64,000 nt of DNA from Candidatus Marinacidobacterales bacterium (GTDB lineage Bacteria; Acidobacteriota; Vicinamibacteria; Marinacidobacterales; SMYC01), in the NCBI GenBank assembly GCA_965237955.1, contig OZ250169.1, positions 7,424,001-7,488,000 on the forward strand, in the 5' to 3' direction. Under the pieces are notes generated by a model. It ran no database searches. It was not told where the DNA came from and was given only the letters and a program-made list of their open reading frames with translations. Below, in pieces: positions 1-64,000 of the stretch (its first letter is position 1; each line of letters opens with the position of its first letter). Both the position numbers and the translations under genes were made by a program.

Positions 1-181
1 CGCTCAGCTCCTCCGGGAGCGGCCAGCTCAGACCACCCTTCTTCGCCTTGGCCAGGTACTCACTCACCGTTCCAACCGCCACGCGAAGTGCCTTTGCGAT
101 CATGCGGTGAGTAAAACCCAGCTCGTACTTTAACCTTAGAACCTCTCGTATTTTTCTCATCGATAACCTCTTAGCTGCCAT
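1..181 (-). CDS. istA: IS21-family transposase IstA, N-terminus (runs off window edge)
   Basis: Manual translation from ATG at 181: MAAKRLSMRKIREVLRLKYELGFTHRMIAKALRVAVGTVSEYL..., a typical IstA N-terminal HTH; not in the ORF track. Confidence 0.85.
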   Translation of the reverse strand, partial: MAAKRLSMRKIREVLRLKYELGFTHRMIAKALRVAVGTVSEYLAKAKKGGLSWPLPEELS

Positions 182-242
182 TTCCTAGATCGTCCTCCTT
201 CCGGGTACGACCTAGAGTTGCCTTGAAACGTGCTATCGATGA

Positions 243-401
243 GCGTTCGCGATGCCGGAACCGGCGTTCACGTTGCCTGGAATCCGTGTTCACCTTCCCC
301 GGAATCGATGTTCACGATCCCCGGAATCCGTGTTCACGATGCTTTGGAATGGATGTTCACCTTCGGCTGGAATCTGCGTTCACGATGCCCCGGAATACGC
401 A
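243..401 (-). repeat. IS21 left end with ~7 tandem ~22-bp transposase-binding repeats
   Basis: Repeated GTTCAC(G/C)N6-7GGAA(T/C) at ~22-bp period, ending in TACGCA (TG terminus on - strand), upstream of istA. Confidence 0.8.
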
Positions 402-616
402 GGAAGAGTCCTTCCATGGTTCGCCGATGGACCGCTCTTGGCGTCGTCACCGCGCAGAAAGAGTTCCGGCGTATCAAAGGCTATCGCCATATGGGCGCTC
501 TCGTTCACGCGCTTAGAAGCAAACAGAAATCTCTTGCCAGCGATGAGTTTGCTGCCTAAGAGTATTCACAGGTGCCGCCGCTACCCGACCAAATTCAACA
601 GCGGCCGGGACATCCC
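402..616 (+). pseudogene. IS256-family transposase C-terminal remnant and right end, interrupted by IS21
   Basis: RWTALGVVTAQKEFRRIKGYRHM...AA* (stop 559) followed by AAATTCAACAGCGGCCGGGACATCCC. Confidence 0.7.
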
Positions 617-644
617 CCCTTGGCCCGGTCGCAAACACAGACAC

Positions 645-698
645 TAAGCTGCTGATTTATGGTCTATTTCAAAAAGGCCGAGTTTTGACACAGGACGG
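645..698 (+). repeat. Orphan IS-end-like sequence, inverted copy of 6057-6110
   Basis: 54-bp inverted repeat, 4 mismatches, ending TTTTGACACAGGACGG. Confidence 0.7.
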
Positions 699-932
699 CG
701 TTGACGAAAGCGGGCACAATATTCGAGAGCAGACGCAAGAGCGAACCTTTCCACGTTTACAATGACGTCAGATCACCTCATCCGTTCGCCGCGAAACGGC
801 CAATCCTGGCAGGTCTAAACTGCAGAATCAACGACGGACCGAGTTTTTGCGGAGCACAGGATTGTTCGCTACCGGGAATCCGTAGCCGCTTCCTCGGCCG
901 AAACGAATCGCTAGAATTGTGGCACCCGCTTC

Positions 933-1604
933 CTACACGAGCGAGTCCAAGTTCACGTAGGAAACCTGGAGGTGGGGGAACTCCTTCTTGATCTCAGTTA
1001 TCAGCTGGGTCGTTTCTTTGGAGCTGCCCGGGACGATCCTGGCTCGAATCTGCACTTGGTCATCCTCGATATCAAATCTCTGAATCGTCATCCCTCCCGT
1101 TAATCGCTCGAGAGCTTCGACGACACTAGCCTCGTCGGCGGTTTCGAGAAAGAGCTGGGCATCGCCGATGACGGTCAAGAGAAGGTTCTGCCGCGACGCG
1201 CCCCAACCGAGAACGCTCCGGCCGACGATGAAGATCGTGACGATGACCACGGCGACCACGGCGAGCAATCGGTGCTCGGCGCCGAGCGCGAGCCCGACCC
1301 CGATGCACAAAAAGAGATAAACCAGCTCCTCCGATGTCTTGATCGCCGCGCGGAAGCGGACGATCGAGAGCGCCCCGACCAATCCCAGGGAAAGTGCCAG
1401 CGAGGCCTTCACGACGAAGATGATGACGACCGTCACCATGGTGAGCATCGGGAACACACCGGAGAAATTGTCACGGTTGGAGATGGAGGTGCCGAAGCGC
1501 TTATAGAGCTCTCGGATGTAGAGCGCGAGAACTCCGCCGATGAGCATATTTGCGGCGCAGTTGAGCACCAAGGTAGACTCGGGTCCTAGATTCTGTGGCC
1601 ACAT
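933..1604 (-). CDS. DUF4956 family membrane protein (MgtC-like TM region + C-terminal soluble domain)
   Basis: SLALSLGLVGALSIVRFRAAIK..EL.YLF motif; several TM helices. Confidence 0.88.
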   Translation of the reverse strand: MWPQNLGPESTLVLNCAANMLIGGVLALYIRELYKRFGTSISNRDNFSGVFPMLTMVTVVIIFVVKASLALSLGLVGALSIVRFRAAIKTSEELVYLFLCIGVGLALGAEHRLLAVVAVVIVTIFIVGRSVLGWGASRQNLLLTVIGDAQLFLETADEASVVEALERLTGGMTIQRFDIEDDQVQIRARIVPGSSKETTQLITEIKKEFPHLQVSYVNLDSLV

Positions 1605-1686
1605 TGCCCGGCGATTCTATCTCACCTTGGCTTCCCCAAGGAAGTCGTGCTGGACCGAAGCCACATAACCTGCGAAACTCCCGAGG

Positions 1687-3651
1687 TTGATCGATATGCA
1701 AAAGATGCTTCCCGCCACGATGGCCTTCGTTCTCGTCGTCCTGTCGTCACTTGTTGGCGCCACCACGCAGGGCGTCGTGGCCGATACGCGCTTCAATCGC
1801 GAGCGCGGTTTCTATGACTCGGGTTTTGCCGTCGTCATCCAGTCCCGCACCGCTGGCGCACATATTCGATACACCACCGATGGAAGCTCACCGAGCCCGA
1901 CGCATGGTCTCGGCGACGAGAACCCCGTGGTCGTGAGGATCGAGAGCACGACGACGCTGCGCGCGATGGCGTACAAGGCAGGGCTCACGCCGAGTAATGT
2001 CGACACCCACACCTACATTTTTCCGAAGCACGTCGTCAGACAGCCCCGCTACCCGAGCGGATTTCCGACCTCGATAGGTGGGACCGGCATGGGCGATTTG
2101 ACTGAATTTGACTACGAGATGGACCCCGCAATCGTGGATCATGCAGATTATCGTCGCGAGATCCTCTCCGCTATGAAGGCGATTCCGTCGCTTTCCATCG
2201 TGATGGACAAGCAAGATCTATTCGGCCAAGTGTTTGCCGATGACGGTGAGCTGAAGCGCTCGGAAAGCGGCGTCTATTTCCGGAGCCAGGAGAAGCCCGG
2301 TAGAGGCCCCGCATCGGTAGAGCTCATCTATCCACACGCACCCGATCGTGGATTCCAGGTGGATTGCGCCATCGAATCGCATGCAGGCTACGGCGTCAAA
2401 CGAGCGCTCAAACTGGTTTTCAAGAACGAGTATGGGGTCGGCAAGCTCCGCACGAAGCTCATGCAGGACGCTCCTCTCAACGGAGAATCGGCCAAGACCA
2501 AGTTCGACCGGCTCGTATTGCGTTCGGGCCACACGCGCTCCTTCGCGGGCTACGACGCCGGTAAGACGACCTACGCGAGGGATCAGTGGTTACGCGATAC
2601 AGAGATCGCGATGACCGGGCTCGGCGCGCACGGATCCTTCGTCCACCTGTATCTGAATGGCTTCTACTGGGGTCTCTACAACGCGGCCGAGCGTCCGGAC
2701 GGATGGTTCACCTCGGCGCATTTGGGCGGTGAAAAGTCAGACTGGATGGCTGTGAATCACAACGGCGTGCTGCACGGTGACGATAGGCGATGGCAGTACC
2801 TTCGCGGGCCGTTGAAAGACAAAGATATGCAGGTCCTCCAGAATTATCGAGAGCTTCAGCAATATCTGGACGTCGAGCATTTCGCCGACTACATCATTCT
2901 CGCGTGGTACTCGAGACTCTACGACTGGGGACCCGATCGAAACTGGTATGGGGGTAATAGAAACAACCCGCCGGGCCCTTTCCGCTTCTTCATGTGGGAT
3001 GCGGAATACACGTTGTTCTCGGGGGCCACGCCTATGGCATGGGTGCACGAACTCTTCACTCGGTCAGCGGCGACGCGATCGGGGGATATGGTCGGGCTCT
3101 GGAACGCGCTCGTACAGAGTCCCGAGTTCATGATGCTGTTCGCCGATCAAGTCTATCAACACTGTTTCCGGGGCGCGCTCACCGAAGAGCGCTCGATTGC
3201 CCGTTGGAGGCGACTGGTGGCTTTCATCGAGTCGGCGGTGGTCGCGGAGTCCGCCCGCTGGGGTGATGCACGCAAAGCGCTCGGCGAGCCGACAAGGACG
3301 CGGAACGACACTTTCTTGCCACAGGTAAGAAGAGTCGAAGAAGTGATGACGGGAAACGTCTCGCACTTCATCGAAGTCTTGAGACAAGAGGACTATTATC
3401 CTCGGATCGACCCGCCCGAGCCCACGAGGATTTCCGCATCCTCGGTCACGCTGCTCCAAACCCAAGGCGCCGAGATTTATGTGACTCGTGATGGTAGCGA
3501 TCCTCGCGCGGTCGGCGGGGTTGTCTCGAAGCGGGCAGAACACGTGCGAAGCGGTGACAGCATCGCGCTCGAAGGCGGGAGGAAGCTCAAGGCGCGCGCC
3601 CGGGACGGAATAGAATGGAGCGCATTGCGCATTGTTTCGGAGACCTCGTGA
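1687..3651 (+). CDS. Secreted CotH-family kinase with chitobiase/Fn3-associated domains
   Basis: Signal peptide; IRYTTDGSSP and YVTRDGSDP Fn3-associated motifs; FVHLYLNGFYWGLYNAAER, DW..N and F.MWDAE CotH kinase motifs. Confidence 0.88.
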   Translation: MIDMQKMLPATMAFVLVVLSSLVGATTQGVVADTRFNRERGFYDSGFAVVIQSRTAGAHIRYTTDGSSPSPTHGLGDENPVVVRIESTTTLRAMAYKAGLTPSNVDTHTYIFPKHVVRQPRYPSGFPTSIGGTGMGDLTEFDYEMDPAIVDHADYRREILSAMKAIPSLSIVMDKQDLFGQVFADDGELKRSESGVYFRSQEKPGRGPASVELIYPHAPDRGFQVDCAIESHAGYGVKRALKLVFKNEYGVGKLRTKLMQDAPLNGESAKTKFDRLVLRSGHTRSFAGYDAGKTTYARDQWLRDTEIAMTGLGAHGSFVHLYLNGFYWGLYNAAERPDGWFTSAHLGGEKSDWMAVNHNGVLHGDDRRWQYLRGPLKDKDMQVLQNYRELQQYLDVEHFADYIILAWYSRLYDWGPDRNWYGGNRNNPPGPFRFFMWDAEYTLFSGATPMAWVHELFTRSAATRSGDMVGLWNALVQSPEFMMLFADQVYQHCFRGALTEERSIARWRRLVAFIESAVVAESARWGDARKALGEPTRTRNDTFLPQVRRVEEVMTGNVSHFIEVLRQEDYYPRIDPPEPTRISASSVTLLQTQGAEIYVTRDGSDPRAVGGVVSKRAEHVRSGDSIALEGGRKLKARARDGIEWSALRIVSETS

Positions 3652-4844
3652 ACCGGGCATTCATCCTCATCGTCCTGGCGCTTTCCGGATGTGACCGACC
3701 TCGGACATCGCTCGTCGAGCGCGGCGTTCCGGCGGAACGCGTGCAGCTCAAGCTCTCGGGTGCTGCACGTGATGCCTTGGTCTTTCCTTTTCCCGCCGAG
3801 CGCCGTTTCGAGATGGATCTCCCAAGTGCGGCTTTTCTCCGTGTTTCACCGGCGCTCGTCACCGAGCAGAACGTCCGCCGCGCTCGCGTTTCCTTTCGGG
3901 TCATCGTCGAAACGGAAGACGACTCGGTCGAGGTCTTCGACGAGATCTTTCGATTCGGCGACGCCAACCGCTGGCACTCGCGCGTTGTGGACTTGAGCGC
4001 GTGGTCGGAAGAGCGCGTCACGCTCGTGCTCGTCACGCGTACACCCGAGGATCGTAGTGCCGATATTCTGTGGGCCGACCGGATCCGGGCGGTCTGGGGC
4101 GAACTCGCGCTTGTCTCGAACCCGGAACGTATGCTCGCGAAAGCGGCGGACGACCTCACACGCGATGCGGAATCCTGGCTTCTGGAACAAGGTGGAGTCA
4201 CGCCCGTCGACTACAACCAAGGAGTGAGTCTCGCCACGAATCTTATCCTGGCTGGCCTGTTTGCGCTCGTCATTCGCGGGCTCTATATCCGCTTCGCCTC
4301 CGTCCCATCGAATCGCCACGCCTTCGCTAACCTGTTTCCCGTGTTTACCCTCACGACCGTTCTTGTCATCGTCGTCGTAGAGTCGTCACTCGCTCTGTCG
4401 CTCGGGCTCATCGGTGCACTTTCGATCATTCGCTTTCGCACCGCCGTCAAAACGCCGGACGAGATCGCCTATCTGCTGTTTTGCATCGCCGTGGGTGTCG
4501 CCCTCGGGGCGCGCCAAGGCCCTCTGGCCGTCGCGGTCGTCGTGCTCGTCTCCCTCTTCGTGGTTGTGCGCCAACGGTTGTGGCCGCAGATGCCAGACAG
4601 GACGCTCCTTCTCATCGTTTCCGGCGACGCCGACCGTTTCTTTGAGGAGCATGCTCTAGAGCAGCTACGGCACGTCGTCCAAGAGTTCCGGGTGCGAAGA
4701 CTCGAGCAGGAAGGCCTCCGCATAGAGCTTTCGGCCGTGGTCACGGTCACGGGTCCGCGGGGCGTGGCCCAACTCGTGGCCGACATTCGGAAAAAGCTTC
4801 CCGCGTTCCAGTTCTCGTTTGTCGAGGCCGATGAGATCCCCTGA
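3648..4844 (+). CDS. Lipoprotein-type N-terminal domain fused to DUF4956
   Basis: GTG overlaps the CotH stop; lipobox LSGC; C-terminal SLALSLGLIGALSIIRFRTAVK motif. Confidence 0.85.
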   Translation: MNRAFILIVLALSGCDRPRTSLVERGVPAERVQLKLSGAARDALVFPFPAERRFEMDLPSAAFLRVSPALVTEQNVRRARVSFRVIVETEDDSVEVFDEIFRFGDANRWHSRVVDLSAWSEERVTLVLVTRTPEDRSADILWADRIRAVWGELALVSNPERMLAKAADDLTRDAESWLLEQGGVTPVDYNQGVSLATNLILAGLFALVIRGLYIRFASVPSNRHAFANLFPVFTLTTVLVIVVVESSLALSLGLIGALSIIRFRTAVKTPDEIAYLLFCIAVGVALGARQGPLAVAVVVLVSLFVVVRQRLWPQMPDRTLLLIVSGDADRFFEEHALEQLRHVVQEFRVRRLEQEGLRIELSAVVTVTGPRGVAQLVADIRKKLPAFQFSFVEADEIP

Positions 4845-5559
4845 AGCGCCGTCGTTTGCTCTAGAGTCCGCGAGCGTCGCCGCACCTGGGCGCCGCGAGG
4901 TCAAGTTCTCACTTCCAAATGTGGACGCCGGGAAATTTAGCTCCATACTGGACGTCAATTGCCGCCGCGTGAGCTATGCGGGCGCGACGTCGCGTGTGTG
5001 CAGCATCTATTTCGACGACGCGGCCTTGAGCGCTTTCCGAGCCAACCTCGACGGCACGTCGCGGCGCACGAAGACCCGCATCCGTTGGTACGACACCCCG
5101 TTTCCGGAAAAGAGGTTATTTTTCGAAGTCAAACGTCGCGAGGATCACGCGATCTTCAAAGAGAGAGCACCGATAGTGGCTAGCGCCTCGCTCGCTTCGA
5201 TGTCCTTTCACGAGATCGTCGTGGGACTCGCGCGCGTTCTTCCGGCGCGCCTACGGGAGCACCTGATGGCCCGCTCGGAGCCCAAGCTCCTGATCGAGTA
5301 CGAGCGCACTTACTACGAAGCTTTGAATGGCCCTATCCGCATCACGCTTGATCGTGGCCTCACCTTCTGGGGACAGGGCGGGCTGTATCCGAACCGCGGC
5401 TTTCCAGCGCGTGTCCCCGGCTTGACGATCCTCGAAGGGAAAGCCCCGTTTGGTCACCAAGAACGCATCCGGGAGATCCTCCACCCCCTCGAACCCTGGG
5501 TAACTCGTTCGTCGAAATACGTCCTGGCGTGCCAACACCTCGGGCTGTCGCCGCCGTGA
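4831..5559 (+). CDS. VTC domain (polyphosphate polymerase, CYTH/TTM fold) protein
   Basis: RREVKF, V.SIYFDD, R.KTRIRWY, FFEVKRR, Y.R..Y, RITLD, ILE.K and SKY motifs. Confidence 0.88.
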   Translation: MRSPEAPSFALESASVAAPGRREVKFSLPNVDAGKFSSILDVNCRRVSYAGATSRVCSIYFDDAALSAFRANLDGTSRRTKTRIRWYDTPFPEKRLFFEVKRREDHAIFKERAPIVASASLASMSFHEIVVGLARVLPARLREHLMARSEPKLLIEYERTYYEALNGPIRITLDRGLTFWGQGGLYPNRGFPARVPGLTILEGKAPFGHQERIREILHPLEPWVTRSSKYVLACQHLGLSPP

Positions 5560-5717
5560 GTGCATTATGTACACGCACGCGCAGCGCAGCGCCACGCCAA
5601 CTCGGAAAGCGATATCGTCATCTAAGATGACATCCTCGATTCTTGCGTCCGGAACTCAGAAACACAACACGACTCTGCCGCCTCGGGCCGGGCGCAAACC
5701 AAAAAGCTCCCCCAATT

Positions 5718-6058
5718 GCTCAAAACTAGACAGTTATTTTGTCGGCGGCCCTAAGAAGCCTCGGTGTGAACGTCAGCAGCAAAACCGTCGGTCGACTGCT
5801 CAAACAGCTCGGCTTCTCGTTGCGGGTGAACCACAAGAAGCTGTGCGGTGCCACGTCCGAAGATCGCGATACCCAATTCGCGTGTATCGCCGAACTGCGC
5901 GAGCGTTTTGCCGCAGCTGGTCATCCCATCATCAGCGTAGACACGAAGAAACGGGAGCTGGTGGGATTATTCAAAAACGGCGGGCAGGCCTGGAACCGCG
6001 AGCCGACTCTCGTCAAAGACCATGACTTCCGTTCCGAATCGAACGGCATCGCAATCCC
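5718..6058 (+). pseudogene. Orphan ISAzo13-like left end joined to an internal transposase fragment
   Basis: 5718-5751 is identical to the element end at 8003-8036; 5751-6058 is a near-identical inverted copy of ~6664-6972. Confidence 0.85.
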
Positions 6059-6110
6059 GTCCTGTGCCAAAACTCGGCCCTTTTGAAATAGACCATAAAT
6101 CAGCCACTTA
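6057..6110 (-). repeat. Orphan IS-end-like sequence, inverted copy of 645-698
   Basis: CCGTCCTGTGCCAAAACTCGGCCCTTTTGAAATAGACCATAAATCAGC. Confidence 0.7.
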
Positions 6111-6138
6111 GGGCCGGCGACAAAATAAGTTCCCGTTT

Positions 6139-7050
6139 TCAAGACGGTCGGATGGTGTAGTTCCATTTGGGTAGAGTCTGGTCCTTTGTAACGGAAAGCG
6201 CCTGCATCCGCTCGTCAGTGATTTTGACGCCCTTCGGATAACGACGCCGGATAAGGTGTGCGCGTACTCGCAAACCGGAAGAGGTGGTGGTCGTGCGGAT
6301 GTATTTGAGGATGGTTTCGTAGCTGTCGAGAGGCCTGCCCGCCCAGTTCTTGCTGATCTCGCTGAACAGACGGTGCTCCACTGGATTCCACTTGGATGTA
6401 CCGGACGGATAGTGGGCTATGGTGATAGCGATGTCGTGGCGATTGCAAATCCGCGTTTGAAGCCCGTGCTTCCAACCCCGACACCGATAGCCATTGCTGC
6501 CCCCGGCGTCTGCCAATATCGCGAGGTCACGGGCTGCAGGATAGCGTCGCCGTCCTTCCGTTCGCCACCACTTCTCGATGGCATTCACGGCGAAGTCCGG
6601 GGTGTTGTACGAGGTACCAATGAACACTGTCCCGCGGTTCGCGAGCAGATCGTAGACGCCGTAGGGGATTGCGATGCCGTTCGATTCGGAACGGAAGTCA
6701 TGGTCTTTGACGAGAGTCGGCTCACGGTTCCAGGCCTGCCCGCCGTTTTTGAATAATCCCACCAGCTCCCGTTTCTTCGTGTCTACGCTGATGATGGGAT
6801 GACCAGCTGCGGCAAAACGCTCGCGCAGTTCGGCGATACACGCGAATTGGGTATCGCGATCTTCGGACGTGGCACCGCACAGCTTCTTGTGGTTCACCCG
6901 CAACGAGAAGCCGAGCTGTTTGAGCAGTCGACCGACGGTTTTGCTGCTGACGTTCACACCGAGGCTTCTTAGCTCGCAAGCAATCTTGTCGGTGGTCCGC
7001 CGCGTCCATTTCACTCCCGTCATCGGATCGCCCGCGGTGTCGTGCTTCAT
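6139..7050 (-). CDS. ISAzo13-family (Rhodopirellula-type) DDE transposase
   Basis: TAGDPM..KWT, ISVDTKKRELVG, ADAGGSNGYR, HYPSGTSKWNPVEHRLFS, WNYTI motifs. Confidence 0.92.
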   Translation of the reverse strand: MKHDTAGDPMTGVKWTRRTTDKIACELRSLGVNVSSKTVGRLLKQLGFSLRVNHKKLCGATSEDRDTQFACIAELRERFAAAGHPIISVDTKKRELVGLFKNGGQAWNREPTLVKDHDFRSESNGIAIPYGVYDLLANRGTVFIGTSYNTPDFAVNAIEKWWRTEGRRRYPAARDLAILADAGGSNGYRCRGWKHGLQTRICNRHDIAITIAHYPSGTSKWNPVEHRLFSEISKNWAGRPLDSYETILKYIRTTTTSSGLRVRAHLIRRRYPKGVKITDERMQALSVTKDQTLPKWNYTIRPS

Positions 7051-7898
7051 GAGTTCTTCGATCTTGGCGATGACTTCTGGCGTTTTTTTTGCACGGCGCG
7101 CCGTCCGCCACCCTTTCGCCGAACTCCGTCGAGCTCAACATCTCTCATTAGCAATTCCCTACGACCTCTGGCTACCGTGCTCGGATCCATCCCGAGCAGT
7201 TCGGCAATCTGTTGGTCGCCACCGTGACCGAGCTTCATGGCCTCGACTCCCGCGTAGAGACGGCGCTGCTTTTCATCGAGCAGGCTGTAGAAAAGAACGA
7301 TCGCAGCCTTCAACTCCACGGGGAGCACGCGGACTCCCCCGACCCAGCCCAACGTGGAAGGTGACGCCTCATGTACCTGGCGGGCCGAGAGCTGTTGCTT
7401 GCGCGTGCTCACATCGGTGGCCAGATACAGATATCGGCCGAACACCTGCTCGCGCGCCAATCTTTTCTCTCGGACCAGTTTCAACAGAGGAGCCTTGACG
7501 TCAACCTGCACCACGTCCTCGAGCTCGTCGACGTAGTAGCCTGCCTCACAGGCCGCGACCAACGCTTTTACCGTCGCAAGCAACGTCCCGTACTTCGAGA
7601 ACCACACTGAGCGCAACGACCAAAGACCTTTTCGATCGAACTGGGCGATCTCGTCCAACGTGTAGTAGCTACCACGGTGGGAGTAGCTTGTCCGATACGC
7701 CAACTCATTGAGCTTTCGGAAGACGGTCGAGTCCACATCGGTACCCAACACTGCCTTCAAATCATCGAGGGTAGCTATTTTGTGCTTCCTCAACAGGCGG
7801 TCGAGATCTTCAGACTGATAGCTCGTAGGTCTCATAATAGGAGAAGTGCTCCTTGATAGGCGTAATCCTCCCTGAAATGAGGACCGTTTGTCAAACAC
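7047..7898 (-). CDS. ISAzo13-like element upstream ORF (C-terminal HTH, transposase N-terminal part)
   Basis: LDEKQRRLYAG..A..LGHGG...IA.LLG....TVARGRREL; A-rich run near the junction with the next ORF. Confidence 0.75.
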   Translation of the reverse strand: MFDKRSSFQGGLRLSRSTSPIMRPTSYQSEDLDRLLRKHKIATLDDLKAVLGTDVDSTVFRKLNELAYRTSYSHRGSYYTLDEIAQFDRKGLWSLRSVWFSKYGTLLATVKALVAACEAGYYVDELEDVVQVDVKAPLLKLVREKRLAREQVFGRYLYLATDVSTRKQQLSARQVHEASPSTLGWVGGVRVLPVELKAAIVLFYSLLDEKQRRLYAGVEAMKLGHGGDQQIAELLGMDPSTVARGRRELLMRDVELDGVRRKGGGRRAVQKKRQKSSPRSKNS

Positions 7899-8039
7899 GC
7901 GCTGGTTGCTGAAGATCTACAAATGTTCCGTTTCTAGGGAGCTTGCCAGGCTCTCGTGATGCCAGACGACATCGCGATCACGACCTGAAACAGGAAGAGT
8001 GTGCTCAAAACTAGACAGTTATTTTGTCGGCGGCCCTTA

Positions 8040-8520
8040 GGAGGAGCGCGAGAGCCGAGGGGGCGCGTCGCCTCCACATACGGCCTGCGGAGCCCTTCTC
8101 GATGCCGAGGACCTCGGTCTCGAGATGGACTTCGACGCCGAGCTGACGCGTGCGCTCGACGAGCCGATCCACGGGATCGGCGTCGAAGCCTTTGAGGGCC
8201 GGGAATGGTGCACGAGGGGTGACGTTCGAGCCGGCTCTCGCTGCGAGATGTGCGAACTCGAAGGAGATGTAGCCCCCGCCAACGAACAGCAGGCGGCGCG
8301 GAAGCTCCTCAAGCTCGAGAAATGCGGTGCTCGTCGTCAGGTGCTCGCTTCCCGGGATCCCGAGCTCCATGGTTTGGCGCCGACTCCGATATGCACGTGG
8401 CACGCGTCCAGTGTCTCGCCGTTCACCTCCATGGTGCTGAGCCGACCGAAATGCGCGCGGCCGTGAAACACCTCGATTCCGGCTCGGGTGAAGCTCTTCT
8501 CTCGGCTGGCGGGAACGGGC
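8040..8520 (-). pseudogene. Pyridine nucleotide-disulfide oxidoreductase fragment (frameshifted)
   Basis: REKSF..AGIEVFHGRAHF, then FLELEELPRRLLFVGGGYISFEFAH and LKGFDADPV across frames. Confidence 0.75.
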
Positions 8521-8906
8521 TCGCCCTTCTCGACGGGCTTGCTCTCACCCGTCACCATGGCCTCGTTGACCTTGGTGCGGCCTTCGACGATGAGGCCGTC
8601 GGTCGGAAAGTTGGCTCGCATCGGGTAGATCTTGACGTCGATGCCATGGCCCTCCAGGTAGAAGCCGTGGACGACGTCGGGCGAGGCGAAGCGCAACCGC
8701 ACGGTGTCACCCTTGTTCACGCGGATCACGGCCGGCTCGTACGCGTATTTGGTGGTTACCACGGTGAACTCTCGCTCCTGCGGCTTCGACACGCCCGGGG
8801 CGACCACGAAGCCGAGGGTTCCCGTTGCAGCCATCGCCAAGCAAAAGACCAGGGGCCCGTAGACGATATGGCCTCGCGTCCCTGCCGTTGCGTTTGTGAG
8901 GTTCAT
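8337..8906 (-). pseudogene. Chimeric ORF: cupredoxin (COX2-like) N-terminus + P1B-ATPase actuator fragment + oxidoreductase fragment
   Basis: YAYEPAVIRVNKGDTVRLRFASPDVVHGF | FPTDGLIVEGRTKVNEAMVTGESKPVEKG | EPVPASREKSF. Confidence 0.7.
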
Positions 8907-8915
8907 AGGGGAGTC

Positions 8916-9509
8916 TCAGCGCGTCAAAGTGAAATCGGCGGTGGTCGCGCCCTTGACCACGACGTCCTGGGTCTGTTTCTTCAGGCGCTCCTGCCAGGCC
9001 GTCAGCTTGTAGGTACCATCGGGAACGTCTTCGATGGTGAAGTTCCCTTCACCGTCGCTAACGGCGAAGTAGGGAGTCTCCACCGCGACCACGTAGGCAA
9101 TCATTCCGGGATGAGGTTTGCAGAGCATGACCGCGGCACACGGTTCGCTGAACGTATACGGCCGCGACTCGGCGGTCGGCCAGAACCCGAGGTCGAACTT
9201 GTCCGCGCACTCGTCTGGTGTGAATACGTTGTGAGCGACCGCATCACTGTTGAGAAATTCCACGGTGGTGCCCACCACCACCGGGAGGATCTTCGGAAGG
9301 AAGACCATTCCTCTTTGGACCATTACCACCGGCTCCTTCGGCGGCGGGAAGGTCTTGCCTTCTATCTTCTCGATGTAGACGACCGCGTCGGCGTTGCTTC
9401 TCAGGCCCTTCAGCGTCACCTTTCCGCTGATCGAGCCCGCCATCACCGTCGAAGCGACGCCGATTGACAGAGCCGTCACCGCCAGTTTGAGAATTTGCTT
9501 TCGCCCCAT
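8916..9509 (-). CDS. Secreted cupredoxin with carboxypeptidase-regulatory-like flanks
   Basis: Signal peptide from MGRKQILK; F.NSD...HNVF and C..H..M (CKPHPGM) type-1 copper ligands. Confidence 0.8.
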   Translation of the reverse strand: MGRKQILKLAVTALSIGVASTVMAGSISGKVTLKGLRSNADAVVYIEKIEGKTFPPPKEPVVMVQRGMVFLPKILPVVVGTTVEFLNSDAVAHNVFTPDECADKFDLGFWPTAESRPYTFSEPCAAVMLCKPHPGMIAYVVAVETPYFAVSDGEGNFTIEDVPDGTYKLTAWQERLKKQTQDVVVKGATTADFTLTR

Positions 9510-9562
9510 AAGGACTCGATTACTTTCGCCGGGGCTGGGTCTTATCGATGAGCCGCCGGCGT

Positions 9563-11062
9563 CTAGAAGGCAAATCTCAGCCGCCATAGGAGCCGGTAGT
9601 CGTCGACTTCGTGACCCCCGATGTTCCGCTGGTACTCGATCAAAGCCTTCACATTCGCTGCGACGAGAGCCGTTCCGTTTACGGTGATGCGCTTGAAGCT
9701 CTCGCTGTCGTGCTCCGATGGGTCCAGCCTCTCGTAACGGAAAGCTCCGTGCAACCACGGGTAGAAGACGTAGTCGAGCTCGGTAAACCATCCTTTGAAG
9801 ATGAAGTCCTCTTCGAACTGGAGCTCGTTTGGCCGACTTACAGAAATTGTTTCGTAAACGGCGAGTGTATCTCGGCCGCGGACGAACCCAGCGATCAGAT
9901 TCAAGTCTCTCCAGTAGATGTTGACGTCGAAGCCGGCACGGGTAAAGGCCTTGTTCTCGACGAAGAGACCACTGTCCTGACCGGTGCCGCGGAACAGGAT
10001 GCCTTCTCCGTCGCCGCGATAACCGAACGCGCCGAGCCGCAAAGATGTCTCGCGCCAGTTCTTCGAGGACTCGACGTAGTCCTCGCCGTCGAGTGAAAGC
10101 CCTCCGAACTTGTACCCCACACGCCCGAAGAAATCCTTGGAGCGGTTCGCGTCCGCCGTCGTTACGCCGGGTCCGATGCCGTTCGAGATGCCTCCCGAGT
10201 AATCGAACCGGCTCTTGACGATCCCATAGACTTCGATGCCGTCTACTCCCGCCGGCAAGGAAGAGACTCCATCGTCTACCGAAATGCTGCCGCCACCCCC
10301 ATGGCCACCCCCATGGCCTCCACCGTGCCCGAAACCGGCCACCTCATCGCTCCCGTGAAAACCGATGGGGTTGAACCCCAACATGGAAACGGGAGTGCTC
10401 TCGGTAAGAAGATAGCCGTGACTGAACTGCTGAGTCATCTCGGGCGTGAACCGGCCGAACTTCGCGTTGAACGCGGTTCCGGATCCGAAGGGGCCGTTGA
10501 AGCGCAGCTCGGCATGCTCGATTCCGACACTGACCTCGGTCTGGCCATCCTCGGTCTCGACGTCGAAGCCCAGGGCGGTGAGAAACGACATGGTCTCCCC
10601 AAAGGTTCCCGCACCGAGAAGCGTGACCCTCTCAGGGAAGCGAAAGTCATGCCCGGTCGTCTCGTCCGCTTCGCCTTCGAACACGAAATCTCCCTCGAAT
10701 GGTTCGACTACGGCGTCCGCATCGTGGAGAGTGACGCCGGTGAGCCGAAAGTCGACGGAGAGCGGTAGGGTGCCGGGAATGTCCGAAGGCCAAACGGCGT
10801 CGGGCCAGACGCGCTTATAGGCATCCTCACCGAGCGGGACCGGCACTTCTTTGACCAAGTCTTCCGTTTCTCCCGGCATACGGTAGCCCCGGAGACGGAA
10901 CGCATTGCCGAAGGGATTCAACTTCGGATAGGCGATGTGACACGTCTGACAGCTCGTCTGGTACTTCCGTGCGAAGGCTGGAATAGCCCAGGCGTCCGTG
11001 CCGACAAGCACGGTAAAGAGCGCAGCGATCAGCGCTCCCGATACGAGGTTTCTCTTACTCAT
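9563..11062 (-). CDS. Outer-membrane beta-barrel with N-terminal monoheme c motif (ExtI-like porin-cytochrome)
   Basis: AIPAFARKYQTSCQTCH...PKLNPFG..F...GY; C-terminal LRFAF; His/Gly loop GHGGGHGGGHGGGG. Confidence 0.8.
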   Translation of the reverse strand: MSKRNLVSGALIAALFTVLVGTDAWAIPAFARKYQTSCQTCHIAYPKLNPFGNAFRLRGYRMPGETEDLVKEVPVPLGEDAYKRVWPDAVWPSDIPGTLPLSVDFRLTGVTLHDADAVVEPFEGDFVFEGEADETTGHDFRFPERVTLLGAGTFGETMSFLTALGFDVETEDGQTEVSVGIEHAELRFNGPFGSGTAFNAKFGRFTPEMTQQFSHGYLLTESTPVSMLGFNPIGFHGSDEVAGFGHGGGHGGGHGGGGSISVDDGVSSLPAGVDGIEVYGIVKSRFDYSGGISNGIGPGVTTADANRSKDFFGRVGYKFGGLSLDGEDYVESSKNWRETSLRLGAFGYRGDGEGILFRGTGQDSGLFVENKAFTRAGFDVNIYWRDLNLIAGFVRGRDTLAVYETISVSRPNELQFEEDFIFKGWFTELDYVFYPWLHGAFRYERLDPSEHDSESFKRITVNGTALVAANVKALIEYQRNIGGHEVDDYRLLWRLRFAF

Positions 11063-11230
11063 CTTACTCTCACTCCTTGTTCCTGCACGCGTGATGGCTC
11101 GACTGCGATGTTTTCGTCCTCACGAGAACCCTCCAATGGACCCTCGCGAGAGAGCCCTCGAAATACTGAGGATGGTACGGAATTTCGGGCGGGTCCACCG
11201 CCGTCTTCTGGGCGAATAATAGCAGATGAT

Positions 11231-13198
11231 TCAGCGCCTATCCTTGAGATTCTCAATGGCTCTTTCCAGGCTTGCGCGGTTGGCCCCATTTTTGACTGCC
11301 CGGTCAACGTCTTTTTCAGCTGCTGTGTCGTCGCCCAGATGCGTGTAGGCCAACGCCCGGTTCATGTAAACCTGGACTAATTGGGGATCGAGCCTGATTG
11401 CGTCATCATAGTCCTGAATGGCACGTTGGTACTGCCCCAGCTTGAAGTAGACACCGCCCCGATTGTTGTAGACCAAGGCGCGTTTGGGGGCCAAGCGAAT
11501 GGATTCGTCATAGTCGACGATGGCTCGCTCGAACTCACCCAGATCGTCGTAGACGATGCCACGGTTGTTGTAGGCTGGTGCATATTGAGGATTTAGACGA
11601 ATTGCTGCGTCATACTCAGCAATGGCTTCCGTATACCTCCGTTGATTTTGAAGCGCCAATCCGGCGCTGAAACGCTTGTCCGCCGTGCTCGAGCTGCTCC
11701 TAGCCAAGTAAACAGGAGCGGTCAGATTATCCACGGGAGCGTAATCGTCCGTAAGCAGGACGAAATTCTGCAAGTTGAGCCAGGATTTAAAGGTAGATTC
11801 CGACATAAACTGGCTGACCGGTTGGCTCCTATTCCGCCTGACAGTCGCGGCCTCAATGTCTGTTGGAGACAGCGCCTGGATGGATCCCACTACCACAAAG
11901 GTGGCTCGACTATCGTCTTCCCATACCCCTGCATCGTCGCGAGCCAAATACACAAATGGGAACGTCTGCTGGAGGGTATGAACGTATGTCCTGAGGAACC
12001 TTCCTGTGTGGAGTTTGTCTATCACGTTAACAGCATAGATGCCATTTTCTTTTAGCAGCGTCCTGACCTGCTCGTTAAACTCTCTAGTGGTGAGATGGTA
12101 TGGAATTGAGATATCGTGGAAGGCGTCGCCGACAACCAAGTCGTATTTCGCAGGCGCGAGTTTTGGTACCACCATACGCGCATCCTGATTGTAGGTCTCG
12201 ATGTGGGTGTCTGGCCGAAGCCCAAGGTAGTCGAACGCCACGCGGGTAACCTCCGGGTCGATTTCAATGACCTCTACGGTACTTTGAGGATAAACCGCCT
12301 CAATATATCGTGGCATCGTGTAACCGCCACCTCCTATGAACAGAACCCGAAGGCTGGGATTGTGTTGAGCTATAAACCCCTCGATCTCCTCTAGAACTTT
12401 CTGGTAGCCGCCTTCTAGAAACGTGGGGTCTTCCAGAGAGACGGAACTGTGCCTCAGCTTATCAAGTTGGAGCACTTTCACTCGCAGGCCTCCTTCGGCT
12501 ATGTCGTCGCTCACCCCTATGCAATAGTAATTGCTCTCGCGCACACAGCCGGAATCGAGGGTTCCGTTTGCGACCCAAAGGCTCCCTAGTGTAACAAAAA
12601 GGGCGATCAAAAAAAAGCTAGGCACCTTGGCTCTCCACAGGTCACCGAATGCCAGAGCCGCGAGGATCAAAACGAGCGCGACCAGGAAGAGGATCGCTCT
12701 TGTCCCAATCCACTGAATCAACACGAAGCCAGTGATGAAAGTCCCAAAGATACTGCCAGTAGTGGACACTGCATAGATCTTCCCCACCACGCTGCCGGTG
12801 TTGGCCAAGTCCTGAAGTCTGAGCTTGATTACCACCGGAGTCACCATCCCCAAGATCAAGCTGGGCAAAAAAAACAGGGTGGTTGTTACAAAAATGATCC
12901 GTGGTATGGCCGACAGCGCATCAAATGCATCCGAAACGACATTTACCAAAGCGAGCACGCTCATGCTGGATGCACCGCCGGCGAGCAGAATGATGCCTAG
13001 GGTTATTCCTGAAGGAAATCGGTCCGCCACTCGACCTCCCAAATAGTTGCCGGCGCTAATTCCGGCCAGAACCACCCCAATGATGCCGGTCCAGGTGTAG
13101 AGCGATACGCCGATTGTCGGGGCGAGGATCCTCGCGGCCACGATCTCTATGATCAATACACAGGCACTAGCTGTAAAAACAACGACGTACGGCTTCAT
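11231..13198 (-). CDS. Fused MFS-like/spermidine synthase with C-terminal TPRs
   Basis: TM N-terminus, VLFIGGGGY, VIEIDPEV, DLVVGDAF, LTDDYAPVD, then TPR repeats. Confidence 0.88.
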   Translation of the reverse strand: MKPYVVVFTASACVLIIEIVAARILAPTIGVSLYTWTGIIGVVLAGISAGNYLGGRVADRFPSGITLGIILLAGGASSMSVLALVNVVSDAFDALSAIPRIIFVTTTLFFLPSLILGMVTPVVIKLRLQDLANTGSVVGKIYAVSTTGSIFGTFITGFVLIQWIGTRAILFLVALVLILAALAFGDLWRAKVPSFFLIALFVTLGSLWVANGTLDSGCVRESNYYCIGVSDDIAEGGLRVKVLQLDKLRHSSVSLEDPTFLEGGYQKVLEEIEGFIAQHNPSLRVLFIGGGGYTMPRYIEAVYPQSTVEVIEIDPEVTRVAFDYLGLRPDTHIETYNQDARMVVPKLAPAKYDLVVGDAFHDISIPYHLTTREFNEQVRTLLKENGIYAVNVIDKLHTGRFLRTYVHTLQQTFPFVYLARDDAGVWEDDSRATFVVVGSIQALSPTDIEAATVRRNRSQPVSQFMSESTFKSWLNLQNFVLLTDDYAPVDNLTAPVYLARSSSSTADKRFSAGLALQNQRRYTEAIAEYDAAIRLNPQYAPAYNNRGIVYDDLGEFERAIVDYDESIRLAPKRALVYNNRGGVYFKLGQYQRAIQDYDDAIRLDPQLVQVYMNRALAYTHLGDDTAAEKDVDRAVKNGANRASLERAIENLKDRR

Positions 13199-13363
13199 AG
13201 AGATCGCGATGTGCAGCCATTTTCCGCCGCCTGTTCCTGGCTCCGTCTCGACTGACCGCGCAGACGATGACCGGCGTCTGTTGTCACTTGCTCTGCGAGG
13301 GCGTCCTCTAACCATGGTCTATTCTCCTTTTGAGATAGGTTGCTGCCCTCGCCCGATCCAAGC

Positions 13364-14773
13364 CTACTCAATCACGAAATCCACTTCCTCCGTCAGCACT
13401 TTCTGGTTCGTGTGGTCCGTGACCTTGATCTTCAGCGTGTAGTTGCCGGGCTCCTTGACGTGCGCGATATTCAGCGGCAAATCGACAATCGTGAGCGCAA
13501 CCGTAGGTGACTGCGCCGAGAAGGGCTTCTCCGCCGTCATGCCCAGCGCTTTGCCTTCACGAAAGAAGGAGGCCTGGAACGTTAGGTTCGGTTGCCCGTT
13601 ATCGAGACCGTAGTTGTACGCGTTGAACACGCCGGCAAGTCGATTCTCGTGTGTATAGACCAGCTCCCGCTTGGGATAGAAGTGATAGCCCCCGAACATG
13701 AAAGCTTCGCCGAGCGCGCCTTTGACTTCGCCGGTCTTCTCGGCCTTCGAGAACATGACGATCGAGGATAGCTTGAACTCTCCGTCTGCGAAGTTGGGGG
13801 CCTCGATGTCGACGATCTTCGACCCAAGGGTCTGAGAGTCGTCGAGCACTCCGATGTACAGTTTGTAGGCTCCCGGCGCGACTTGTTTCATAATCGGTAG
13901 CTCGACGCCGAGGTGGCCCCTCGCGCCTTCCGTGGGATCGACCGCCTGTTCGAATCGGCTGAGGGAAATCCCGCCGGCGTCGTGTAGCTCGTAAAAAATC
14001 GTCGTCTGGCCACCGGAGAAGCCTTCTCCGAAGACGATATCCATTGGTACGTAGACCTCGCCCTCCGAGGCCTGGAAAAAGGCGGTGTTGACCTCGAAGG
14101 GGATCGCGTCGCTCGTCGCTCCCGTGTCGACGAGGACCTTCAAGAGCTGCTCCGGCGTGCCACCAGGACGGCCAGGATCGGGTTTTCTGAGACGGCCGTT
14201 GTCGTCCCGCGCGTAGTCGACGGCTCGGTTCGCAATGTGGCTTTCCTTGACTCTCTCGAGAGCTTCGCGAACGCTCTCTTCGTCGTCGATCCTATGACCG
14301 ATCTGCCCTGCCGGGCGGAACCGAACCGTCAGCCCGTCGGGGATGCCGAGCGCAGCATTGGGCTCGTAACGCCAGTCGAGCCTCGTGAGATTGCCACCCC
14401 CAGATCGCTGCTCGTAGTCCGGGGTCCCCAGGAGGAGAAAGACCTCGCCGTACTCGGATTCTGACCCCTTGCTTCGATCCGAGCCGAAGCGCCCGTCCGC
14501 GTACTCGACGCCCTTCTCGTACGCCTCCCGAAACTCGTTCTCGGGCGTCGTCGGGTCGTGGTCGCGGCGCAACCAGAAGAGCTCCTTGAAGAGGTTGCGG
14601 TCGTCCTTATCGATCTGCTGGAACATCGCCTTTTCCTGCTCCGTGATCAGCGGACCGACTTCCTTTTCCATCCACTTCTGGTCGCGACCGCTGAGCTTGT
14701 CCTGCGCGAAGACGGAGGCAGCGATCAGCACGGCTCCGACGAGGGCGACGGACCGCAATACTTTCTCAAACAT
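13364..14773 (-). CDS. GWxTD-domain-like secreted protein
   Basis: W..KEV..LIT..EK..F, FW.RRD..P.TP.NEF, degenerate GSESEYGEVFLLLGTPD. Confidence 0.75.
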   Translation of the reverse strand: MFEKVLRSVALVGAVLIAASVFAQDKLSGRDQKWMEKEVGPLITEQEKAMFQQIDKDDRNLFKELFWLRRDHDPTTPENEFREAYEKGVEYADGRFGSDRSKGSESEYGEVFLLLGTPDYEQRSGGGNLTRLDWRYEPNAALGIPDGLTVRFRPAGQIGHRIDDEESVREALERVKESHIANRAVDYARDDNGRLRKPDPGRPGGTPEQLLKVLVDTGATSDAIPFEVNTAFFQASEGEVYVPMDIVFGEGFSGGQTTIFYELHDAGGISLSRFEQAVDPTEGARGHLGVELPIMKQVAPGAYKLYIGVLDDSQTLGSKIVDIEAPNFADGEFKLSSIVMFSKAEKTGEVKGALGEAFMFGGYHFYPKRELVYTHENRLAGVFNAYNYGLDNGQPNLTFQASFFREGKALGMTAEKPFSAQSPTVALTIVDLPLNIAHVKEPGNYTLKIKVTDHTNQKVLTEEVDFVIE

Positions 14774-14927
14774 CGAGGTCTTCCTTTCTACCCGAGATCG
14801 GGTTACCATTCCCACGATCGCGCGAGGATAGCGCCTTTCTTGAGGGCTTGGCAAACCGGGGGTTCAGAGCCTCGGCAGGGCCCATGCGATACTGACGAGG
14901 GGTTCCGGATGAAGGCGATGAGCTTTA

Positions 14928-15222
14928 CAGATAGGCATTTCTATCCCGAGGAACAATCCGTGGGAGGGAACAGATTGAAGCAAACTCCCTGCACGCGGGG
15001 CGTTTTGAATTAAATCAAACGCGTTGCGAGGGAACAGAAGGTATCGCGGCGTATGTGTCTTGAACCCGCCGAAACGACCCCTCCACGCCACGATGCCGTC
15101 CCGGCCGCGATGCCTTTTTCTCTCGTAACGCGTTTGATTTAATTCAAAACGCCCCGCGTGCGAGCAATGTGCTTCAATCTAGCCTCCCGCTGATTGTTCC
15201 TCGGGATAGAAATGTCTATCTG
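14928..15222. repeat. Long imperfect inverted repeat (~120-bp arms, ~53-bp spacer)
   Basis: CAGATAGGCATTTCTATCCCGAGGAACAATC...GCACGCGGGGCGTTTTGAATTAAATCAAACGCGTT is mirrored at 15104-15222. Confidence 0.9.
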
Positions 15223-15279
15223 TTCGCCCCGGCACGCCAACGGACCTTGATTTTCCCTATTGATTTTCCGTCGACGAAA

Positions 15280-15450
15280 TAGTCGTACAGACAGCGAAGC
15301 CGCTCGATTTCATCCTCATGTCCATGCCCTTTGTTCCAGTGGCGGGTGGAACGCCTCCGACCACTGGGTGCCCGTGCCATACCTCGACCATCGGATGGCG
15401 GAAAAGCTCTTCCGTCGTCGCGTGCTCCGCTTGCTGAAGAGACACCGCGA
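15280..15450 (+). pseudogene. IS91-family (HUH/Y2) transposase fragment
   Basis: FHPHVHALCSSGGW...EKLFRRRVLRLL. Confidence 0.7.
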
Positions 15451-15480
15451 TGTCGTCTTTTGCGATCGACGAGCAGTTCT

Positions 15481-16509
15481 CTAGCGCGGACCGATGCGGA
15501 CGTTGCGATAAACGGCGCCCACGACCGACTCTTGTCGCTCTTCGATACCGAGCTCGACGTAGAGAGTGCTCGGATCGTAGGCGCGCTCGTAATCCAATCG
15601 GATGATCGATTGTCCGTTCAAGAAGAGGCGGACGACGTGGACTTCGCCTTCGGGACCCCACTCGAGACGCCACTGGTAGACTCTGTCGGGGTTCCAGTTG
15701 AGAAAGTTGAAGCCGGCGTCGTGCTCGTCACCGTTCGCAATCCAGCGCAAGCGCACGAAGGGCGGATTGTGATTCGTATCCAGCTTTTGCACGTGAACGC
15801 GGAAGGGGTTGGTGCGATAGCGACCTTTGGTGGGGTCCCACATACCGAGCAACATGAACTGGTCACCCGCCTTGTTCTGAGCTGCCAGCCCTACGTTTTC
15901 CCACTCGACGAAGCCGTTGGGGATGGAGCCGATCTCGTAGCGGAGGAAGTCCTCTTTCCTTTTGACCCTCCAACCGTCGGAGGTGAACTGGCCACCTCCC
16001 ACCTGTCCGATGGACGTTCCGTTCGTCAGCGGGTCGAAGAGTTCCACAGTTGGGGGTGTCGGCGTGGGTGGCGGGGTCGGCGGGGTCGGCGTGATGTTCG
16101 GGTTCACCTTCATCATCGCCGTGCTCGAAAAGGGACTGCTTTCGGAGTTCAGATGGGCCTGGGCGCGCCAGAAATGCTCTCCAACGTCGAGCGCAATCAC
16201 GACCTTCCAAGAGGCACGGCCGTCGGCGTCTGGGGTGATGAGGCCGGAGGCGGTCACGAGCCCGTCGAAATCGGCGCTGCGAGACACTTGGAACGAACAG
16301 ACCGTTCCATCTACCATGGAGGCCGCCGAAGCCACGAGTCTTGGCCGGCGACCCACTTCGTCGCCCTGAGCCGGGCTCACGATCGTCGGTACCAGCAGGG
16401 CTGGCTCGATCGGCGGCGGCGTCCCGGTCTCCGGTGTCGTCGGGGTTTCGTTCCCGCACCCGGAGAGAATGAAGACCAGCAGGCCCGGAATCAAGTGTGT
16501 GTAGCGCAT
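15481..16509 (-). CDS. Lipoprotein with Ig-like domain, Pro/Thr linker and beta-sandwich C-terminal domain
   Basis: Lipobox LSGC; FQVS...F..., FWRAQA; TPTPPTPPPTPTPP linker. Confidence 0.75.
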   Translation of the reverse strand: MRYTHLIPGLLVFILSGCGNETPTTPETGTPPPIEPALLVPTIVSPAQGDEVGRRPRLVASAASMVDGTVCSFQVSRSADFDGLVTASGLITPDADGRASWKVVIALDVGEHFWRAQAHLNSESSPFSSTAMMKVNPNITPTPPTPPPTPTPPTVELFDPLTNGTSIGQVGGGQFTSDGWRVKRKEDFLRYEIGSIPNGFVEWENVGLAAQNKAGDQFMLLGMWDPTKGRYRTNPFRVHVQKLDTNHNPPFVRLRWIANGDEHDAGFNFLNWNPDRVYQWRLEWGPEGEVHVVRLFLNGQSIIRLDYERAYDPSTLYVELGIEERQESVVGAVYRNVRIGPR

Positions 16510-16718
16510 CGCGGCATCATCCCAATCGAAGTCTCGACAAGTTGAGATTTTCCCTAGACGCTAGCAGATAAACGTCCATAGTTCAAGTACTACTTTAACA
16601 AATGGTGTTAAATTCTATGGAATTTGACGTTTTTGTAGTCTAAATAACACAAAAAACGTCCGAGGCGGGCTGAAACGCGCGTCTCGACCTCGGGGAGTCG
16701 AGTTGGGCCCATCCAGAT

Positions 16719-16797
16719 CTAGCGCGGATCGATGCGACGTTGCGATAAACGGCCCCATAACCGGTTTTTTGCGCTGCTCGACACCGAGCTAGACGTT
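16719..16797 (-). pseudogene. Degenerate copy of the 3' end of the 15481-16509 gene
   Basis: CTAGCGCGGATCGATGCGACGTTGCGATAAACGGC... vs 15481 CTAGCGCGGACCGATGCGGACGTTGCGATAAACGGC... Confidence 0.75.
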
Positions 16798-17142
16798 TGA
16801 CTCAGAAATAGCGCATCCCGTCGCGTCATCCCGCAACGCGCGGTCCGAGCTGCTGTATCCCGTTGTCGAAGAACGGGATCTGAGCCTTTTGGTCGTCCGT
16901 CGGGCTGCCCGTCCAGCCGAGGAGCTGCTCGTAGAGAATGCGGATCTTACGTCTTGAGCCTATCCAGAATGCAATGGAGCCCGGGGCCTCCCCACGTGCG
17001 CTAGGCTCCCAAAACCTCTCATGACGACCCGAGGGAGCTTTCCCGCGTCTCGAGAACATCGACGCGCTCGAGTTCTTGGCACGCGTCATCACGCAGGGCT
17101 GCGACAGTTGGATACCTGTCGGCTGCGTTCCTGGACCTGGAC

Positions 17143-17376
17143 TTGCACACACTCACGGAACCCCAAGAACTGGATTTAGAGAAGTTTGAAACCGAATCGC
17201 GCAACAAGATCGGTCTTATTCCGGAGATTGGAGTCAGACACAGAAGTACCTATTTCGAACATATCTTCAACCACGGACACTCCTCGGAATATTACAGCTA
17301 CATATGGACCGAGGTTCTTGATGCCCATGCCTTTGAAGTATTCGAAGAGAGAGGCCTCAGTGCTCGAACCCGCTGA
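17143..17376 (+). pseudogene. M3 (Dcp-like) peptidase fragment
   Basis: RHRSTYFEHIF..GHSSEYYSYIWTEVLDAHAFEVFEE. Confidence 0.75.
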
Positions 17377-17384
17377 TCCTCGGC

Positions 17385-17625
17385 AAAGGCCAAGGTCATT
17401 CGCAGCACGGACATGGGAAGGACGTGGACCCTCATCAGCCCAGACCTCACCACCAACGACCCCTCAGAAGCAGATGGCGCGCAATCCGGCGGGCTTACGC
17501 TCGACGTCACCGAAGCGTAGAATCACACCACCATCCTCACTATCGCGCCGTCGCCGGTCGAGCGCGGGGTGCTCTGGGTCGGCACGGACGACGGCAACGT
17601 GCAGCTGACGCGTGACGGCGACCCG
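17385..17625 (+). pseudogene. VPS10/BNR-repeat glycosyl-hydrolase-like fragment
   Basis: STDMGRTWTLISPDLTTNDP ... TIAPSPVERGVLWVGTDDGNVQLTRDG. Confidence 0.75.
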
Positions 17626-18080
17626 AGCTCTACGGGAGCTTGCTCTGGCGGTTGCGTGCGCCGCGGCGGTTCATCCAGGTGCTGGCTGGGCCGCGTCAGG
17701 CGGGATAGGTCACGGTCCGACCGGCCGAGAATGCCACGAAGGCCCTCTCAATCACGGGAATAACCGCGTGCGTCGAGTGGGAGCAGACCTCTCATCGTCG
17801 CCCGGTTCCAACACGAGCACCTCCGCCACCGGTCACCTCCACGCGACCCTTCAGGGTCCTCGCGCGGCCAAACCAAGGCCAGAGCCTACCCGGCCCCTCG
17901 CCAAACCGAAGATGCCCCCCCAAATCGTCGCTCAGGAGCAGAGGTCTCCTAGATCCAAGAGAACCCCGAAACTGCCCCCAGTTGGCGCGAGTCGCCGAAG
18001 GCGATTCGAAAGAACCTTCCAAAGCTCCCGCCCCGTGATGCTGTCGTCGGCGTCGAAGAACAAAACGCCGTTCAGCTCCG

Positions 18081-19583
18081 TCAGCTCCCAGGATTCGAGG
18101 AAGTAGGACCGGGGGAGAGGTCGACAACCTGCTCGAGGATCCCGGTGGCAGGATCGTACTTCCAAAGCTCCCGCCCCGTGGTGGCGCCGTCGTCGGCGTT
18201 GAAGTACAACACGTCGTTCACGTCCGACAGCTCTGTAGGACCGCTAGTTACGCCTATGCCCACCTGCGTCGTGGGACCGGGGAGAATGTCGGAAACCAGC
18301 GCAGTCATCCCGGTGGCGGGATCGTGGTTCCAAAGCTCCCGCCCCGTGGCGCCGTCGTCGGCGACGAAGAACAAGATGCCGTTCACCTCCGTCATCAGCT
18401 GAGGAAACGACGCGGCGGCACCGGGGTTGATGTCGGCAACTAGCGCGGTCACACCGGTGGCGGAATCGTGCTTCCAAAGCTCCCGCCCCATGACGCCTTC
18501 GTCGACGTTGAAGAACACGGCGTCGTTCAATTCCGACAAAGCGGTAGGAAACGACCCCCCGGGACCGGGGATGATGTCGGCAACCAGCGCGCTCACGCCG
18601 GTGCCTGGATCATGCTTCCAAAGCTCGGCCCCCGCAGCGCCATCGTCGGCGACGAAGAACAAGGCGTCGTTTACCTCAGTCAGATCGACAGGAGACGACG
18701 AGCTGGCACCGGGGGAGACGTCGACAACTCGCGAGGTCACACCAGTGGCGGGATCGTGCTTCCAAACTTCACTCCCCGTGTTGCCGTCGTTGGCGGTGAA
18801 GAACAAGGCGCCGTTCACCTCCGTCAGCTCGTCAGGAACCGCCCCGGGTTCACCGGGGTAGATGTCGGCAACTCGCGAGGTCACACCGGCGGCAAGATCG
18901 TGCTTCCAAAGCTCCCGCCCCGTGCTGCAGTCGTCGGCGGTGAAGAACAAAGCGCCGTTCAGCGCAATCAGGTCTTGAGGTGTCGACGAGAAGGCACCGG
19001 GGCAGACGTCGATCCCCGTCGTCGTGCCGGTGGCGGGATCGTGCTTCCAAAGCTCAACCCCAATGCCGCCGTCGTTGGCGGCGAAGAACAAGGCACCGTT
19101 CACCGTCGTCAGCGTGATGGGACCCCCCCCGAATTCGCCAGGCCAGATGTCAGCAACCCGCGCGGTCACGCCTGTTGCGGGATCGTGCATAAAAAGCTCG
19201 CGCCCCGTGCCGTCGTTGGCGTTGGCGCTGAAGAACAACACCTCGTTCTCCGCCGCCAGCTCGCTAGGGAGCTTGGTCAGGTTGTTAGGGCTCCCCGACG
19301 CTTCGCCACCGGGAGCGATGTCCGCTACCAGAACAGTTCCACCGGCAGTACCGTCCGTAGCCCACAGCTCACGCCCGGTGCTCACGGTTTGGGCAGCGAA
19401 ATAAATGAGTCCTCCAATTTCCACGATTCCGCCCAGCACGAATTCGTCCTCGTCTTGCCCCTGGACCGGCAGGGCAATCAGCCCCATTGTCAAAACGAGT
19501 ATCCAGACGCACAGAGCACGTCCGGTTCGGCCCGAGAAGATGAGTATTGCTGGGCAGATGTGACATAGACTTTCAAAGTTCAT
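18081..19583 (-). CDS. ELWxxDGT-repeat secreted beta-propeller protein (3' end frameshifted/truncated)
   Basis: Nine G.ELW.HDPATG-type repeats at ~48-aa period; a tenth repeat continues in another frame at ~18015-18090. Confidence 0.85.
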   Translation of the reverse strand: MNFESLCHICPAILIFSGRTGRALCVWILVLTMGLIALPVQGQDEDEFVLGGIVEIGGLIYFAAQTVSTGRELWATDGTAGGTVLVADIAPGGEASGSPNNLTKLPSELAAENEVLFFSANANDGTGRELFMHDPATGVTARVADIWPGEFGGGPITLTTVNGALFFAANDGGIGVELWKHDPATGTTTGIDVCPGAFSSTPQDLIALNGALFFTADDCSTGRELWKHDLAAGVTSRVADIYPGEPGAVPDELTEVNGALFFTANDGNTGSEVWKHDPATGVTSRVVDVSPGASSSSPVDLTEVNDALFFVADDGAAGAELWKHDPGTGVSALVADIIPGPGGSFPTALSELNDAVFFNVDEGVMGRELWKHDSATGVTALVADINPGAAASFPQLMTEVNGILFFVADDGATGRELWNHDPATGMTALVSDILPGPTTQVGIGVTSGPTELSDVNDVLYFNADDGATTGRELWKYDPATGILEQVVDLSPGPTSSNPGS

Positions 19584-20031
19584 TGTGTGCTCCTTCCGAC
19601 AAGCTGCAAACTCTGGGCGGGTCGGGAAACCAGCAAGTGAGCTAGTATGTACCGTCGTGCAGGACGAAGTCAAAAGTGTCGCCGTCGACGTCCGGTTGCC
19701 TTGACTGGCCCCCGAGACGCGAAAGGCGACACGCTCCGCCTCCAAAAGCAAGCCACCGAGGCCTCGAGCCTGAGGTAGTTAACGCCAACCGAGCTGGCAG
19801 ACCAATGGGGCTAGAGCCAGAAACACAACGGAAGAGAACCACTCCAAGACGCAAATCCCACTGCCTTTTGCCTGGGGAGACGTGTAAACTATTGCGGCTG
19901 CCGTATTAAGTCCTTGAGAATAACCTAATTTCACCAAATAGAAACAAGCCCCAATAAGGCATTAGAGCTGTTGATGCATGGCCGGGTTGGATCTGCAGCA
20001 CACGTTCATAGTGGGCCACTGATTCAACCCT

Positions 20032-21599
20032 TCAATGGACCCCCACCGCCGTCCAAGCCCTAGCCACTTCTCGCTCCTCGCGGCTTCCCTCCCCGTAGAG
20101 CTCACGCGCCGCCTGAAGGGTGGTGGCCCGGGCGGCACTGAAGTTCCCCCGCTCGGTGTCATCAAGAAGACGAAGGCACGGTAAAAGATAGCCTCGGCGC
20201 GATCGGCTTGCGCCCTACCCAACCCGTTCACGGTAATGTTGGAAGTGCGGTTGGTACCCCCTTCCACCAGCAGGTAAAAAGCGTGGTTGCCGATACTGGA
20301 ATTGATGTGTACCCCCCCATTGCCGAATTCAGGCGCACAGATGGGGGGCAAACAGCGCTTGCTGTAGTGATCGGGAAGGCCGGACGCGCCGGGGTTTGCC
20401 ATGTCGCGGACGACGGAGCCGAAAGAAAAGAAAAGATCCTCGCCGAGCACCCAATCTGCTTCCAGCCGCTCGTTGCCGACCGGTTGAATAAAAAACTCCA
20501 CTGCCGCGCTCATGATGTCCGAGAAAGCCTCGTTCAACGCCCCCGACTCGTTCAGGAAAATGAGATCGGAACTGAACTGCGTAACGCCATGAGTGAACTC
20601 GTGCGCCACCACATCGAGGGCCGATGAAAAGAAGTTGAAGCGGATACCATCGCCGTCGCCGTAGTTCAAGCTGTTGTCCACGGGATCGAAGAAAGCGTTG
20701 TTGAAACTCGCGGTTTGGGGCTGGATGTGAACGAAGCTCATAGCCACCAGGTCGCGGTCGTCCAGCCCGCGGCGTCCATGGCGCTTGAAATAGTAGTCAT
20801 AGGTGTATCCCGAGTACGTGTGAGCGTCTACTACAGCGCCATCGTTCCAGTCGTTGTCGGGATCGGTTGCGATTTTTGACTCACCGATGTCGTAGCGAAA
20901 CCAGGCATCGAAGTCGAACGCCACGTCGACGGTCTTGATGCCGGCCGGCCTGAGAAGATCGGAGGCACGGTGCGTGTTCTGGCTTCGATCGACGCTCATC
21001 TTCTTGGCGTCCGACCAGCTACAGGTGGCGCGCCCTACGAGGGCATCGGTTCTTAGATCGTTGTAACGCAAAAGGGTCTTTCCGGTTACGGCGTCGACGA
21101 ACACGGCATCGAGGGCGTCCGGGCTCCGAAGGTGAAAGTAGTATGCGAGAGCGTAGCGCTCGTCAAGGGGCAAGATCAGGAACTCCACGGGTCCAACCAG
21201 TCGCTCTCCTTGCGACCGACGAGCTTGGCCGACCGCTTCGGTCCCCGAGAGGGAAGGAAAGATATCGAGGTCGATATCGGTGTGGAGGGCTCCTACCACC
21301 GTGATCACCCGTCGCGACTCTTTCTACCGCACCACTTGACCGCCAAAGACCCGCAGCCCCCGATAGTATTGGTTCAATCGCTCGTGCACCCGCCCCGCGA
21401 TCTGCGAATCGAGCTGGCTCCTGACCGCGAAGAGCTCCCCTCCTCGGAGCATGTCCTCCACTTCCAGGTTGGCACGCTCTAGATGGTCCGATTGGGCAGC
21501 GGAGACGGGTTGAGGCGCACGGAGAGTTTGGGCGAGGGCGGACTGCGCTAAAGGGCCTACAAATATAGCGAGCCATACAAAGGCTTTTGGATGTCGCAT
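20032..21599 (-). pseudogene. M4 (thermolysin-like) metallopeptidase, interrupted
   Basis: HEFTH, GALNEAFSD, GGVHINSSI; in-frame TAG at 21324-21326 in the propeptide and a frameshift near 20150. Confidence 0.85.
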
Positions 21600-21823
21600 T
21601 GGTTAATCTCTCGGCGTGCGGAAAGTTCGGCCTCGGTCGGGAGCGATCATCGCAACGGCTGCTGAGCCACTATACGATTCTCAATCCGCCCCGTATTGGC
21701 AGGAATCCGGAGGCGCTTGAACTCAGTCAGATCGGGCGTCAAGCAAGTCGAGCAAGTAAAAGAATCAGATCAGGAAAAAATCGCGCCGATGTGCGCGCGC
21801 CGACATCAACGGACAGCGTAGCT

Positions 21824-21852
21824 TTGACAACCCCGCGACGTGCCGATATGAT
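21824..21852 (+). promoter_or_regulatory. Sigma70-like promoter
   Basis: TTGACA-17 bp-TATGAT. Confidence 0.55.
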
Positions 21853-21910
21853 TGCACCGCTGAGCCTACCCTACCATGCTTAGTCTTGCTCACACGAGCC
21901 TATGATGTGA

Positions 21911-22521
21911 TTGCTTGGCCTGGTCTTGGTGCTCGCGATGGCCGCCTCGCTCGCCGGGTGCGGGGGAAGCCCGAGCGGTTCCTCGACCACCTCGAGCGCG
22001 CCCCCAACGACGACCATCCCGGGCGTCTCGCGCTTCTATGGAACCTACAACGCGATTTTCGAAAAGGTCCTCGATACTGGCTGCGACATCGCGTTCGCCG
22101 AGCAGGCACTATCACGCTGTCCGGCGATCCCGACGGGTCGAACGTGACGATGGAGGTAGACCAATTCAGCGGATATAAACCTCGACGGTTGGGCGACGCC
22201 GAAGCGCCGATGGATTCCGCGCCCGTTGCCGTCATCAAACGCAGTTCGTGGCTCACGCCCCGGACTTACGGCGGGAGCATCGACGCCGAGGGGCGTTTTG
22301 GGGGCAGTGAGGAGTTTGAATTTGTGACCAATCCACTTTCACTAACGCGAGACGGTGCGCGTCGACACAACCTCCTAAGCACGATTGAGGGCACGGTCCA
22401 AGGACCCCTCGGCGAGATATCGGGTCTCGAAACTATGCTTTTCGGCCTCAGCATCCTGGCTAGCGGATCCCGCGGATGCCCGGGCAAGGAAGTGCGCCTC
22501 GGGTTCACCGGGACACCTTGA
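21911..22521 (+). pseudogene. Lipoprotein of unknown function, frameshifted near 22110
   Basis: Lipobox LAGC in one frame; continuation (GTITLSGDPDG...) in the overlapping frame. Confidence 0.55.
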
Positions 22522-22574
22522 AGTCCGGCGTCTGAGTGCGCCGGTAACGTTGTTCTCCATCAAAGATATTCAGA

Positions 22575-24650
22575 GTGAACCCAGCGGCCAACTGCAAACG
22601 GATCCTCACCGGCCTTTCGTTCGTTCTCGCGATCTCCGGAGCTGCTGGGGCCGAGGGGCAGGCTCGAGAGCTCCTGGAACGCTTCCCGCTGCCTTATGAG
22701 GCGGAGTTCGTGGGCTCCGAGAAGTGCGGCGCATGCCACACCTTGCACCTTCAATGGCAGAGAACCCACAACATGGCCCTGACTGGCCGGAGCGTCAATT
22801 TGGAGACTCGCGAGACGTGGTTCTCTCCCGCTCGCCTCGAAAAACCAACCGTAGACGAGGAGGGTGAGGCCGGCAAGTTACGGTATCGCCGTACCGCGGA
22901 GGGGGTGGTGCTCGAAGCGGCAGCGGACCGAGATTTCCGGAACATCCTCGACCAGGTAGAGGTGGCGGTCGTATTCGGCTCGGGGGCCAGGAGGACGAGC
23001 CCGATTAGCGTCGAGAAGGGAAAGTCGATGCGAGAGCTGCGATTGGCTTATACGTCCGCCTACGATAGTTGGATTCTCGCGCCGGGCGCAGAATACGAAG
23101 CCGACCCCCTTGGCGCTCCCAAATCAACCGCGGACACCCACCGATGTTTCTTCTGCCACGCCACGCTTCTTGACTGGAAAGAGGAGCGGCTGGACGCGGA
23201 GGCATCGGTCCTTGGAGTTCATTGCGAGCGCTGCCACGGTCCTGGAAGCGCCCACCTCCAAGCGGTTCTCGACTCCGAAAGCGACCCAAAGATTCGGAAT
23301 CCCGGTTTGCTGCCGGCCCGGGAGCAAGTGATCTTTTGTAGCCAGTGTCACCGAGATCCTGTCGGTATCGATGTGGATCCGGAGCAAGTCCTCACCCGCG
23401 ACTCACGTCTCGCGCGCCACGCTGGCGCCAGCTTGATGCTGAGCAAATGCTTCTGGCAGTCGCCTCCCGAGAGCACCATCTCCTGCATCCAGTGCCACGA
23501 CCCTCACCGCAACGTGGACCCCGAAGTCGATCCCTACCAGAAGACCTGCCTGCGCTGCCACGATTCGCCCGCGGAGGCGCATCGATACGAGAACGTCACC
23601 TCCGCTTCGAATTGCATTCCTTGCCACATGCGGACCGAGCAGCAGGGTTTTCAGGGCGTAAGCTACACCGACCACTGGATCCGCATCCCCAGCAAGCGGG
23701 CACCCCTCGAGCCCCAGGAGGAGGACGACTACTTACGCTACCTCGAGCGGAGCTACCGGGTTGCGGTGGCCGAGGACGAGCCCCGAGAGCCGCAAGAGCA
23801 GGCGGCTCTCCTCATCTCTTTCGGGGAGGTGCTGTACCGTCTCGAAGACTACGAGGAAGCCTTCTCCTGGCTGCGCCGGGGCCTCGCCTTCAGCCCGCGT
23901 GTCACGTCGCCTGTCCCGTTACCGCTGATTCTTCGCCCGCAAGCCAAGGCCGCCGAGATGTTCCGGCAATCGGGGAAAGTGGACGAGGCCATCCAGGTGC
24001 TGGAGCGCATCACCATCGACTTTCCCTTTTTTGCCCCAACCCATGTCCAGCTGGGACAGTTGCACGAGTCGCAGGGGCGCCTGGACGAGGCCGTCAGCCG
24101 ATACCGAAAGGCAGTCGAGGTCCAACCGGAGCTGGCGTTCGCGCACGTGCGATTGGGGGCAGGGCTCACCTCTAAGGGAGAGCTCGATGAGGCCAGGGAA
24201 CATCTACAGAAGGCCCTCGTGATCCATCCGAGCGATGCCGAAGCGCACTACCTATTGGCGGAAGCCTGGAGATGGAGTGCCCGGCCGCACGAGGCTCTCG
24301 AGCATTACCGGGAAGCGCTGCGTCTTTCCCCCGACTCGCTTCCAGCGCTTACGGGCGCGGCCCGGGTTTTAGCCACCTATCCCGACTCCGGCGTACGCGA
24401 CCCGGAAGAAGCGGTTCGCCTCGCCGAGCGCGCCGCGGCGCAGACCGGCTACCAGGACCCGACTATCCTGGACACCCTGGCGGCCGCCTACGCGGCCTCG
24501 GGAGATTTCGAGACCGCCGTTAAGGCTGCCGAAAAGGCCGTGGCGCTCGCCGAAGCCGCAGGTGCGGAGGAGGTGGCGGTAGAGGAGATACGGGAGCGCT
24601 TGCGGTTATATCAGCAAGGACAGCCCTTTTTGGCAAAGGAACGCCGTTGA
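22575..24650 (+). CDS. Multiheme cytochrome c (c554-like, 7 CxxCH) with TPR C-terminus
   Basis: CGACH, CFFCH, CERCHGPGSAH, CSQCH, CIQCHDPH, CLRCH, CIPCHM, TDHWI; TPRs. Confidence 0.9.
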   Translation: MNPAANCKRILTGLSFVLAISGAAGAEGQARELLERFPLPYEAEFVGSEKCGACHTLHLQWQRTHNMALTGRSVNLETRETWFSPARLEKPTVDEEGEAGKLRYRRTAEGVVLEAAADRDFRNILDQVEVAVVFGSGARRTSPISVEKGKSMRELRLAYTSAYDSWILAPGAEYEADPLGAPKSTADTHRCFFCHATLLDWKEERLDAEASVLGVHCERCHGPGSAHLQAVLDSESDPKIRNPGLLPAREQVIFCSQCHRDPVGIDVDPEQVLTRDSRLARHAGASLMLSKCFWQSPPESTISCIQCHDPHRNVDPEVDPYQKTCLRCHDSPAEAHRYENVTSASNCIPCHMRTEQQGFQGVSYTDHWIRIPSKRAPLEPQEEDDYLRYLERSYRVAVAEDEPREPQEQAALLISFGEVLYRLEDYEEAFSWLRRGLAFSPRVTSPVPLPLILRPQAKAAEMFRQSGKVDEAIQVLERITIDFPFFAPTHVQLGQLHESQGRLDEAVSRYRKAVEVQPELAFAHVRLGAGLTSKGELDEAREHLQKALVIHPSDAEAHYLLAEAWRWSARPHEALEHYREALRLSPDSLPALTGAARVLATYPDSGVRDPEEAVRLAERAAAQTGYQDPTILDTLAAAYAASGDFETAVKAAEKAVALAEAAGAEEVAVEEIRERLRLYQQGQPFLAKERR

Positions 24651-24819
24651 GCTTGGCATCCTAGATGGCTAGTGTTCCGCTTCAGCGGAAATGAGACTTT
24701 CTGCAAGTGACGGGTTCTCTCCCCTGCCTGGGTGAACTGCCATGGTATCGCCACCGGGAGGATAGGGCACTGCTGGGAAGCAACCCGAGCGCCCGGTGGC
24801 CGGAATACGGTTGGCATTA

Positions 24820-25866
24820 TTACGCACTGTGTTCATGCTCCCGGGCTCCGGTATGAGCCAAACCGGATCCGCTCAAAGCGGAAAATCCCGGGGGTTCGGG
24901 GGCAGAGCCCCCGTTCGCTATGTGACAACTGGATTCTCCGAGCCGTTTGAGGTTTTCTTCGCGGCGATGCTTGCGTGCGTTCTCGAGTTTGTCGAGACGT
25001 ACCTGCTTGCGCTCTTCGTGACGGAGGAGAAACCGGTCTTCGGGCGTGAGGTATTCGATTCCTGCGTGGAGCCTCTTTGCGTTGTAAATCTCTATCCATT
25101 CTCCGATGATGTCTTTCGCGTGAAGCTGATTGCGAAGCTCCTTGTCGGAGAGGCCCTCCTCGCGCAACGTGCGATGAAATCGCTCGATTGCACCGTTGGA
25201 CTGCGGATGATGAATGCGAATACGAATCTGCTTCAATGAGAAGTGCTTGATGAGTTTGCGGAAGTCCTTGCTGGTAAATTGGCTGCCGTTGTCGTTGACA
25301 ATCTGGGGCCGTTCTCCAGGGTAGCGCTCCAGTGCTGCATGGACCACATCCGTCACTTCGGCGGCGGTCATGCGCGACAGCAGTTCCCAGTACACGATGT
25401 AGCGCGAGAAGCCGTCCAGCACTCCGATGAAGAAATACCACCGTCCCGCGATCCACAGGTACATCAAGTCCGTATGCCAGCGTTCGTGGGGGCGTTTCGG
25501 AAGTTCGGGCTTGCGGCCTACGGACGGTGTGGCATTCCACCTTGCGAGCAAATCGTTCCGGTCCAGAATGCGGTACACGCTGCTCGGGCTCAGGCAAACG
25601 ACATCCTCGTCCACCATCATCCAGCACAGCCGCCGGTAGCCGTCCCGTGGGTGTGCTAAAGCATAGACCGTCACCGCCTCCTCCTCTTCGGCAAGCACCT
25701 GGTCCAAGTCTGGTGCCTTGGGCTTGATGTCCTCCAGCGCTCCCTCCTTGCGCCTCTTTTGCCAGCGGTAGTACAGCGAGCGAGAGAGCCCGAGCTTCGA
25801 GACAACCCATTCCAGCTTCACCCGGCTTCTCTCCATCGTCTGCTCGATACAATCCAAAATCCTCAA
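24820..25866 (-). CDS. IS3-family transposase OrfB (DDE)
   Basis: WHTDLMY, DGFSRYIV, DNGSQF, PQSNGAIERFHRTL; in the -1 frame relative to orfA. Confidence 0.92.
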   Translation of the reverse strand: MRILDCIEQTMERSRVKLEWVVSKLGLSRSLYYRWQKRRKEGALEDIKPKAPDLDQVLAEEEEAVTVYALAHPRDGYRRLCWMMVDEDVVCLSPSSVYRILDRNDLLARWNATPSVGRKPELPKRPHERWHTDLMYLWIAGRWYFFIGVLDGFSRYIVYWELLSRMTAAEVTDVVHAALERYPGERPQIVNDNGSQFTSKDFRKLIKHFSLKQIRIRIHHPQSNGAIERFHRTLREEGLSDKELRNQLHAKDIIGEWIEIYNAKRLHAGIEYLTPEDRFLLRHEERKQVRLDKLENARKHRREENLKRLGESSCHIANGGSAPEPPGFSALSGSGLAHTGAREHEHSA

Positions 25867-25898
25867 CTTCTCGTGCGGCTCGAAACGACACCGGTCGA

Positions 25899-26192
25899 CT
25901 AGCTTCCAAGCGTTTTTTTTAGGTCCAGATTCTCCATGGTGATCTCTACCACCACCGATTTCATCCTCTCAAGCTCTTGACGCAGCTTCTCCTCGCGGCG
26001 AGACGCCTTCTCCTTCTTGCCATTCTGAAATGATTCCAGTGTCGCCTCCTCCGATTGTTTCAGCCACTGATAGTACTGCCCTGTATTCAATGCGTGGCGC
26101 CGACACACCTCGGACACCGTCGCACCACTCTCCTGGCACTCCTTGAGTATCTGCAGCTTCTCCTTCGCTGACCAACGTTTCCTGCCGTCCAT
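25899..26192 (-). CDS. IS3-family transposase OrfA (HTH)
   Basis: RKRWSAKEKLQIL...TVSEVCRRH..QYYQW; LKK at the slippery site. Confidence 0.9.
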   Translation of the reverse strand: MDGRKRWSAKEKLQILKECQESGATVSEVCRRHALNTGQYYQWLKQSEEATLESFQNGKKEKASRREEKLRQELERMKSVVVEITMENLDLKKTLGS

Positions 26193-26303
26193 CTCTGCCT
26201 TCTCCCTTCGTTGAGTATAAGACAGAGGCGAAAACCGTCACTTACTACGACCCCCAAAAGTCTCATTTTGGCTGAACCAATACAGCTACTCTCGCCAGCT
26301 CGG

Positions 26304-28250
26304 TTACTCGCGGTTCTTCTCGAGATGCGACCTAACCAGTTTTAGGTGTTTTTGTGCTTCGACATGGCCGGGTTGGATCTGCAGCACCCGTTCATAGTGG
26401 GCCGCAGCCTCGACCAAAATCCCTTGTCGGGCGAGAGCGTTGCCGAGGCTCAAGTGCGCCAGAACTGAGTCGGGCTTGATTGACACGGCCTGACGATAGT
26501 GACGGATCGCTTCTTCGCTGCTACCTTGGACCAACAGGGCCTTGCCCAAGTTGTAGTGCACATCAGCGAAGTCGGGCCAGGCCCGCAGTGCACTACGAAA
26601 ATGCCGGATCGCTTCCTCGCTGTCCCCCTGCATCAACAGTGCGGCACCGAGATTGTTGTGCGCTAAAGCCAGGTCCGGATCGACTCGCAAAGCCTGACGA
26701 AAGAGCCTCATCGCGTCGTCCGTCTTACCCTGCACTAGCAGCACGGAGCCCAGGTTGTTGTGCGCTAGGGCAAAGTCTGGTTTGATCTCGACGGCGCGAC
26801 GATAATGTCGAATCGCTTCCTCTCGCTTACCTCGAGCCGATAGCATGTTGCCCAGGTCATAGTGTGGTTGGGCATCTCCGGGAGTGGTGCGAATTCGATG
26901 TTTGTAGCCGTCGAGGCGCGCCTGATGATCCTTTATCGCAAAATCGCGTTTCAGAATCGCCAGGTCGGCGCTATCGGTAGGCACCACCTGAAGCCACAAG
27001 TCCCCCATGTCATCCGATGATCGCATACCGTATACCACACGCCGGGGAGGATGGTACGGGTTGAACACATTGTCGGAGGAGTTGTCGTAGGTGTATTCCA
27101 TTTCGAGCCTGGTACCCCGGGGTAAGAAGACCGGCTTGGCGAATCGATACTCGTCCTGCCAGTTGAAATCCCATTCCTTGATACGGATGAGCCACCTCGT
27201 CGTGCCATCCGGAAGCGTGGCATAGCCTTTCATGTCCCGTGCCAGGTAATGGGCATGCGGGTACACGCCGAGCACTTCCACGTCGACCGGCAACTCGTAG
27301 GTGTCTTTGATCACATAGTCTTTCTTTCCGGCAGGAATGTCGATGGTGTTCGAGCCAAGCCTGAGTGCGAGAGGAACGCGCGTTGGTGCCTTCTCGGTAA
27401 AGTAGAATCCTACCGCACAGCGAACCACCTCTGACTTGCCGCTCGGCAGAAAGTGCACCTTGAGGACGAGATCGCTGCCTTTCTCCAAGAGCCAGGCCAT
27501 GCCCTCGGGGGAAGCTATCGGGACCTTGCCCGGTGTCCAGGCCAAGAATTGGCCGTCGGGGCTCCTGGCCTCTCCGGCATACATGCCGTCATAGCCCGGC
27601 TCGGGATCTTGGTCATCGAGATATCGGGTCGAGCGCCTTTCATCAATTTGCATTACGGTGTGATGGACGATTTGCGGATTACCTCCTCGAAATTCGAGGG
27701 CTCTCACGTATCTCCTGGTCGGTAACGGTATCGGGATCACGAAGCTGCGAAACACATCTCGACCCCCGGCCGGCAGGGTGTAAGGCTCAGCCATTTCGAT
27801 CACCAGATCCGGTTCGCCGAGTTGCCAGCCCTCGGTAAACTGCGGCAGTGGGGGCAAATCATCCGGGTCTCCCTCCAGGGCGCCGTCCTCGACCCACTTG
27901 CGGAGGGTGGCGATTTGGTCGGACGTGAGGCGGCGCTGGCCCTGGAATTCGCCGTATCCTTCTTCAGGCAGCCAAGGTGGCATGAACCGACTTCCGGTGA
28001 CGACCGCAATCTGTTGAGCCCGTTTCCGTACATCTTGGTAGCTCAACAAGCTGAACGGCGCCGACTCCCCGGGGCGATGACAAGCCGCACAGTTTTCAAA
28101 CACAATCGGCGCAATATCCTGGTTGAACGTCAACCTGTTTGAAGAGCCTAGAAGGCTCGCGTCCTGAGATCGCACTCCTGTCGTCGCGCCGAATACAACG
28201 ACGCTTGGGAAGATGAGTATTACGAGGGCTAAGTGGGCCGAGCGGGTCAT
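26304..28250 (-). CDS. Monoheme + copper type II monooxygenase-like domain + TPR protein
   Basis: TF..DIAPI...CAACHRPG..APFSL, MPPW, VHH, PHAHYLA, WDFNWQ, DDM; TPRs. Confidence 0.85.
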   Translation of the reverse strand: MTRSAHLALVILIFPSVVVFGATTGVRSQDASLLGSSNRLTFNQDIAPIVFENCAACHRPGESAPFSLLSYQDVRKRAQQIAVVTGSRFMPPWLPEEGYGEFQGQRRLTSDQIATLRKWVEDGALEGDPDDLPPLPQFTEGWQLGEPDLVIEMAEPYTLPAGGRDVFRSFVIPIPLPTRRYVRALEFRGGNPQIVHHTVMQIDERRSTRYLDDQDPEPGYDGMYAGEARSPDGQFLAWTPGKVPIASPEGMAWLLEKGSDLVLKVHFLPSGKSEVVRCAVGFYFTEKAPTRVPLALRLGSNTIDIPAGKKDYVIKDTYELPVDVEVLGVYPHAHYLARDMKGYATLPDGTTRWLIRIKEWDFNWQDEYRFAKPVFLPRGTRLEMEYTYDNSSDNVFNPYHPPRRVVYGMRSSDDMGDLWLQVVPTDSADLAILKRDFAIKDHQARLDGYKHRIRTTPGDAQPHYDLGNMLSARGKREEAIRHYRRAVEIKPDFALAHNNLGSVLLVQGKTDDAMRLFRQALRVDPDLALAHNNLGAALLMQGDSEEAIRHFRSALRAWPDFADVHYNLGKALLVQGSSEEAIRHYRQAVSIKPDSVLAHLSLGNALARQGILVEAAAHYERVLQIQPGHVEAQKHLKLVRSHLEKNRE

Positions 28251-28813
28251 TGCAAATCCGGGATAAAGCAGCCCACGGCACGGGTTATGGCGCGGTCCAC
28301 CGGCCTCCCCTCGAGGATCGCCTGTAGGGCTTCCTCGAGATCGTGTTGGGTCGGTTTCGCCCGTGCCTTGCCAAAATCGACGTAGCGGTCATCAATACGG
28401 CCGCGATACACCATCCGCCTACCGGGCACGAAGACGGCGACCTCCGGTGTCACCTTCACCTGAGTCTTCGTGACCAGCCTGTGTTGCGGATCGCGCAGAA
28501 CACCCAAGGGATAACCGTATTCCTTCACATGTTCACGGATGGCTTTCACCGATTCGTCCGGATCGGGATACACGAGCCAGAACCGGACGTTGTCAGACTT
28601 GAACTTCGCTTGCAGCCGTAGGATCTCCGGTGCGTAACGATTCGAGATCGGACAATCGGTACGGGTGAAGAGAAAAACAGTCGCCCTGGCATCCGTCTGC
28701 TGGAAGGGGTCGACCTCGCGACCCTCCAAATCGAGCAATCGCAACTGCGTCGATAACCCTGCCTCTCCATAGCGTAGGAGTGCCACCGCCACGGCCCACA
28801 AGACCGTTACCAT
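28247..28813 (-). CDS. Redoxin (AhpC/TSA-like) domain protein
   Basis: TDCPISNRYAP, TPEVAV, YRGRIDD, AVGC. Confidence 0.85.
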   Translation of the reverse strand: MVTVLWAVAVALLRYGEAGLSTQLRLLDLEGREVDPFQQTDARATVFLFTRTDCPISNRYAPEILRLQAKFKSDNVRFWLVYPDPDESVKAIREHVKEYGYPLGVLRDPQHRLVTKTQVKVTPEVAVFVPGRRMVYRGRIDDRYVDFGKARAKPTQHDLEEALQAILEGRPVDRAITRAVGCFIPDLQ

Positions 28814-28992
28814 CCGCCGAGTCGTCCGTCCGCTCGGTAGCACGCTGCGACTCCTAATCCTTTACGGGTCGGGGGTTACGGGAACACCCCTGCCGCTCGT
28901 TCATAACGATCCGTATACTCGCTCCCATTATACTCACCCCCCGAGTACCCAGCGACAGCCACGGTTTGCTGTCCTTGTTGATTGTCTTGCTC

Positions 28993-29121
28993 GGCGTTGG
29001 TGCATGAATCAGTTCGGGACACGCACGGGACCTTTTGGCGGCCCAACTTACTCCCCGACGATCGCTTGGGATTTAGGCTTGCCCAGCTCAGCCATCCGGT
29101 TCAATACATTGCACCCGATCC
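28993..29121 (-). pseudogene. IS5/IS903-group transposase 3' end and IR remnant
   Basis: GGCGTTGGTGCATGAATC end; RIGCNVLNRMAELGKP..; near-identical to 49146-49272. Confidence 0.8.
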
Positions 29122-29304
29122 TTACGCTGATTTGAGTACGCTTCGTTTGAGGTCGCCGGTGTGATAGGGAAGCGTAACCTTGAACTCCGGATTGTCGGGA
29201 TGCCGGAGGGCGTAGTGGCTTCCCGTAGTGTGGTGAATTAAAAAGCCTGCTCTCTGGAGCGCCTTGAGTATTTCTTTCGGCTTGAGAACAGGCAGGCGGG
29301 TCAT
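29122..29304 (-). CDS. hicA: HicA-family toxin (C-terminus probably clipped by the IS remnant)
   Basis: LP.LKPKEILKALQRAGF.....GSH..L.HP. Confidence 0.8.
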   Translation of the reverse strand: MTRLPVLKPKEILKALQRAGFLIHHTTGSHYALRHPDNPEFKVTLPYHTGDLKRSVLKSA

Positions 29305-29555
29305 GTGGGTTGGAGCGCAACCCGTATTTGTTCCTTGACCGGCTCGAGCGTGAGTGGTTTGTCGGTTGGTATGGCTTCTCCGTCCTTCTGGAGCGCCTCG
29401 AGGTAGCACCGGAGCGCATCTTGCGCCATCTCTCGTGCTTCTTCGAGCGTCTCTCCCTGGGTAGCCAAGTCCGGGATGGCCGGGAACGTGACCACGTAGC
29501 CGCCTTCCTCGGCCGGCTCGAAGAGTGCCGTAAACAAGTGTTCTTCTTGCTTCAT
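29301..29555 (-). CDS. hicB: HicB-family antitoxin
   Basis: FEPAEEGGYVVTFPAIP..ATQGETLEEAREMAQDAL. Confidence 0.88.
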   Translation of the reverse strand: MKQEEHLFTALFEPAEEGGYVVTFPAIPDLATQGETLEEAREMAQDALRCYLEALQKDGEAIPTDKPLTLEPVKEQIRVALQPT

Positions 29556-29791
29556 ACCTTGAATGGTAGCAGAGCGAAGGGTACTGTCAAAGTTGAGGTC
29601 TCGAGCTCGGATCGGGCCGCTAGATAATGGGGCTCGAGCGCACCGTGTTGCCAACATCTTGGGGTCGGATCGGCCCCGAATGCCTCAACTCGAAAGTACC
29701 CCAAAGCCATTAGTACTAATGAATGATAAGCGACAACGGCGACGACACCAGGACGGGCTTTGTCGTCGCCGCCGGCTTCGCTCATCCGCTC

Positions 29792-29957
29792 CTAGTCCCC
29801 TGGAACAGAGGTTCGTAGCCTAAAGCTCGACGCCATTTTGTGGGCTGGCGAGGCGTGACGACGAAGTCATATTGGAATATTTCGAGGAGGAACAACGAAG
29901 CCAGCGCGCAAAAAGGGCCCGAGATTTAGGCTACGAACCTCTGTTCCAGGGGACTAG
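29792..29957. mobile_element. IS630-type MITE
   Basis: ~38-bp terminal IRs CTAGTCCCCTGGAACAGAGGTTCGTAGCCTAAA, CTAG at both ends, no ORF; termini match the IS630 at 36132-37320. Confidence 0.85.
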
Positions 29958-30030
29958 GGTGTCATGAGCGAGGCGAGCGGATCCCCCAGAAGCTCGCGTT
30001 GGTAGCAGGCTGGTGTTCTCGAGCAGCCTG

Positions 30031-31491
30031 CTACGCGAGGATGCCGCGGATCGGGTGCCCGTCGACGTCAGCCAGGCGGAAGTCGCGCCCGCCGAACCGG
30101 TAGGTCAAGCCTCGATAGTCGAGGCCAAGCAGGGTGAGCACGGTGGCGTGCAGGTCCCGCACGGTGTGGGCGTTCTCGACGGCCCGGTAGCCATACTCGT
30201 CGGTCTGGCCGTAGATAAACCCTTTCTTGAGGCCACCGCCGGCCAGCCAGAGGCTGAAGCCATACGGGTTGTGATCGCGCCCGTTGGTGCCCTGCACGAA
30301 CGGAGTCCGTCCGAACTCGCCCGAGAAGATGACGAGGGTCTCGTCGAGCAACCCGCGCGACTTGAGATCCTTGACCAACCCGGCCACCGGCTGGTCGACG
30401 GCCATCGCGTTCGCGGTGTGCCCCTCCTCGAGCTTGCTGTGCTGGTCCCAAGGGTTGCCGCTCTGGCCCTCGCCTTCGATGCCGACCATGGTCATCTCGA
30501 CGAACCGGACCCCCCGCTCGACGAGCCGCCGCGCCAACAGACACTGGCGCCCATAGACGGCCGTGGAGGCGTTCGGCGAATCGAGCCCATAGAGCTTCTT
30601 GGTCGCCTCGGTCTCGCCGGCCAGATCGACCAGCTCGGGCACCGCCGTCTGCATGCGGTAGGCGATCTCATAGTTGTCGATCGCCGCCTCGACATGCCGG
30701 TCCCCGCCGATCCGCTCGAGAAACCCGCTGTCTAGATCGCCGATGACACGCAGCCGGTCGCGCTGCTGCCGGTCTGTCTCGCTTGGTCGGACGTTGTTGA
30801 GCGGCTCGGCTCTCTCCGGGTAGATCATCGAACCTTGATGAATGGCCGGGAGGAACCCGTTGCCGAACAAGTTGACCCCACCGATTGGGACACCGCCGCT
30901 GCCCAGCACCACGAATCCCGGGAGATTCTGGTTCTCGGTGCCGAGCCCGTAGGTGATCCAGGAGCCCATGCTGGGGAACCCGATGAACGGCATGCCGCAA
31001 TGGAAGTAGAAATTCGCCTGGGCGTGCTCCATGAACGGGGCGGTCATCGAGCGGATGACGGTCAACTCGTCGGCGACGCTCCCGGTGTGCGGGAACAACG
31101 CGCTCACCGGGATGCCGCTCTGCCCGTAACGGGTGAACTCCCAGGGACTCGGCATGATGTTGCCGTCGTCGTTGAACATCGTCCGTTCGGTCTGGAACGG
31201 CATCGGCTCCCCGGCCTCAGCCGCGAGCCGCGGTTTGGGATCGAAGGAGTCGACGTGCGAGAACGCCCCCGACATGTAACAGAAGATGACGTTCTTCACC
31301 CTGGGCGCTAAGGGCGGCGTCTTCGCCGCCAGCGGCCCGTCGGTGACCGCCTGGCCAAGTCCGGCGTAGGACGAGTCGGCCATGAGCGCCGACAGGGCGA
31401 GCATGCCGAACCCGGTCGAGGTCTGCCGCAACATCTCGCGGCGGGTCAGGAAGGGGCGCGGTGCAGGATGATGACGTGGGTCGTAGCACAT
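30031..31491 (-). CDS. DUF1501 family Tat-exported sulfatase-like protein, copy 1
   Basis: TRREML Tat motif; SHVDSFDPKP, CLLARRLVERGVRFV, WDQH, EFGRTP, GRDHNP. Confidence 0.92.
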   Translation of the reverse strand: MCYDPRHHPAPRPFLTRREMLRQTSTGFGMLALSALMADSSYAGLGQAVTDGPLAAKTPPLAPRVKNVIFCYMSGAFSHVDSFDPKPRLAAEAGEPMPFQTERTMFNDDGNIMPSPWEFTRYGQSGIPVSALFPHTGSVADELTVIRSMTAPFMEHAQANFYFHCGMPFIGFPSMGSWITYGLGTENQNLPGFVVLGSGGVPIGGVNLFGNGFLPAIHQGSMIYPERAEPLNNVRPSETDRQQRDRLRVIGDLDSGFLERIGGDRHVEAAIDNYEIAYRMQTAVPELVDLAGETEATKKLYGLDSPNASTAVYGRQCLLARRLVERGVRFVEMTMVGIEGEGQSGNPWDQHSKLEEGHTANAMAVDQPVAGLVKDLKSRGLLDETLVIFSGEFGRTPFVQGTNGRDHNPYGFSLWLAGGGLKKGFIYGQTDEYGYRAVENAHTVRDLHATVLTLLGLDYRGLTYRFGGRDFRLADVDGHPIRGILA

Positions 31492-31507
31492 CGGAAGCCT
31501 CGGCCTT

Positions 31508-34500
31508 CTACTGGATGAAGACGTACTCCTTCAAATTGAACATACTGTGGGCGACGTCCTGCCACACGTCGGAGTCGTAGAGCAGGAGGTCCTCGGTGGT
31601 GCCGCGCTGCGACGCCACGGCGGTGAGATAGTCCGTCATCCGATCTCGCTCCGCGGCGGTCGGTTGCCGAGCCAGCGCCTTGAGAAACATGTGGTCGAGA
31701 CGTCCGCCGACCGTGCCCGCCTCGCCCTCGGCGAGACGGCGACCCCATTCGGCCGCCTGGCCGATAACGAACGGGCTGTTCAGCAGGGTGAGTGACTGCG
31801 CCGGGACGTTGGTCGCATCGCGCTGGCCACGGGTCGTTGCCGGCTTCGGCAGGTTGAACGCCTCCAGGAACGGGTTGTGGACGTTTCGACGGATCTCCTG
31901 GTAGATGCTACGTCGCCCCTCGCCGTCGACCGGGCCGTTGTCCCTGTTTCTTAGGACCGGCACCGACGGGCCATACATCGTCGGGTCGAGACGACCTGAC
32001 ACCGACAGCATCGAGTCGCGGATCGCCTCGGCGTCGAGACGCCTGAGGTTGGCATGCTGCAGCAACCGATTGGATGGGTCGGTCTCGAGAGCCGCCGGCG
32101 ACGCCTGGCTACTCATCTGATAGGTTCGGGTCAGCACTAGTCGGCGGACCAGTTGCTTCACCGAATACCCATCGTCGACGAAGGCGCCGGCGAGATAGTC
32201 GAGCAGCGCCGCATGGGATGGCGCATCGCCAAGCCGACCGAAATTGTCGACGGTACCGACCAGTCCATAGCCGAACAGGTAGCGCCAGAGCCGATTGACC
32301 GCCACCCGCCCGGTGAGCGGGTTGTCCGGAGCGGTGATCGCATCAGCCAGACGCAACCGCACCAGGCCGGGTTCCGGAGGATACGGTTGGTCGTCGAGCG
32401 CGGTCAGAAAGCTCCGAGCGACCACCTCCCCGCGGGTCTGGTGGTTGCCGCGGATCAAGAGCGGCTGGTCGGGCGCCGCCTCTTCGACGACACCCGGCGC
32501 CCGACGTGCCACCGGGACATCTCGCTCGAGCGACCGATATCGGGCGACCAGTGCCCGCAACGCGACGAGATGTTCGAGTGAGCGGGGCAGCAGGTCTGCC
32601 CGGACGAACTCGTCGAGAAACACGGCCTGAAGCTCGGTCAGCCGGCCGTCACGCCACGCCGACACCGCCTCGCGCAGCCGCCGGCCGACAAGCGACGCTA
32701 GCGCCTGGCGCGAGGATGGGGCCTCGCCGTCGGTTCCCTGAAGCAAGTGGAGAACCGGCACGACGGTGTCACGAGGCGTCTCCTTGACGTCGTGGAACAG
32801 AACCTGGCTGACTCCAATCGACGAGCGCCCATCGCCACGACGCGTAGGCCGGTTCTTGGCCCGGAAGTCTTCGCGGTCGAAGCCAAACCGTGTGACGTCG
32901 TCCTGAGTCGCGAACTCGATGTAGGCCGTGAACCCCTTCCAGAAGCTGGTGTCCCACTGCACCCAGACCATCTCGTCCCGCTTGGGGCTGTAGCGAAGGT
33001 TATAGATGCCGCCGCGCGGCACGGCGTAGTTCTCGATGACGAGCAAGGCGAAGCTGAGATCCCCACCAAGCACCCGGAGGCTGATGAAGTCGTTCTCGAC
33101 GGTGAAGCGTGGCGTCTGGATGACCCCGGCATGTTTCGAAGACAGAAGGTGGGTATAGGCCCCCCCCGGATAGATCCCGTTCAGCAGCCGACCGCCGCGC
33201 CGCTCGATGGCAAACTCTCCCGGGGGCGAGGGGGCGTCCGGCCGGCCCGTACCATGACCGACGGTAGAGGCATAATCGGCCCCGCTGAAGTCCCACGCTG
33301 TCTCGAAGTGCTCGCGATTGAATCGCTCGCGGACGTCGATCTCCGACTCCCACCTGTCGCCGAGCTCGCGCCACGCGCGCGCCAGGGCACCGTCCTCGAC
33401 TTCGGCGAGCTCGCGCCAGGCGCCCAGCGCGCTGCCATCGCGCGGCTCAGGAGTCGCCTCGCGTGCGGACGCCGACTCGGCCTCACCGGCAGCCGCGTCC
33501 GCCGACTCGAGCTGCTCGAGTAGCCGCGTCGGAACCGTGTCGGCCGCCTCGAGCCAGGCTTCGGCCAGCCCGTCTCGAATGTCGACCTTGAGCGCGGCCA
33601 AGGCATCTTTGTTGGTGTCGAGCAGGGTCTCATCGTCGATGGCCCGCTGCGTCGGTCTCGCCCCGTAGAGCGTCCCGAACAACGAGTAGTAGTCCTTCTG
33701 GCTGATCGCGTCGAACTTATGGTCGTGGCACCGCGCACACGAAACGCTGAGCCCGAGAAAAGCCTTCGACACCACGTCGACCTGGTTGTCCGCCCACTTG
33801 ACCCGGTCTTCCCACGGGTCGACCGGCTGATATCCATGTTCGATGAGCCGGAAGTGGGCCGTTGCGATGATCGACTCGTTGAGCTGATTCTCGGGGTCGA
33901 GACGTGGCGTCGGCAGCAGGTCACCGGCCAGGTGCTCGCGAATCAGCTGGTCGTAAGGCACGTCGCCGTTGAACGCGCGAATCAGGTAGTCGCGATACCG
34001 CCAGGCCAGCGGGATGTCCGGGTCTCCCTCGCTGCCGTGTGACTCGCTGTAACGGAACAGGTCCATCCAGTAACGTGCCCAGCGCTCGCCGAAGTGCGAC
34101 GAGTCGAGATACCGGTCCACCAAGTCGGTGTAGGCGGTCGGCGACGTGGCGGAGGCGAACCGCGCAATCTCGGCGGGGGTCGGCGGCAACCCACGCAGGT
34201 CGAACGACAGCCGACGGATGAGCGTGTGCCGATCGGCGGGGTACGCTGGCTCGAGCCCGGCCGCTTCGAGCGAGGCGAGGATGAACCGATCGACCGCGTC
34301 CCGAGGCCAGGTGTCGTCGCGCACCGCCGGTGGATCGACCTGCCGGACCGGCTGCCACGCCCAGTGCGTGCGCCGACGCTTTGCGAGATCGAACGGCTCG
34401 GACGGATCGGGCGGGTCGGTCGCCGCCGCCACCGAGCCCTCCGGCCACGGGGCCCCCATCTCGACCCACTCGATCAGGCTCGCGATCGCCGTCGCTTCGA

Positions 34501-34843
34501 GCGCCCCGGTCGGTGGCATCAGCACGGGTCGTCCCTGCACGCGCTGCACGAGTGGACTGCTGAGCGGATCGCCCGGGACGATGACCGGCCCGGAATCGCC
34601 GCCGGCCCGTAGCGCCTCTCGGCTGTCGAGACGCAGACCTCCGAACGGCGTCTCGACCTGGGCGCTGTGACACTCGAAGCAGTTGTCGGCGAGCAGCGGA
34701 CGGATCTTGGTCTCAAAGAACTCGATCTGCTCGGCGCTCGGCGCACCCGCCGGGCGGGACCCCGATTGGGCTCCGACGACAGCGATGGAGGTCAGAGCAA
34801 GAAACGTGAGCGTCGCACCAGTCCAGACCATCGAGTGCTTCAT
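31508..34843 (-). CDS. PSD1/planctomycete cytochrome c (DUF1549+DUF1553) protein, copy 1
   Basis: FFETKIRPLLADNCFECH, FGERWAR.WMD, CARCHDHKFD, NPLTGRVAVNRLW, RRLDAEAIRD. Confidence 0.92.
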   Translation of the reverse strand: MKHSMVWTGATLTFLALTSIAVVGAQSGSRPAGAPSAEQIEFFETKIRPLLADNCFECHSAQVETPFGGLRLDSREALRAGGDSGPVIVPGDPLSSPLVQRVQGRPVLMPPTGALEATAIASLIEWVEMGAPWPEGSVAAATDPPDPSEPFDLAKRRRTHWAWQPVRQVDPPAVRDDTWPRDAVDRFILASLEAAGLEPAYPADRHTLIRRLSFDLRGLPPTPAEIARFASATSPTAYTDLVDRYLDSSHFGERWARYWMDLFRYSESHGSEGDPDIPLAWRYRDYLIRAFNGDVPYDQLIREHLAGDLLPTPRLDPENQLNESIIATAHFRLIEHGYQPVDPWEDRVKWADNQVDVVSKAFLGLSVSCARCHDHKFDAISQKDYYSLFGTLYGARPTQRAIDDETLLDTNKDALAALKVDIRDGLAEAWLEAADTVPTRLLEQLESADAAAGEAESASAREATPEPRDGSALGAWRELAEVEDGALARAWRELGDRWESEIDVRERFNREHFETAWDFSGADYASTVGHGTGRPDAPSPPGEFAIERRGGRLLNGIYPGGAYTHLLSSKHAGVIQTPRFTVENDFISLRVLGGDLSFALLVIENYAVPRGGIYNLRYSPKRDEMVWVQWDTSFWKGFTAYIEFATQDDVTRFGFDREDFRAKNRPTRRGDGRSSIGVSQVLFHDVKETPRDTVVPVLHLLQGTDGEAPSSRQALASLVGRRLREAVSAWRDGRLTELQAVFLDEFVRADLLPRSLEHLVALRALVARYRSLERDVPVARRAPGVVEEAAPDQPLLIRGNHQTRGEVVARSFLTALDDQPYPPEPGLVRLRLADAITAPDNPLTGRVAVNRLWRYLFGYGLVGTVDNFGRLGDAPSHAALLDYLAGAFVDDGYSVKQLVRRLVLTRTYQMSSQASPAALETDPSNRLLQHANLRRLDAEAIRDSMLSVSGRLDPTMYGPSVPVLRNRDNGPVDGEGRRSIYQEIRRNVHNPFLEAFNLPKPATTRGQRDATNVPAQSLTLLNSPFVIGQAAEWGRRLAEGEAGTVGGRLDHMFLKALARQPTAAERDRMTDYLTAVASQRGTTEDLLLYDSDVWQDVAHSMFNLKEYVFIQ

Positions 34844-35137
34844 AAGAAATAGGACTGTAATCTATCGTCCGCCCGTCCGCGACGCAAGTGGAGACGGAGG
34901 CTGACGAGGACTGTCTACGCAGGCCGACGCCCGGCCGGGGAACGGAGCTGCATGCTCATGTGCTCTTCGAACATTCCTTGCTGACTAGCTGTCGGTGGGC
35001 TAAGAAGCTTGAGTTCTTCGAACGAAGTGACGAGAGAGAGAGAGAGAGAGAGCTTTCGACGTTCATAGGCCAGCTTATCATTTTCGAACTGGAGCGTGGG
35101 CGGCCGCGACAGGCTATCATCATGATCGCCAGAGGGC

Positions 35138-36106
35138 ATGATGCACGAACCTCATGAACCGATCCCGCTGAAGGATATCGAGGAGGCGCGCGAGCGCATC
35201 CGGGGATTCGCCATTCGGACCCCGCTCGTCCGCCTTAATGCTGATGCGCCGGGCTACGTTTATCTCAAGCTCGAGAATCTTCAGCCCATATCGGCTTTCA
35301 AGATTCGCGGCGCCAGTAACGCCATGGCCCTCACCGAAAAGGCAAAGCTCGCGAACGGCGTTTACACCTCGAGCGCGGGGAACATGGCCCAGGGGGTCGC
35401 ATGGAACGCGCGCCGATTGGGCATTCCCGCGACCATCGTCGTTCCCGAGCACGCACCGGAATCCAAGCTCGCCGCTATCGAGCGACTAGGCGCCGACTAC
35501 ATCAAGGTTCCCTACGAGGAGTGGTGGCAGGTGATGTCCACGCACCATTACGCCCCACTCGCCGACCGGCTCTTCATCCACCCTTCGAGCAGCCCCGCGG
35601 TCATGGCGGGCAACGGGACCATCGGCCTCGAGATCCTGGAGGACTTGCCGGACGTGGACGCCATCCTCATCCCCTACGGAAGTGGAGGACTGAGCTCGGG
35701 GATCGGATGTGCCATCCGAGCCCTCAAACCCGCCACGAAGATTCTCGCCTGCGAAGTGGAGACCGCTGCCCCAGTGGCTCCGTCGCTTGCGGCGGGCTCG
35801 ATTCAGGAGGTTCGCTACACGCCGAGCTTCGCAGACGGGCTCGGTGCAAAAACCATTCTGCCCGAGATGTGGCCTCTGGTAAGGAGCCTACTCGATGGCG
35901 CCCTCGTCGTGAGCCTGCGGGAAACGGCGGACGCCATCCGCCTCCTGGTGGAGCGCAATCGCGTCGTCGCCGAAGGAGCCGGCGCGGCGCCGGTGGCGGC
36001 GGCTCTTTCGGGCAAAGCCGGAAGGGGAAAGCTCGTGTGCGTTGTCTCAGGAGGAAACATCGACTCGGAGAAGCTGGCAACGATTCTCCGAGGTGAGATT
36101 CCGTGA
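35138..36106 (+). CDS. PLP-dependent threonine/serine dehydratase family protein
   Basis: YLKLENLQP..AFKIRGA, SAGN, G.GGL, EGAGA, SGGNID. Confidence 0.9.
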   Translation: MMHEPHEPIPLKDIEEARERIRGFAIRTPLVRLNADAPGYVYLKLENLQPISAFKIRGASNAMALTEKAKLANGVYTSSAGNMAQGVAWNARRLGIPATIVVPEHAPESKLAAIERLGADYIKVPYEEWWQVMSTHHYAPLADRLFIHPSSSPAVMAGNGTIGLEILEDLPDVDAILIPYGSGGLSSGIGCAIRALKPATKILACEVETAAPVAPSLAAGSIQEVRYTPSFADGLGAKTILPEMWPLVRSLLDGALVVSLRETADAIRLLVERNRVVAEGAGAAPVAAALSGKAGRGKLVCVVSGGNIDSEKLATILRGEIP

Positions 36107-36131
36107 AGCCACTCAGACGGAGCGAAGACTG

Positions 36132-37320
36132 CTAGTCCCCCGGATCTTTAATTACTGTCCAAATTCGATTTGCCATGTGTATCGAGCGTTCGCTGGGCGA
36201 ACCGAGCGATGGTTTCGAGGATTTGGTCGGCGGATTTCGTCCACTTGAACGGCTTTGGGTTCTCGTTGTGAGCATCGAGATAGTCTTGTATCGCAACGCG
36301 GAGCTGAGGCACGCTCGTGTGCGAGCCTCGTCGCAAGGCGTGTTCGGTGAGCAAGCCAAAGAAGCGCTCAGCGAAGTTGAGCCAAGAGGCGTGTGTCGGT
36401 GTGAAGTGAAAGTGGAACCGAGGTCGCTTGGAAAGCCAGCGTTTGATCGCCGGTGTCTTGTGCGTGGCGAGATTGTCGAGCACGACGTGGATGTCCAACT
36501 CGCTGGGAACGGCTGCTTCGATCTCAGCGAGGAACTTCTTGAACTCTAGCGCTCGATGTCGCGCGTAGCACTTTCCGAAGACTTCACCTGTTGCGGCGTC
36601 GAGTGCGGCAAACAGGTCAGTCGTTCCATGCCGAATGTAGTCGTGGGTTTGTCGCTCGGGCTGGCCCAAGCTCATGGGCAGGACAGGTTGAGCACGCTCG
36701 AGCGCTTGAATCTGCGATTTCTCGTCGACGCACAGGACGACCGCGTTATCCGGTGGGTTCATATACAGGCCAACAACGTCGCGTACTTTTTCGACCAGTT
36801 GTGGGTCTTGCGAGAGACGAAACGATTCCGAGCGGTGCGGTTGAAGCCCGAACGTTCGCCAAATACGTCCAATCGTCGAATGACTCAGCCCAAGATGCTT
36901 GGCCATCGAGCGCGTACTCCAATGGGTTCTCCCCTTTGGAGTCGTCTCCAGCGTCTTGGTCACGACTTCCTCGATCTGGTCATCGCCGATTTTGCGAGCC
37001 GCTCCCGGCCGAGGTTCGTCGTACAACCCTTCCATTCGTTGTTCTACAAAGCGTCTTCGCCACTTGCCCACCGTGCTCCTCATGGTGTGCATCTTCCTAG
37101 CAACTTCCATATTCGTCAGACCCGCCGCGCAATCCAGCACGATCTTCGCTCGGAAGGCTTGGTGCGGCGAACTACGGCTGCGTCGCGCCAGTCGCGTCAG
37201 CGCTTCGCTTTCTTGAGACGACAGCTTCAATTCGGCTTTTCGCCGGCCCTTGTGTTTCATGCATTTAGCAGATCACAGAAGGGCCGGTGTTGTCTAGCTT
37301 TTTCTGTTCCATGGGACTAG
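36132..37320 (-). mobile_element. IS630-family element
   Basis: CTAGTCCC...GGGACTAG termini around the transposase. Confidence 0.9.
36148..37260 (-). CDS. IS630-family transposase
   Basis: [46 protein letters not shown]. Confidence 0.95.
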
Positions 37321-37345
37321 CAGGTTGGTGTTCTCGAGGAGCCTC

Positions 37346-38782
37346 CTACGCGAGGATGCCGCGGATCGGGTGCCCGTCGACGTCAGCCAGGCGGAAGTCG
37401 CGCCCGCCGAACCGGTAGGTCAAGCCTCGATAGTCGAGGCCAAGCAAGGTGAGCACGGTGGCATGCAGGTCCCGCACGGTGTGGGCGTTCTCGACGGCCC
37501 GGTAGCCATACTCGTCGGTCTGGCCGTAGATGAACCCTTTCTTGAGTCCACCGCCGGCTAACCAGAGGCTAAAGCCATGGGGGTTGTGATCGCGCCCGTC
37601 GTTGGGGACCTGCGCAAACGGAGTCCGGCCGAACTCGCTCGAGAAGATAACGAGCGTCTCGTCGAGCAACCCGCGCGACTTGAGATCCTTGACCAACCCG
37701 GCCAACGGCTGGTCGACGGTCATCGCTTTCGCGGAGTGCCCCTCCTCGATCCTGCTGTGGTGGTCCCAGGTGCCGACCATCGTCAGCTCAACGAACCGGA
37801 CCCCCCGCTCGACGAGCCGCCGCGCCAACAGACACTGGCGCCCATAGACGGCCGTGGAGTTGTTCGGCGAATCGAGCCCATAGAGCTTCTTGGTCGCCTC
37901 GGTCTCGCCGGCCAGATCGACCAGCTCGGGCACCGCCGTCTGCATGCGGTAGGCGATCTCATAGTTGTCGATCGCCGCCTCGACCTGCCGATCCCCACCG
38001 ATCCGCTCGAGAAACCCGGTGTTTAGATCGCCGATAACACGTAGCCGGTCGCGCTGCTTCCGGTCTGTCTCGCTTGGTCGGACGTTGTTGAGCGGCTCGG
38101 CTCTCTCCGGGTAGATGATCGAACCTTGATGAATCACCGGGAGGAACCCGTTGCCGAACATGTTGACCCCGCCGACCGGGATACGGCCGCTGGCCAGCAC
38201 CACGAATCCCGGGAGATTCTGGTTCTCGGTGCCGAGCCCGTAGGTGATCCAGGAGCCCATGCTGGGGAACCCGGTAAACGGCATGCCGCAATGGAAGTAG
38301 AAATTCGCCTGGGAGTGCTCCGTGAACGGGGAGGTCATCGAGCGGATGACGGTTAACTCGTCGGCGACGCTCCCGATGTGCGGGAACAACGCGCTCACCG
38401 GGATGCCGCTCTGCCCGTAACGGGTGAACTCCCAGGGACTCGGCATGATGTTGCCGTCGTTGTTGAACATCGTCCGTTCGGTCTGGAACGGCATCGGCTC
38501 CCCGGCCTCAGCCGCGAGCCGCGGTTTGGGATCGAAGGAGTCGACTTGCGAGAGCGCCCCCGCCATGTAACAAAAGATGACGTTCTTCACCCTGGGCGCG
38601 AAGGGCGGCGTCTTCGCCGCCAGCGGCCCGTCGGTGACCGCCTGGCCCAGTCCGGCGTAGGACGAGTCGGCCATGAGCGCCGACAGGGCGAGCATGCCGA
38701 ACCCGGTCGAGGTCTGCCGCAACATCTCGCGGCGGGTCAGGAAGGGGCGCGGTGCAGGATGATGACGTGGGTCGTAACACAT
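37346..38782 (-). CDS. DUF1501 family protein, copy 2
   Basis: Near-identical paralog of 30031-31491. Confidence 0.92.
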   Translation of the reverse strand: MCYDPRHHPAPRPFLTRREMLRQTSTGFGMLALSALMADSSYAGLGQAVTDGPLAAKTPPFAPRVKNVIFCYMAGALSQVDSFDPKPRLAAEAGEPMPFQTERTMFNNDGNIMPSPWEFTRYGQSGIPVSALFPHIGSVADELTVIRSMTSPFTEHSQANFYFHCGMPFTGFPSMGSWITYGLGTENQNLPGFVVLASGRIPVGGVNMFGNGFLPVIHQGSIIYPERAEPLNNVRPSETDRKQRDRLRVIGDLNTGFLERIGGDRQVEAAIDNYEIAYRMQTAVPELVDLAGETEATKKLYGLDSPNNSTAVYGRQCLLARRLVERGVRFVELTMVGTWDHHSRIEEGHSAKAMTVDQPLAGLVKDLKSRGLLDETLVIFSSEFGRTPFAQVPNDGRDHNPHGFSLWLAGGGLKKGFIYGQTDEYGYRAVENAHTVRDLHATVLTLLGLDYRGLTYRFGGRDFRLADVDGHPIRGILA

Positions 38783-38798
38783 CGGAGGCCTCGATCTT

Positions 38799-41700
38799 CT
38801 ACCGGATGAAGACGTACTCCATCAGATTGAACATACTGTGGGCGACGTCCTGCCACACCTCGGAGTCGTAGAGCAGGAGGTCCTCGGAGGTGCCGCGCTG
38901 CGACGCCACGGCGGTCAGATAGTCCGTCATCCGAGCTCGCTCCGCGGCGGTCGGTTGCCGAGCCAGCGCCTTGAGAAACATGTGGTCGAGACGTCCGCCG
39001 ACCGTGCCCGCCTCGTTCTCGGCGAGACGGCGACCCCATTCGGCCGCCTGGCCGATGACGAACGGGCTGTTCAGCAGCGTGAGTGACTGCGCCGGGACGT
39101 TGGTCGCATCGCGCTGGCCACGGGTCGTCACCGGCTTCGGCAGGTTGAACACCTCCAGGAACGGGTTGTGGACGTTTCGACGGATCTCCTGGTAGATGCT
39201 ACGTCGCCCCTCGCCGTCGACCGGGCCGTTGTCCCTGTTTCTTAGGAGGACCGGCACCGACGGGCCATACATCGTCGGGTCGAACCGACCTGACACCGAC
39301 AGCATCGAGTCGCGGATCGCCTCGGCGTCGAGCCGCCTGAGGTTGGCATGCTGCAGCAACCGATTGGACGGGTCGGTCTCGAGAGCCGCCGGCGACGCCT
39401 GGCTACTCATCTGATAGGTTCGGGTCAGCACCAGTCGGCGGACCAGTTGCTTCACCGAATACCCATCGTCGACGAAGGCGCCGGCGAGATAGTCGAGCAG
39501 CGCGGCATGGGATGGCGCATCGCCAAGCCGACCGAAATTGTCGACGGTACCGACCAGGCCATAGCCGAACAGGTAGCGCCAGAGCCGATTGACCGCCACT
39601 CGCCCAGTGAGCGGGTTGTCGGGAGCGGTGATCGCATCAGCCAGATGCAACCGCACCAGGCCCGGTTCGGGAGGATACGGTTGGTCGTCGAGCGCGGTCA
39701 GAAAGCCCCGAGCGACCACCTCTCCGCGGGTCTGGTGGTTGCCGCGGATCAAGAGCGGCTGGTCGGGCGCCGCCTCTTCGACGACACCCGGCGCCCGACG
39801 TGCCACCGGGACATCCCGCTCGAGCAACCGATATCGGGCGACCAGTGCCCGCAACGCGACGAGATGATCGAGTGAGCGGGGCAGCAGGTCTGCCCGGACG
39901 AACTCGTCGAGAAACACGGCCTCCCGCTCGGTCAGCCGACCGTCACGCCACGCCGACACTGCGTTGCGCAGCCGCCGGCCGACAAGCGACGCTAGCGCCT
40001 GGCGCGAGGATGGGGCCTCGCCGTCGCTCGCCTCCAGCAAGTGGAGAACCGGCACGACGGTGTCGCGAGGGGTCTCCTCGACGTCGTGGAACAGAACCTG
40101 GCTGACCCCGATCGACGAGCGCCCATCGCCGCGACGCGTAGGCCGGTTCGTGGCTAGGCTGTCTTCGGGATCGAAGGTGAAGTGCGTGACGTCGTTCTGT
40201 GTCGCGAACTCGATGTAGGCCGTGAACCCCTTCCAGAAGCTGGTGTCCCACTGCGCCCAGACCATCTCGTCCCGCTTCGGGCTGTAGCTCAGGTGATAGA
40301 TGCTGCCGCGCGGCACGGCGTGGTTCTCGATGATGAGCGTGGCGAAGCTGAGCCACGAACCACCGAGCGAAAGTCCCGTATTCCCACCGAGCACCCGCAG
40401 GCTGATGAAGTCGTTCTCGATAGGGAAGCGTGGCGTCTGGATGACCCCGGCATGTTTCGAAGACAGAAGGTGGGTATAGGCCCCCCCCGGATAGATCCCG
40501 TTCAGCACCCGGCACCTCACGCGCGCGGAGTTCACGCACGGGATCCCAATGGCAAACTCTCCCGGGGGCGAGGGGGCATCCGGCCGGCCCGTGCCATGAC
40601 CGACGGTTGCGGCATAATCGGCCCCGCTGAGGTCCCACGCCGTCTCGAAGTGCTCGCGATTGAATCGCTCGCGGGCGTCGATCTCCGACTCCCACCTGTC
40701 GCCGAGCTCGCGCCACGCGCGCGCCAGGGCAGCGTCCTCGACTTCGGCGAGCTCGCGCCAGGCGCCCAGCGCGCTGCCATCGCGCGGCTCAGGAGTCGCC
40801 CCGCGTGTCATGAACACGAACGGCACGTTGACGACGGACGCCGACTCAGCCTCACCGGCAGCCGCGTCCGCCGGCTCGAGATCCTCGAGTAGCCGCGTCG
40901 GAACCGTGTTGGCCGCCTCGAGCCAGGCCTCGGCCAGCCGGTCTCGAATGTCGACCTTGAGCGCGGCCAAGGCATCTTTGTTGGTGTCGAGCAGGGTCGG
41001 ATCGTCGATGGCCCGCTGCGTCGGTCTCGCCCCGTAGAGCGTCCCGAACAACGAGTAGTAGTCCTTCTGGCTGATCGCGTCGAACTTGTGGTCGTGGCAC
41101 CGCGCGCACGAAACGCTGAGCCCGAGAAAAGCCTTCGACACGACGTCGACCTGGTTGTCCGTCCACTTGACCCGGTCTTCCCACGGGTCGACCGGCTGAT
41201 AGCCATGTTCGACGAGCCGAAAGTGGGCGGTTCCGATGATCGACTCGTTGAGCTGATTCTCAGTGTCGAGACGTGGTGTCGGCAGCAGGTCACCGGCCAG
41301 GTGCTCGCGAATCAGCTGGTCGTAAGGCACGTCGCCGTTGAACGCGCGAATCAGGTAGTCGCGATACCGCCAGGCCAGCGGGATGGACGGGTCTCCCTCG
41401 CTGCCGTGTGACTCGCTGTAACGGAACAGGTCCATCCAGTGACGCGCCCAGCGCTCGCCGAAGTGCGGCGAGTCGAGATACCGGTCCACCAGGTCGGTGT
41501 AGGCGGTCGGCGACGTGGCGGAGACGAACCGCGCAATCTCGGCGAGGGTCGGCGGCAACCCACGCAGGTCGAACGACAGCCGACGGATGAGCGTGTGCCG
41601 ATCGGCGGGGTACGCTGGCTCGAGCCCGGCCGCTTCGAGCGAGGCGAGGATGAACCGATCGACCGCGTCCCGAGGCCAGGCGTCGTCGCGCACCGCCGGT

Positions 41701-42209
41701 GGATCGACCTGCCGGACCGGCTGCCACGCCCAGTGCGTGCGCCGACGCTTTGCGAGATCGAACGGCTCGGATGGATCGGGCGGGTCGGTCGCTGCCACCG
41801 AGCCCTCCGGCCACGGGGCCCCCATCTCGACCCACTCGATCAGGCTCGCGATCGCCGTCGCTTCGAGCGCCCCGGTCGGTGGCATCAGCACGGGTCGTCC
41901 CTGCACGCGCTGCACGAGTGGACTGCTGAGCGGATCGCCCGGGACGATGACCGGCCCGGAATCGCCGCCGGCCCGTAGCGCCTCTCGGCTGTCGAGACGC
42001 AGACCTCCGAACGGCGTCTCGACCTGGGCGCTGTGACACTCGAAGCAGTTGTCGGCGAGCAGCGGACGGATCTTGGTCTCAAAGAACTCGATCTGCTCGG
42101 CGCTCGGCGCACCCGCCGGGCGGGACCCCGATTGGGCTCCGACGACAGCGATGGAGGTCAGCGCAAGAAACGCGAGCGTCGCACCAGTCCAGACCATCGA
42201 GTGCTTCAT
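38799..42209 (-). CDS. PSD1/planctomycete cytochrome c protein, copy 2
   Basis: Near-identical paralog of 31508-34843 with three short insertions in the central region. Confidence 0.92.
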   Translation of the reverse strand: MKHSMVWTGATLAFLALTSIAVVGAQSGSRPAGAPSAEQIEFFETKIRPLLADNCFECHSAQVETPFGGLRLDSREALRAGGDSGPVIVPGDPLSSPLVQRVQGRPVLMPPTGALEATAIASLIEWVEMGAPWPEGSVAATDPPDPSEPFDLAKRRRTHWAWQPVRQVDPPAVRDDAWPRDAVDRFILASLEAAGLEPAYPADRHTLIRRLSFDLRGLPPTLAEIARFVSATSPTAYTDLVDRYLDSPHFGERWARHWMDLFRYSESHGSEGDPSIPLAWRYRDYLIRAFNGDVPYDQLIREHLAGDLLPTPRLDTENQLNESIIGTAHFRLVEHGYQPVDPWEDRVKWTDNQVDVVSKAFLGLSVSCARCHDHKFDAISQKDYYSLFGTLYGARPTQRAIDDPTLLDTNKDALAALKVDIRDRLAEAWLEAANTVPTRLLEDLEPADAAAGEAESASVVNVPFVFMTRGATPEPRDGSALGAWRELAEVEDAALARAWRELGDRWESEIDARERFNREHFETAWDLSGADYAATVGHGTGRPDAPSPPGEFAIGIPCVNSARVRCRVLNGIYPGGAYTHLLSSKHAGVIQTPRFPIENDFISLRVLGGNTGLSLGGSWLSFATLIIENHAVPRGSIYHLSYSPKRDEMVWAQWDTSFWKGFTAYIEFATQNDVTHFTFDPEDSLATNRPTRRGDGRSSIGVSQVLFHDVEETPRDTVVPVLHLLEASDGEAPSSRQALASLVGRRLRNAVSAWRDGRLTEREAVFLDEFVRADLLPRSLDHLVALRALVARYRLLERDVPVARRAPGVVEEAAPDQPLLIRGNHQTRGEVVARGFLTALDDQPYPPEPGLVRLHLADAITAPDNPLTGRVAVNRLWRYLFGYGLVGTVDNFGRLGDAPSHAALLDYLAGAFVDDGYSVKQLVRRLVLTRTYQMSSQASPAALETDPSNRLLQHANLRRLDAEAIRDSMLSVSGRFDPTMYGPSVPVLLRNRDNGPVDGEGRRSIYQEIRRNVHNPFLEVFNLPKPVTTRGQRDATNVPAQSLTLLNSPFVIGQAAEWGRRLAENEAGTVGGRLDHMFLKALARQPTAAERARMTDYLTAVASQRGTSEDLLLYDSEVWQDVAHSMFNLMEYVFIR

Positions 42210-42289
42210 AAAAAATAGGACTGTAATCTACCGTCCGCCCGTCCGCCACGCAAGCGGAGACGGGGGGCTGACGAGGACTCGTAGGGTCA

Positions 42290-42460
42290 AGAAACTCATG
42301 CGGCTTCCCGATAGTAGTGTCGGAGGAGCTTCAGAATGTTGCCGACGGTTTGGTCGCTCACTCGATACCCGAGCTTCGCCATCCCTTGGGCAATGCGCTC
42401 GTAGCCCTACGATCGGTTCTCACTCGCGAAGCGGATAATCAACTCTTCGAGCTTCTCGTC
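42290..42460 (-). pseudogene. rve integrase-core element remnant (internally deleted)
   Basis: Manual translation LEELIIRFASENRS*GYERI...KLGYRVSDQTVGNILK then L.HYYREAA*. Confidence 0.6.
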
Positions 42461-42572
42461 CTAGTCCCCTGGATCTTTGATTGATGACAAAAGTCTAAAC
42501 TAGCGTGCGTGGTCAAGGTTCGCTGAAAACAGAGGGAGAAGAGCTCACCGAGCTCGTTTGACTCCCGAGTGC

Positions 42573-43659
42573 TGCCTTGGTGCACAACTCGCGATCTCGG
42601 TCCACAATTGTCCTTTACTCACGGATTCGAGGTTCCCCATGAGCATTTTCAAACGCACTCAGCGGAAGTATGTGAAGAAGGCCTATCGCGTGAGGAATTG
42701 GCGTGAATATGAGGCGGGTCTACGCAACCGTGGGAGCCTGACCGTCTGGATCTCGCTCACCGCCGGCAAGCTTGTGAACTGGGACGCGCCCCGGCCGAGG
42801 AGGAGGAACCCGGGCCGTCAACGCAAGTACTCGAACCACGCCATCGAGACGGCTGTCACCCTGGGCATGGTGTTTCATCTGTCATCTAGGCAGAGCGAGG
42901 GATTGCTGCGATCGTTGTTCGCTCTGATGAAGCTAGACAATGATGTGCCCGATCACACCACGATCTCGAGGCGCAAGGCGAAGCTGGGTAAGGTCCCCTT
43001 CTACCAAGACAAGCAGAAGACGCCGTTGCACATCTTGATCGACAGCAGCGGTCTCGCTGTCCACGCCGGCCAGCTGCGCAGAGCACCAAAGAGCAGGGAC
43101 TATCGCAAGCTCCATCTGTGTGTCGACGAGCAGAGTGGCGAAGTCGTCGCCGGCGAGCTGACGAGCAAAAGAGCCCGCGATTCATCGCGGGTTGCATCGC
43201 TTGTCGGACAGATCGACAGTCCCATCTCATCGGCCAGAGCTGACACCGCATACGACGCCGGCGGCGTCTATGAGGCAATCGAGAATCACAGCGCTCATTG
43301 CTCGCCGAGGGTGCTGATACCGCCGCGCAAGGGCGCCCAGCTCGCATCGGGGCCGGCGAGCAGCCGACAGCGCAATCGCAACATTGCAGCACAAGCTCGG
43401 CTCGGCAAACGAAAGTGGCACACAGAATCGGGCTACAGCAAACGGAGCAAAGTCGAGACAACGTTCCATCGCTACAAGGCTATCGTGGGCTCAGCGATGC
43501 GAGCGAGAGGGTTGGCGGCACAGAGAGTCGAGGCAAGGATCGGGTGCAAGATTCTCAACACGATGACGGCGCTCGGGATGCCTGATAGCGAGATGATCGG
43601 ATGATGGGAGTCGGGGCCAAGCGAGCTCTCGGCCTCTATCGGAGTTGTGCACCAAGGCA
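42573..43659 (+). mobile_element. IS5-family (IS903 group) element
   Basis: IRs TGCCTTGGTGCACAACTC / GAGTTGTGCACCAAGGCA. Confidence 0.9.
42639..43604 (+). CDS. IS903-group transposase
   Basis: YRVRNWREYEAGLRNRGSLTVW, PDHTTISRR, IDSSGL, ADTAYD, SGYSKRSKVET. Confidence 0.93.
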   Translation: MSIFKRTQRKYVKKAYRVRNWREYEAGLRNRGSLTVWISLTAGKLVNWDAPRPRRRNPGRQRKYSNHAIETAVTLGMVFHLSSRQSEGLLRSLFALMKLDNDVPDHTTISRRKAKLGKVPFYQDKQKTPLHILIDSSGLAVHAGQLRRAPKSRDYRKLHLCVDEQSGEVVAGELTSKRARDSSRVASLVGQIDSPISSARADTAYDAGGVYEAIENHSAHCSPRVLIPPRKGAQLASGPASSRQRNRNIAAQARLGKRKWHTESGYSKRSKVETTFHRYKAIVGSAMRARGLAAQRVEARIGCKILNTMTALGMPDSEMIG

Positions 43660-43669
43660 CCATGCCGGC

Positions 43670-44692
43670 ATGATTTCGTCGTTGGTTCCCGCTCTCATCT
43701 CTGCCTTCAAGGCTCGTCGCGAGCTGGCTCTCGAGAATGTCGCTCTTCGGCAGCAGCTCGCCGTCCTCCGCCGTTCCGTGAAACGGCCGCGGCTCTCGAA
43801 GGTCGAGCGCTGGTTTTGGGTGCTATTGCGCAGAATCTGGACTGACTGGGAGAGCGTCCTCGTCATCGTGAAACCTGAGACGGTCATCCGCTGGCACCGT
43901 TGTGGGTTCGGACGATATTGGACTTGGAAGAGCCGACGGCGTAGGCCCGGACGACCAAGCGTCGCTCCCGAAATACGTGAGCTGATTCGGAACATGAGCA
44001 GGGCCAACCCTCTCTGGGGAGCTCCCCGCGTGCATGGCGAGCTGGCGAAGCTAGGCATCTCCATTTCCCAGGCAGCCGTCTCCAAGTATATGGTTCGTCA
44101 TCGCACCCCACCGTCCCATACTTGGCGGAGCTTTCTCGATAATCATGCAAACGACTTGGTGTCGCTCGACTTTTTCACTTTGCCGACCGCAACCTTCAGA
44201 GTTCTGTTCGTCTTCATCGTCCTTCGCCACGACCGTCGCCGTATCGTTCATTTCAATGTCACCGAGCATCCTTCCGCCGAGTGGACGGCGCAGCAAATGG
44301 TCGATGCTTTTCCATGGGACACCGCGCCTCGGTACCTGGTACGGGACCGAGACCAGACCTACGGAGCGTACTTCGATAGTCGCGTCGACGGTCTTGGGAT
44401 AGAGCAGGTCCTTACCGCACCGCGCTCCCCGTGGCAGAATCCATTCGTCGAAAGGATGATCGGCTCCATTCGACGTGAGTGTCTCGACCACGTGATCGTC
44501 CTTGATGAGCGGCACCTGGGGCGAATCCTACGCAAATACGTCGACTACTATCATTCGTGCCGGACTCATTTGTCGCTTGAGAAGGACGCGCCTGAGCCTC
44601 GCCGGGTAGAGTCACCGGCGATGGGCAAAGTGAGAGCCATTCCAAAGGTCGGTGGTCTCCATCATTATTACACTCGACACGCCGCTGCTTGA
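43670..44692 (+). CDS. Integrase-core (rve) domain transposase
   Basis: ENVALRQQL, VKPETVIRWHR, NPLWGAPRVHGEL, DFF, PWQNPFVERMIGSIRRECLDH. Confidence 0.9.
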   Translation: MISSLVPALISAFKARRELALENVALRQQLAVLRRSVKRPRLSKVERWFWVLLRRIWTDWESVLVIVKPETVIRWHRCGFGRYWTWKSRRRRPGRPSVAPEIRELIRNMSRANPLWGAPRVHGELAKLGISISQAAVSKYMVRHRTPPSHTWRSFLDNHANDLVSLDFFTLPTATFRVLFVFIVLRHDRRRIVHFNVTEHPSAEWTAQQMVDAFPWDTAPRYLVRDRDQTYGAYFDSRVDGLGIEQVLTAPRSPWQNPFVERMIGSIRRECLDHVIVLDERHLGRILRKYVDYYHSCRTHLSLEKDAPEPRRVESPAMGKVRAIPKVGGLHHYYTRHAAA

Positions 44693-45239
44693 GCCGATCC
44701 GCTCGGGACGGCTACGGGACTTCGCGCCAGCTTACACCTATACCCCTGAGTAGAGCCGACGCCGATCCTCGAAACGTCCTACATGAAGACGACCCAAGCA
44801 TCCTGGTTGCAGGCAGCTCGCTAATCTCACGCAGCTCGAGTTTATGGAAGGGACACCTACCATAGTCGGCTGTTTCTGGCCGGTTTTCTTTTTTGCGGGT
44901 CACAACTCCCACAGGAAACGGGGAGAAACAGATAGGCCGTGCCTACGGAGCACCACGCCAGCTCTCGACCCTACCGCGTTGTGTCCAAAAACAGAAACGC
45001 GTCGCCAAGCCCTTGATGGTTGAGCTCTTCACAATAATGATAGATGAACTCGGCGACGGCCCGGCGCGTGGGTCTTAGAGTTCGTTTGTATTTTTGGACA
45101 CGACGCGCTTGCGCCACGACGCCTGCTCGCCTTGGACAGGTAGCTCACCACGTTTTCACGTTTGTGCCATGGACAGCGTTGCACAACGTCGTCAAACCAC
45201 GGGGTTTGGAGCCGTTTCAATTTCCAACTAGGATTGGCA

Positions 45240-45445
45240 CACTTTCCGTAAGGCGGTTACCGAAGAGGTAAGGAGTCGTCGTGGTGGGATCATACCGGCG
45301 CCCGTCGGCCCGGCCCGAGGGTGCTCTTGCGGTCTCGGTTAGCACCACCAGCATGCGGGTCGATACCTGCAAAGCCGTTAGTCCTTCGGTGTCCTGAGGC
45401 CAAACGGTGACCGATGCGTCGACGGAAAAGCCGCTATGGCGCATC
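45240..45445 (-). pseudogene. IS91-family transposase fragment
   Basis: HSGFSVDASVTV...D.EGL motif. Confidence 0.55.
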
Positions 45446-45560
45446 GCAGATCAAATACACCTTGTGAATGGGAGCCATGATCTTGTTTGCGCTCAGTTCC
45501 ATAACTTGAGACTCTCTTGAGCTGAATATGTGAAATCCAATTTGTTTGATTGCGCAAAAT

Positions 45561-46340
45561 CTAGGAGTCCTGGCCGGTATTCATGTCCCAGATCAGCTTG
45601 AGGCCGTCCAACGTCAGCCAGGGAGCGCGGAATTCGATGACATCCGTTTCGGCCGCGATGAGATCCTCCAAGCCCCCGGTTCCGATGATCTTGGTCTCCG
45701 CTCCCAGTTCCGCCTTAAAGCGAGCCACCATACCTTCCACCAGTCCCACGTAGCCGTATACAAGGCCCGATTGGATGGCGGCAACAGTATTCCGGCCGAT
45801 GGCGGCTTCCGGCGGCGCGAGTTCCACGCGCGGCAGCTTAGCCGCTCGGGCAAAAAGCGCTTCGGCTGCCAGGTCGATGCCGGGCGCGATCGCTCCACCC
45901 AGGTACTCTCCTTCTGCAGATATCGCGTCGAAGGTGGTGGCCGTGCCGAAGTCGACCACACAGGCCGGCGTTCCGTAGAAGTGCCGCACGGCAACCGCAT
46001 CTGCCACTCGGTCCGCGCCGAGGGCGTTCTTCGGATCCTCGTAGCGGATGCTGAGTCCGGTTTTCACGCCGGCATCGATCACGAGCGGCTCGGTGCCCAG
46101 GTAGCCCGCCGCAGCCTGAACGAAGGTTCCCGTCAGTGGTGGTACGGCGGAGGCCAGCGCACAGCCCTTGATTTGCTCTGCGGAACAACCGGCGTGCTCC
46201 AGCAGCCCCAGTATTTGGAGTCCGTATTCATCGGGCATACGGTCATGAACGGTGGCAAGTCGCCAGGCGTTCACGCGCTCGTCCCCATCGTAAAGACCCA
46301 GTGTGATATTCGTATTTCCGATGTCAATCATCAACAGCAT
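45561..46340 (-). CDS. coaX: Type III pantothenate kinase
   Basis: IDIGNTN, LGADR, VVDFGTATTFD, GGAIAPG, TGG. Confidence 0.95.
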   Translation of the reverse strand: MLLMIDIGNTNITLGLYDGDERVNAWRLATVHDRMPDEYGLQILGLLEHAGCSAEQIKGCALASAVPPLTGTFVQAAAGYLGTEPLVIDAGVKTGLSIRYEDPKNALGADRVADAVAVRHFYGTPACVVDFGTATTFDAISAEGEYLGGAIAPGIDLAAEALFARAAKLPRVELAPPEAAIGRNTVAAIQSGLVYGYVGLVEGMVARFKAELGAETKIIGTGGLEDLIAAETDVIEFRAPWLTLDGLKLIWDMNTGQDS

Positions 46341-46347
46341 AAGGACC

Positions 46348-47187
46348 TCACTCTTCTCCCACCGTCATGGTGTCGATGAGACGGGTCTTTCCTATGAACA
46401 CGGCCATGGAAAGCAAAGCTCGCTCGCTCGGCCCATGCAGCTCTTCGAGCGTTTCGGGGTCTGCCACCGAGGCGTATTCCGCCCGGGCGAGCGGTTCGGT
46501 CGCCAAGAGGGTCTCCATCTCCGTCCTCAGTCTGTCCGCTTCTCGCTCCCCGGTGTTGAACAATTCGTCTGCAGCGGATAGTGCACGGTAGAGCACCGTC
46601 GCTGCCTGCCGCTCCTCCGGATTAAGGTAGGAATTTCGGCTCGACATCGCCAAATCGTCCGCTTCACGAAGCGTGGGGCACACGATCACCTCGATTGGAA
46701 AATTGAGATCCCGTACCAAGCGACGAATCACGATCGCTTGCTGGGCATCCTTCTGACCAAAATACGCTCGATCGGGCTGGAAACTATTAAATAGCTTAGT
46801 CACCACGGTTGCCACGCCTCGAAAATGCCCCTCCCGGATCTCTCCCTCCAGATAACGAGACAGCTCTTCCACCTCCACCCAGGTCTGATACCCAGGGCCG
46901 TACATCTCAGCCTTTGTCGGCGTCCACACCAAATCGACCTTTTCCGCGCTAAGTAGATCCAGGTCTTGTTCTAGATCCACTGGGTAGGTGTCCAGATCCT
47001 CCGTCGGCCCGAACTGGGCGGGGTTGACAAAAATGCTCACTCCAACGCTTGCACACTCTTGCTTAGCTCGTCGTACCAGTGAGAGATGTCCCTCGTGGAG
47101 GAATCCCATGGTGGGTACCAGACCCACATGGTTGGCCAGGGATTTCCTTGTCGCACGCAGCTCAGCCAAACTCTCCACCACTTTCAT
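46348..47187 (-). CDS. panC: Pantoate--beta-alanine ligase
   Basis: VPTMGFLHEGH, SIFVNPAQF, HFRGVATVV, FGQKDAQQ, MSSRN. Confidence 0.96.
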   Translation of the reverse strand: MKVVESLAELRATRKSLANHVGLVPTMGFLHEGHLSLVRRAKQECASVGVSIFVNPAQFGPTEDLDTYPVDLEQDLDLLSAEKVDLVWTPTKAEMYGPGYQTWVEVEELSRYLEGEIREGHFRGVATVVTKLFNSFQPDRAYFGQKDAQQAIVIRRLVRDLNFPIEVIVCPTLREADDLAMSSRNSYLNPEERQAATVLYRALSAADELFNTGEREADRLRTEMETLLATEPLARAEYASVADPETLEELHGPSERALLSMAVFIGKTRLIDTMTVGEE

Positions 47188-48107
47188 CTTTGCTCACCCG
47201 TGGACCCCTCAACCTTTGCGCGCACCAGATTCCATAGCGACCAATTGACCGGGGTCAGTACGCCGCAGCGCTCTCCTTCTCGCACGACGGCTCCATTGAT
47301 GGCGTCTACTTCAGTTGGAGCACCCCTCAGAATATCTTGGAGCATGGAAGATTCGTTCTCGGCGGTTCGCGTGGCGACTCCCTCCACTTCATGGGACGGA
47401 TCGCCGTACGGGAGCTGAATCCCTTGCGCCTCCGCCACTCGGGCCGTTTCAATAGCGGCCTCGTTCATGAGTCGCCGCGCATGGGGACGCTCCAGCAGCT
47501 CACCGTTCCGAACGTCCAAGAGCGCCGTAAGCGCATTGATTCCGGCATTCACGGCCAGCTTGCCCCACACCAGACTTACTAGGTTGGGCGCGGCGTGGAT
47601 TTCGAATCTAGCAGTCTCTAACAAATCCACCAGCGGTTCCAAGCGTGGGTGCGGCGCCACGTAGGTTGGTCCTGCTCCGCCCGCCCGGAACTTGCCTGGA
47701 CCCAGCAGCGAAGCGCCGGACGTGGTAACTCCTAGCGCGGCGCGCTCGGCGCCAATGGCAGCCCCCAAAACCTCGATATTGCCCAGCCCATTCTGCAGAG
47801 TAAGTGCCACTCCCTCGGGTGCCAGGCATTTGGCAAGCATGTTTCCCGCGGCTTCAGTTTGCCAGGACTTGACCAGCACTAGGGCGCTCTGCGCCCCTTT
47901 GCATTCCGACGGATCATCCGTTACCTTCACGCTGACGGTTAGGGTCTCGCCGTTCTCTTGAAGTCGAATTCCATGAACTCGTAGCGCTTCAAGTCCCTCC
48001 GCCCACCCACCGAGGAGCGTCACTTCTGCGTGCGAAGCTAGCCGGCCTCCAAAGAGGCCGGCCATGGCTCCCGTTCCTACGATAAGGATCGACGGCTTAT
48101 TGCTCAA
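47184..48107 (-). CDS. panE: 2-dehydropantoate 2-reductase
   Basis: GTGAMA, VKS, LQNGLG, W.KL.VN..IN, SSMLQD....TEVDAING. Confidence 0.93.
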   Translation of the reverse strand: MSNKPSILIVGTGAMAGLFGGRLASHAEVTLLGGWAEGLEALRVHGIRLQENGETLTVSVKVTDDPSECKGAQSALVLVKSWQTEAAGNMLAKCLAPEGVALTLQNGLGNIEVLGAAIGAERAALGVTTSGASLLGPGKFRAGGAGPTYVAPHPRLEPLVDLLETARFEIHAAPNLVSLVWGKLAVNAGINALTALLDVRNGELLERPHARRLMNEAAIETARVAEAQGIQLPYGDPSHEVEGVATRTAENESSMLQDILRGAPTEVDAINGAVVREGERCGVLTPVNWSLWNLVRAKVEGSTGEQR

Positions 48108-48122
48108 TGCGGTTGTTGGTCG

Positions 48123-49004
48123 CTAATGCCCTCTTCCATTCAGCCACTCCTCTAAGCGTACCCAGTCCTCGTCCGGCATTTCGACCGTATGCTCTTGAGC
48201 TGGGAACTGCCCGGATTCGACATCGTCCTTGTAGGCCGAGATCGCCCGCCCCATCTTGCCGTGGAAGTCGGCATATTTTTTCACGAAGCGAGGTGTGTAT
48301 TGATCGAACAGACCCAGAATGTCGTAGGTAACCAGCACCTGCCCATCACAACCCGCCCCTGCGCCAATCCCGATGGTCGGGATCTCCAACCGCTCCGACA
48401 CTAACTCTCCAAGCCGCGCGGGTATGTTTTCCAGCACGATCGAAAAGCATCCGGCCTCTTCGAGGATCTGCGCGTCTTCCAGCAGATGAATTGCGGAATC
48501 GGAAGTCTTCGCCTGAGGGCCGAATCCTCCCAATTGGTGTACCGATTGGGGAGTTAGGCCAAGGTGACCCTGCACGGGGATCCCGGAACCCACGGTGGCT
48601 CGAATCGCGTCGGCGCGTTCCCGACCGCCCTCCAACTTGACCGCATCCATGCCGCCTTCCTTCAAGAAGCGCCCGGCGTTGCGCACCGCTTCTTCCACCG
48701 AGGCCTGATAGGACATGAACGGCATGTCGCCGATAAGCAGCGCATATTTGGCCCCGCGCGCCACCGGCTTACAGTGATGTAGCATGTCCTCCATGGTCAC
48801 CGGCAACGTATTGTCATACCCGAGCACAACCATGCCGAGCGAATCCCCGACCAGGATGGAATCGATCCCGGCGCGATCCACAGCCGATGCAACGGCATAG
48901 TCATAGGCTGTTAGCATGGTGAGGATCTCACCACGCGCCGCCTTTAGGCGGAATGTGTTCGTAGTGATTTTCTTGCGTTCCCTGGGGGGTGCTGCGGTTG
49001 ACAT
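48123..49004 (-). CDS. panB: 3-methyl-2-oxobutanoate hydroxymethyltransferase
   Basis: MLTAYD, LVGDSLGM, DMPFMSY, VKLEGG, GHLGLTPQ, IGIGAG..CDGQVLV. Confidence 0.96.
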   Translation of the reverse strand: MSTAAPPRERKKITTNTFRLKAARGEILTMLTAYDYAVASAVDRAGIDSILVGDSLGMVVLGYDNTLPVTMEDMLHHCKPVARGAKYALLIGDMPFMSYQASVEEAVRNAGRFLKEGGMDAVKLEGGRERADAIRATVGSGIPVQGHLGLTPQSVHQLGGFGPQAKTSDSAIHLLEDAQILEEAGCFSIVLENIPARLGELVSERLEIPTIGIGAGAGCDGQVLVTYDILGLFDQYTPRFVKKYADFHGKMGRAISAYKDDVESGQFPAQEHTVEMPDEDWVRLEEWLNGRGH

Positions 49005-49042
49005 GGCTATCTCCTCCTTCGAGTGAGACGCTCAACAGAAAT

Positions 49043-49067
49043 AAAAAACCGCCCGGGCCTGGGGCGG
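49043..49067 (-). terminator. Intrinsic terminator in the panB leader
   Basis: Minus strand CCGCCCCAGGCCCGGGCGG followed by TTTTTT. Confidence 0.75.
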
Positions 49068-49128
49068 GACAGCCGCAATCTTCAAATTGTCCTACCGTCT
49101 CGGTCGGGGCCCGATCCAAGCGGCGCAC
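49068..49128 (-). ncRNA. pan-motif-like cis-regulatory RNA
   Basis: Minus strand CCGCTTGGATCGGGCCCCGACCGAGACGG hairpin upstream of panB, between TATAAT (49131-49136) and the terminator; resembles the pan RNA motif. Confidence 0.7.
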
Positions 49129-49145
49129 GTATTATACCGTAGAGG

Positions 49146-49610
49146 GGCGTTGGTGCATGAATCAGTTCGGGACACGCACGGATTCTATTGGCGGCCCAAT
49201 TTACTCCCCGACGATCGCTTGTGATTCAGGCTTGCCCAGCTCAGCCATCCGGTTCAATACATTGCACCGATCCTTGCCCCCTGCTTTTGCGATTCGTAGC
49301 CGCGCGCACGAAGGCTGTTTCCGAGCATGCGCTTGTACCTGAAGAAAAGATTCTCGACGGCGCCCTGTCCGCCCTGTCCGCCCTGTCGACGATACCGTGA
49401 CTCCCGCTCGAAGCCTTGGCGCCCGACTTTGCGAATCGTCTCGAGGGTCGCGTTCCGCTGCGCCCACGTGCCCTCGGCGCCGTCCAAAGGCACCGCCCCT
49501 CGTCCGCGGTGCCGACCTCACCGAGCAGCTCGTACACCGACCGAGTATCGTAGGCCCCATCGGCTGTGAAACGTCGGATCGGAGAGTCTTGCCGGTTGCA
49601 CCAAAGCCTC
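49146..49610 (-). pseudogene. IS903-group transposase remnant
   Basis: FTADGAYD, ENLFFRYKR, NVLNRMAELGKP across frames; IR GGCGTTGGTGCATGAATC. Confidence 0.8.
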
Positions 49611-49644
49611 ATCAAGCTAGAATCGATACTGGAGGTTGGCATCG

Positions 49645-50982
49645 ATGCGTAGAGTCGTGGTCGCTATCTTTTTGTGCCTGGTCGCGACGTGGGCATCGTC
49701 CGAGGACAACTGGACACGCTGGCGCGGACCGCGGATGGACGGGATCGCCCACGACAGCAATCCCCCGATCGAATGGAGCGAGACGAACAACGTCAAATGG
49801 AAAGTCGCCGTTCCCGGACACGGATCCTCGACGCCGATTATCTGGGGCGATCTGCTCTACGTGCTGACCGCGATACCGACCGACGGATCGACGCCGCCTC
49901 CCCCACCGCACAGGAATCCTGATGCCACGCAAGGTCGAGGCCGCCGTCGCGGGCGCGGGGCGGGCCCGGCTGCGCCGGCTGATGTCGAGCAGGAGTTCAA
50001 GCTTCTCGCCATGAAGCGCTCGGATGGAAGCGTCGTCTGGGAACGCACCGCGACGAAAGCGGTCCCGCACGAAGGCAAGCAACGGAACAATAGTTACGCG
50101 TCGTCGTCGGCATCAACCGACGGCGAGGTCATCATCGCCTATTTCGGATCCTGGGGGCTGTACTGCTACAACATGGAGGGCAATCTCGAGTGGAGCAAGG
50201 ACCTCGGCGACATGTACACGCGCCGCGGTTTCGGCGAAGGCGCAACCCCGGCGCTTCACGGTGACACCATCGTCGTTCAATGGGACGACGAACGGCAGTC
50301 GTTCATCGCCGCGTTCGACAAGAACACCGGCGAAGAGCGATGGCGAACCGATCGCGATGAAGTCTCGTCGTGGGGAACTCCGCTCGTCGTCGAGCACGAC
50401 GGCCGGTTTCAGGTGATTGCCACGGGCACGAAGAACGTGACTAGCTACGATCTCGAGACGGGCGACGTCGTGTGGTATGGCCCGGGGCTCACGTCGAATG
50501 CTATCCCCTCTTCCGTCGAGCGCGACGGTATCGTCTACGCGACCAGCGGTTTCCGCGGCAACCGAGCGCTCGCCGTTCGCCTGGCTGATGCCAAAGGAGA
50601 CATCACCGGCACCTCGGCAATTTTGTGGCAGCTCGACCGCAACACACCGTACGTGCCGTCGCCGCTTTTGTACGAGGACATCCTCTATCTCGTGAAGAGC
50701 AACAACGCGATTCTCACGGCCGTCGACCCGGCCACAGGACAAGCGCACTACGGTCCGGTTCGACTCGACGGTATCTTCGAGATTTACGCTTCGCCGGTGG
50801 GCGTCGCCGGCAACGTCATCATTCTCGGGCGAGACGGCAATGCTCTCGTTCTCGAGAACGGGCCCAAGCTCAAGGTCCTGGCCGAGAACTCATTAGACGA
50901 CGGCTTCGACGCATCACCAGCGTTCTCCGGCGACGAGATGTACCTCCGGGGCTATCGCTACTTGTACCGAATCTCTAAGTAG
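49645..50982 (+). CDS. PQQ-binding-like beta-propeller protein (BamB-like)
   Basis: NW..WRGP..DG, N.KWK..VPG.G.STPIIWGD, YVPSP, ASP repeats. Confidence 0.88.
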   Translation: MRRVVVAIFLCLVATWASSEDNWTRWRGPRMDGIAHDSNPPIEWSETNNVKWKVAVPGHGSSTPIIWGDLLYVLTAIPTDGSTPPPPPHRNPDATQGRGRRRGRGAGPAAPADVEQEFKLLAMKRSDGSVVWERTATKAVPHEGKQRNNSYASSSASTDGEVIIAYFGSWGLYCYNMEGNLEWSKDLGDMYTRRGFGEGATPALHGDTIVVQWDDERQSFIAAFDKNTGEERWRTDRDEVSSWGTPLVVEHDGRFQVIATGTKNVTSYDLETGDVVWYGPGLTSNAIPSSVERDGIVYATSGFRGNRALAVRLADAKGDITGTSAILWQLDRNTPYVPSPLLYEDILYLVKSNNAILTAVDPATGQAHYGPVRLDGIFEIYASPVGVAGNVIILGRDGNALVLENGPKLKVLAENSLDDGFDASPAFSGDEMYLRGYRYLYRISK

Positions 50983-51628
50983 GACCCGTCGCGAACTGCT
51001 CACGCAGAACCTCGTCGACTTCGTCGGGGTCGAAGTAGAAGGGTCCGATGCCGCCTTTGTATACGATACGTCCGCTGGTGTCGATGACGTAGAACCGCTC
51101 CGGCCACGCGGCGTAACACGCCATGGCGGTGTTCTCGATGTCGTCTAGAAGTGTCTCGGTTTCGACGTCCATCTGATCGACGAACGCTCGTGCAAGCTCC
51201 CGGCGCTCGTCGATGGTCGTCGGCTGCGTATAAACGACGCCCGTGTCTTCGTTATCCGCCATTTGCCATTCGTCCTCGGGATGCGCCTCCTTGACGTACA
51301 CGATGACGAAATGGGCGACTTCCTTGTACTTCACCGAAAGCTCTTCGATGCGCGCCAACCTGGCGCGAAACGGCGGTCACGTGTAGCTACCAAAAGTAAG
51401 AACGAGCGGTTTTTCCGCGTAGAGCTCTGAGATGCGTCGCGTCCCGCCACCGTCCATCGTCAAGAGCTCGACGTCGGGCGCGAGGTCGCCTACCCGAAGC
51501 GAGCCCTCGGTACGGATGTCGTACTCGTTGATTCGGATCCACGCGCGTTTCGTGGCCTCGAAGTAGCCCCAGCCTCCGAGCGCGAGGACGATGAGCGCTA
51601 CCGCACCAACTCCAATCCATTTCTTCAT
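50975..51628 (-). CDS. Iodothyronine-deiodinase-like thioredoxin-fold selenoprotein (Sec at TGA 51377-51379), 217 aa
   Basis: ORFs 51377-51628 and 50975-51358 share a frame: PLVLTFGSYT-TGA-PPFRARL; also VYVKEAHPEDEW and YAAWPERFYVI. Confidence 0.88.
51351..51367 (-). promoter_or_regulatory. Putative bacterial SECIS hairpin
   Basis: CGCGCCA-GGT-TGGCGCG starting 10 nt after the UGA. Confidence 0.75.
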
Positions 51629-51688
51629 CGAAGTCTCCCTCCTGCCGAGTAGCGCTCAGCCTACAGAGCAGGCGGGCGATTGGCAACG

Positions 51689-52066
51689 CTACCGGCTCAC
51701 GATCCCTACACGTTCGACGCCGTTACCGCGCGCAATGTCGAGAACGGCGATCACTTCCGCGTAGCGCAGCCGTTCGTGCGCTCTCAAGAACAAGCTCTTG
51801 TCGGTGCGGGTTTCAAGGATGTCACGGATGCGCATCGGAAGCTCGTCCCGGGCAATCGCTTGCCGGTTGATGGTGACGTTTCCGTCGCGATCGATATCCA
51901 ACACCAGAGCCTCGGTGGGTGCATCAGGCGGTGCCGTGTCCGTTTCGGGGAGGACGACGTCCAGACCCATCTGGGACAGAGGCGTGGCGATCATGAACAG
52001 GATGAGCATCACGAGCATGACATCGATGATGGGCGTCACGTTGATATCACGGTGCATCCTTTGCAT
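51689..52066 (-). CDS. ExbD/TolR family protein
   Basis: INVTPIIDVMLVMLILFMI; LFLRA...Y..V..VLD. Confidence 0.88.
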   Translation of the reverse strand: MQRMHRDINVTPIIDVMLVMLILFMIATPLSQMGLDVVLPETDTAPPDAPTEALVLDIDRDGNVTINRQAIARDELPMRIRDILETRTDKSLFLRAHERLRYAEVIAVLDIARGNGVERVGIVSR

Positions 52067-52164
52067 GGTGGCCTCCTCGGTGTATTGGACACCGAGCCGC
52101 GCCGGAGGTTCCCGATATAATCCCGTCCACGAGTGACGAGCAGAAGACGTTCGACGTAGGCGCG

Positions 52165-52584
52165 AGATCTTCACTGACAAAGTCGCGTTCAACAAAGTTC
52201 TCGGGGTTGAAATCGAATCGATGTCGTTCGAAAGCGCGACGATCCGCTTCGTCAGCCGAGCCGAGCTCATCGGCAACTTCGTACATAAAAGTCTCCACGT
52301 CGTCGTCGTTTCGGCAACGCTCGACCTCACTGGTGGGCTAGTCGCGTATTTGAGCGTTTTGAACGATGGAAGGCAGAACGTCCCAAGAGAAGAGGGAGCG
52401 ACTCGCGAACGTCGGACCGATCGACCTGAGGATCGACTACTTGAGGCCGGGCCTCGGCAAGCACTTCATCGCGACCGAATCGATCCTGCGGGCAGGCAAC
52501 AAGGTCGCCGTTTCTCGAATGGACCTCCACAACGAGGAAAGGGCCCACATCGCCACCGGGACAGGCACCTACTTGGTCGGCTGA
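52165..52584 (+). pseudogene. PaaI/YigI-like thioesterase, frameshifted
   Basis: FNKVLG..., ELIGNF...LH, then [20 protein letters not shown] in another frame. Confidence 0.7.
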
Positions 52585-52779
52585 ACACGAGTCGCCGCGC
52601 GCTCGCGGCGACGGACAGAGTGCACTCCACAGGGGACAGCCACGACGCTCTCAAGTCGATCGACGAACTCCAGCATCTTGGCATTCATAGCGTGGCATCA
52701 GCGTGGCCGTGGGCTGGCACGCCTCGTGCACTCGAGGTCCGTCGAGTAGGTGAAGCGGGGAAAACAAAGGAGTCGGGAA

Positions 52780-53274
52780 ATGAGACGGAAAGCTGAAACG
52801 ATGGGAATCGCACTGATTTTGGGACTGGTTTCGGTGTGGACAGGCTGCGCGACGATACTGAAGGGCACCGGTCAAGGCATGAGCATCACGAGCCGGCCGT
52901 CGGGGGCGGAGGTCCTCGTCGACAACGAGTCGAAGGGAATCACGCCGGTTTCGGCCAAGCTCCGGCGCAAGGAAAACCATACCGTCGTGATCCGCCTCGA
53001 TGGCTATGAGCCCTACGAAACCGTCCTCACCCGACAGACGAGCGGATGGGTGTTCGGCAACATTCTGTTCGGACCGGGTGTGGTCATCGGTATCGCCGTG
53101 GACGCTATCTCGGGCGGGATGTACAAGTTCGAACCGAGCAGCGTGAATGCCGACTTGGGCACGACGGCAAAGGCGACATCATCCGACGGGAAACTTCACG
53201 TCGTATTGGTTCCGAAAGCGAATCCCGATTGGATCAAGGTTGGACAGCTCGAACGCGTGGCCGCTTGGGAATAA
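52780..53274 (+). CDS. PEGA-domain lipoprotein
   Basis: TGCATI; S.PSGAEVLVD...GITP; GNIL.G..IG..VDA.SG. Confidence 0.8.
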   Translation: MRRKAETMGIALILGLVSVWTGCATILKGTGQGMSITSRPSGAEVLVDNESKGITPVSAKLRRKENHTVVIRLDGYEPYETVLTRQTSGWVFGNILFGPGVVIGIAVDAISGGMYKFEPSSVNADLGTTAKATSSDGKLHVVLVPKANPDWIKVGQLERVAAWE

Positions 53275-53291
53275 ACCACATTCGGTCGAGG

Positions 53292-53663
53292 TCAACCGTC
53301 ATGGACCATCACGATCTCGAGGCGGGCAATCTTCCCGCCTCGGATCGTGAAAAGATCGTAGCCTTTCATCGGTGCCGGGAACACCGGTGACGTGCACGTC
53401 CAATACGCACGCGGTCGCCGTCCCGATCGGCGCGGTCGAGGACGAGCTTCATGTCGGGCGGAGGATCCTCCTTCCACGAGTCGCGGAAGGCCTCCCGAAT
53501 AGCTTCGAAGCCTTCATGCGTTTTCGGTTCACCGCTGAAGGGCTCGATGAAAACCGCGTCGTCCGCGAACAGCGACATCATGAGCTCCTCGCGCCGGGGC
53601 CCATTTGCATCGCCTTGAAAAGGTTATCGACAACTTGCTGTTCCACTGCGTCCACTGGCATCG
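53292..53663 (-). pseudogene. SnoaL/NTF2-like protein, frameshifted
   Basis: LFADDAVFIEPFSG ... WTCTSPVFPAPMKGYD.FTI..GKIARLE in different frames. Confidence 0.65.
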
Positions 53664-53700
53664 TTTCTACCTCGCTCGAATTCTGTTAATCTCGCTCGTG

Positions 53701-54087
53701 ATGGTGGAGAAAAAAGCCTCTCTGCAGCGTGACGATCTAATCCGCTTGCGCAAGCTCTTGAACCGTAAGGCGAACGCGAATGGATCAGTGCCGCTCGAAG
53801 AGCTCGCGCTCATGGCGGACCTGCCGGAAGAAACAGGCGTCACCATCGATTTCGAAGCAGCGGAAGAGCTGGGACATCCGTTGGTCGTGCTGCGCCCCAG
53901 CGAGGCGCTTGCCTCCGCCCTGGAGTCTTTGAGCACTCGAGAGCGCGAAGTTGCCGCCCTGGTCGCCAAGGGGCTGACCAACAAAGAAATCGCCGCACGT
54001 CTCCACATCGCACTCGGAACCGTAAAAGATCACGTCCACAACATGCTCGAAAAACAGGCCTCGCGAACCGAACCGCGCGCGCAATGA
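53701..54087 (+). CDS. LuxR-family HTH regulator (C-terminus possibly frameshifted)
   Basis: [38 protein letters not shown]. Confidence 0.8.
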
Positions 54088-54126
54088 CCTTTCGAGCTTC
54101 CGCCTTTGGATAGGAATTGACGCTCC

Positions 54127-56187
54127 ATGCTCGCACCCGGTAAGCGTCTTGCCCACTACGAAGTGCTCGGCACATTGGGCAAAGGAGGTATGGGCGAGGT
54201 CTATCTCGCGAACGACACGAAGCTCGATCGCAAGGTGGCGCTCAAAGTGCTCCCGGCGGAGATGGCGACCGACCCGGAGCGGCTGTCGCGCTTCCAGCGT
54301 GAAGCGAAAGCCGTGGCCGCACTGAACCACCCCAACATCGTCACTATCCACTCGGTCGAACAGGCGGACGATGTACATTTCCTGACGATGGAGCTGGTGG
54401 AAGGGAAAACGCTCGATGCACGGATTCCCGACGGCGGCATGGAGCTCTACGATTTCCTCGAGGTCGCCGTTCCGCTGGCGGAAGGGCTCGGCGCCGCTCA
54501 CGACAAAGGCATCGCCCATCGTGACCTGAAGCCGGGCAACGTCATGGCCGGCGACGACGGCCGGGTCAAGATTCTCGATTTCGGTCTCGCCAAGCATCTC
54601 CGAGCCGCGCCGTCGGTTTCATCGGAGCTCGAGACGACGCCCCAGACGCGTAAGGGAACGATCCTGGGGACCGCTCCGTACATGTCACCCGAGCAGGTCG
54701 AGGGCAAAGATGTCGACGTTCGCAGCGATGTTTTCTCGTTGGGCATCATTCTCTATGAGATGGCAAGCGGTGACCGGCCGTTTCAAGGTGACAGCGCCAT
54801 GAGGTTGTTCTCGGCGATCTTGAAGGATGCGCCCGAGCCCATCGACCACGTGCCCGAGGCCGTGGCCCGCATCATCGAGCGATGCCTGGAGAAGGATCCC
54901 TCCGACCGGTTCGAGAGCGCCCGTGAGGTACACGCCACGCTCGCCCAGCTCAAGCAAGGAACTCGCGAGGCGATCGCGAGCTCCGAGAAAGAGATTCCAT
55001 GGATCGCCGTTCTTCCGTTCCGTAATCGAAGCTCTGACCCCGAACTCGAAAGTTTCGGCGACGTCCTCGCCGAAGACATCATCACTGGGCTTTCGCGCTT
55101 TCCATACTATTTCATCGTCGCCGCTAGCTCGACGTTCTGGTTCAAAGGGAGCGAGCAAGACGTCCGCGCTGTCGCTCGGGAGCTCGGCGCACGCTACGTT
55201 CTCGAAGGAAGCGTGAGGACAGCCAACCAAAGCATCCGGGTCAACGCGCAACTATCGGACGCGGTCACGGGAACCGGCCTGTGGGCAGAGACTTTCGATC
55301 GAGACTCGAGCTCACAAGATGTTTTCGCTTTGCAGGACGAGCTTACCGATCGCATCGTGGCGACCATAGCCGATACGCACGGGGTGATCGCTCGTTCGAT
55401 GGGCGCGCTGGTGCGATCGAAACCGGCGGAGCAATTGAGTGCGTACGAATCCATCCTGCAGTACTTCGCCTTCCTCGAAGGCGCGACTTTGAACGAGTAC
55501 GTCAAGGCACGGACCGCGCTCGAGCGTGCCGTCGAGAAAGAACCTCGTTACTCCAGCGCGTGGGCATGCCTCGCCGCCGTCTATGTGGACGACTTTCGTT
55601 TTTTCGAGCAAATGGAAGACCCGCTCGGGCGCGCACTCCGTGCTGCTCGCAAAGCAGTCGAGCTCGACCCCACGAATTCCGTGGCGCACCTCGTGCTTGC
55701 ATTGGCGAGTTTCTTCCGCCGCGACTTCGGAGTTTTCCATTCCGCCGCCGAGCGCGCGATCGCACTCAACCCGAGAGACGCCGGCGCGATTGGTCAGCTG
55801 GGTATCCTCATCTCTTACACTGGCGATTGGGACGGTGGGCTTCGGATCACGCGGAAGGCGATGAAGCTCAACCCTCATCATCCCGGATGGTTTTACTTCA
55901 GCGAGTTCTACGACCACTATCGAAAGCAAGAGTTCGAACCGGCTCTGGTGAGCGCGCAAAAGATAAACATGCCCGGCCACGCCCTCTTCCATGCCGCCGT
56001 CGCCGCTGCTGCTGGGCAATTGGGCCTGAGCCAAGAGGCCAAGGTCGCGGCCGGCGAGCTCCTCGAAGTTTTTCCGGACATCGGCGAGAAGGCCCGTTCG
56101 ATGTACGCCGTCTGGAATTTCTCGGAGGAGCTCATCGACGAGCTCATCGACGGGCTCGAGAAGGCTGGGATCGAGGGTTTGGACTAG
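54127..56187 (+). CDS. Hanks-type Ser/Thr kinase with TolB-like and TPR domains
   Basis: LGKGGMGEVY, VALK, HRDLKPGN, DFG, GTAPYMSPEQ; IAVLPF.N. Confidence 0.95.
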   Translation: MLAPGKRLAHYEVLGTLGKGGMGEVYLANDTKLDRKVALKVLPAEMATDPERLSRFQREAKAVAALNHPNIVTIHSVEQADDVHFLTMELVEGKTLDARIPDGGMELYDFLEVAVPLAEGLGAAHDKGIAHRDLKPGNVMAGDDGRVKILDFGLAKHLRAAPSVSSELETTPQTRKGTILGTAPYMSPEQVEGKDVDVRSDVFSLGIILYEMASGDRPFQGDSAMRLFSAILKDAPEPIDHVPEAVARIIERCLEKDPSDRFESAREVHATLAQLKQGTREAIASSEKEIPWIAVLPFRNRSSDPELESFGDVLAEDIITGLSRFPYYFIVAASSTFWFKGSEQDVRAVARELGARYVLEGSVRTANQSIRVNAQLSDAVTGTGLWAETFDRDSSSQDVFALQDELTDRIVATIADTHGVIARSMGALVRSKPAEQLSAYESILQYFAFLEGATLNEYVKARTALERAVEKEPRYSSAWACLAAVYVDDFRFFEQMEDPLGRALRAARKAVELDPTNSVAHLVLALASFFRRDFGVFHSAAERAIALNPRDAGAIGQLGILISYTGDWDGGLRITRKAMKLNPHHPGWFYFSEFYDHYRKQEFEPALVSAQKINMPGHALFHAAVAAAAGQLGLSQEAKVAAGELLEVFPDIGEKARSMYAVWNFSEELIDELIDGLEKAGIEGLD

Positions 56188-56291
56188 GCGTTCCTGGCGC
56201 CCATCCCGTGGTTAGAAGGCTCGACGGAGCCATCTAGGAACGATTTGTCTCATGACGGAATATCTGCCATTTTGGAGTTAATGTCGCCGTT

Positions 56292-56645
56292 TTGAGACTC
56301 AAAATAGAAACTCCGGGTCGACTTATCCGCCCCCCTGAGGGGAGCTTCTTCCTGTTCGGCCCACGCGGAACGGGGAAAACGACCTGGTTGCGGGAGAATT
56401 TTCCCAAAGCGCTTTTCATCGATTTGCTCAAGCCGGATGTCCATCGAACGCTCATCGCCCGGCCCGCGCGCCGCGCGGAAATCGCGTAAGGAGCGCCGGG
56501 CGAAATCGTCGTCCTCGACGAGGTGCAGCGCGTTCCCAAGCTCCTCAACGTCGTCCACGACCTTGTCGAGCGAGAGAAAGATCGCCGTTTCATTCCTACG
56601 GGCTCGAGTGCACGAATGCTCCGGCGAGGAGGCGTCGACCTCCTC
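56292..56645 (+). pseudogene. AAA+ ATPase (DUF4143-type) fragment
   Basis: FLFGPRGTGKTT, in-frame TAA, LDEVQRVP.LLN.VH, TGSSAR. Confidence 0.8.
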
Positions 56646-56721
56646 CCGATGTGTTCGCTCAGAACGAGAGCGGCTCGCACGGTTCCAAAGAGAAGCGAGC
56701 GTCGATGCCGGTCCGCGCGTT

Positions 56722-57027
56722 TTACGCCGCCGATGTCTTTTTCATCGCCTGGTGCAAATCCCAGTCGGCCTGCAGATGCATCCAGAACTGCGGCGTCATC
56801 TTGAACCGGCGCGCGAGGCGAAGTGCCGTGTCCGCGGTGACTCCCCGCTTTCCGAGGACGAGCTCGTTCAGACGATTCACGGACATTCCGAGCTGCCGTG
56901 CGGCCTCCACCTGAGTGAGACCGAGAGGCACGAGAAACTCCTCCCGCAGCATCTCACCCGGGTGTACCGCAGGCCCGAGCCACGCGGGATCACGAATGAT
57001 AGGCTTCGCAGCAGACTTCGTAGGCAT
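56722..57027 (-). CDS. higA: HigA-family antitoxin
   Basis: HPGEMLREEFL.PLGLTQ, TADTALRLAR, FWM.LQ. Confidence 0.9.
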   Translation of the reverse strand: MPTKSAAKPIIRDPAWLGPAVHPGEMLREEFLVPLGLTQVEAARQLGMSVNRLNELVLGKRGVTADTALRLARRFKMTPQFWMHLQADWDLHQAMKKTSAA

Positions 57028-57283
57028 GATTTCCCTCCCACCGGAACGTCACCCGGTACTGCTCGTTCACCCGGATGCTATGACGACCGCGCTGATTTCC
57101 CTTGAGAGCCTCTGAGCGGTTGCCTGGCGGACTGCCGAGAGCCGAGAGCCGCTGCGCGACGTCCAACATTTTCAGCTTCCGGCGGACGACCGGCCAAAGG
57201 TCTTTCGGAATGCGCCGAGCCTCTTTCGTGGAGCGCTCCCGGAACAAATCGGCCGTCGTTTCATCGGCGAACGACTGAATCAT
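56990..57283 (-). CDS. higB: HigB (RelE-like) toxin
   Basis: MI.SF.D..T, RRKL.ML, PPGN..EALKG, HSIRVN.QYRVTF. Confidence 0.9.
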   Translation of the reverse strand: MIQSFADETTADLFRERSTKEARRIPKDLWPVVRRKLKMLDVAQRLSALGSPPGNRSEALKGNQRGRHSIRVNEQYRVTFRWEGNHAYEVCCEAYHS

Positions 57284-57612
57284 TCTCTATTACATAATAC
57301 ACGTGGATCATGTAACCAAGTTCGATCTTCGGAGGCCAACTTCGAGACCCCAATCTCTCTCGGGCCAAGCGCCCACGACGACGAACTTGCGCATCGAGAA
57401 CATCCCTATAGAGGAAGGCGAGATGACGCCGCAGGTAGCGTCGCGCGTCGCGAGTCCGGATTTCTTCCGCTGTCCTCTCCCCCGAAGCGTCCTACGCCAG
57501 TGGCACATTGGAAGGTCGATAGCGCGCCCCCGACTTCGCGGCGGTCGGCAACGAGTAGCTCGACTTCATGGTGCTCGCTGCATATGATCCCGCCGGAAGG
57601 GAGGCGTCAACT

Positions 57613-58498
57613 GTGGAAGCTCGCCGAATTCTCGTACTCGCACTAGGATCGATTCTCACTGTAGGGCTCGTCGTGCTGCTCGTGGCCAAAGACGATCACG
57701 TCTCAGGCACTGCCAATGGAGAATGGCGGTACTGGGGCGGTGACGAACGTAGCAGTCGTTATTCCCCGCTCGATCAAATCAGCGCCGAACGTACACGTTC
57801 AACCGCAATCCGGGTGAACCGATTTGGCCCATCGAGGAGCGACCCGTTCCGAAAACTGACCTCCCTACCGAAGTCACGTCGCCGACGCAGCCGTTCGTGA
57901 CCAAGCCGGCGCCTTTCGAGCACCAGGGCATCCAGGAGGACGACCTCATCGACTTCACCCCGGAGCTCAGAGCCGAAGCGATCTCAGCGGTGAAGCCGTT
58001 CGGGATGGGCGGTCTGTTCACGCCGCCGTCGCCCGTCGACGCCTCGGACGGCACCGGAGGGACATTCTCGGTACCGGGTGGCTTCGGCGGCGCCAACATT
58101 CCAGGCGGCATCCCGGGCGATCCAGAAACCGGGATCATGTACGTCGCCACGGTGCGAGGCTATAGCATCTACGGGATCGAGCCCGGATCAGCGCAAGGCT
58201 CGAACGCTGGGTACGTATCCAAGGCTGGGGTGCGCACGAGCGTACAAGGGCTTCCCCTTCTCAAGCCGCCCTACGGAAGCATCGTCGCCATCGACATGAA
58301 CACCGGCGAGCACGCGTGGCGTATTCCCAACGGGGACACGCCCGACAACATCAAAAACCACCCGGGTGGAAATTCCAGCGCCGACGAACACGGCGCCAAT
58401 GACGTACATGCACAATGGCAGGCAGTACATCGTGCTCTCGGTCGCGGGTGAGGGCAATGCCGGCCGAGCACGTGGCTGTGACGCTCACCGAAGAATAG
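57613..58498 (+). pseudogene. PQQ-dependent (glucose/quinate-type) dehydrogenase collapsed by internal deletions
   Basis: GEWRYWGGD..SSRYSPLDQI | GEPIWPIEERPVP..SPTQPF..KP, GGAN, KPPYG...AID..TG | PMTYMHNGRQYIV. Confidence 0.8.
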
Positions 58499-58502
58499 GA
58501 CT

Positions 58503-59219
58503 TTGACCTGGAAACACCGGCTCGGCGAGTGGGTCTACGCACGGTTCCGTGTCACACGATTCTTCGTCGAACTGGTGCGCACCGAGATCAACGCAACTGT
58601 CGTCGCGTTCAAGAACACGGTTCTCCCCAGGCGCCGGCGCCGACTTCGTAGGCTTCGAAAGCTAAAGGGAGCACGCGTCAACGTCGCTAGCGGCCCCTTC
58701 GTTCTTCCCGGGTTCGTGAACCTGGATTTGCTATCGAGTCATCCAGACGTTATCGAGTACGACTGTCGCTGGTCGCTTCCGTTCACCGACGCTACCGTGA
58801 CCGGGATTCGCGTAGAGCACTTCCTCGAGCACCTCGAACCGCGCCAGGAGCTCCCGGCTTTCCTCGCTGACTGTCATCGCGTGCTCGGGACCGGGGGCGT
58901 TGTCCGCATCGTCGTGCCCGATGCCGAGCGATTCGTGCGAGCCTATTGCAGTGACGGACTTGATGCGTTCGACGCGCTCGGCGTACCGTCACCGTTTCCC
59001 GAAGACTTGCCGACGCGCATGGATATCGTGAACCACACGTTCCACCAGTGGCACGAGCATCGGTGGGGCTACGACTTCGAAACCCTCGCGCACCGACTGA
59101 AACAAGCCGGATTCTCGAACGTCGAGCGCATGGAGTACCAGCGCTCGCTCGACGACGAGCTAGCGGTCGACCGCGACGAGCACGCGCCGTACTCCCTGTA
59201 CGTCGACGCTGTCAAATAG
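58503..59219 (+). CDS. Class I SAM-dependent methyltransferase-like protein
   Basis: VNVASG....PGFVNLD, EHFLEHL, RVL..GG.VRIVVPD. Confidence 0.8.
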   Translation: MTWKHRLGEWVYARFRVTRFFVELVRTEINATVVAFKNTVLPRRRRRLRRLRKLKGARVNVASGPFVLPGFVNLDLLSSHPDVIEYDCRWSLPFTDATVTGIRVEHFLEHLEPRQELPAFLADCHRVLGTGGVVRIVVPDAERFVRAYCSDGLDAFDALGVPSPFPEDLPTRMDIVNHTFHQWHEHRWGYDFETLAHRLKQAGFSNVERMEYQRSLDDELAVDRDEHAPYSLYVDAVK

Positions 59220-59295
59220 CGTGCGACTCGATTCGGCATTCAGCATTCAGCATTCAGCATCCGGTTCAATCTGGCCGTGACTCATTTCAGAAAAT

Positions 59296-59369
59296 CAACG
59301 CGAGGGCGCAAAGACGCGAAGAAGAGCGCTCACGACTTTGCGTCTTTGCGCCTCCGCGTCTTTGCGTTT
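59296..59369. repeat. REP-like intergenic palindrome
   Basis: AACGCGAGGGCGCAAAGACGCGAAG ... CTTTGCGTCTTTGCGCCTCCGCGTCTTTGCGTT between convergent genes; (CATTCAG)x3 just upstream. Confidence 0.65.
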
Positions 59370-59397
59370 GTTTCTTAGGGTTCGTATCCAGAACAAC

Positions 59398-60180
59398 CTA
59401 GCGTTCTAGCTCCACGGTGATGAGAACGATCTGTTGACGACGAAGTTGGTCTTTCTGTGCACCGCTCAGATCCGTCGTCGAGGATTGGGCGGCTTGCATC
59501 GTTTCGGCGAGGACGACGGTTTCGCCTGGCGATACCGTTACCGAAGTCGCCACGGCGATATAGGTCAACTCTCCGTTGTCTCCTGCGCGGCCGGCGAACG
59601 GTCTGAGCTCGAGGTGTGCTTGATCGCCTTCGAGCACTCGAGCTTTAGCCTCGAAACCGGTGTCGACGGGCACGAAGGTCGTGGAACCCCAATACGGTTC
59701 AAAGAGTACGGGGAGCGCTTTGCCGGTGCGCACGATTCCGGTGCCGCCTTCCAAGAGTCGCAAGCGGGAGCTCGCGCGGGTGGTCTCGTGCGCGCGCGTG
59801 GCATCGACACCGACTATGAGGCCGTTCGCCGCGAGCGGCGGGAGCGTTCCGATACTCAACGGACCCAAAGACGTCTTCCACGCGACGCGGACGCTGAGCG
59901 AGTCGAGGTCCTCGACCTCTCGTACGACACTTTCGATGACGACCTGGCGCAACGGACGATCCACTTGCTCGAGTAGCGCGAGCGCGCGCTGGATTGCTCG
60001 ATGCGACCCGTTCAAAACGAGCGTCGCCGTCCGGGCGTCGAGGGTCACCTGTCCCTCACTACCGAGAGCGTTCCTCGCGATCGGGACGAGCTCGGCGGCT
60101 GGGCGATAGCGGGCGCGGTAGAGCTCGATCGTCTGGGTCGCGCTTAGCGACGCTAGCAAGATTGCCATCAGTCCAGACAT
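59398..60180 (-). CDS. Secretin N-domain-containing short secretin-like protein
   Basis: YRPAAELVPI, D.RT.TLVL.G, L..VDRPLRQVVIE. Confidence 0.7.
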   Translation of the reverse strand: MSGLMAILLASLSATQTIELYRARYRPAAELVPIARNALGSEGQVTLDARTATLVLNGSHRAIQRALALLEQVDRPLRQVVIESVVREVEDLDSLSVRVAWKTSLGPLSIGTLPPLAANGLIVGVDATRAHETTRASSRLRLLEGGTGIVRTGKALPVLFEPYWGSTTFVPVDTGFEAKARVLEGDQAHLELRPFAGRAGDNGELTYIAVATSVTVSPGETVVLAETMQAAQSSTTDLSGAQKDQLRRQQIVLITVELER

Positions 60181-60182
60181 CG

Positions 60183-62360
60183 CTACGGCTTGAGGTGGCG
60201 CTCCATGTAGTCGAAGACCATCGTCCATAGATGGATGACCGCGTCTGTACCCCGTATCCCGTGGGTCTTGTTGGGATAGAACATCAAGTCGAACTGCTTG
60301 CGGTTTTTGATCAACCCGTCGATGAGCGCGAACGTGTTCTGGGGATGCACGTTGTCGTCGTGGGATCCGTGGATGATGAGCATCCGGCCGCGGTAGTTCT
60401 CGGTGTCGACGACGGACGACGTCCGCTCGTACGCTTCAGGATCTTCTTCGGGAACACCCATATAGCGCTCGGTGTAGATCGAATCGTACAGATGCCAATC
60501 CGTCACCGGGGCGCCGGCGATGCCGATCTTGAACAGGTCGGTGTGCGTCATGTGGAACGTCGTCGTGAAACCACCGCCGCTCCATCCCCAGACACCGGTG
60601 TTCTCGCTGTCGATATAGTGAAGTCCGATCAGGTACTCGACGGCGACCGCGTGATCCTCGACCGCGAGCGGGCCGATGTTGTGATCTCCGAGCGTCGCGT
60701 ACTTGTGGCCCCACACCGCAGCGGTCCGATCGTCGATTTGGGCGACGATGTAGCCTTGCTGCACTAGAAACTGGTGGAACAAGAACCGGCTGCCGCCCCA
60801 TGAATCGCGGATCGTCCCGAACCCGGGCATGCCATAGACGTAGGCGATGAGTGGATATTTTTTCCCGGGCTCGAGTTTCTTCGGCTTCATGAGCAACAGT
60901 CCGACTTTGGCCCCGTCGGGAGTATCGAGGAGCGTCCACTCCGGGGTCACGAGATCGTAGTCGTCGACAGACGCCTGCTCGTAAAACGCTGCCGTGCGGC
61001 CGGAAGCCACATCGTGAAACGTCGTGCCGCCCGGTTCGGTCATCGAAGCGTAGCGATCCAGATACGCGGCCGCCTTCGGGCTCATCGTGATCTGGTGCGT
61101 GCCCTTACCATCGGTCAAGCGTTCCACACCGGTTCCATCCAATTGCACACGATAGAGATCGCGCCCGATGGGGTTGTCGCGGTTCGCGGTGAAGTAGACG
61201 ACTCCTCGCTCCGCATCGAAACCGGCGATACCGACGACTTGCCAATCGCCCTCGGTCAGCGCCCGGATGATACGGCCATCCTTGTCGTGAAGATAGACGT
61301 GCCGAAAACCTGTTCTCTCCGATGTCCACAGAAACCGCCCATCGTCGAGGAAACGCAGTGCCCGCGGAACGTTGATCCAGTGCGGATCGTTCTCGGTGCG
61401 GATCGATTGCGACCGCCCGCTCTTCGGATCGACGTAAATGAGCTCGAGCGTGTCTTGTCCGCGGTTCAGAAGCTGAATGGCGACCGTGTCGCCGTCTTTC
61501 CAGTTGATGCGGGGAATGTACTCGGCGGCCCGATCGATCCACGCGGTTCTCGCCGTTTCGACGTCGACGACGCCCGCGCGGACTCGCGGGTTCGGATCGC
61601 CGGGTTTCGGGTAGCGCTGCAGATCGACGGTGGCCTGACGAGTGACGAGATCGGTAATCGGGTACGTTGGGACGAGGGTCTCGTCGAGCTCAAGATAGGC
61701 GATGTGCCGGCTGTCGGGCGACCAATGGTAGCCGGTGCGGACTCCAAGCTCTTCCGGGTAAACCCAGTCGAGATCGCCATGCAGGATAAGATCCGTTCCT
61801 CCGAACGTGAGCTGCCGCGCGGCATCTCCGTTCGCGGGTCCGGCCGTGGGCACGATCCAAATATCGTGCTCGTACACGAACGCAATCGAACGCCCGTCCG
61901 GAGAAAACTTGGGGTCGAGGACGTTGTTCTTCGAAGGCGCGAGGTGTTCCACTTCCTTCGTGTCCAGATCGTAGACCAGAAGTCCGCCCGAGCTCGTGAA
62001 CAGGATCGACTGCCCGTCCGGCGCCCAGAGATATCCAGGGACACCGAAGCGTGTTCGCCGAGTGCGCTCCCGCTCCTCTTGTGTCGCTTGAGATGGTGAT
62101 GGCGCTAGCTCGCTGAGCTCGTCGGCAGTGACCACAATCCGCCGCTCCAACGACGTGGTGTCGAAAAGCCACAGATTCCGACCACCGTCATCGGAAAGAA
62201 AGTAGCTGAGATTGCCGTCCGGCATCCATCGAATCTGAGATGGCGAGGGCGTCGAAAGCTCGCCCCCAAAAATAGCTTCGATGCTGAGCTGCTTGCCAGA
62301 CTGCGCCTCGGCAAGAGCGACCGGGACAATGATTAGAGCAGCGAACAAGACACGACGCAT
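60183..62360 (-). CDS. S9B dipeptidyl peptidase IV family protein
   Basis: DWVYPEE, YPKPG..NP, GWSGGG, DDNVH, H; signal peptide from MRRVLFAA. Confidence 0.93.
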   Translation of the reverse strand: MRRVLFAALIIVPVALAEAQSGKQLSIEAIFGGELSTPSPSQIRWMPDGNLSYFLSDDGGRNLWLFDTTSLERRIVVTADELSELAPSPSQATQEERERTRRTRFGVPGYLWAPDGQSILFTSSGGLLVYDLDTKEVEHLAPSKNNVLDPKFSPDGRSIAFVYEHDIWIVPTAGPANGDAARQLTFGGTDLILHGDLDWVYPEELGVRTGYHWSPDSRHIAYLELDETLVPTYPITDLVTRQATVDLQRYPKPGDPNPRVRAGVVDVETARTAWIDRAAEYIPRINWKDGDTVAIQLLNRGQDTLELIYVDPKSGRSQSIRTENDPHWINVPRALRFLDDGRFLWTSERTGFRHVYLHDKDGRIIRALTEGDWQVVGIAGFDAERGVVYFTANRDNPIGRDLYRVQLDGTGVERLTDGKGTHQITMSPKAAAYLDRYASMTEPGGTTFHDVASGRTAAFYEQASVDDYDLVTPEWTLLDTPDGAKVGLLLMKPKKLEPGKKYPLIAYVYGMPGFGTIRDSWGGSRFLFHQFLVQQGYIVAQIDDRTAAVWGHKYATLGDHNIGPLAVEDHAVAVEYLIGLHYIDSENTGVWGWSGGGFTTTFHMTHTDLFKIGIAGAPVTDWHLYDSIYTERYMGVPEEDPEAYERTSSVVDTENYRGRMLIIHGSHDDNVHPQNTFALIDGLIKNRKQFDLMFYPNKTHGIRGTDAVIHLWTMVFDYMERHLKP

Positions 62361-62444
62361 GGAACCTCCGCGCGACACGGTATCAGTCAACGAGAAACGG
62401 TTCAACGCGGGGTTCGATACAGTGATTTCACTGGAGCCGTCCCA

Positions 62445-62730
62445 TGTCGTCTCTTTTTTCGACTTTCGTCTCATCGTCCGTGGCTTTTGGCGGCGCCCAG
62501 GATTCGCGATCGCGGCAACATTTCCCCTGGCGCTAGCCATGGGCGCCAACACCACACTGTTTCGCGTTACCGACGAGTTCGTGCTGCAGCCTGCGCTTTG
62601 ATGGATCCCCACGAGCTCTACGCGTTGTGGGAAACGAGCGCTCGCCGCGAAGGACTCATGAGCGAAATCTCCCAATGGAGTTTGGCGGCCTCGGTCAACT
62701 TCTCGGGGGCCCAAGAGGGATGGTGACGCC
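62445..62730 (+). pseudogene. ADOP/MacB-type ABC permease N-terminal remnant
   Basis: DFRL..R...RRPGFA......LALAMGANT.LF. Confidence 0.65.
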
Positions 62731-62810
62731 GGGTGAGGACGAAGATCAAGCGTGAGACCTACGGATGAATTAAATGGAAGGGACAGGCTCCGTTTCACCA
62801 TGGAAACGCC

Positions 62811-62854
62811 GTTGACATGTGATTTTGATGAAAGTAAGCTGTTCACATGTCAAC
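62811..62854 (+). promoter_or_regulatory. vapBC promoter with operator palindrome
   Basis: TTGACA-17-TAAGCT; IR GTTGACATGTGA / TCACATGTCAAC. Confidence 0.75.
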
Positions 62855-63077
62855 GATGATCCAGATCCGCAACGTTCCCGAGAAAATGCACGGCCGGCTC
62901 AAAGCGATGGCAGCACTCGCGGGGATGACGCTGTCCGAATACATCCTGCGAGAGCTAAAGAAAGACCTCGAGAGACCAACGCGTGAAGAGTTGCTGGATC
63001 GCATAGCGAAACTTCCCGGCGTGAAACTTTCGAAAACGCCAGCGGAAATCTTACGAGAGGAACGAGATCGTCGTTGA
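62847..63077 (+). CDS. FitA/VapB-like ribbon-helix-helix antitoxin
   Basis: MIQIRNVP...H..LK..AA..G.TLSEY. Confidence 0.85.
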   Translation: MSTMIQIRNVPEKMHGRLKAMAALAGMTLSEYILRELKKDLERPTREELLDRIAKLPGVKLSKTPAEILREERDRR

Positions 63078-63469
63078 TCGTTCTCGGCGCCTCCGCACTC
63101 GTCGATCTCCTTCTCAACACCGAGCCGGGTGGAAGGCTCGCTCGACGCGTCCGTTCCTCCAGGGTGACGTTGCACGCTCCGCACCTCATTGATCTCAAGA
63201 TCGCGCAAACCCTCCGACGATACGTGCGACAAGGCGACATTGAAGAGGAGCGCGCGCAGATCGCTCTGCAGCATCTCGCCGTTCTCGATTTGAACCGGTA
63301 TGCGCATTCGGATTTCCTGCCGAGGATCTGGGCGCTGAAGGAAAACGTTACCGCCTATGACGCCGCCTACGCCGCCCTTGCCGAAGCACTTGGAGCGATC
63401 CTGGTGACGGGTGACCACCACCTGGCGAAAGCACCGGGGATCCGCGCCGAGATCGAGGTCCTCGGGTAG
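63074..63469 (+). CDS. vapC: VapC (PIN domain) toxin
   Basis: IVL.ASA, APHLID, N.TAYDA.Y.ALAE.L...LVT.D. Confidence 0.85.
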   Translation: MIVLGASALVDLLLNTEPGGRLARRVRSSRVTLHAPHLIDLKIAQTLRRYVRQGDIEEERAQIALQHLAVLDLNRYAHSDFLPRIWALKENVTAYDAAYAALAEALGAILVTGDHHLAKAPGIRAEIEVLG

Positions 63470-63631
63470 GTTTGCAACTTGTTCCACCGCATGCCGAAAG
63501 TTCGGGTCTCACGGCTTGTTGCGATGCGGAATGAATGATGGTGCCGTCCCAAAGGAGTGACGTGGAGGTTTGGTGCTGTACGGGGAGGTCGCCGTTGGCA
63601 GCTCCGGAGTCGAGTTTGGCTTCGGGGGGCG

Positions 63632-63689
63632 CCCCCTCACCCGGCTCGAAGTGCCCGAGCGAGCCGCCCTCTCCCAAGAGGGGGAGAGG
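63632..63689. repeat. REP-like palindromic element
   Basis: CCCCTCACCCGG...CCCTCTCCCAAGAGGGGGAGAGG. Confidence 0.55.
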
Positions 63690-63716
63690 ATAGAGAATGC
63701 TTGACTCGACCTGCGG

Positions 63717-64000
63717 TTAGAACATTCCCAGCTGGAGTCTCGCGGCCTCCGTCATCTTTTCGGGGGTCCATGTGGGCTCCCAGACAACTTCGACTTTGGC
63801 GGAGCTCACGCCTTCGATGCTCCCGACTTTCGTTTCGACTTCGGGCGGGAGCGAGCCCGCGGCGGGGCACGCCGGGGACGTCAACGTCATTTTGATGTCG
63901 ACCGCGCCGTCGTCGGCGACGTTGATGTCATAGATCAGGCCGAGCGCGTAGATATCGACCGGAATCTCCGGGTCGTAACAGGTTTTGATCACCTCGACGA
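63717..64000 (-). CDS. DUF59/SufT-like Fe-S cluster assembly protein (5' end outside window)
   Basis: YDPEIPVDIYALGLIY, MTLTSPACP, VVWEP.W. Confidence 0.9.
   Translation of the reverse strand, partial: VEVIKTCYDPEIPVDIYALGLIYDINVADDGAVDIKMTLTSPACPAAGSLPPEVETKVGSIEGVSSAKVEVVWEPTWTPEKMTEAARLQLGMF

Follow-up and report, generated by a model that had tools for sequence, protein, structure and literature searches.

The window, by which we mean the whole 64,000-nucleotide stretch of Candidatus Marinacidobacterales DNA that was analysed, carries on its minus strand a deiodinase-like gene in which a TGA codon lies in frame. Under translation table 11, this region is called as two open reading frames, 51377-51628 (83 aa) and 50975-51358 (127 aa), whereas reading TGA as selenocysteine (Sec, U) yields a single frame of 217 aa with one recoded codon, U84, in FGSYT-U-PPF. 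The features of the locus are as follows.

50975..51628, minus strand: gene for a Sec-containing deiodinase-like protein of 217 aa, with ATG at 51628 and TAG at 50975-50977 (PF00837, alignment, fold)
51638..51643, minus strand: Shine-Dalgarno-like AGGAGG, 15-10 nt before the ATG (sequence)
51560..51616, minus strand: predicted single transmembrane anchor, residues 5-23, with Lys-Lys ahead of it (hydrophobicity; model helix 2-35)
51377..51379, minus strand: in-frame TGA, Sec84 in S-Y-T-U-P-P-F (aligned to Dio3 Sec170)
51351..51367, minus strand: SECIS-like hairpin of 7 bp with a GGU loop, spanning +10 to +26 from the UGA (folding, homologue conservation)
51203..51298, minus strand: deiodinase-specific insertion (omega loop) with Y111, E114, H116, W121, Q135, P136 (His219 in Dio3) and R142 (alignment)
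51116..51118, minus strand: Cys171, the sole Cys of the protein and candidate resolving cysteine, aligned to Dio3 Ala253 (alignment, homologue set)
51095..51106, minus strand: W175-P176-E177-R178, with E-R aligned to the Glu-Arg pair of Dio1-3 proposed to hold the substrate amino/carboxyl groups (alignment)

A Pfam search matched the protein to T4_deiodinase (PF00837) with 122.5 bits, against a gathering cut-off of 27, over residues 30-210, a span that includes the TGA; the scores for the Pfam AhpC-TSA and Redoxin models were also over their cut-offs. The original prediction, made from the sequence alone, described a gene split by a TGA at the Sec position of deiodinases and continued by a Y..EAH..D.W motif. 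Alignment confirmed the former, with U84 facing the Sec/Cys of Dio3 and Dio2, and the motif was found downstream of U84 as Y111-x-x-E114-A-H116-P-x-D-x-W121. In a codon comparison with a 79%-identical orthologue, 36 codons were the same, 29 synonymous and 18 non-synonymous before the TGA, and 61, 42 and 30, respectively, after it; both halves around the TGA are, judging from these codons, under purifying selection. An assembly error as the source of the TGA is excluded, because the TGA is spanned by contigs of three other studies and no variant at it is among the variants listed; one of these contigs showed 0 differences over 51321-51745.

An ExbD gene lies upstream on the same strand, and a PQQ-type beta-propeller gene is convergent. 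No promoter or terminator consensus was found. A contig from an RNA run, at 50860-51136, was considered as a sign of expression and set aside, as its depth was 2.85, it gave no strand and it covers the 3' ends shared by two convergent genes. The genome also holds a 77%-identical paralogue (G000:3572755-3573395); it carries a 2-nt insertion, which other runs show to be polymorphic.

Conservation of the TGA codon and selenocysteine machinery

Orthologues were present in 14 of 40 relatives, at 56-79% identity and all with the TGA. For a wider comparison, a set of 171 was assembled from genome loci (the best 80 of 563), metagenome loci retrieved with a natural Cys form as query (the best 80 of 326) and 11 loci from relatives; once duplicates and rows lacking an aligned residue at 175 had been removed, 164 distinct domains were left. 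The closest named relatives belong to Ca. Marinacidobacterales (Acidobacteriota), identity to the 217-aa protein within this Sec branch is about 40-80%, and, among the best 80 of 563 loci, the branch is common in soil Acidobacteriota as well as in marine ones. With respect to annotation, the branch is widespread in Acidobacteriota and occurs in some Planctomycetota and Myxococcota, and it has been deposited mostly as C-terminal halves: 114 of the 120 protein database matches listed have lengths of 119-138 aa and cover just 48-59% of the protein.

The selenoprotein claim of the original prediction turned on Cys or Sec at the same site in homologues and on Sec machinery in the genome, and both were found. 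Residue 84 was encoded by TGA in 158 of the 164 distinct homologues, by TGC/TGT (Cys) in 5 and by TGG (Trp) in 1, and Cys stood at the Sec site in 129 of 142 more distant representatives. The genome has tRNA-Sec, selA (544 bits), selB (366) and selD (275), the three protein models all scoring above their cut-offs. selA was likewise found in all 14 relatives bearing the orthologue and in 45 of 50 further TGA-form genomes, 42 of them over the cut-off (50 of 79 genomes examined, being metagenome-assembled); one Cys-form genome has selA as well.

When the whole genome was scanned for TGA codons read through, with coding signal and a hairpin as criteria, 758 candidates emerged, among which the present gene ranked 11th and its paralogue 1st. 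As 10 of 17 candidates picked by eye matched peroxiredoxin-like, DsbA-like, formate dehydrogenase, ArsM, AhpD-like or UXX-star models, the organism uses Sec widely. The other 7 comprised one M16 peptidase, two that resemble ordinary gene ends and four without a match. At least four further TGA-containing peroxiredoxin-like genes are present in the genome.

The 7-bp, G-loop hairpin that the original prediction placed 10 nt past the UGA has the geometry described, with the stem starting at +10 and the loop GGU at +17 to +19; a small apical loop containing G is a published feature of bacterial SECIS elements (PMC1088965). Its stability alone was not above chance against shuffled sequences (z of -0.3 to -0.7 in three short folds and +0.6 in a 131-nt fold), nor was it significant for this single gene against synonymous recoding (p 0.24). 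The significance of the hairpin comes instead from its conservation in Sec forms and its loss where the TGA is replaced. In a first set, 82 of 84 distinct Sec sequences folded better than their own synonymous recodings, with a mean z of -1.6. Of 139 distinct Sec forms, 120 had a stem of at least 4 bp centred at +17.5 to +23.5, where synonymous recoding would predict about 27%; of the 6 non-Sec forms, which are one closely related group, 0 had such a stem. This range of stem positions, which gave p 5e-7 for the Sec/non-Sec contrast, was widened post hoc after loops had been seen at +17 to +24, and two earlier, narrower ranges showed no Sec/Cys difference (p 0.45 and p 0.21). A measure free of any such range, the minimum free energy of +7 to +36, gave the same contrast (-11.2 kcal/mol for Sec and -3.3 kcal/mol for non-Sec forms). 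Pairing was kept over varied stem-encoded residues (RARLA, RRSVE, RKKIGD and RREVGY), and two pairs had changes on both sides in 19 sequences of the gene's own subgroup. In that subgroup, 72.9% of cells were paired, 7 cells were changed on both sides and 0 of 500 shuffles did as well, a control that is inflated by the relatedness of the sequences and in which a -1 slide reached a covariation score much like it.

These data bear on the alternative that the TGA is a true stop, the locus being a pseudogene, two separate small proteins or the product of a sequencing error. The chance-level stability of the hairpin would fit such a stop, as would a TTG start at 51358 that opens the second half and the listing of that half as a protein in databases. 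The TGA, however, occupies the catalytic position in nearly all homologues of the set, selA accompanies it across the genomes, the hairpin is gone where the TGA is replaced, both halves are under purifying selection, and the TGA recurs in the contigs of the three other studies. A true stop is therefore hardly credible, and we are almost certain that the TGA is read as Sec in a real selenoprotein gene, incorporation being deduced from machinery and conservation.

Comparison with animal deiodinases

The best solved relatives by sequence were mouse Dio3 (4TR3, E 7e-27) and Dio2 (9H48, E 2e-20). An AlphaFold model (pLDDT 80.7, built from a 13-sequence alignment) likewise placed Dio2 and Dio3 as the top two entries by Foldseek, with a VIA-align Z of 22.0 each (173 and 183 residues) against 17.5 for the next entry; this ranking and the PF00837 score uphold the deiodinase-like character originally proposed. 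The entries that followed were ResA/DsbE-type redoxins, AhpE, Bcp and Tpx, at Z 16-17.5. These, together with the AhpC-TSA and Redoxin scores, favor a second reading, namely, that the protein is a membrane-anchored redoxin of the atypical 2-Cys peroxiredoxin or thiol-disulfide type, in which Sec84 and Cys171 would reduce peroxides, oxidised envelope proteins or lipids, and that deiodination would be an animal innovation that arrived with His219. The atypical 2-Cys peroxiredoxins and Cys-GPx (Bcp/PrxQ, Tpx and AhpE) share the thioredoxin/peroxiredoxin fold (Z 16-17), but Bcp/PrxQ, Tpx and AhpE are without the deiodinase insertion and score about 5 Z units below Dio2/3. Moreover, the CxxC/UxxC motif of ResA/DsbE-type disulfide reductases is absent from the 217-aa protein, which argues against a redoxin of that type.

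Twelve residues, S81, T83, Y111, E114, H116, W121, Q135, R142, W175, P176, E177 and R178, were invariant in 158 of 158 Sec forms. By Dio3 numbers counted by hand along the sequence alignment, S81 corresponds to Ser167, T83 to Thr169, Y111 to Tyr197, E114 to Glu200, H116 to His202, W121 to Trp207, and E177-R178 to Glu259-Arg260. Mutation of Ser167, Thr169, Tyr197 or Glu200 in Dio3 is described as causing a loss of activity (PMC7506546), and roles in catalysis, in anchoring of the loop and in substrate binding have been described for the kept residues in deiodinases (PMC7506546, PMC12025243, PMC11592359), the Glu-Arg pair being the proposed amino-carboxylate site of Dio1/2 (PMC11592359). That the deiodinase-specific loop and E177-R178 stay invariant at about 40-80% identity suggests a specific ligand pocket, a point against a general redoxin. 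Position 177 was Glu in all 158 Sec forms versus 11 of 127 other bacterial-type representatives; it is no family-wide marker, because Ile, Thr or Asp takes its place in named deiodinases of cnidarians and amphioxus.

The architecture shared with Dio1-3 consists of a transmembrane helix, a linker and a thioredoxin/peroxiredoxin catalytic core, with S-x-T-U, the Y/E/H/W insertion and Glu-Arg; U-P-P is shared with Dio2/3, and Pro at the Phe258 position with Dio1. Unlike in Dio1-3, however, His219 is replaced by Pro136, the proximal Cys168 by Tyr82, the distal Cys239 by Thr157 and Arg275 by Ile194, with Cys171 present instead; in addition, the SECIS-like element sits inside the coding region, and the catalytic domain is predicted to face outward. 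On alignment and model, then, the protein is deiodinase-like in fold and catalytic network, yet three features of Dio1-3 membership are missed. The position of His219 (His174 of Dio1) was Pro in 158 of 158 Sec forms. Its loss may be less damaging than it appears, because human DIO1 H174A is reported as active, although H174Q is inactive (PMC9141512), and by this analogy activity need not be abolished. The loss of Arg275 was dropped as an argument against dehalogenation, since Dio1 is also without this Arg, its site being Ala, Ser or Pro and not conserved (PMC11592359).

A partner cysteine at three alternative sites

Each of the 158 Sec forms had Cys at exactly one of the three positions 82, 132 and 171, never at two together, whereas none of the 6 non-Sec forms had Cys at any of them. 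The partner Cys was at 132 in 130 Sec forms, at 171 in 22, including the present gene, and at 82 in 6, and the catalytic domain held one Cys in total in 154 Sec forms and two in 4. Position 132 lies in the omega loop, is found mostly in soil lineages and aligns with Dio3 Val215, which sits next to the active site, at the loop's neck; position 171, in the helix before WPER, aligns with Dio3 Ala253, one helical turn ahead of the loop that covers Sec; and position 82, in SCT-U, corresponds to DIO1 Cys124, which is described as forming a selenenyl-sulfide (PMC9141512). The site follows the subgroups of the tree, and only three changes are needed, representing few independent events. This one-of-three rule for the partner Cys in Sec forms of the branch is new here.

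Because every Sec form has one partner Cys and the non-Sec forms have none, a two-chalcogen cycle with a relocated resolving Cys is suggested, in which Cys171 likely recycles oxidised selenium. As a sequence pattern, the partner Cys supports redox turnover but fits dehalogenation and peroxide reduction equally. In the atypical 2-Cys peroxiredoxin and Cys-GPx families, the position of the resolving Cys typically varies. Among the Cys-type other bacterial representatives, a second Cys was found at 149, in helix alpha-D, in 84 of 119, and 6 were without any; helix alpha-D is where PtGPX5 holds its resolving Cys (PMC7506546), a likeness that favors a peroxiredoxin or redoxin. What the partner cysteines do in animal deiodinases is itself described as still debated (PMC9141512).

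Phylogenetic position and relation to known families

Three unrooted trees of the catalytic domain were built from 84, 64 and 65 hand-picked rows, which contained no vertebrate sequences, under-sampled the Sec families split in databases and may include some protists among the unnamed rows. The Sec branch and animal deiodinases were split from most other bacterial deiodinase-like proteins with support of 99/91, 97/97 and 100/94. One alternative placement of the animal side, picked after the tree had been seen, was rejected (p-AU 0.0015). A topology test did not reject a monophyletic Sec branch (p-AU 0.23), so it gives no support for animals nested inside that branch. The Sec branch was also considered as the exclusive closest bacterial relative of animal deiodinases, and this was abandoned, as another group of bacterial proteins, about 350 aa in length and with a C-P-H-H motif, was nearer to animals in the 65-row tree (support 92/83). 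In that group, P0239 and P0253, at first taken as eukaryote-like, stand with named bacterial proteins (Bradymonadia, Zetaproteobacteria and Marinimicrobia). On these trees, the Sec branch appears to be among the closest sampled bacterial relatives of animal deiodinases. A further reading, which we consider rather unlikely, is that it is a living stand-in for the deiodinase ancestor, that is, a working selenium-based aryl dehalogenase with animal architecture, on the animal side of the tree, whose resolving Cys has moved between three sites that include the SCT-U site of Dio1/Dio3.

Bacterial deiodinase-like proteins with Sec and Cys were reported in 2005, with a redox role suggested (Zhang, Fomenko and Gladyshev, PMC1088965), and the gene is a new member of the family predicted since then. 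It shares with prokaryotic PF00837 proteins the Pfam family, a catalytic-site TGA with Cys homologues and a SECIS-like hairpin whose small apical loop contains G. Reviews of 2022 and 2026 list the family with the motif UxxC and no known function (PMC9312934, PMC13188914), and the latter calls prokaryotic deiodinase-like functions largely uncharacterized (PMC13188914). Compared with that UxxC representative, which is not the Pfam family definition, the present gene has U-P-P-F and its sole Cys 87 residues downstream; the UxxC forms (U-P-Y/F-C) seen in relatives make up a distant group. The NCBIfam model NF038285, 'deiodinase family protein' (347 aa, planctomycete type), matched the homologous catalytic domain with 191 bits, but this is below its cut-off of 250 and only model positions 177-339 of 347 were matched; a planctomycete protein of the NF038285 type, P0375, scored 525 bits, has EF-hands and falls across the main tree split from the Sec branch. 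A full-text search, made mostly on titles and the starts of abstracts and with subscription journals largely missing, found neither an assay of a bacterial deiodinase-like protein nor the relocated cysteine.

Membrane anchor and genomic context

Residues 5-23 form a hydrophobic helix (Kyte-Doolittle mean 1.95), within helix 2-35 of the AlphaFold model, in support of the N-terminal transmembrane anchor originally proposed. A hydrophobic anchor was present in 140 of 151 distinct homologues of suitable N-terminal length, and, of these 140, 106 had a higher net charge before the anchor than after it, 17 a lower one and 17 the same on both sides. From this charge bias alone, the protein is probably oriented N-in/C-out, with a catalytic domain that faces the periplasm. 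DsbD is present in the genome.

No conserved operon was found when open reading frames from the best 80 of 563 loci were clustered, which yielded lineage-level synteny only, and 64 chosen neighbours belonged to unrelated Pfam families. The neighbours included none for halogen metabolism, except that in three genomes, all from a single genus, there was an Fe-S gene with a weak likeness to QueG/RdhA, and the assignment of this gene, which lies beside the orthologues, to QueG/RdhA was rejected, as its scores were far below both cut-offs. The genome itself has three RdhA matches over the cut-off. RdhA showed no link with the gene: it occurred in 8 of 14 relatives that have the orthologue and in 7 of 12 that lack it and belong to the same two families. 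Neither the neighbours nor RdhA co-occurrence thus back the reductive dehalogenase for halogenated aromatics that had been suggested for this gene.

Possible function

Our tentative preference, which we hold at somewhat short of even confidence and place ahead of a peroxidase or thiol redoxin, is that the protein is a membrane-anchored, likely periplasm-facing, Sec-dependent reductive dehalogenase for iodo-/bromo-aromatics that is recycled via Cys171. A halogenated compound of the tyrosine or phenol type, rather than thyroxine itself, would probably be its natural substrate. In the mechanism that we propose, SelB and tRNA-Sec would decode UGA84 with the aid of the hairpin at +10 to +26, and the N-terminal helix would anchor the protein N-in/C-out. 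By analogy with Dio1-3, the Sec84 selenolate would take X+ from an aryl halide gripped by H116/W121 on one side and E177/R178 on the other, and the S81-T83-Y111-E114 network would supply the proton. Cys171 would then trap the Se-X intermediate as a selenenyl-sulfide, a step suggested by the one-partner-Cys pattern, and a periplasmic thioredoxin, presumably fed by DsbD, or a small thiol would re-reduce the enzyme.

In favor of dehalogenation are the top ranking of Dio2/Dio3 by fold, the invariant catalytic residues, E177-R178 and the partner Cys, as well as DsbD and the three RdhA matches in the genome. Furthermore, another plain peroxidase would be less needed because the genome already has at least four other TGA-containing peroxiredoxin-like genes. 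Against it are the Pro at the His219 position throughout the Sec forms, given that human H174Q is inactive, the lack of conserved neighbours and of RdhA tracking the gene, the frequency of the branch in soil and not just in marine Acidobacteriota, and the origin of the partner-Cys pattern in few events and its equal suitability for a peroxidase.

The peroxiredoxin or thiol-disulfide redoxin is a possible reading to which we give a lower probability. The absence of fixed pathway neighbours favors it, as does the 2005 paper in proposing a redox role, thyroid hormones being unexpected in bacteria (PMC1088965); the Sec peroxiredoxin-like genes already in the genome count against it. It is improbable that the protein serves in the envelope for detoxification of reactive halogen species or electrophiles (hypoiodous or hypobromous acid, haloamines or alpha-halo carbonyls) by the same Se-X/selenenyl-sulfide chemistry with no aromatic substrate. 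The Sec and partner-Cys cycle, the predicted outward face and the lack of pathway linkage would suit such a role, but the conserved pocket of H116, W121, W175, E177 and R178 exceeds the needs of small oxidants.

A true dehalogenase would represent a route by which natural organohalogens are turned over without cobalamin or flavin, and would hint at how thyroid-hormone activation arose; a peroxidase would be an ordinary find. The three natural variants that differ in the partner-Cys site, together with the Cys forms without a partner, provide a small and direct test set for the mechanism.

A second copy and other deiodinase-like groups

A paralogue of the deiodinase-like selenoprotein gene was found in the source genome at G000:C1:3572755-3573395 (L129:6000-6650), with an amino acid identity of 77%, and it shares the TGA, the hairpin, and the candidate resolving Cys171 with the main gene. 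The paralogue is located inside a 5.7-kb block, with a VPS10/BNR protein on one side and a sulfatase on the other. Because this block is 97% identical to that of a relative of a different genus (G009) and is bordered by 533-bp inverted repeats, recent transfer or assembly mixing is suggested. The paralogue also carries a frameshifting 2-nt insertion, which was present in some contigs and absent from others within one run, and the copy in the related genome G013 was cut near residue 195.

A separate, distant deiodinase-like Sec group was present in relatives (loci L025, L026, L028, L029, and L036-L038), with the motif U-P-Y/F-C and a C-terminal extension. This motif agrees with UxxC, given as the family motif in two reviews (PMC9312934, PMC13188914). 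In three further proteins (P0240, P0258, and P0266), from contigs of about 1 kb, the Sec position is occupied by Trp, which is probably TGA read under another code, and position 132 is Cys in two of the three. These proteins are perhaps deiodinase-like selenoproteins of protists.

RdhA/QueG-like genes

In one related genus, the orthologue is followed in three genomes by a gene for a 4Fe-4S protein with weak QueG/RdhA similarity; two of these genes overlap the stop codon of the orthologue:

L043:8926-9942, 4Fe-4S protein after the orthologue
L044:6660-7694, same
L045:6660-7691, same

Two RdhA-like matches, at G000:C1:3360123 and 7880419, had identical scores, suggesting a duplicated segment.

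Further selenoprotein candidates

An M16-type peptidase with a pitrilysin/YfmH-like match (L221, G000:C1:1370190-1371239) contains an in-frame TGA in GDYD-U-DEL with a strong coding signal on either side, and could be a selenoprotein that belongs to none of the usual redox families. Two mutually related ORFs (L222, G000:C1:5874459; L223, G000:C1:2331049) have the motif W-U-P-L and no match in an NCBIfam scan; we presume that they resemble DUF3179-type selenoproteins.

Other genes in the window

45561-49004 (-), panB-panE-panC-coaX cluster
56722-57283 (-), HigB-like toxin and HTH antitoxin pair

The former is possibly a mobilised pantothenate operon. It is bordered on one side by a DDE transposase plus integrase-core gene (42558-44692), and on its other side by a short ORF (49241-49642) without a match in a Pfam scan, the start of which is similar to this same transposase.
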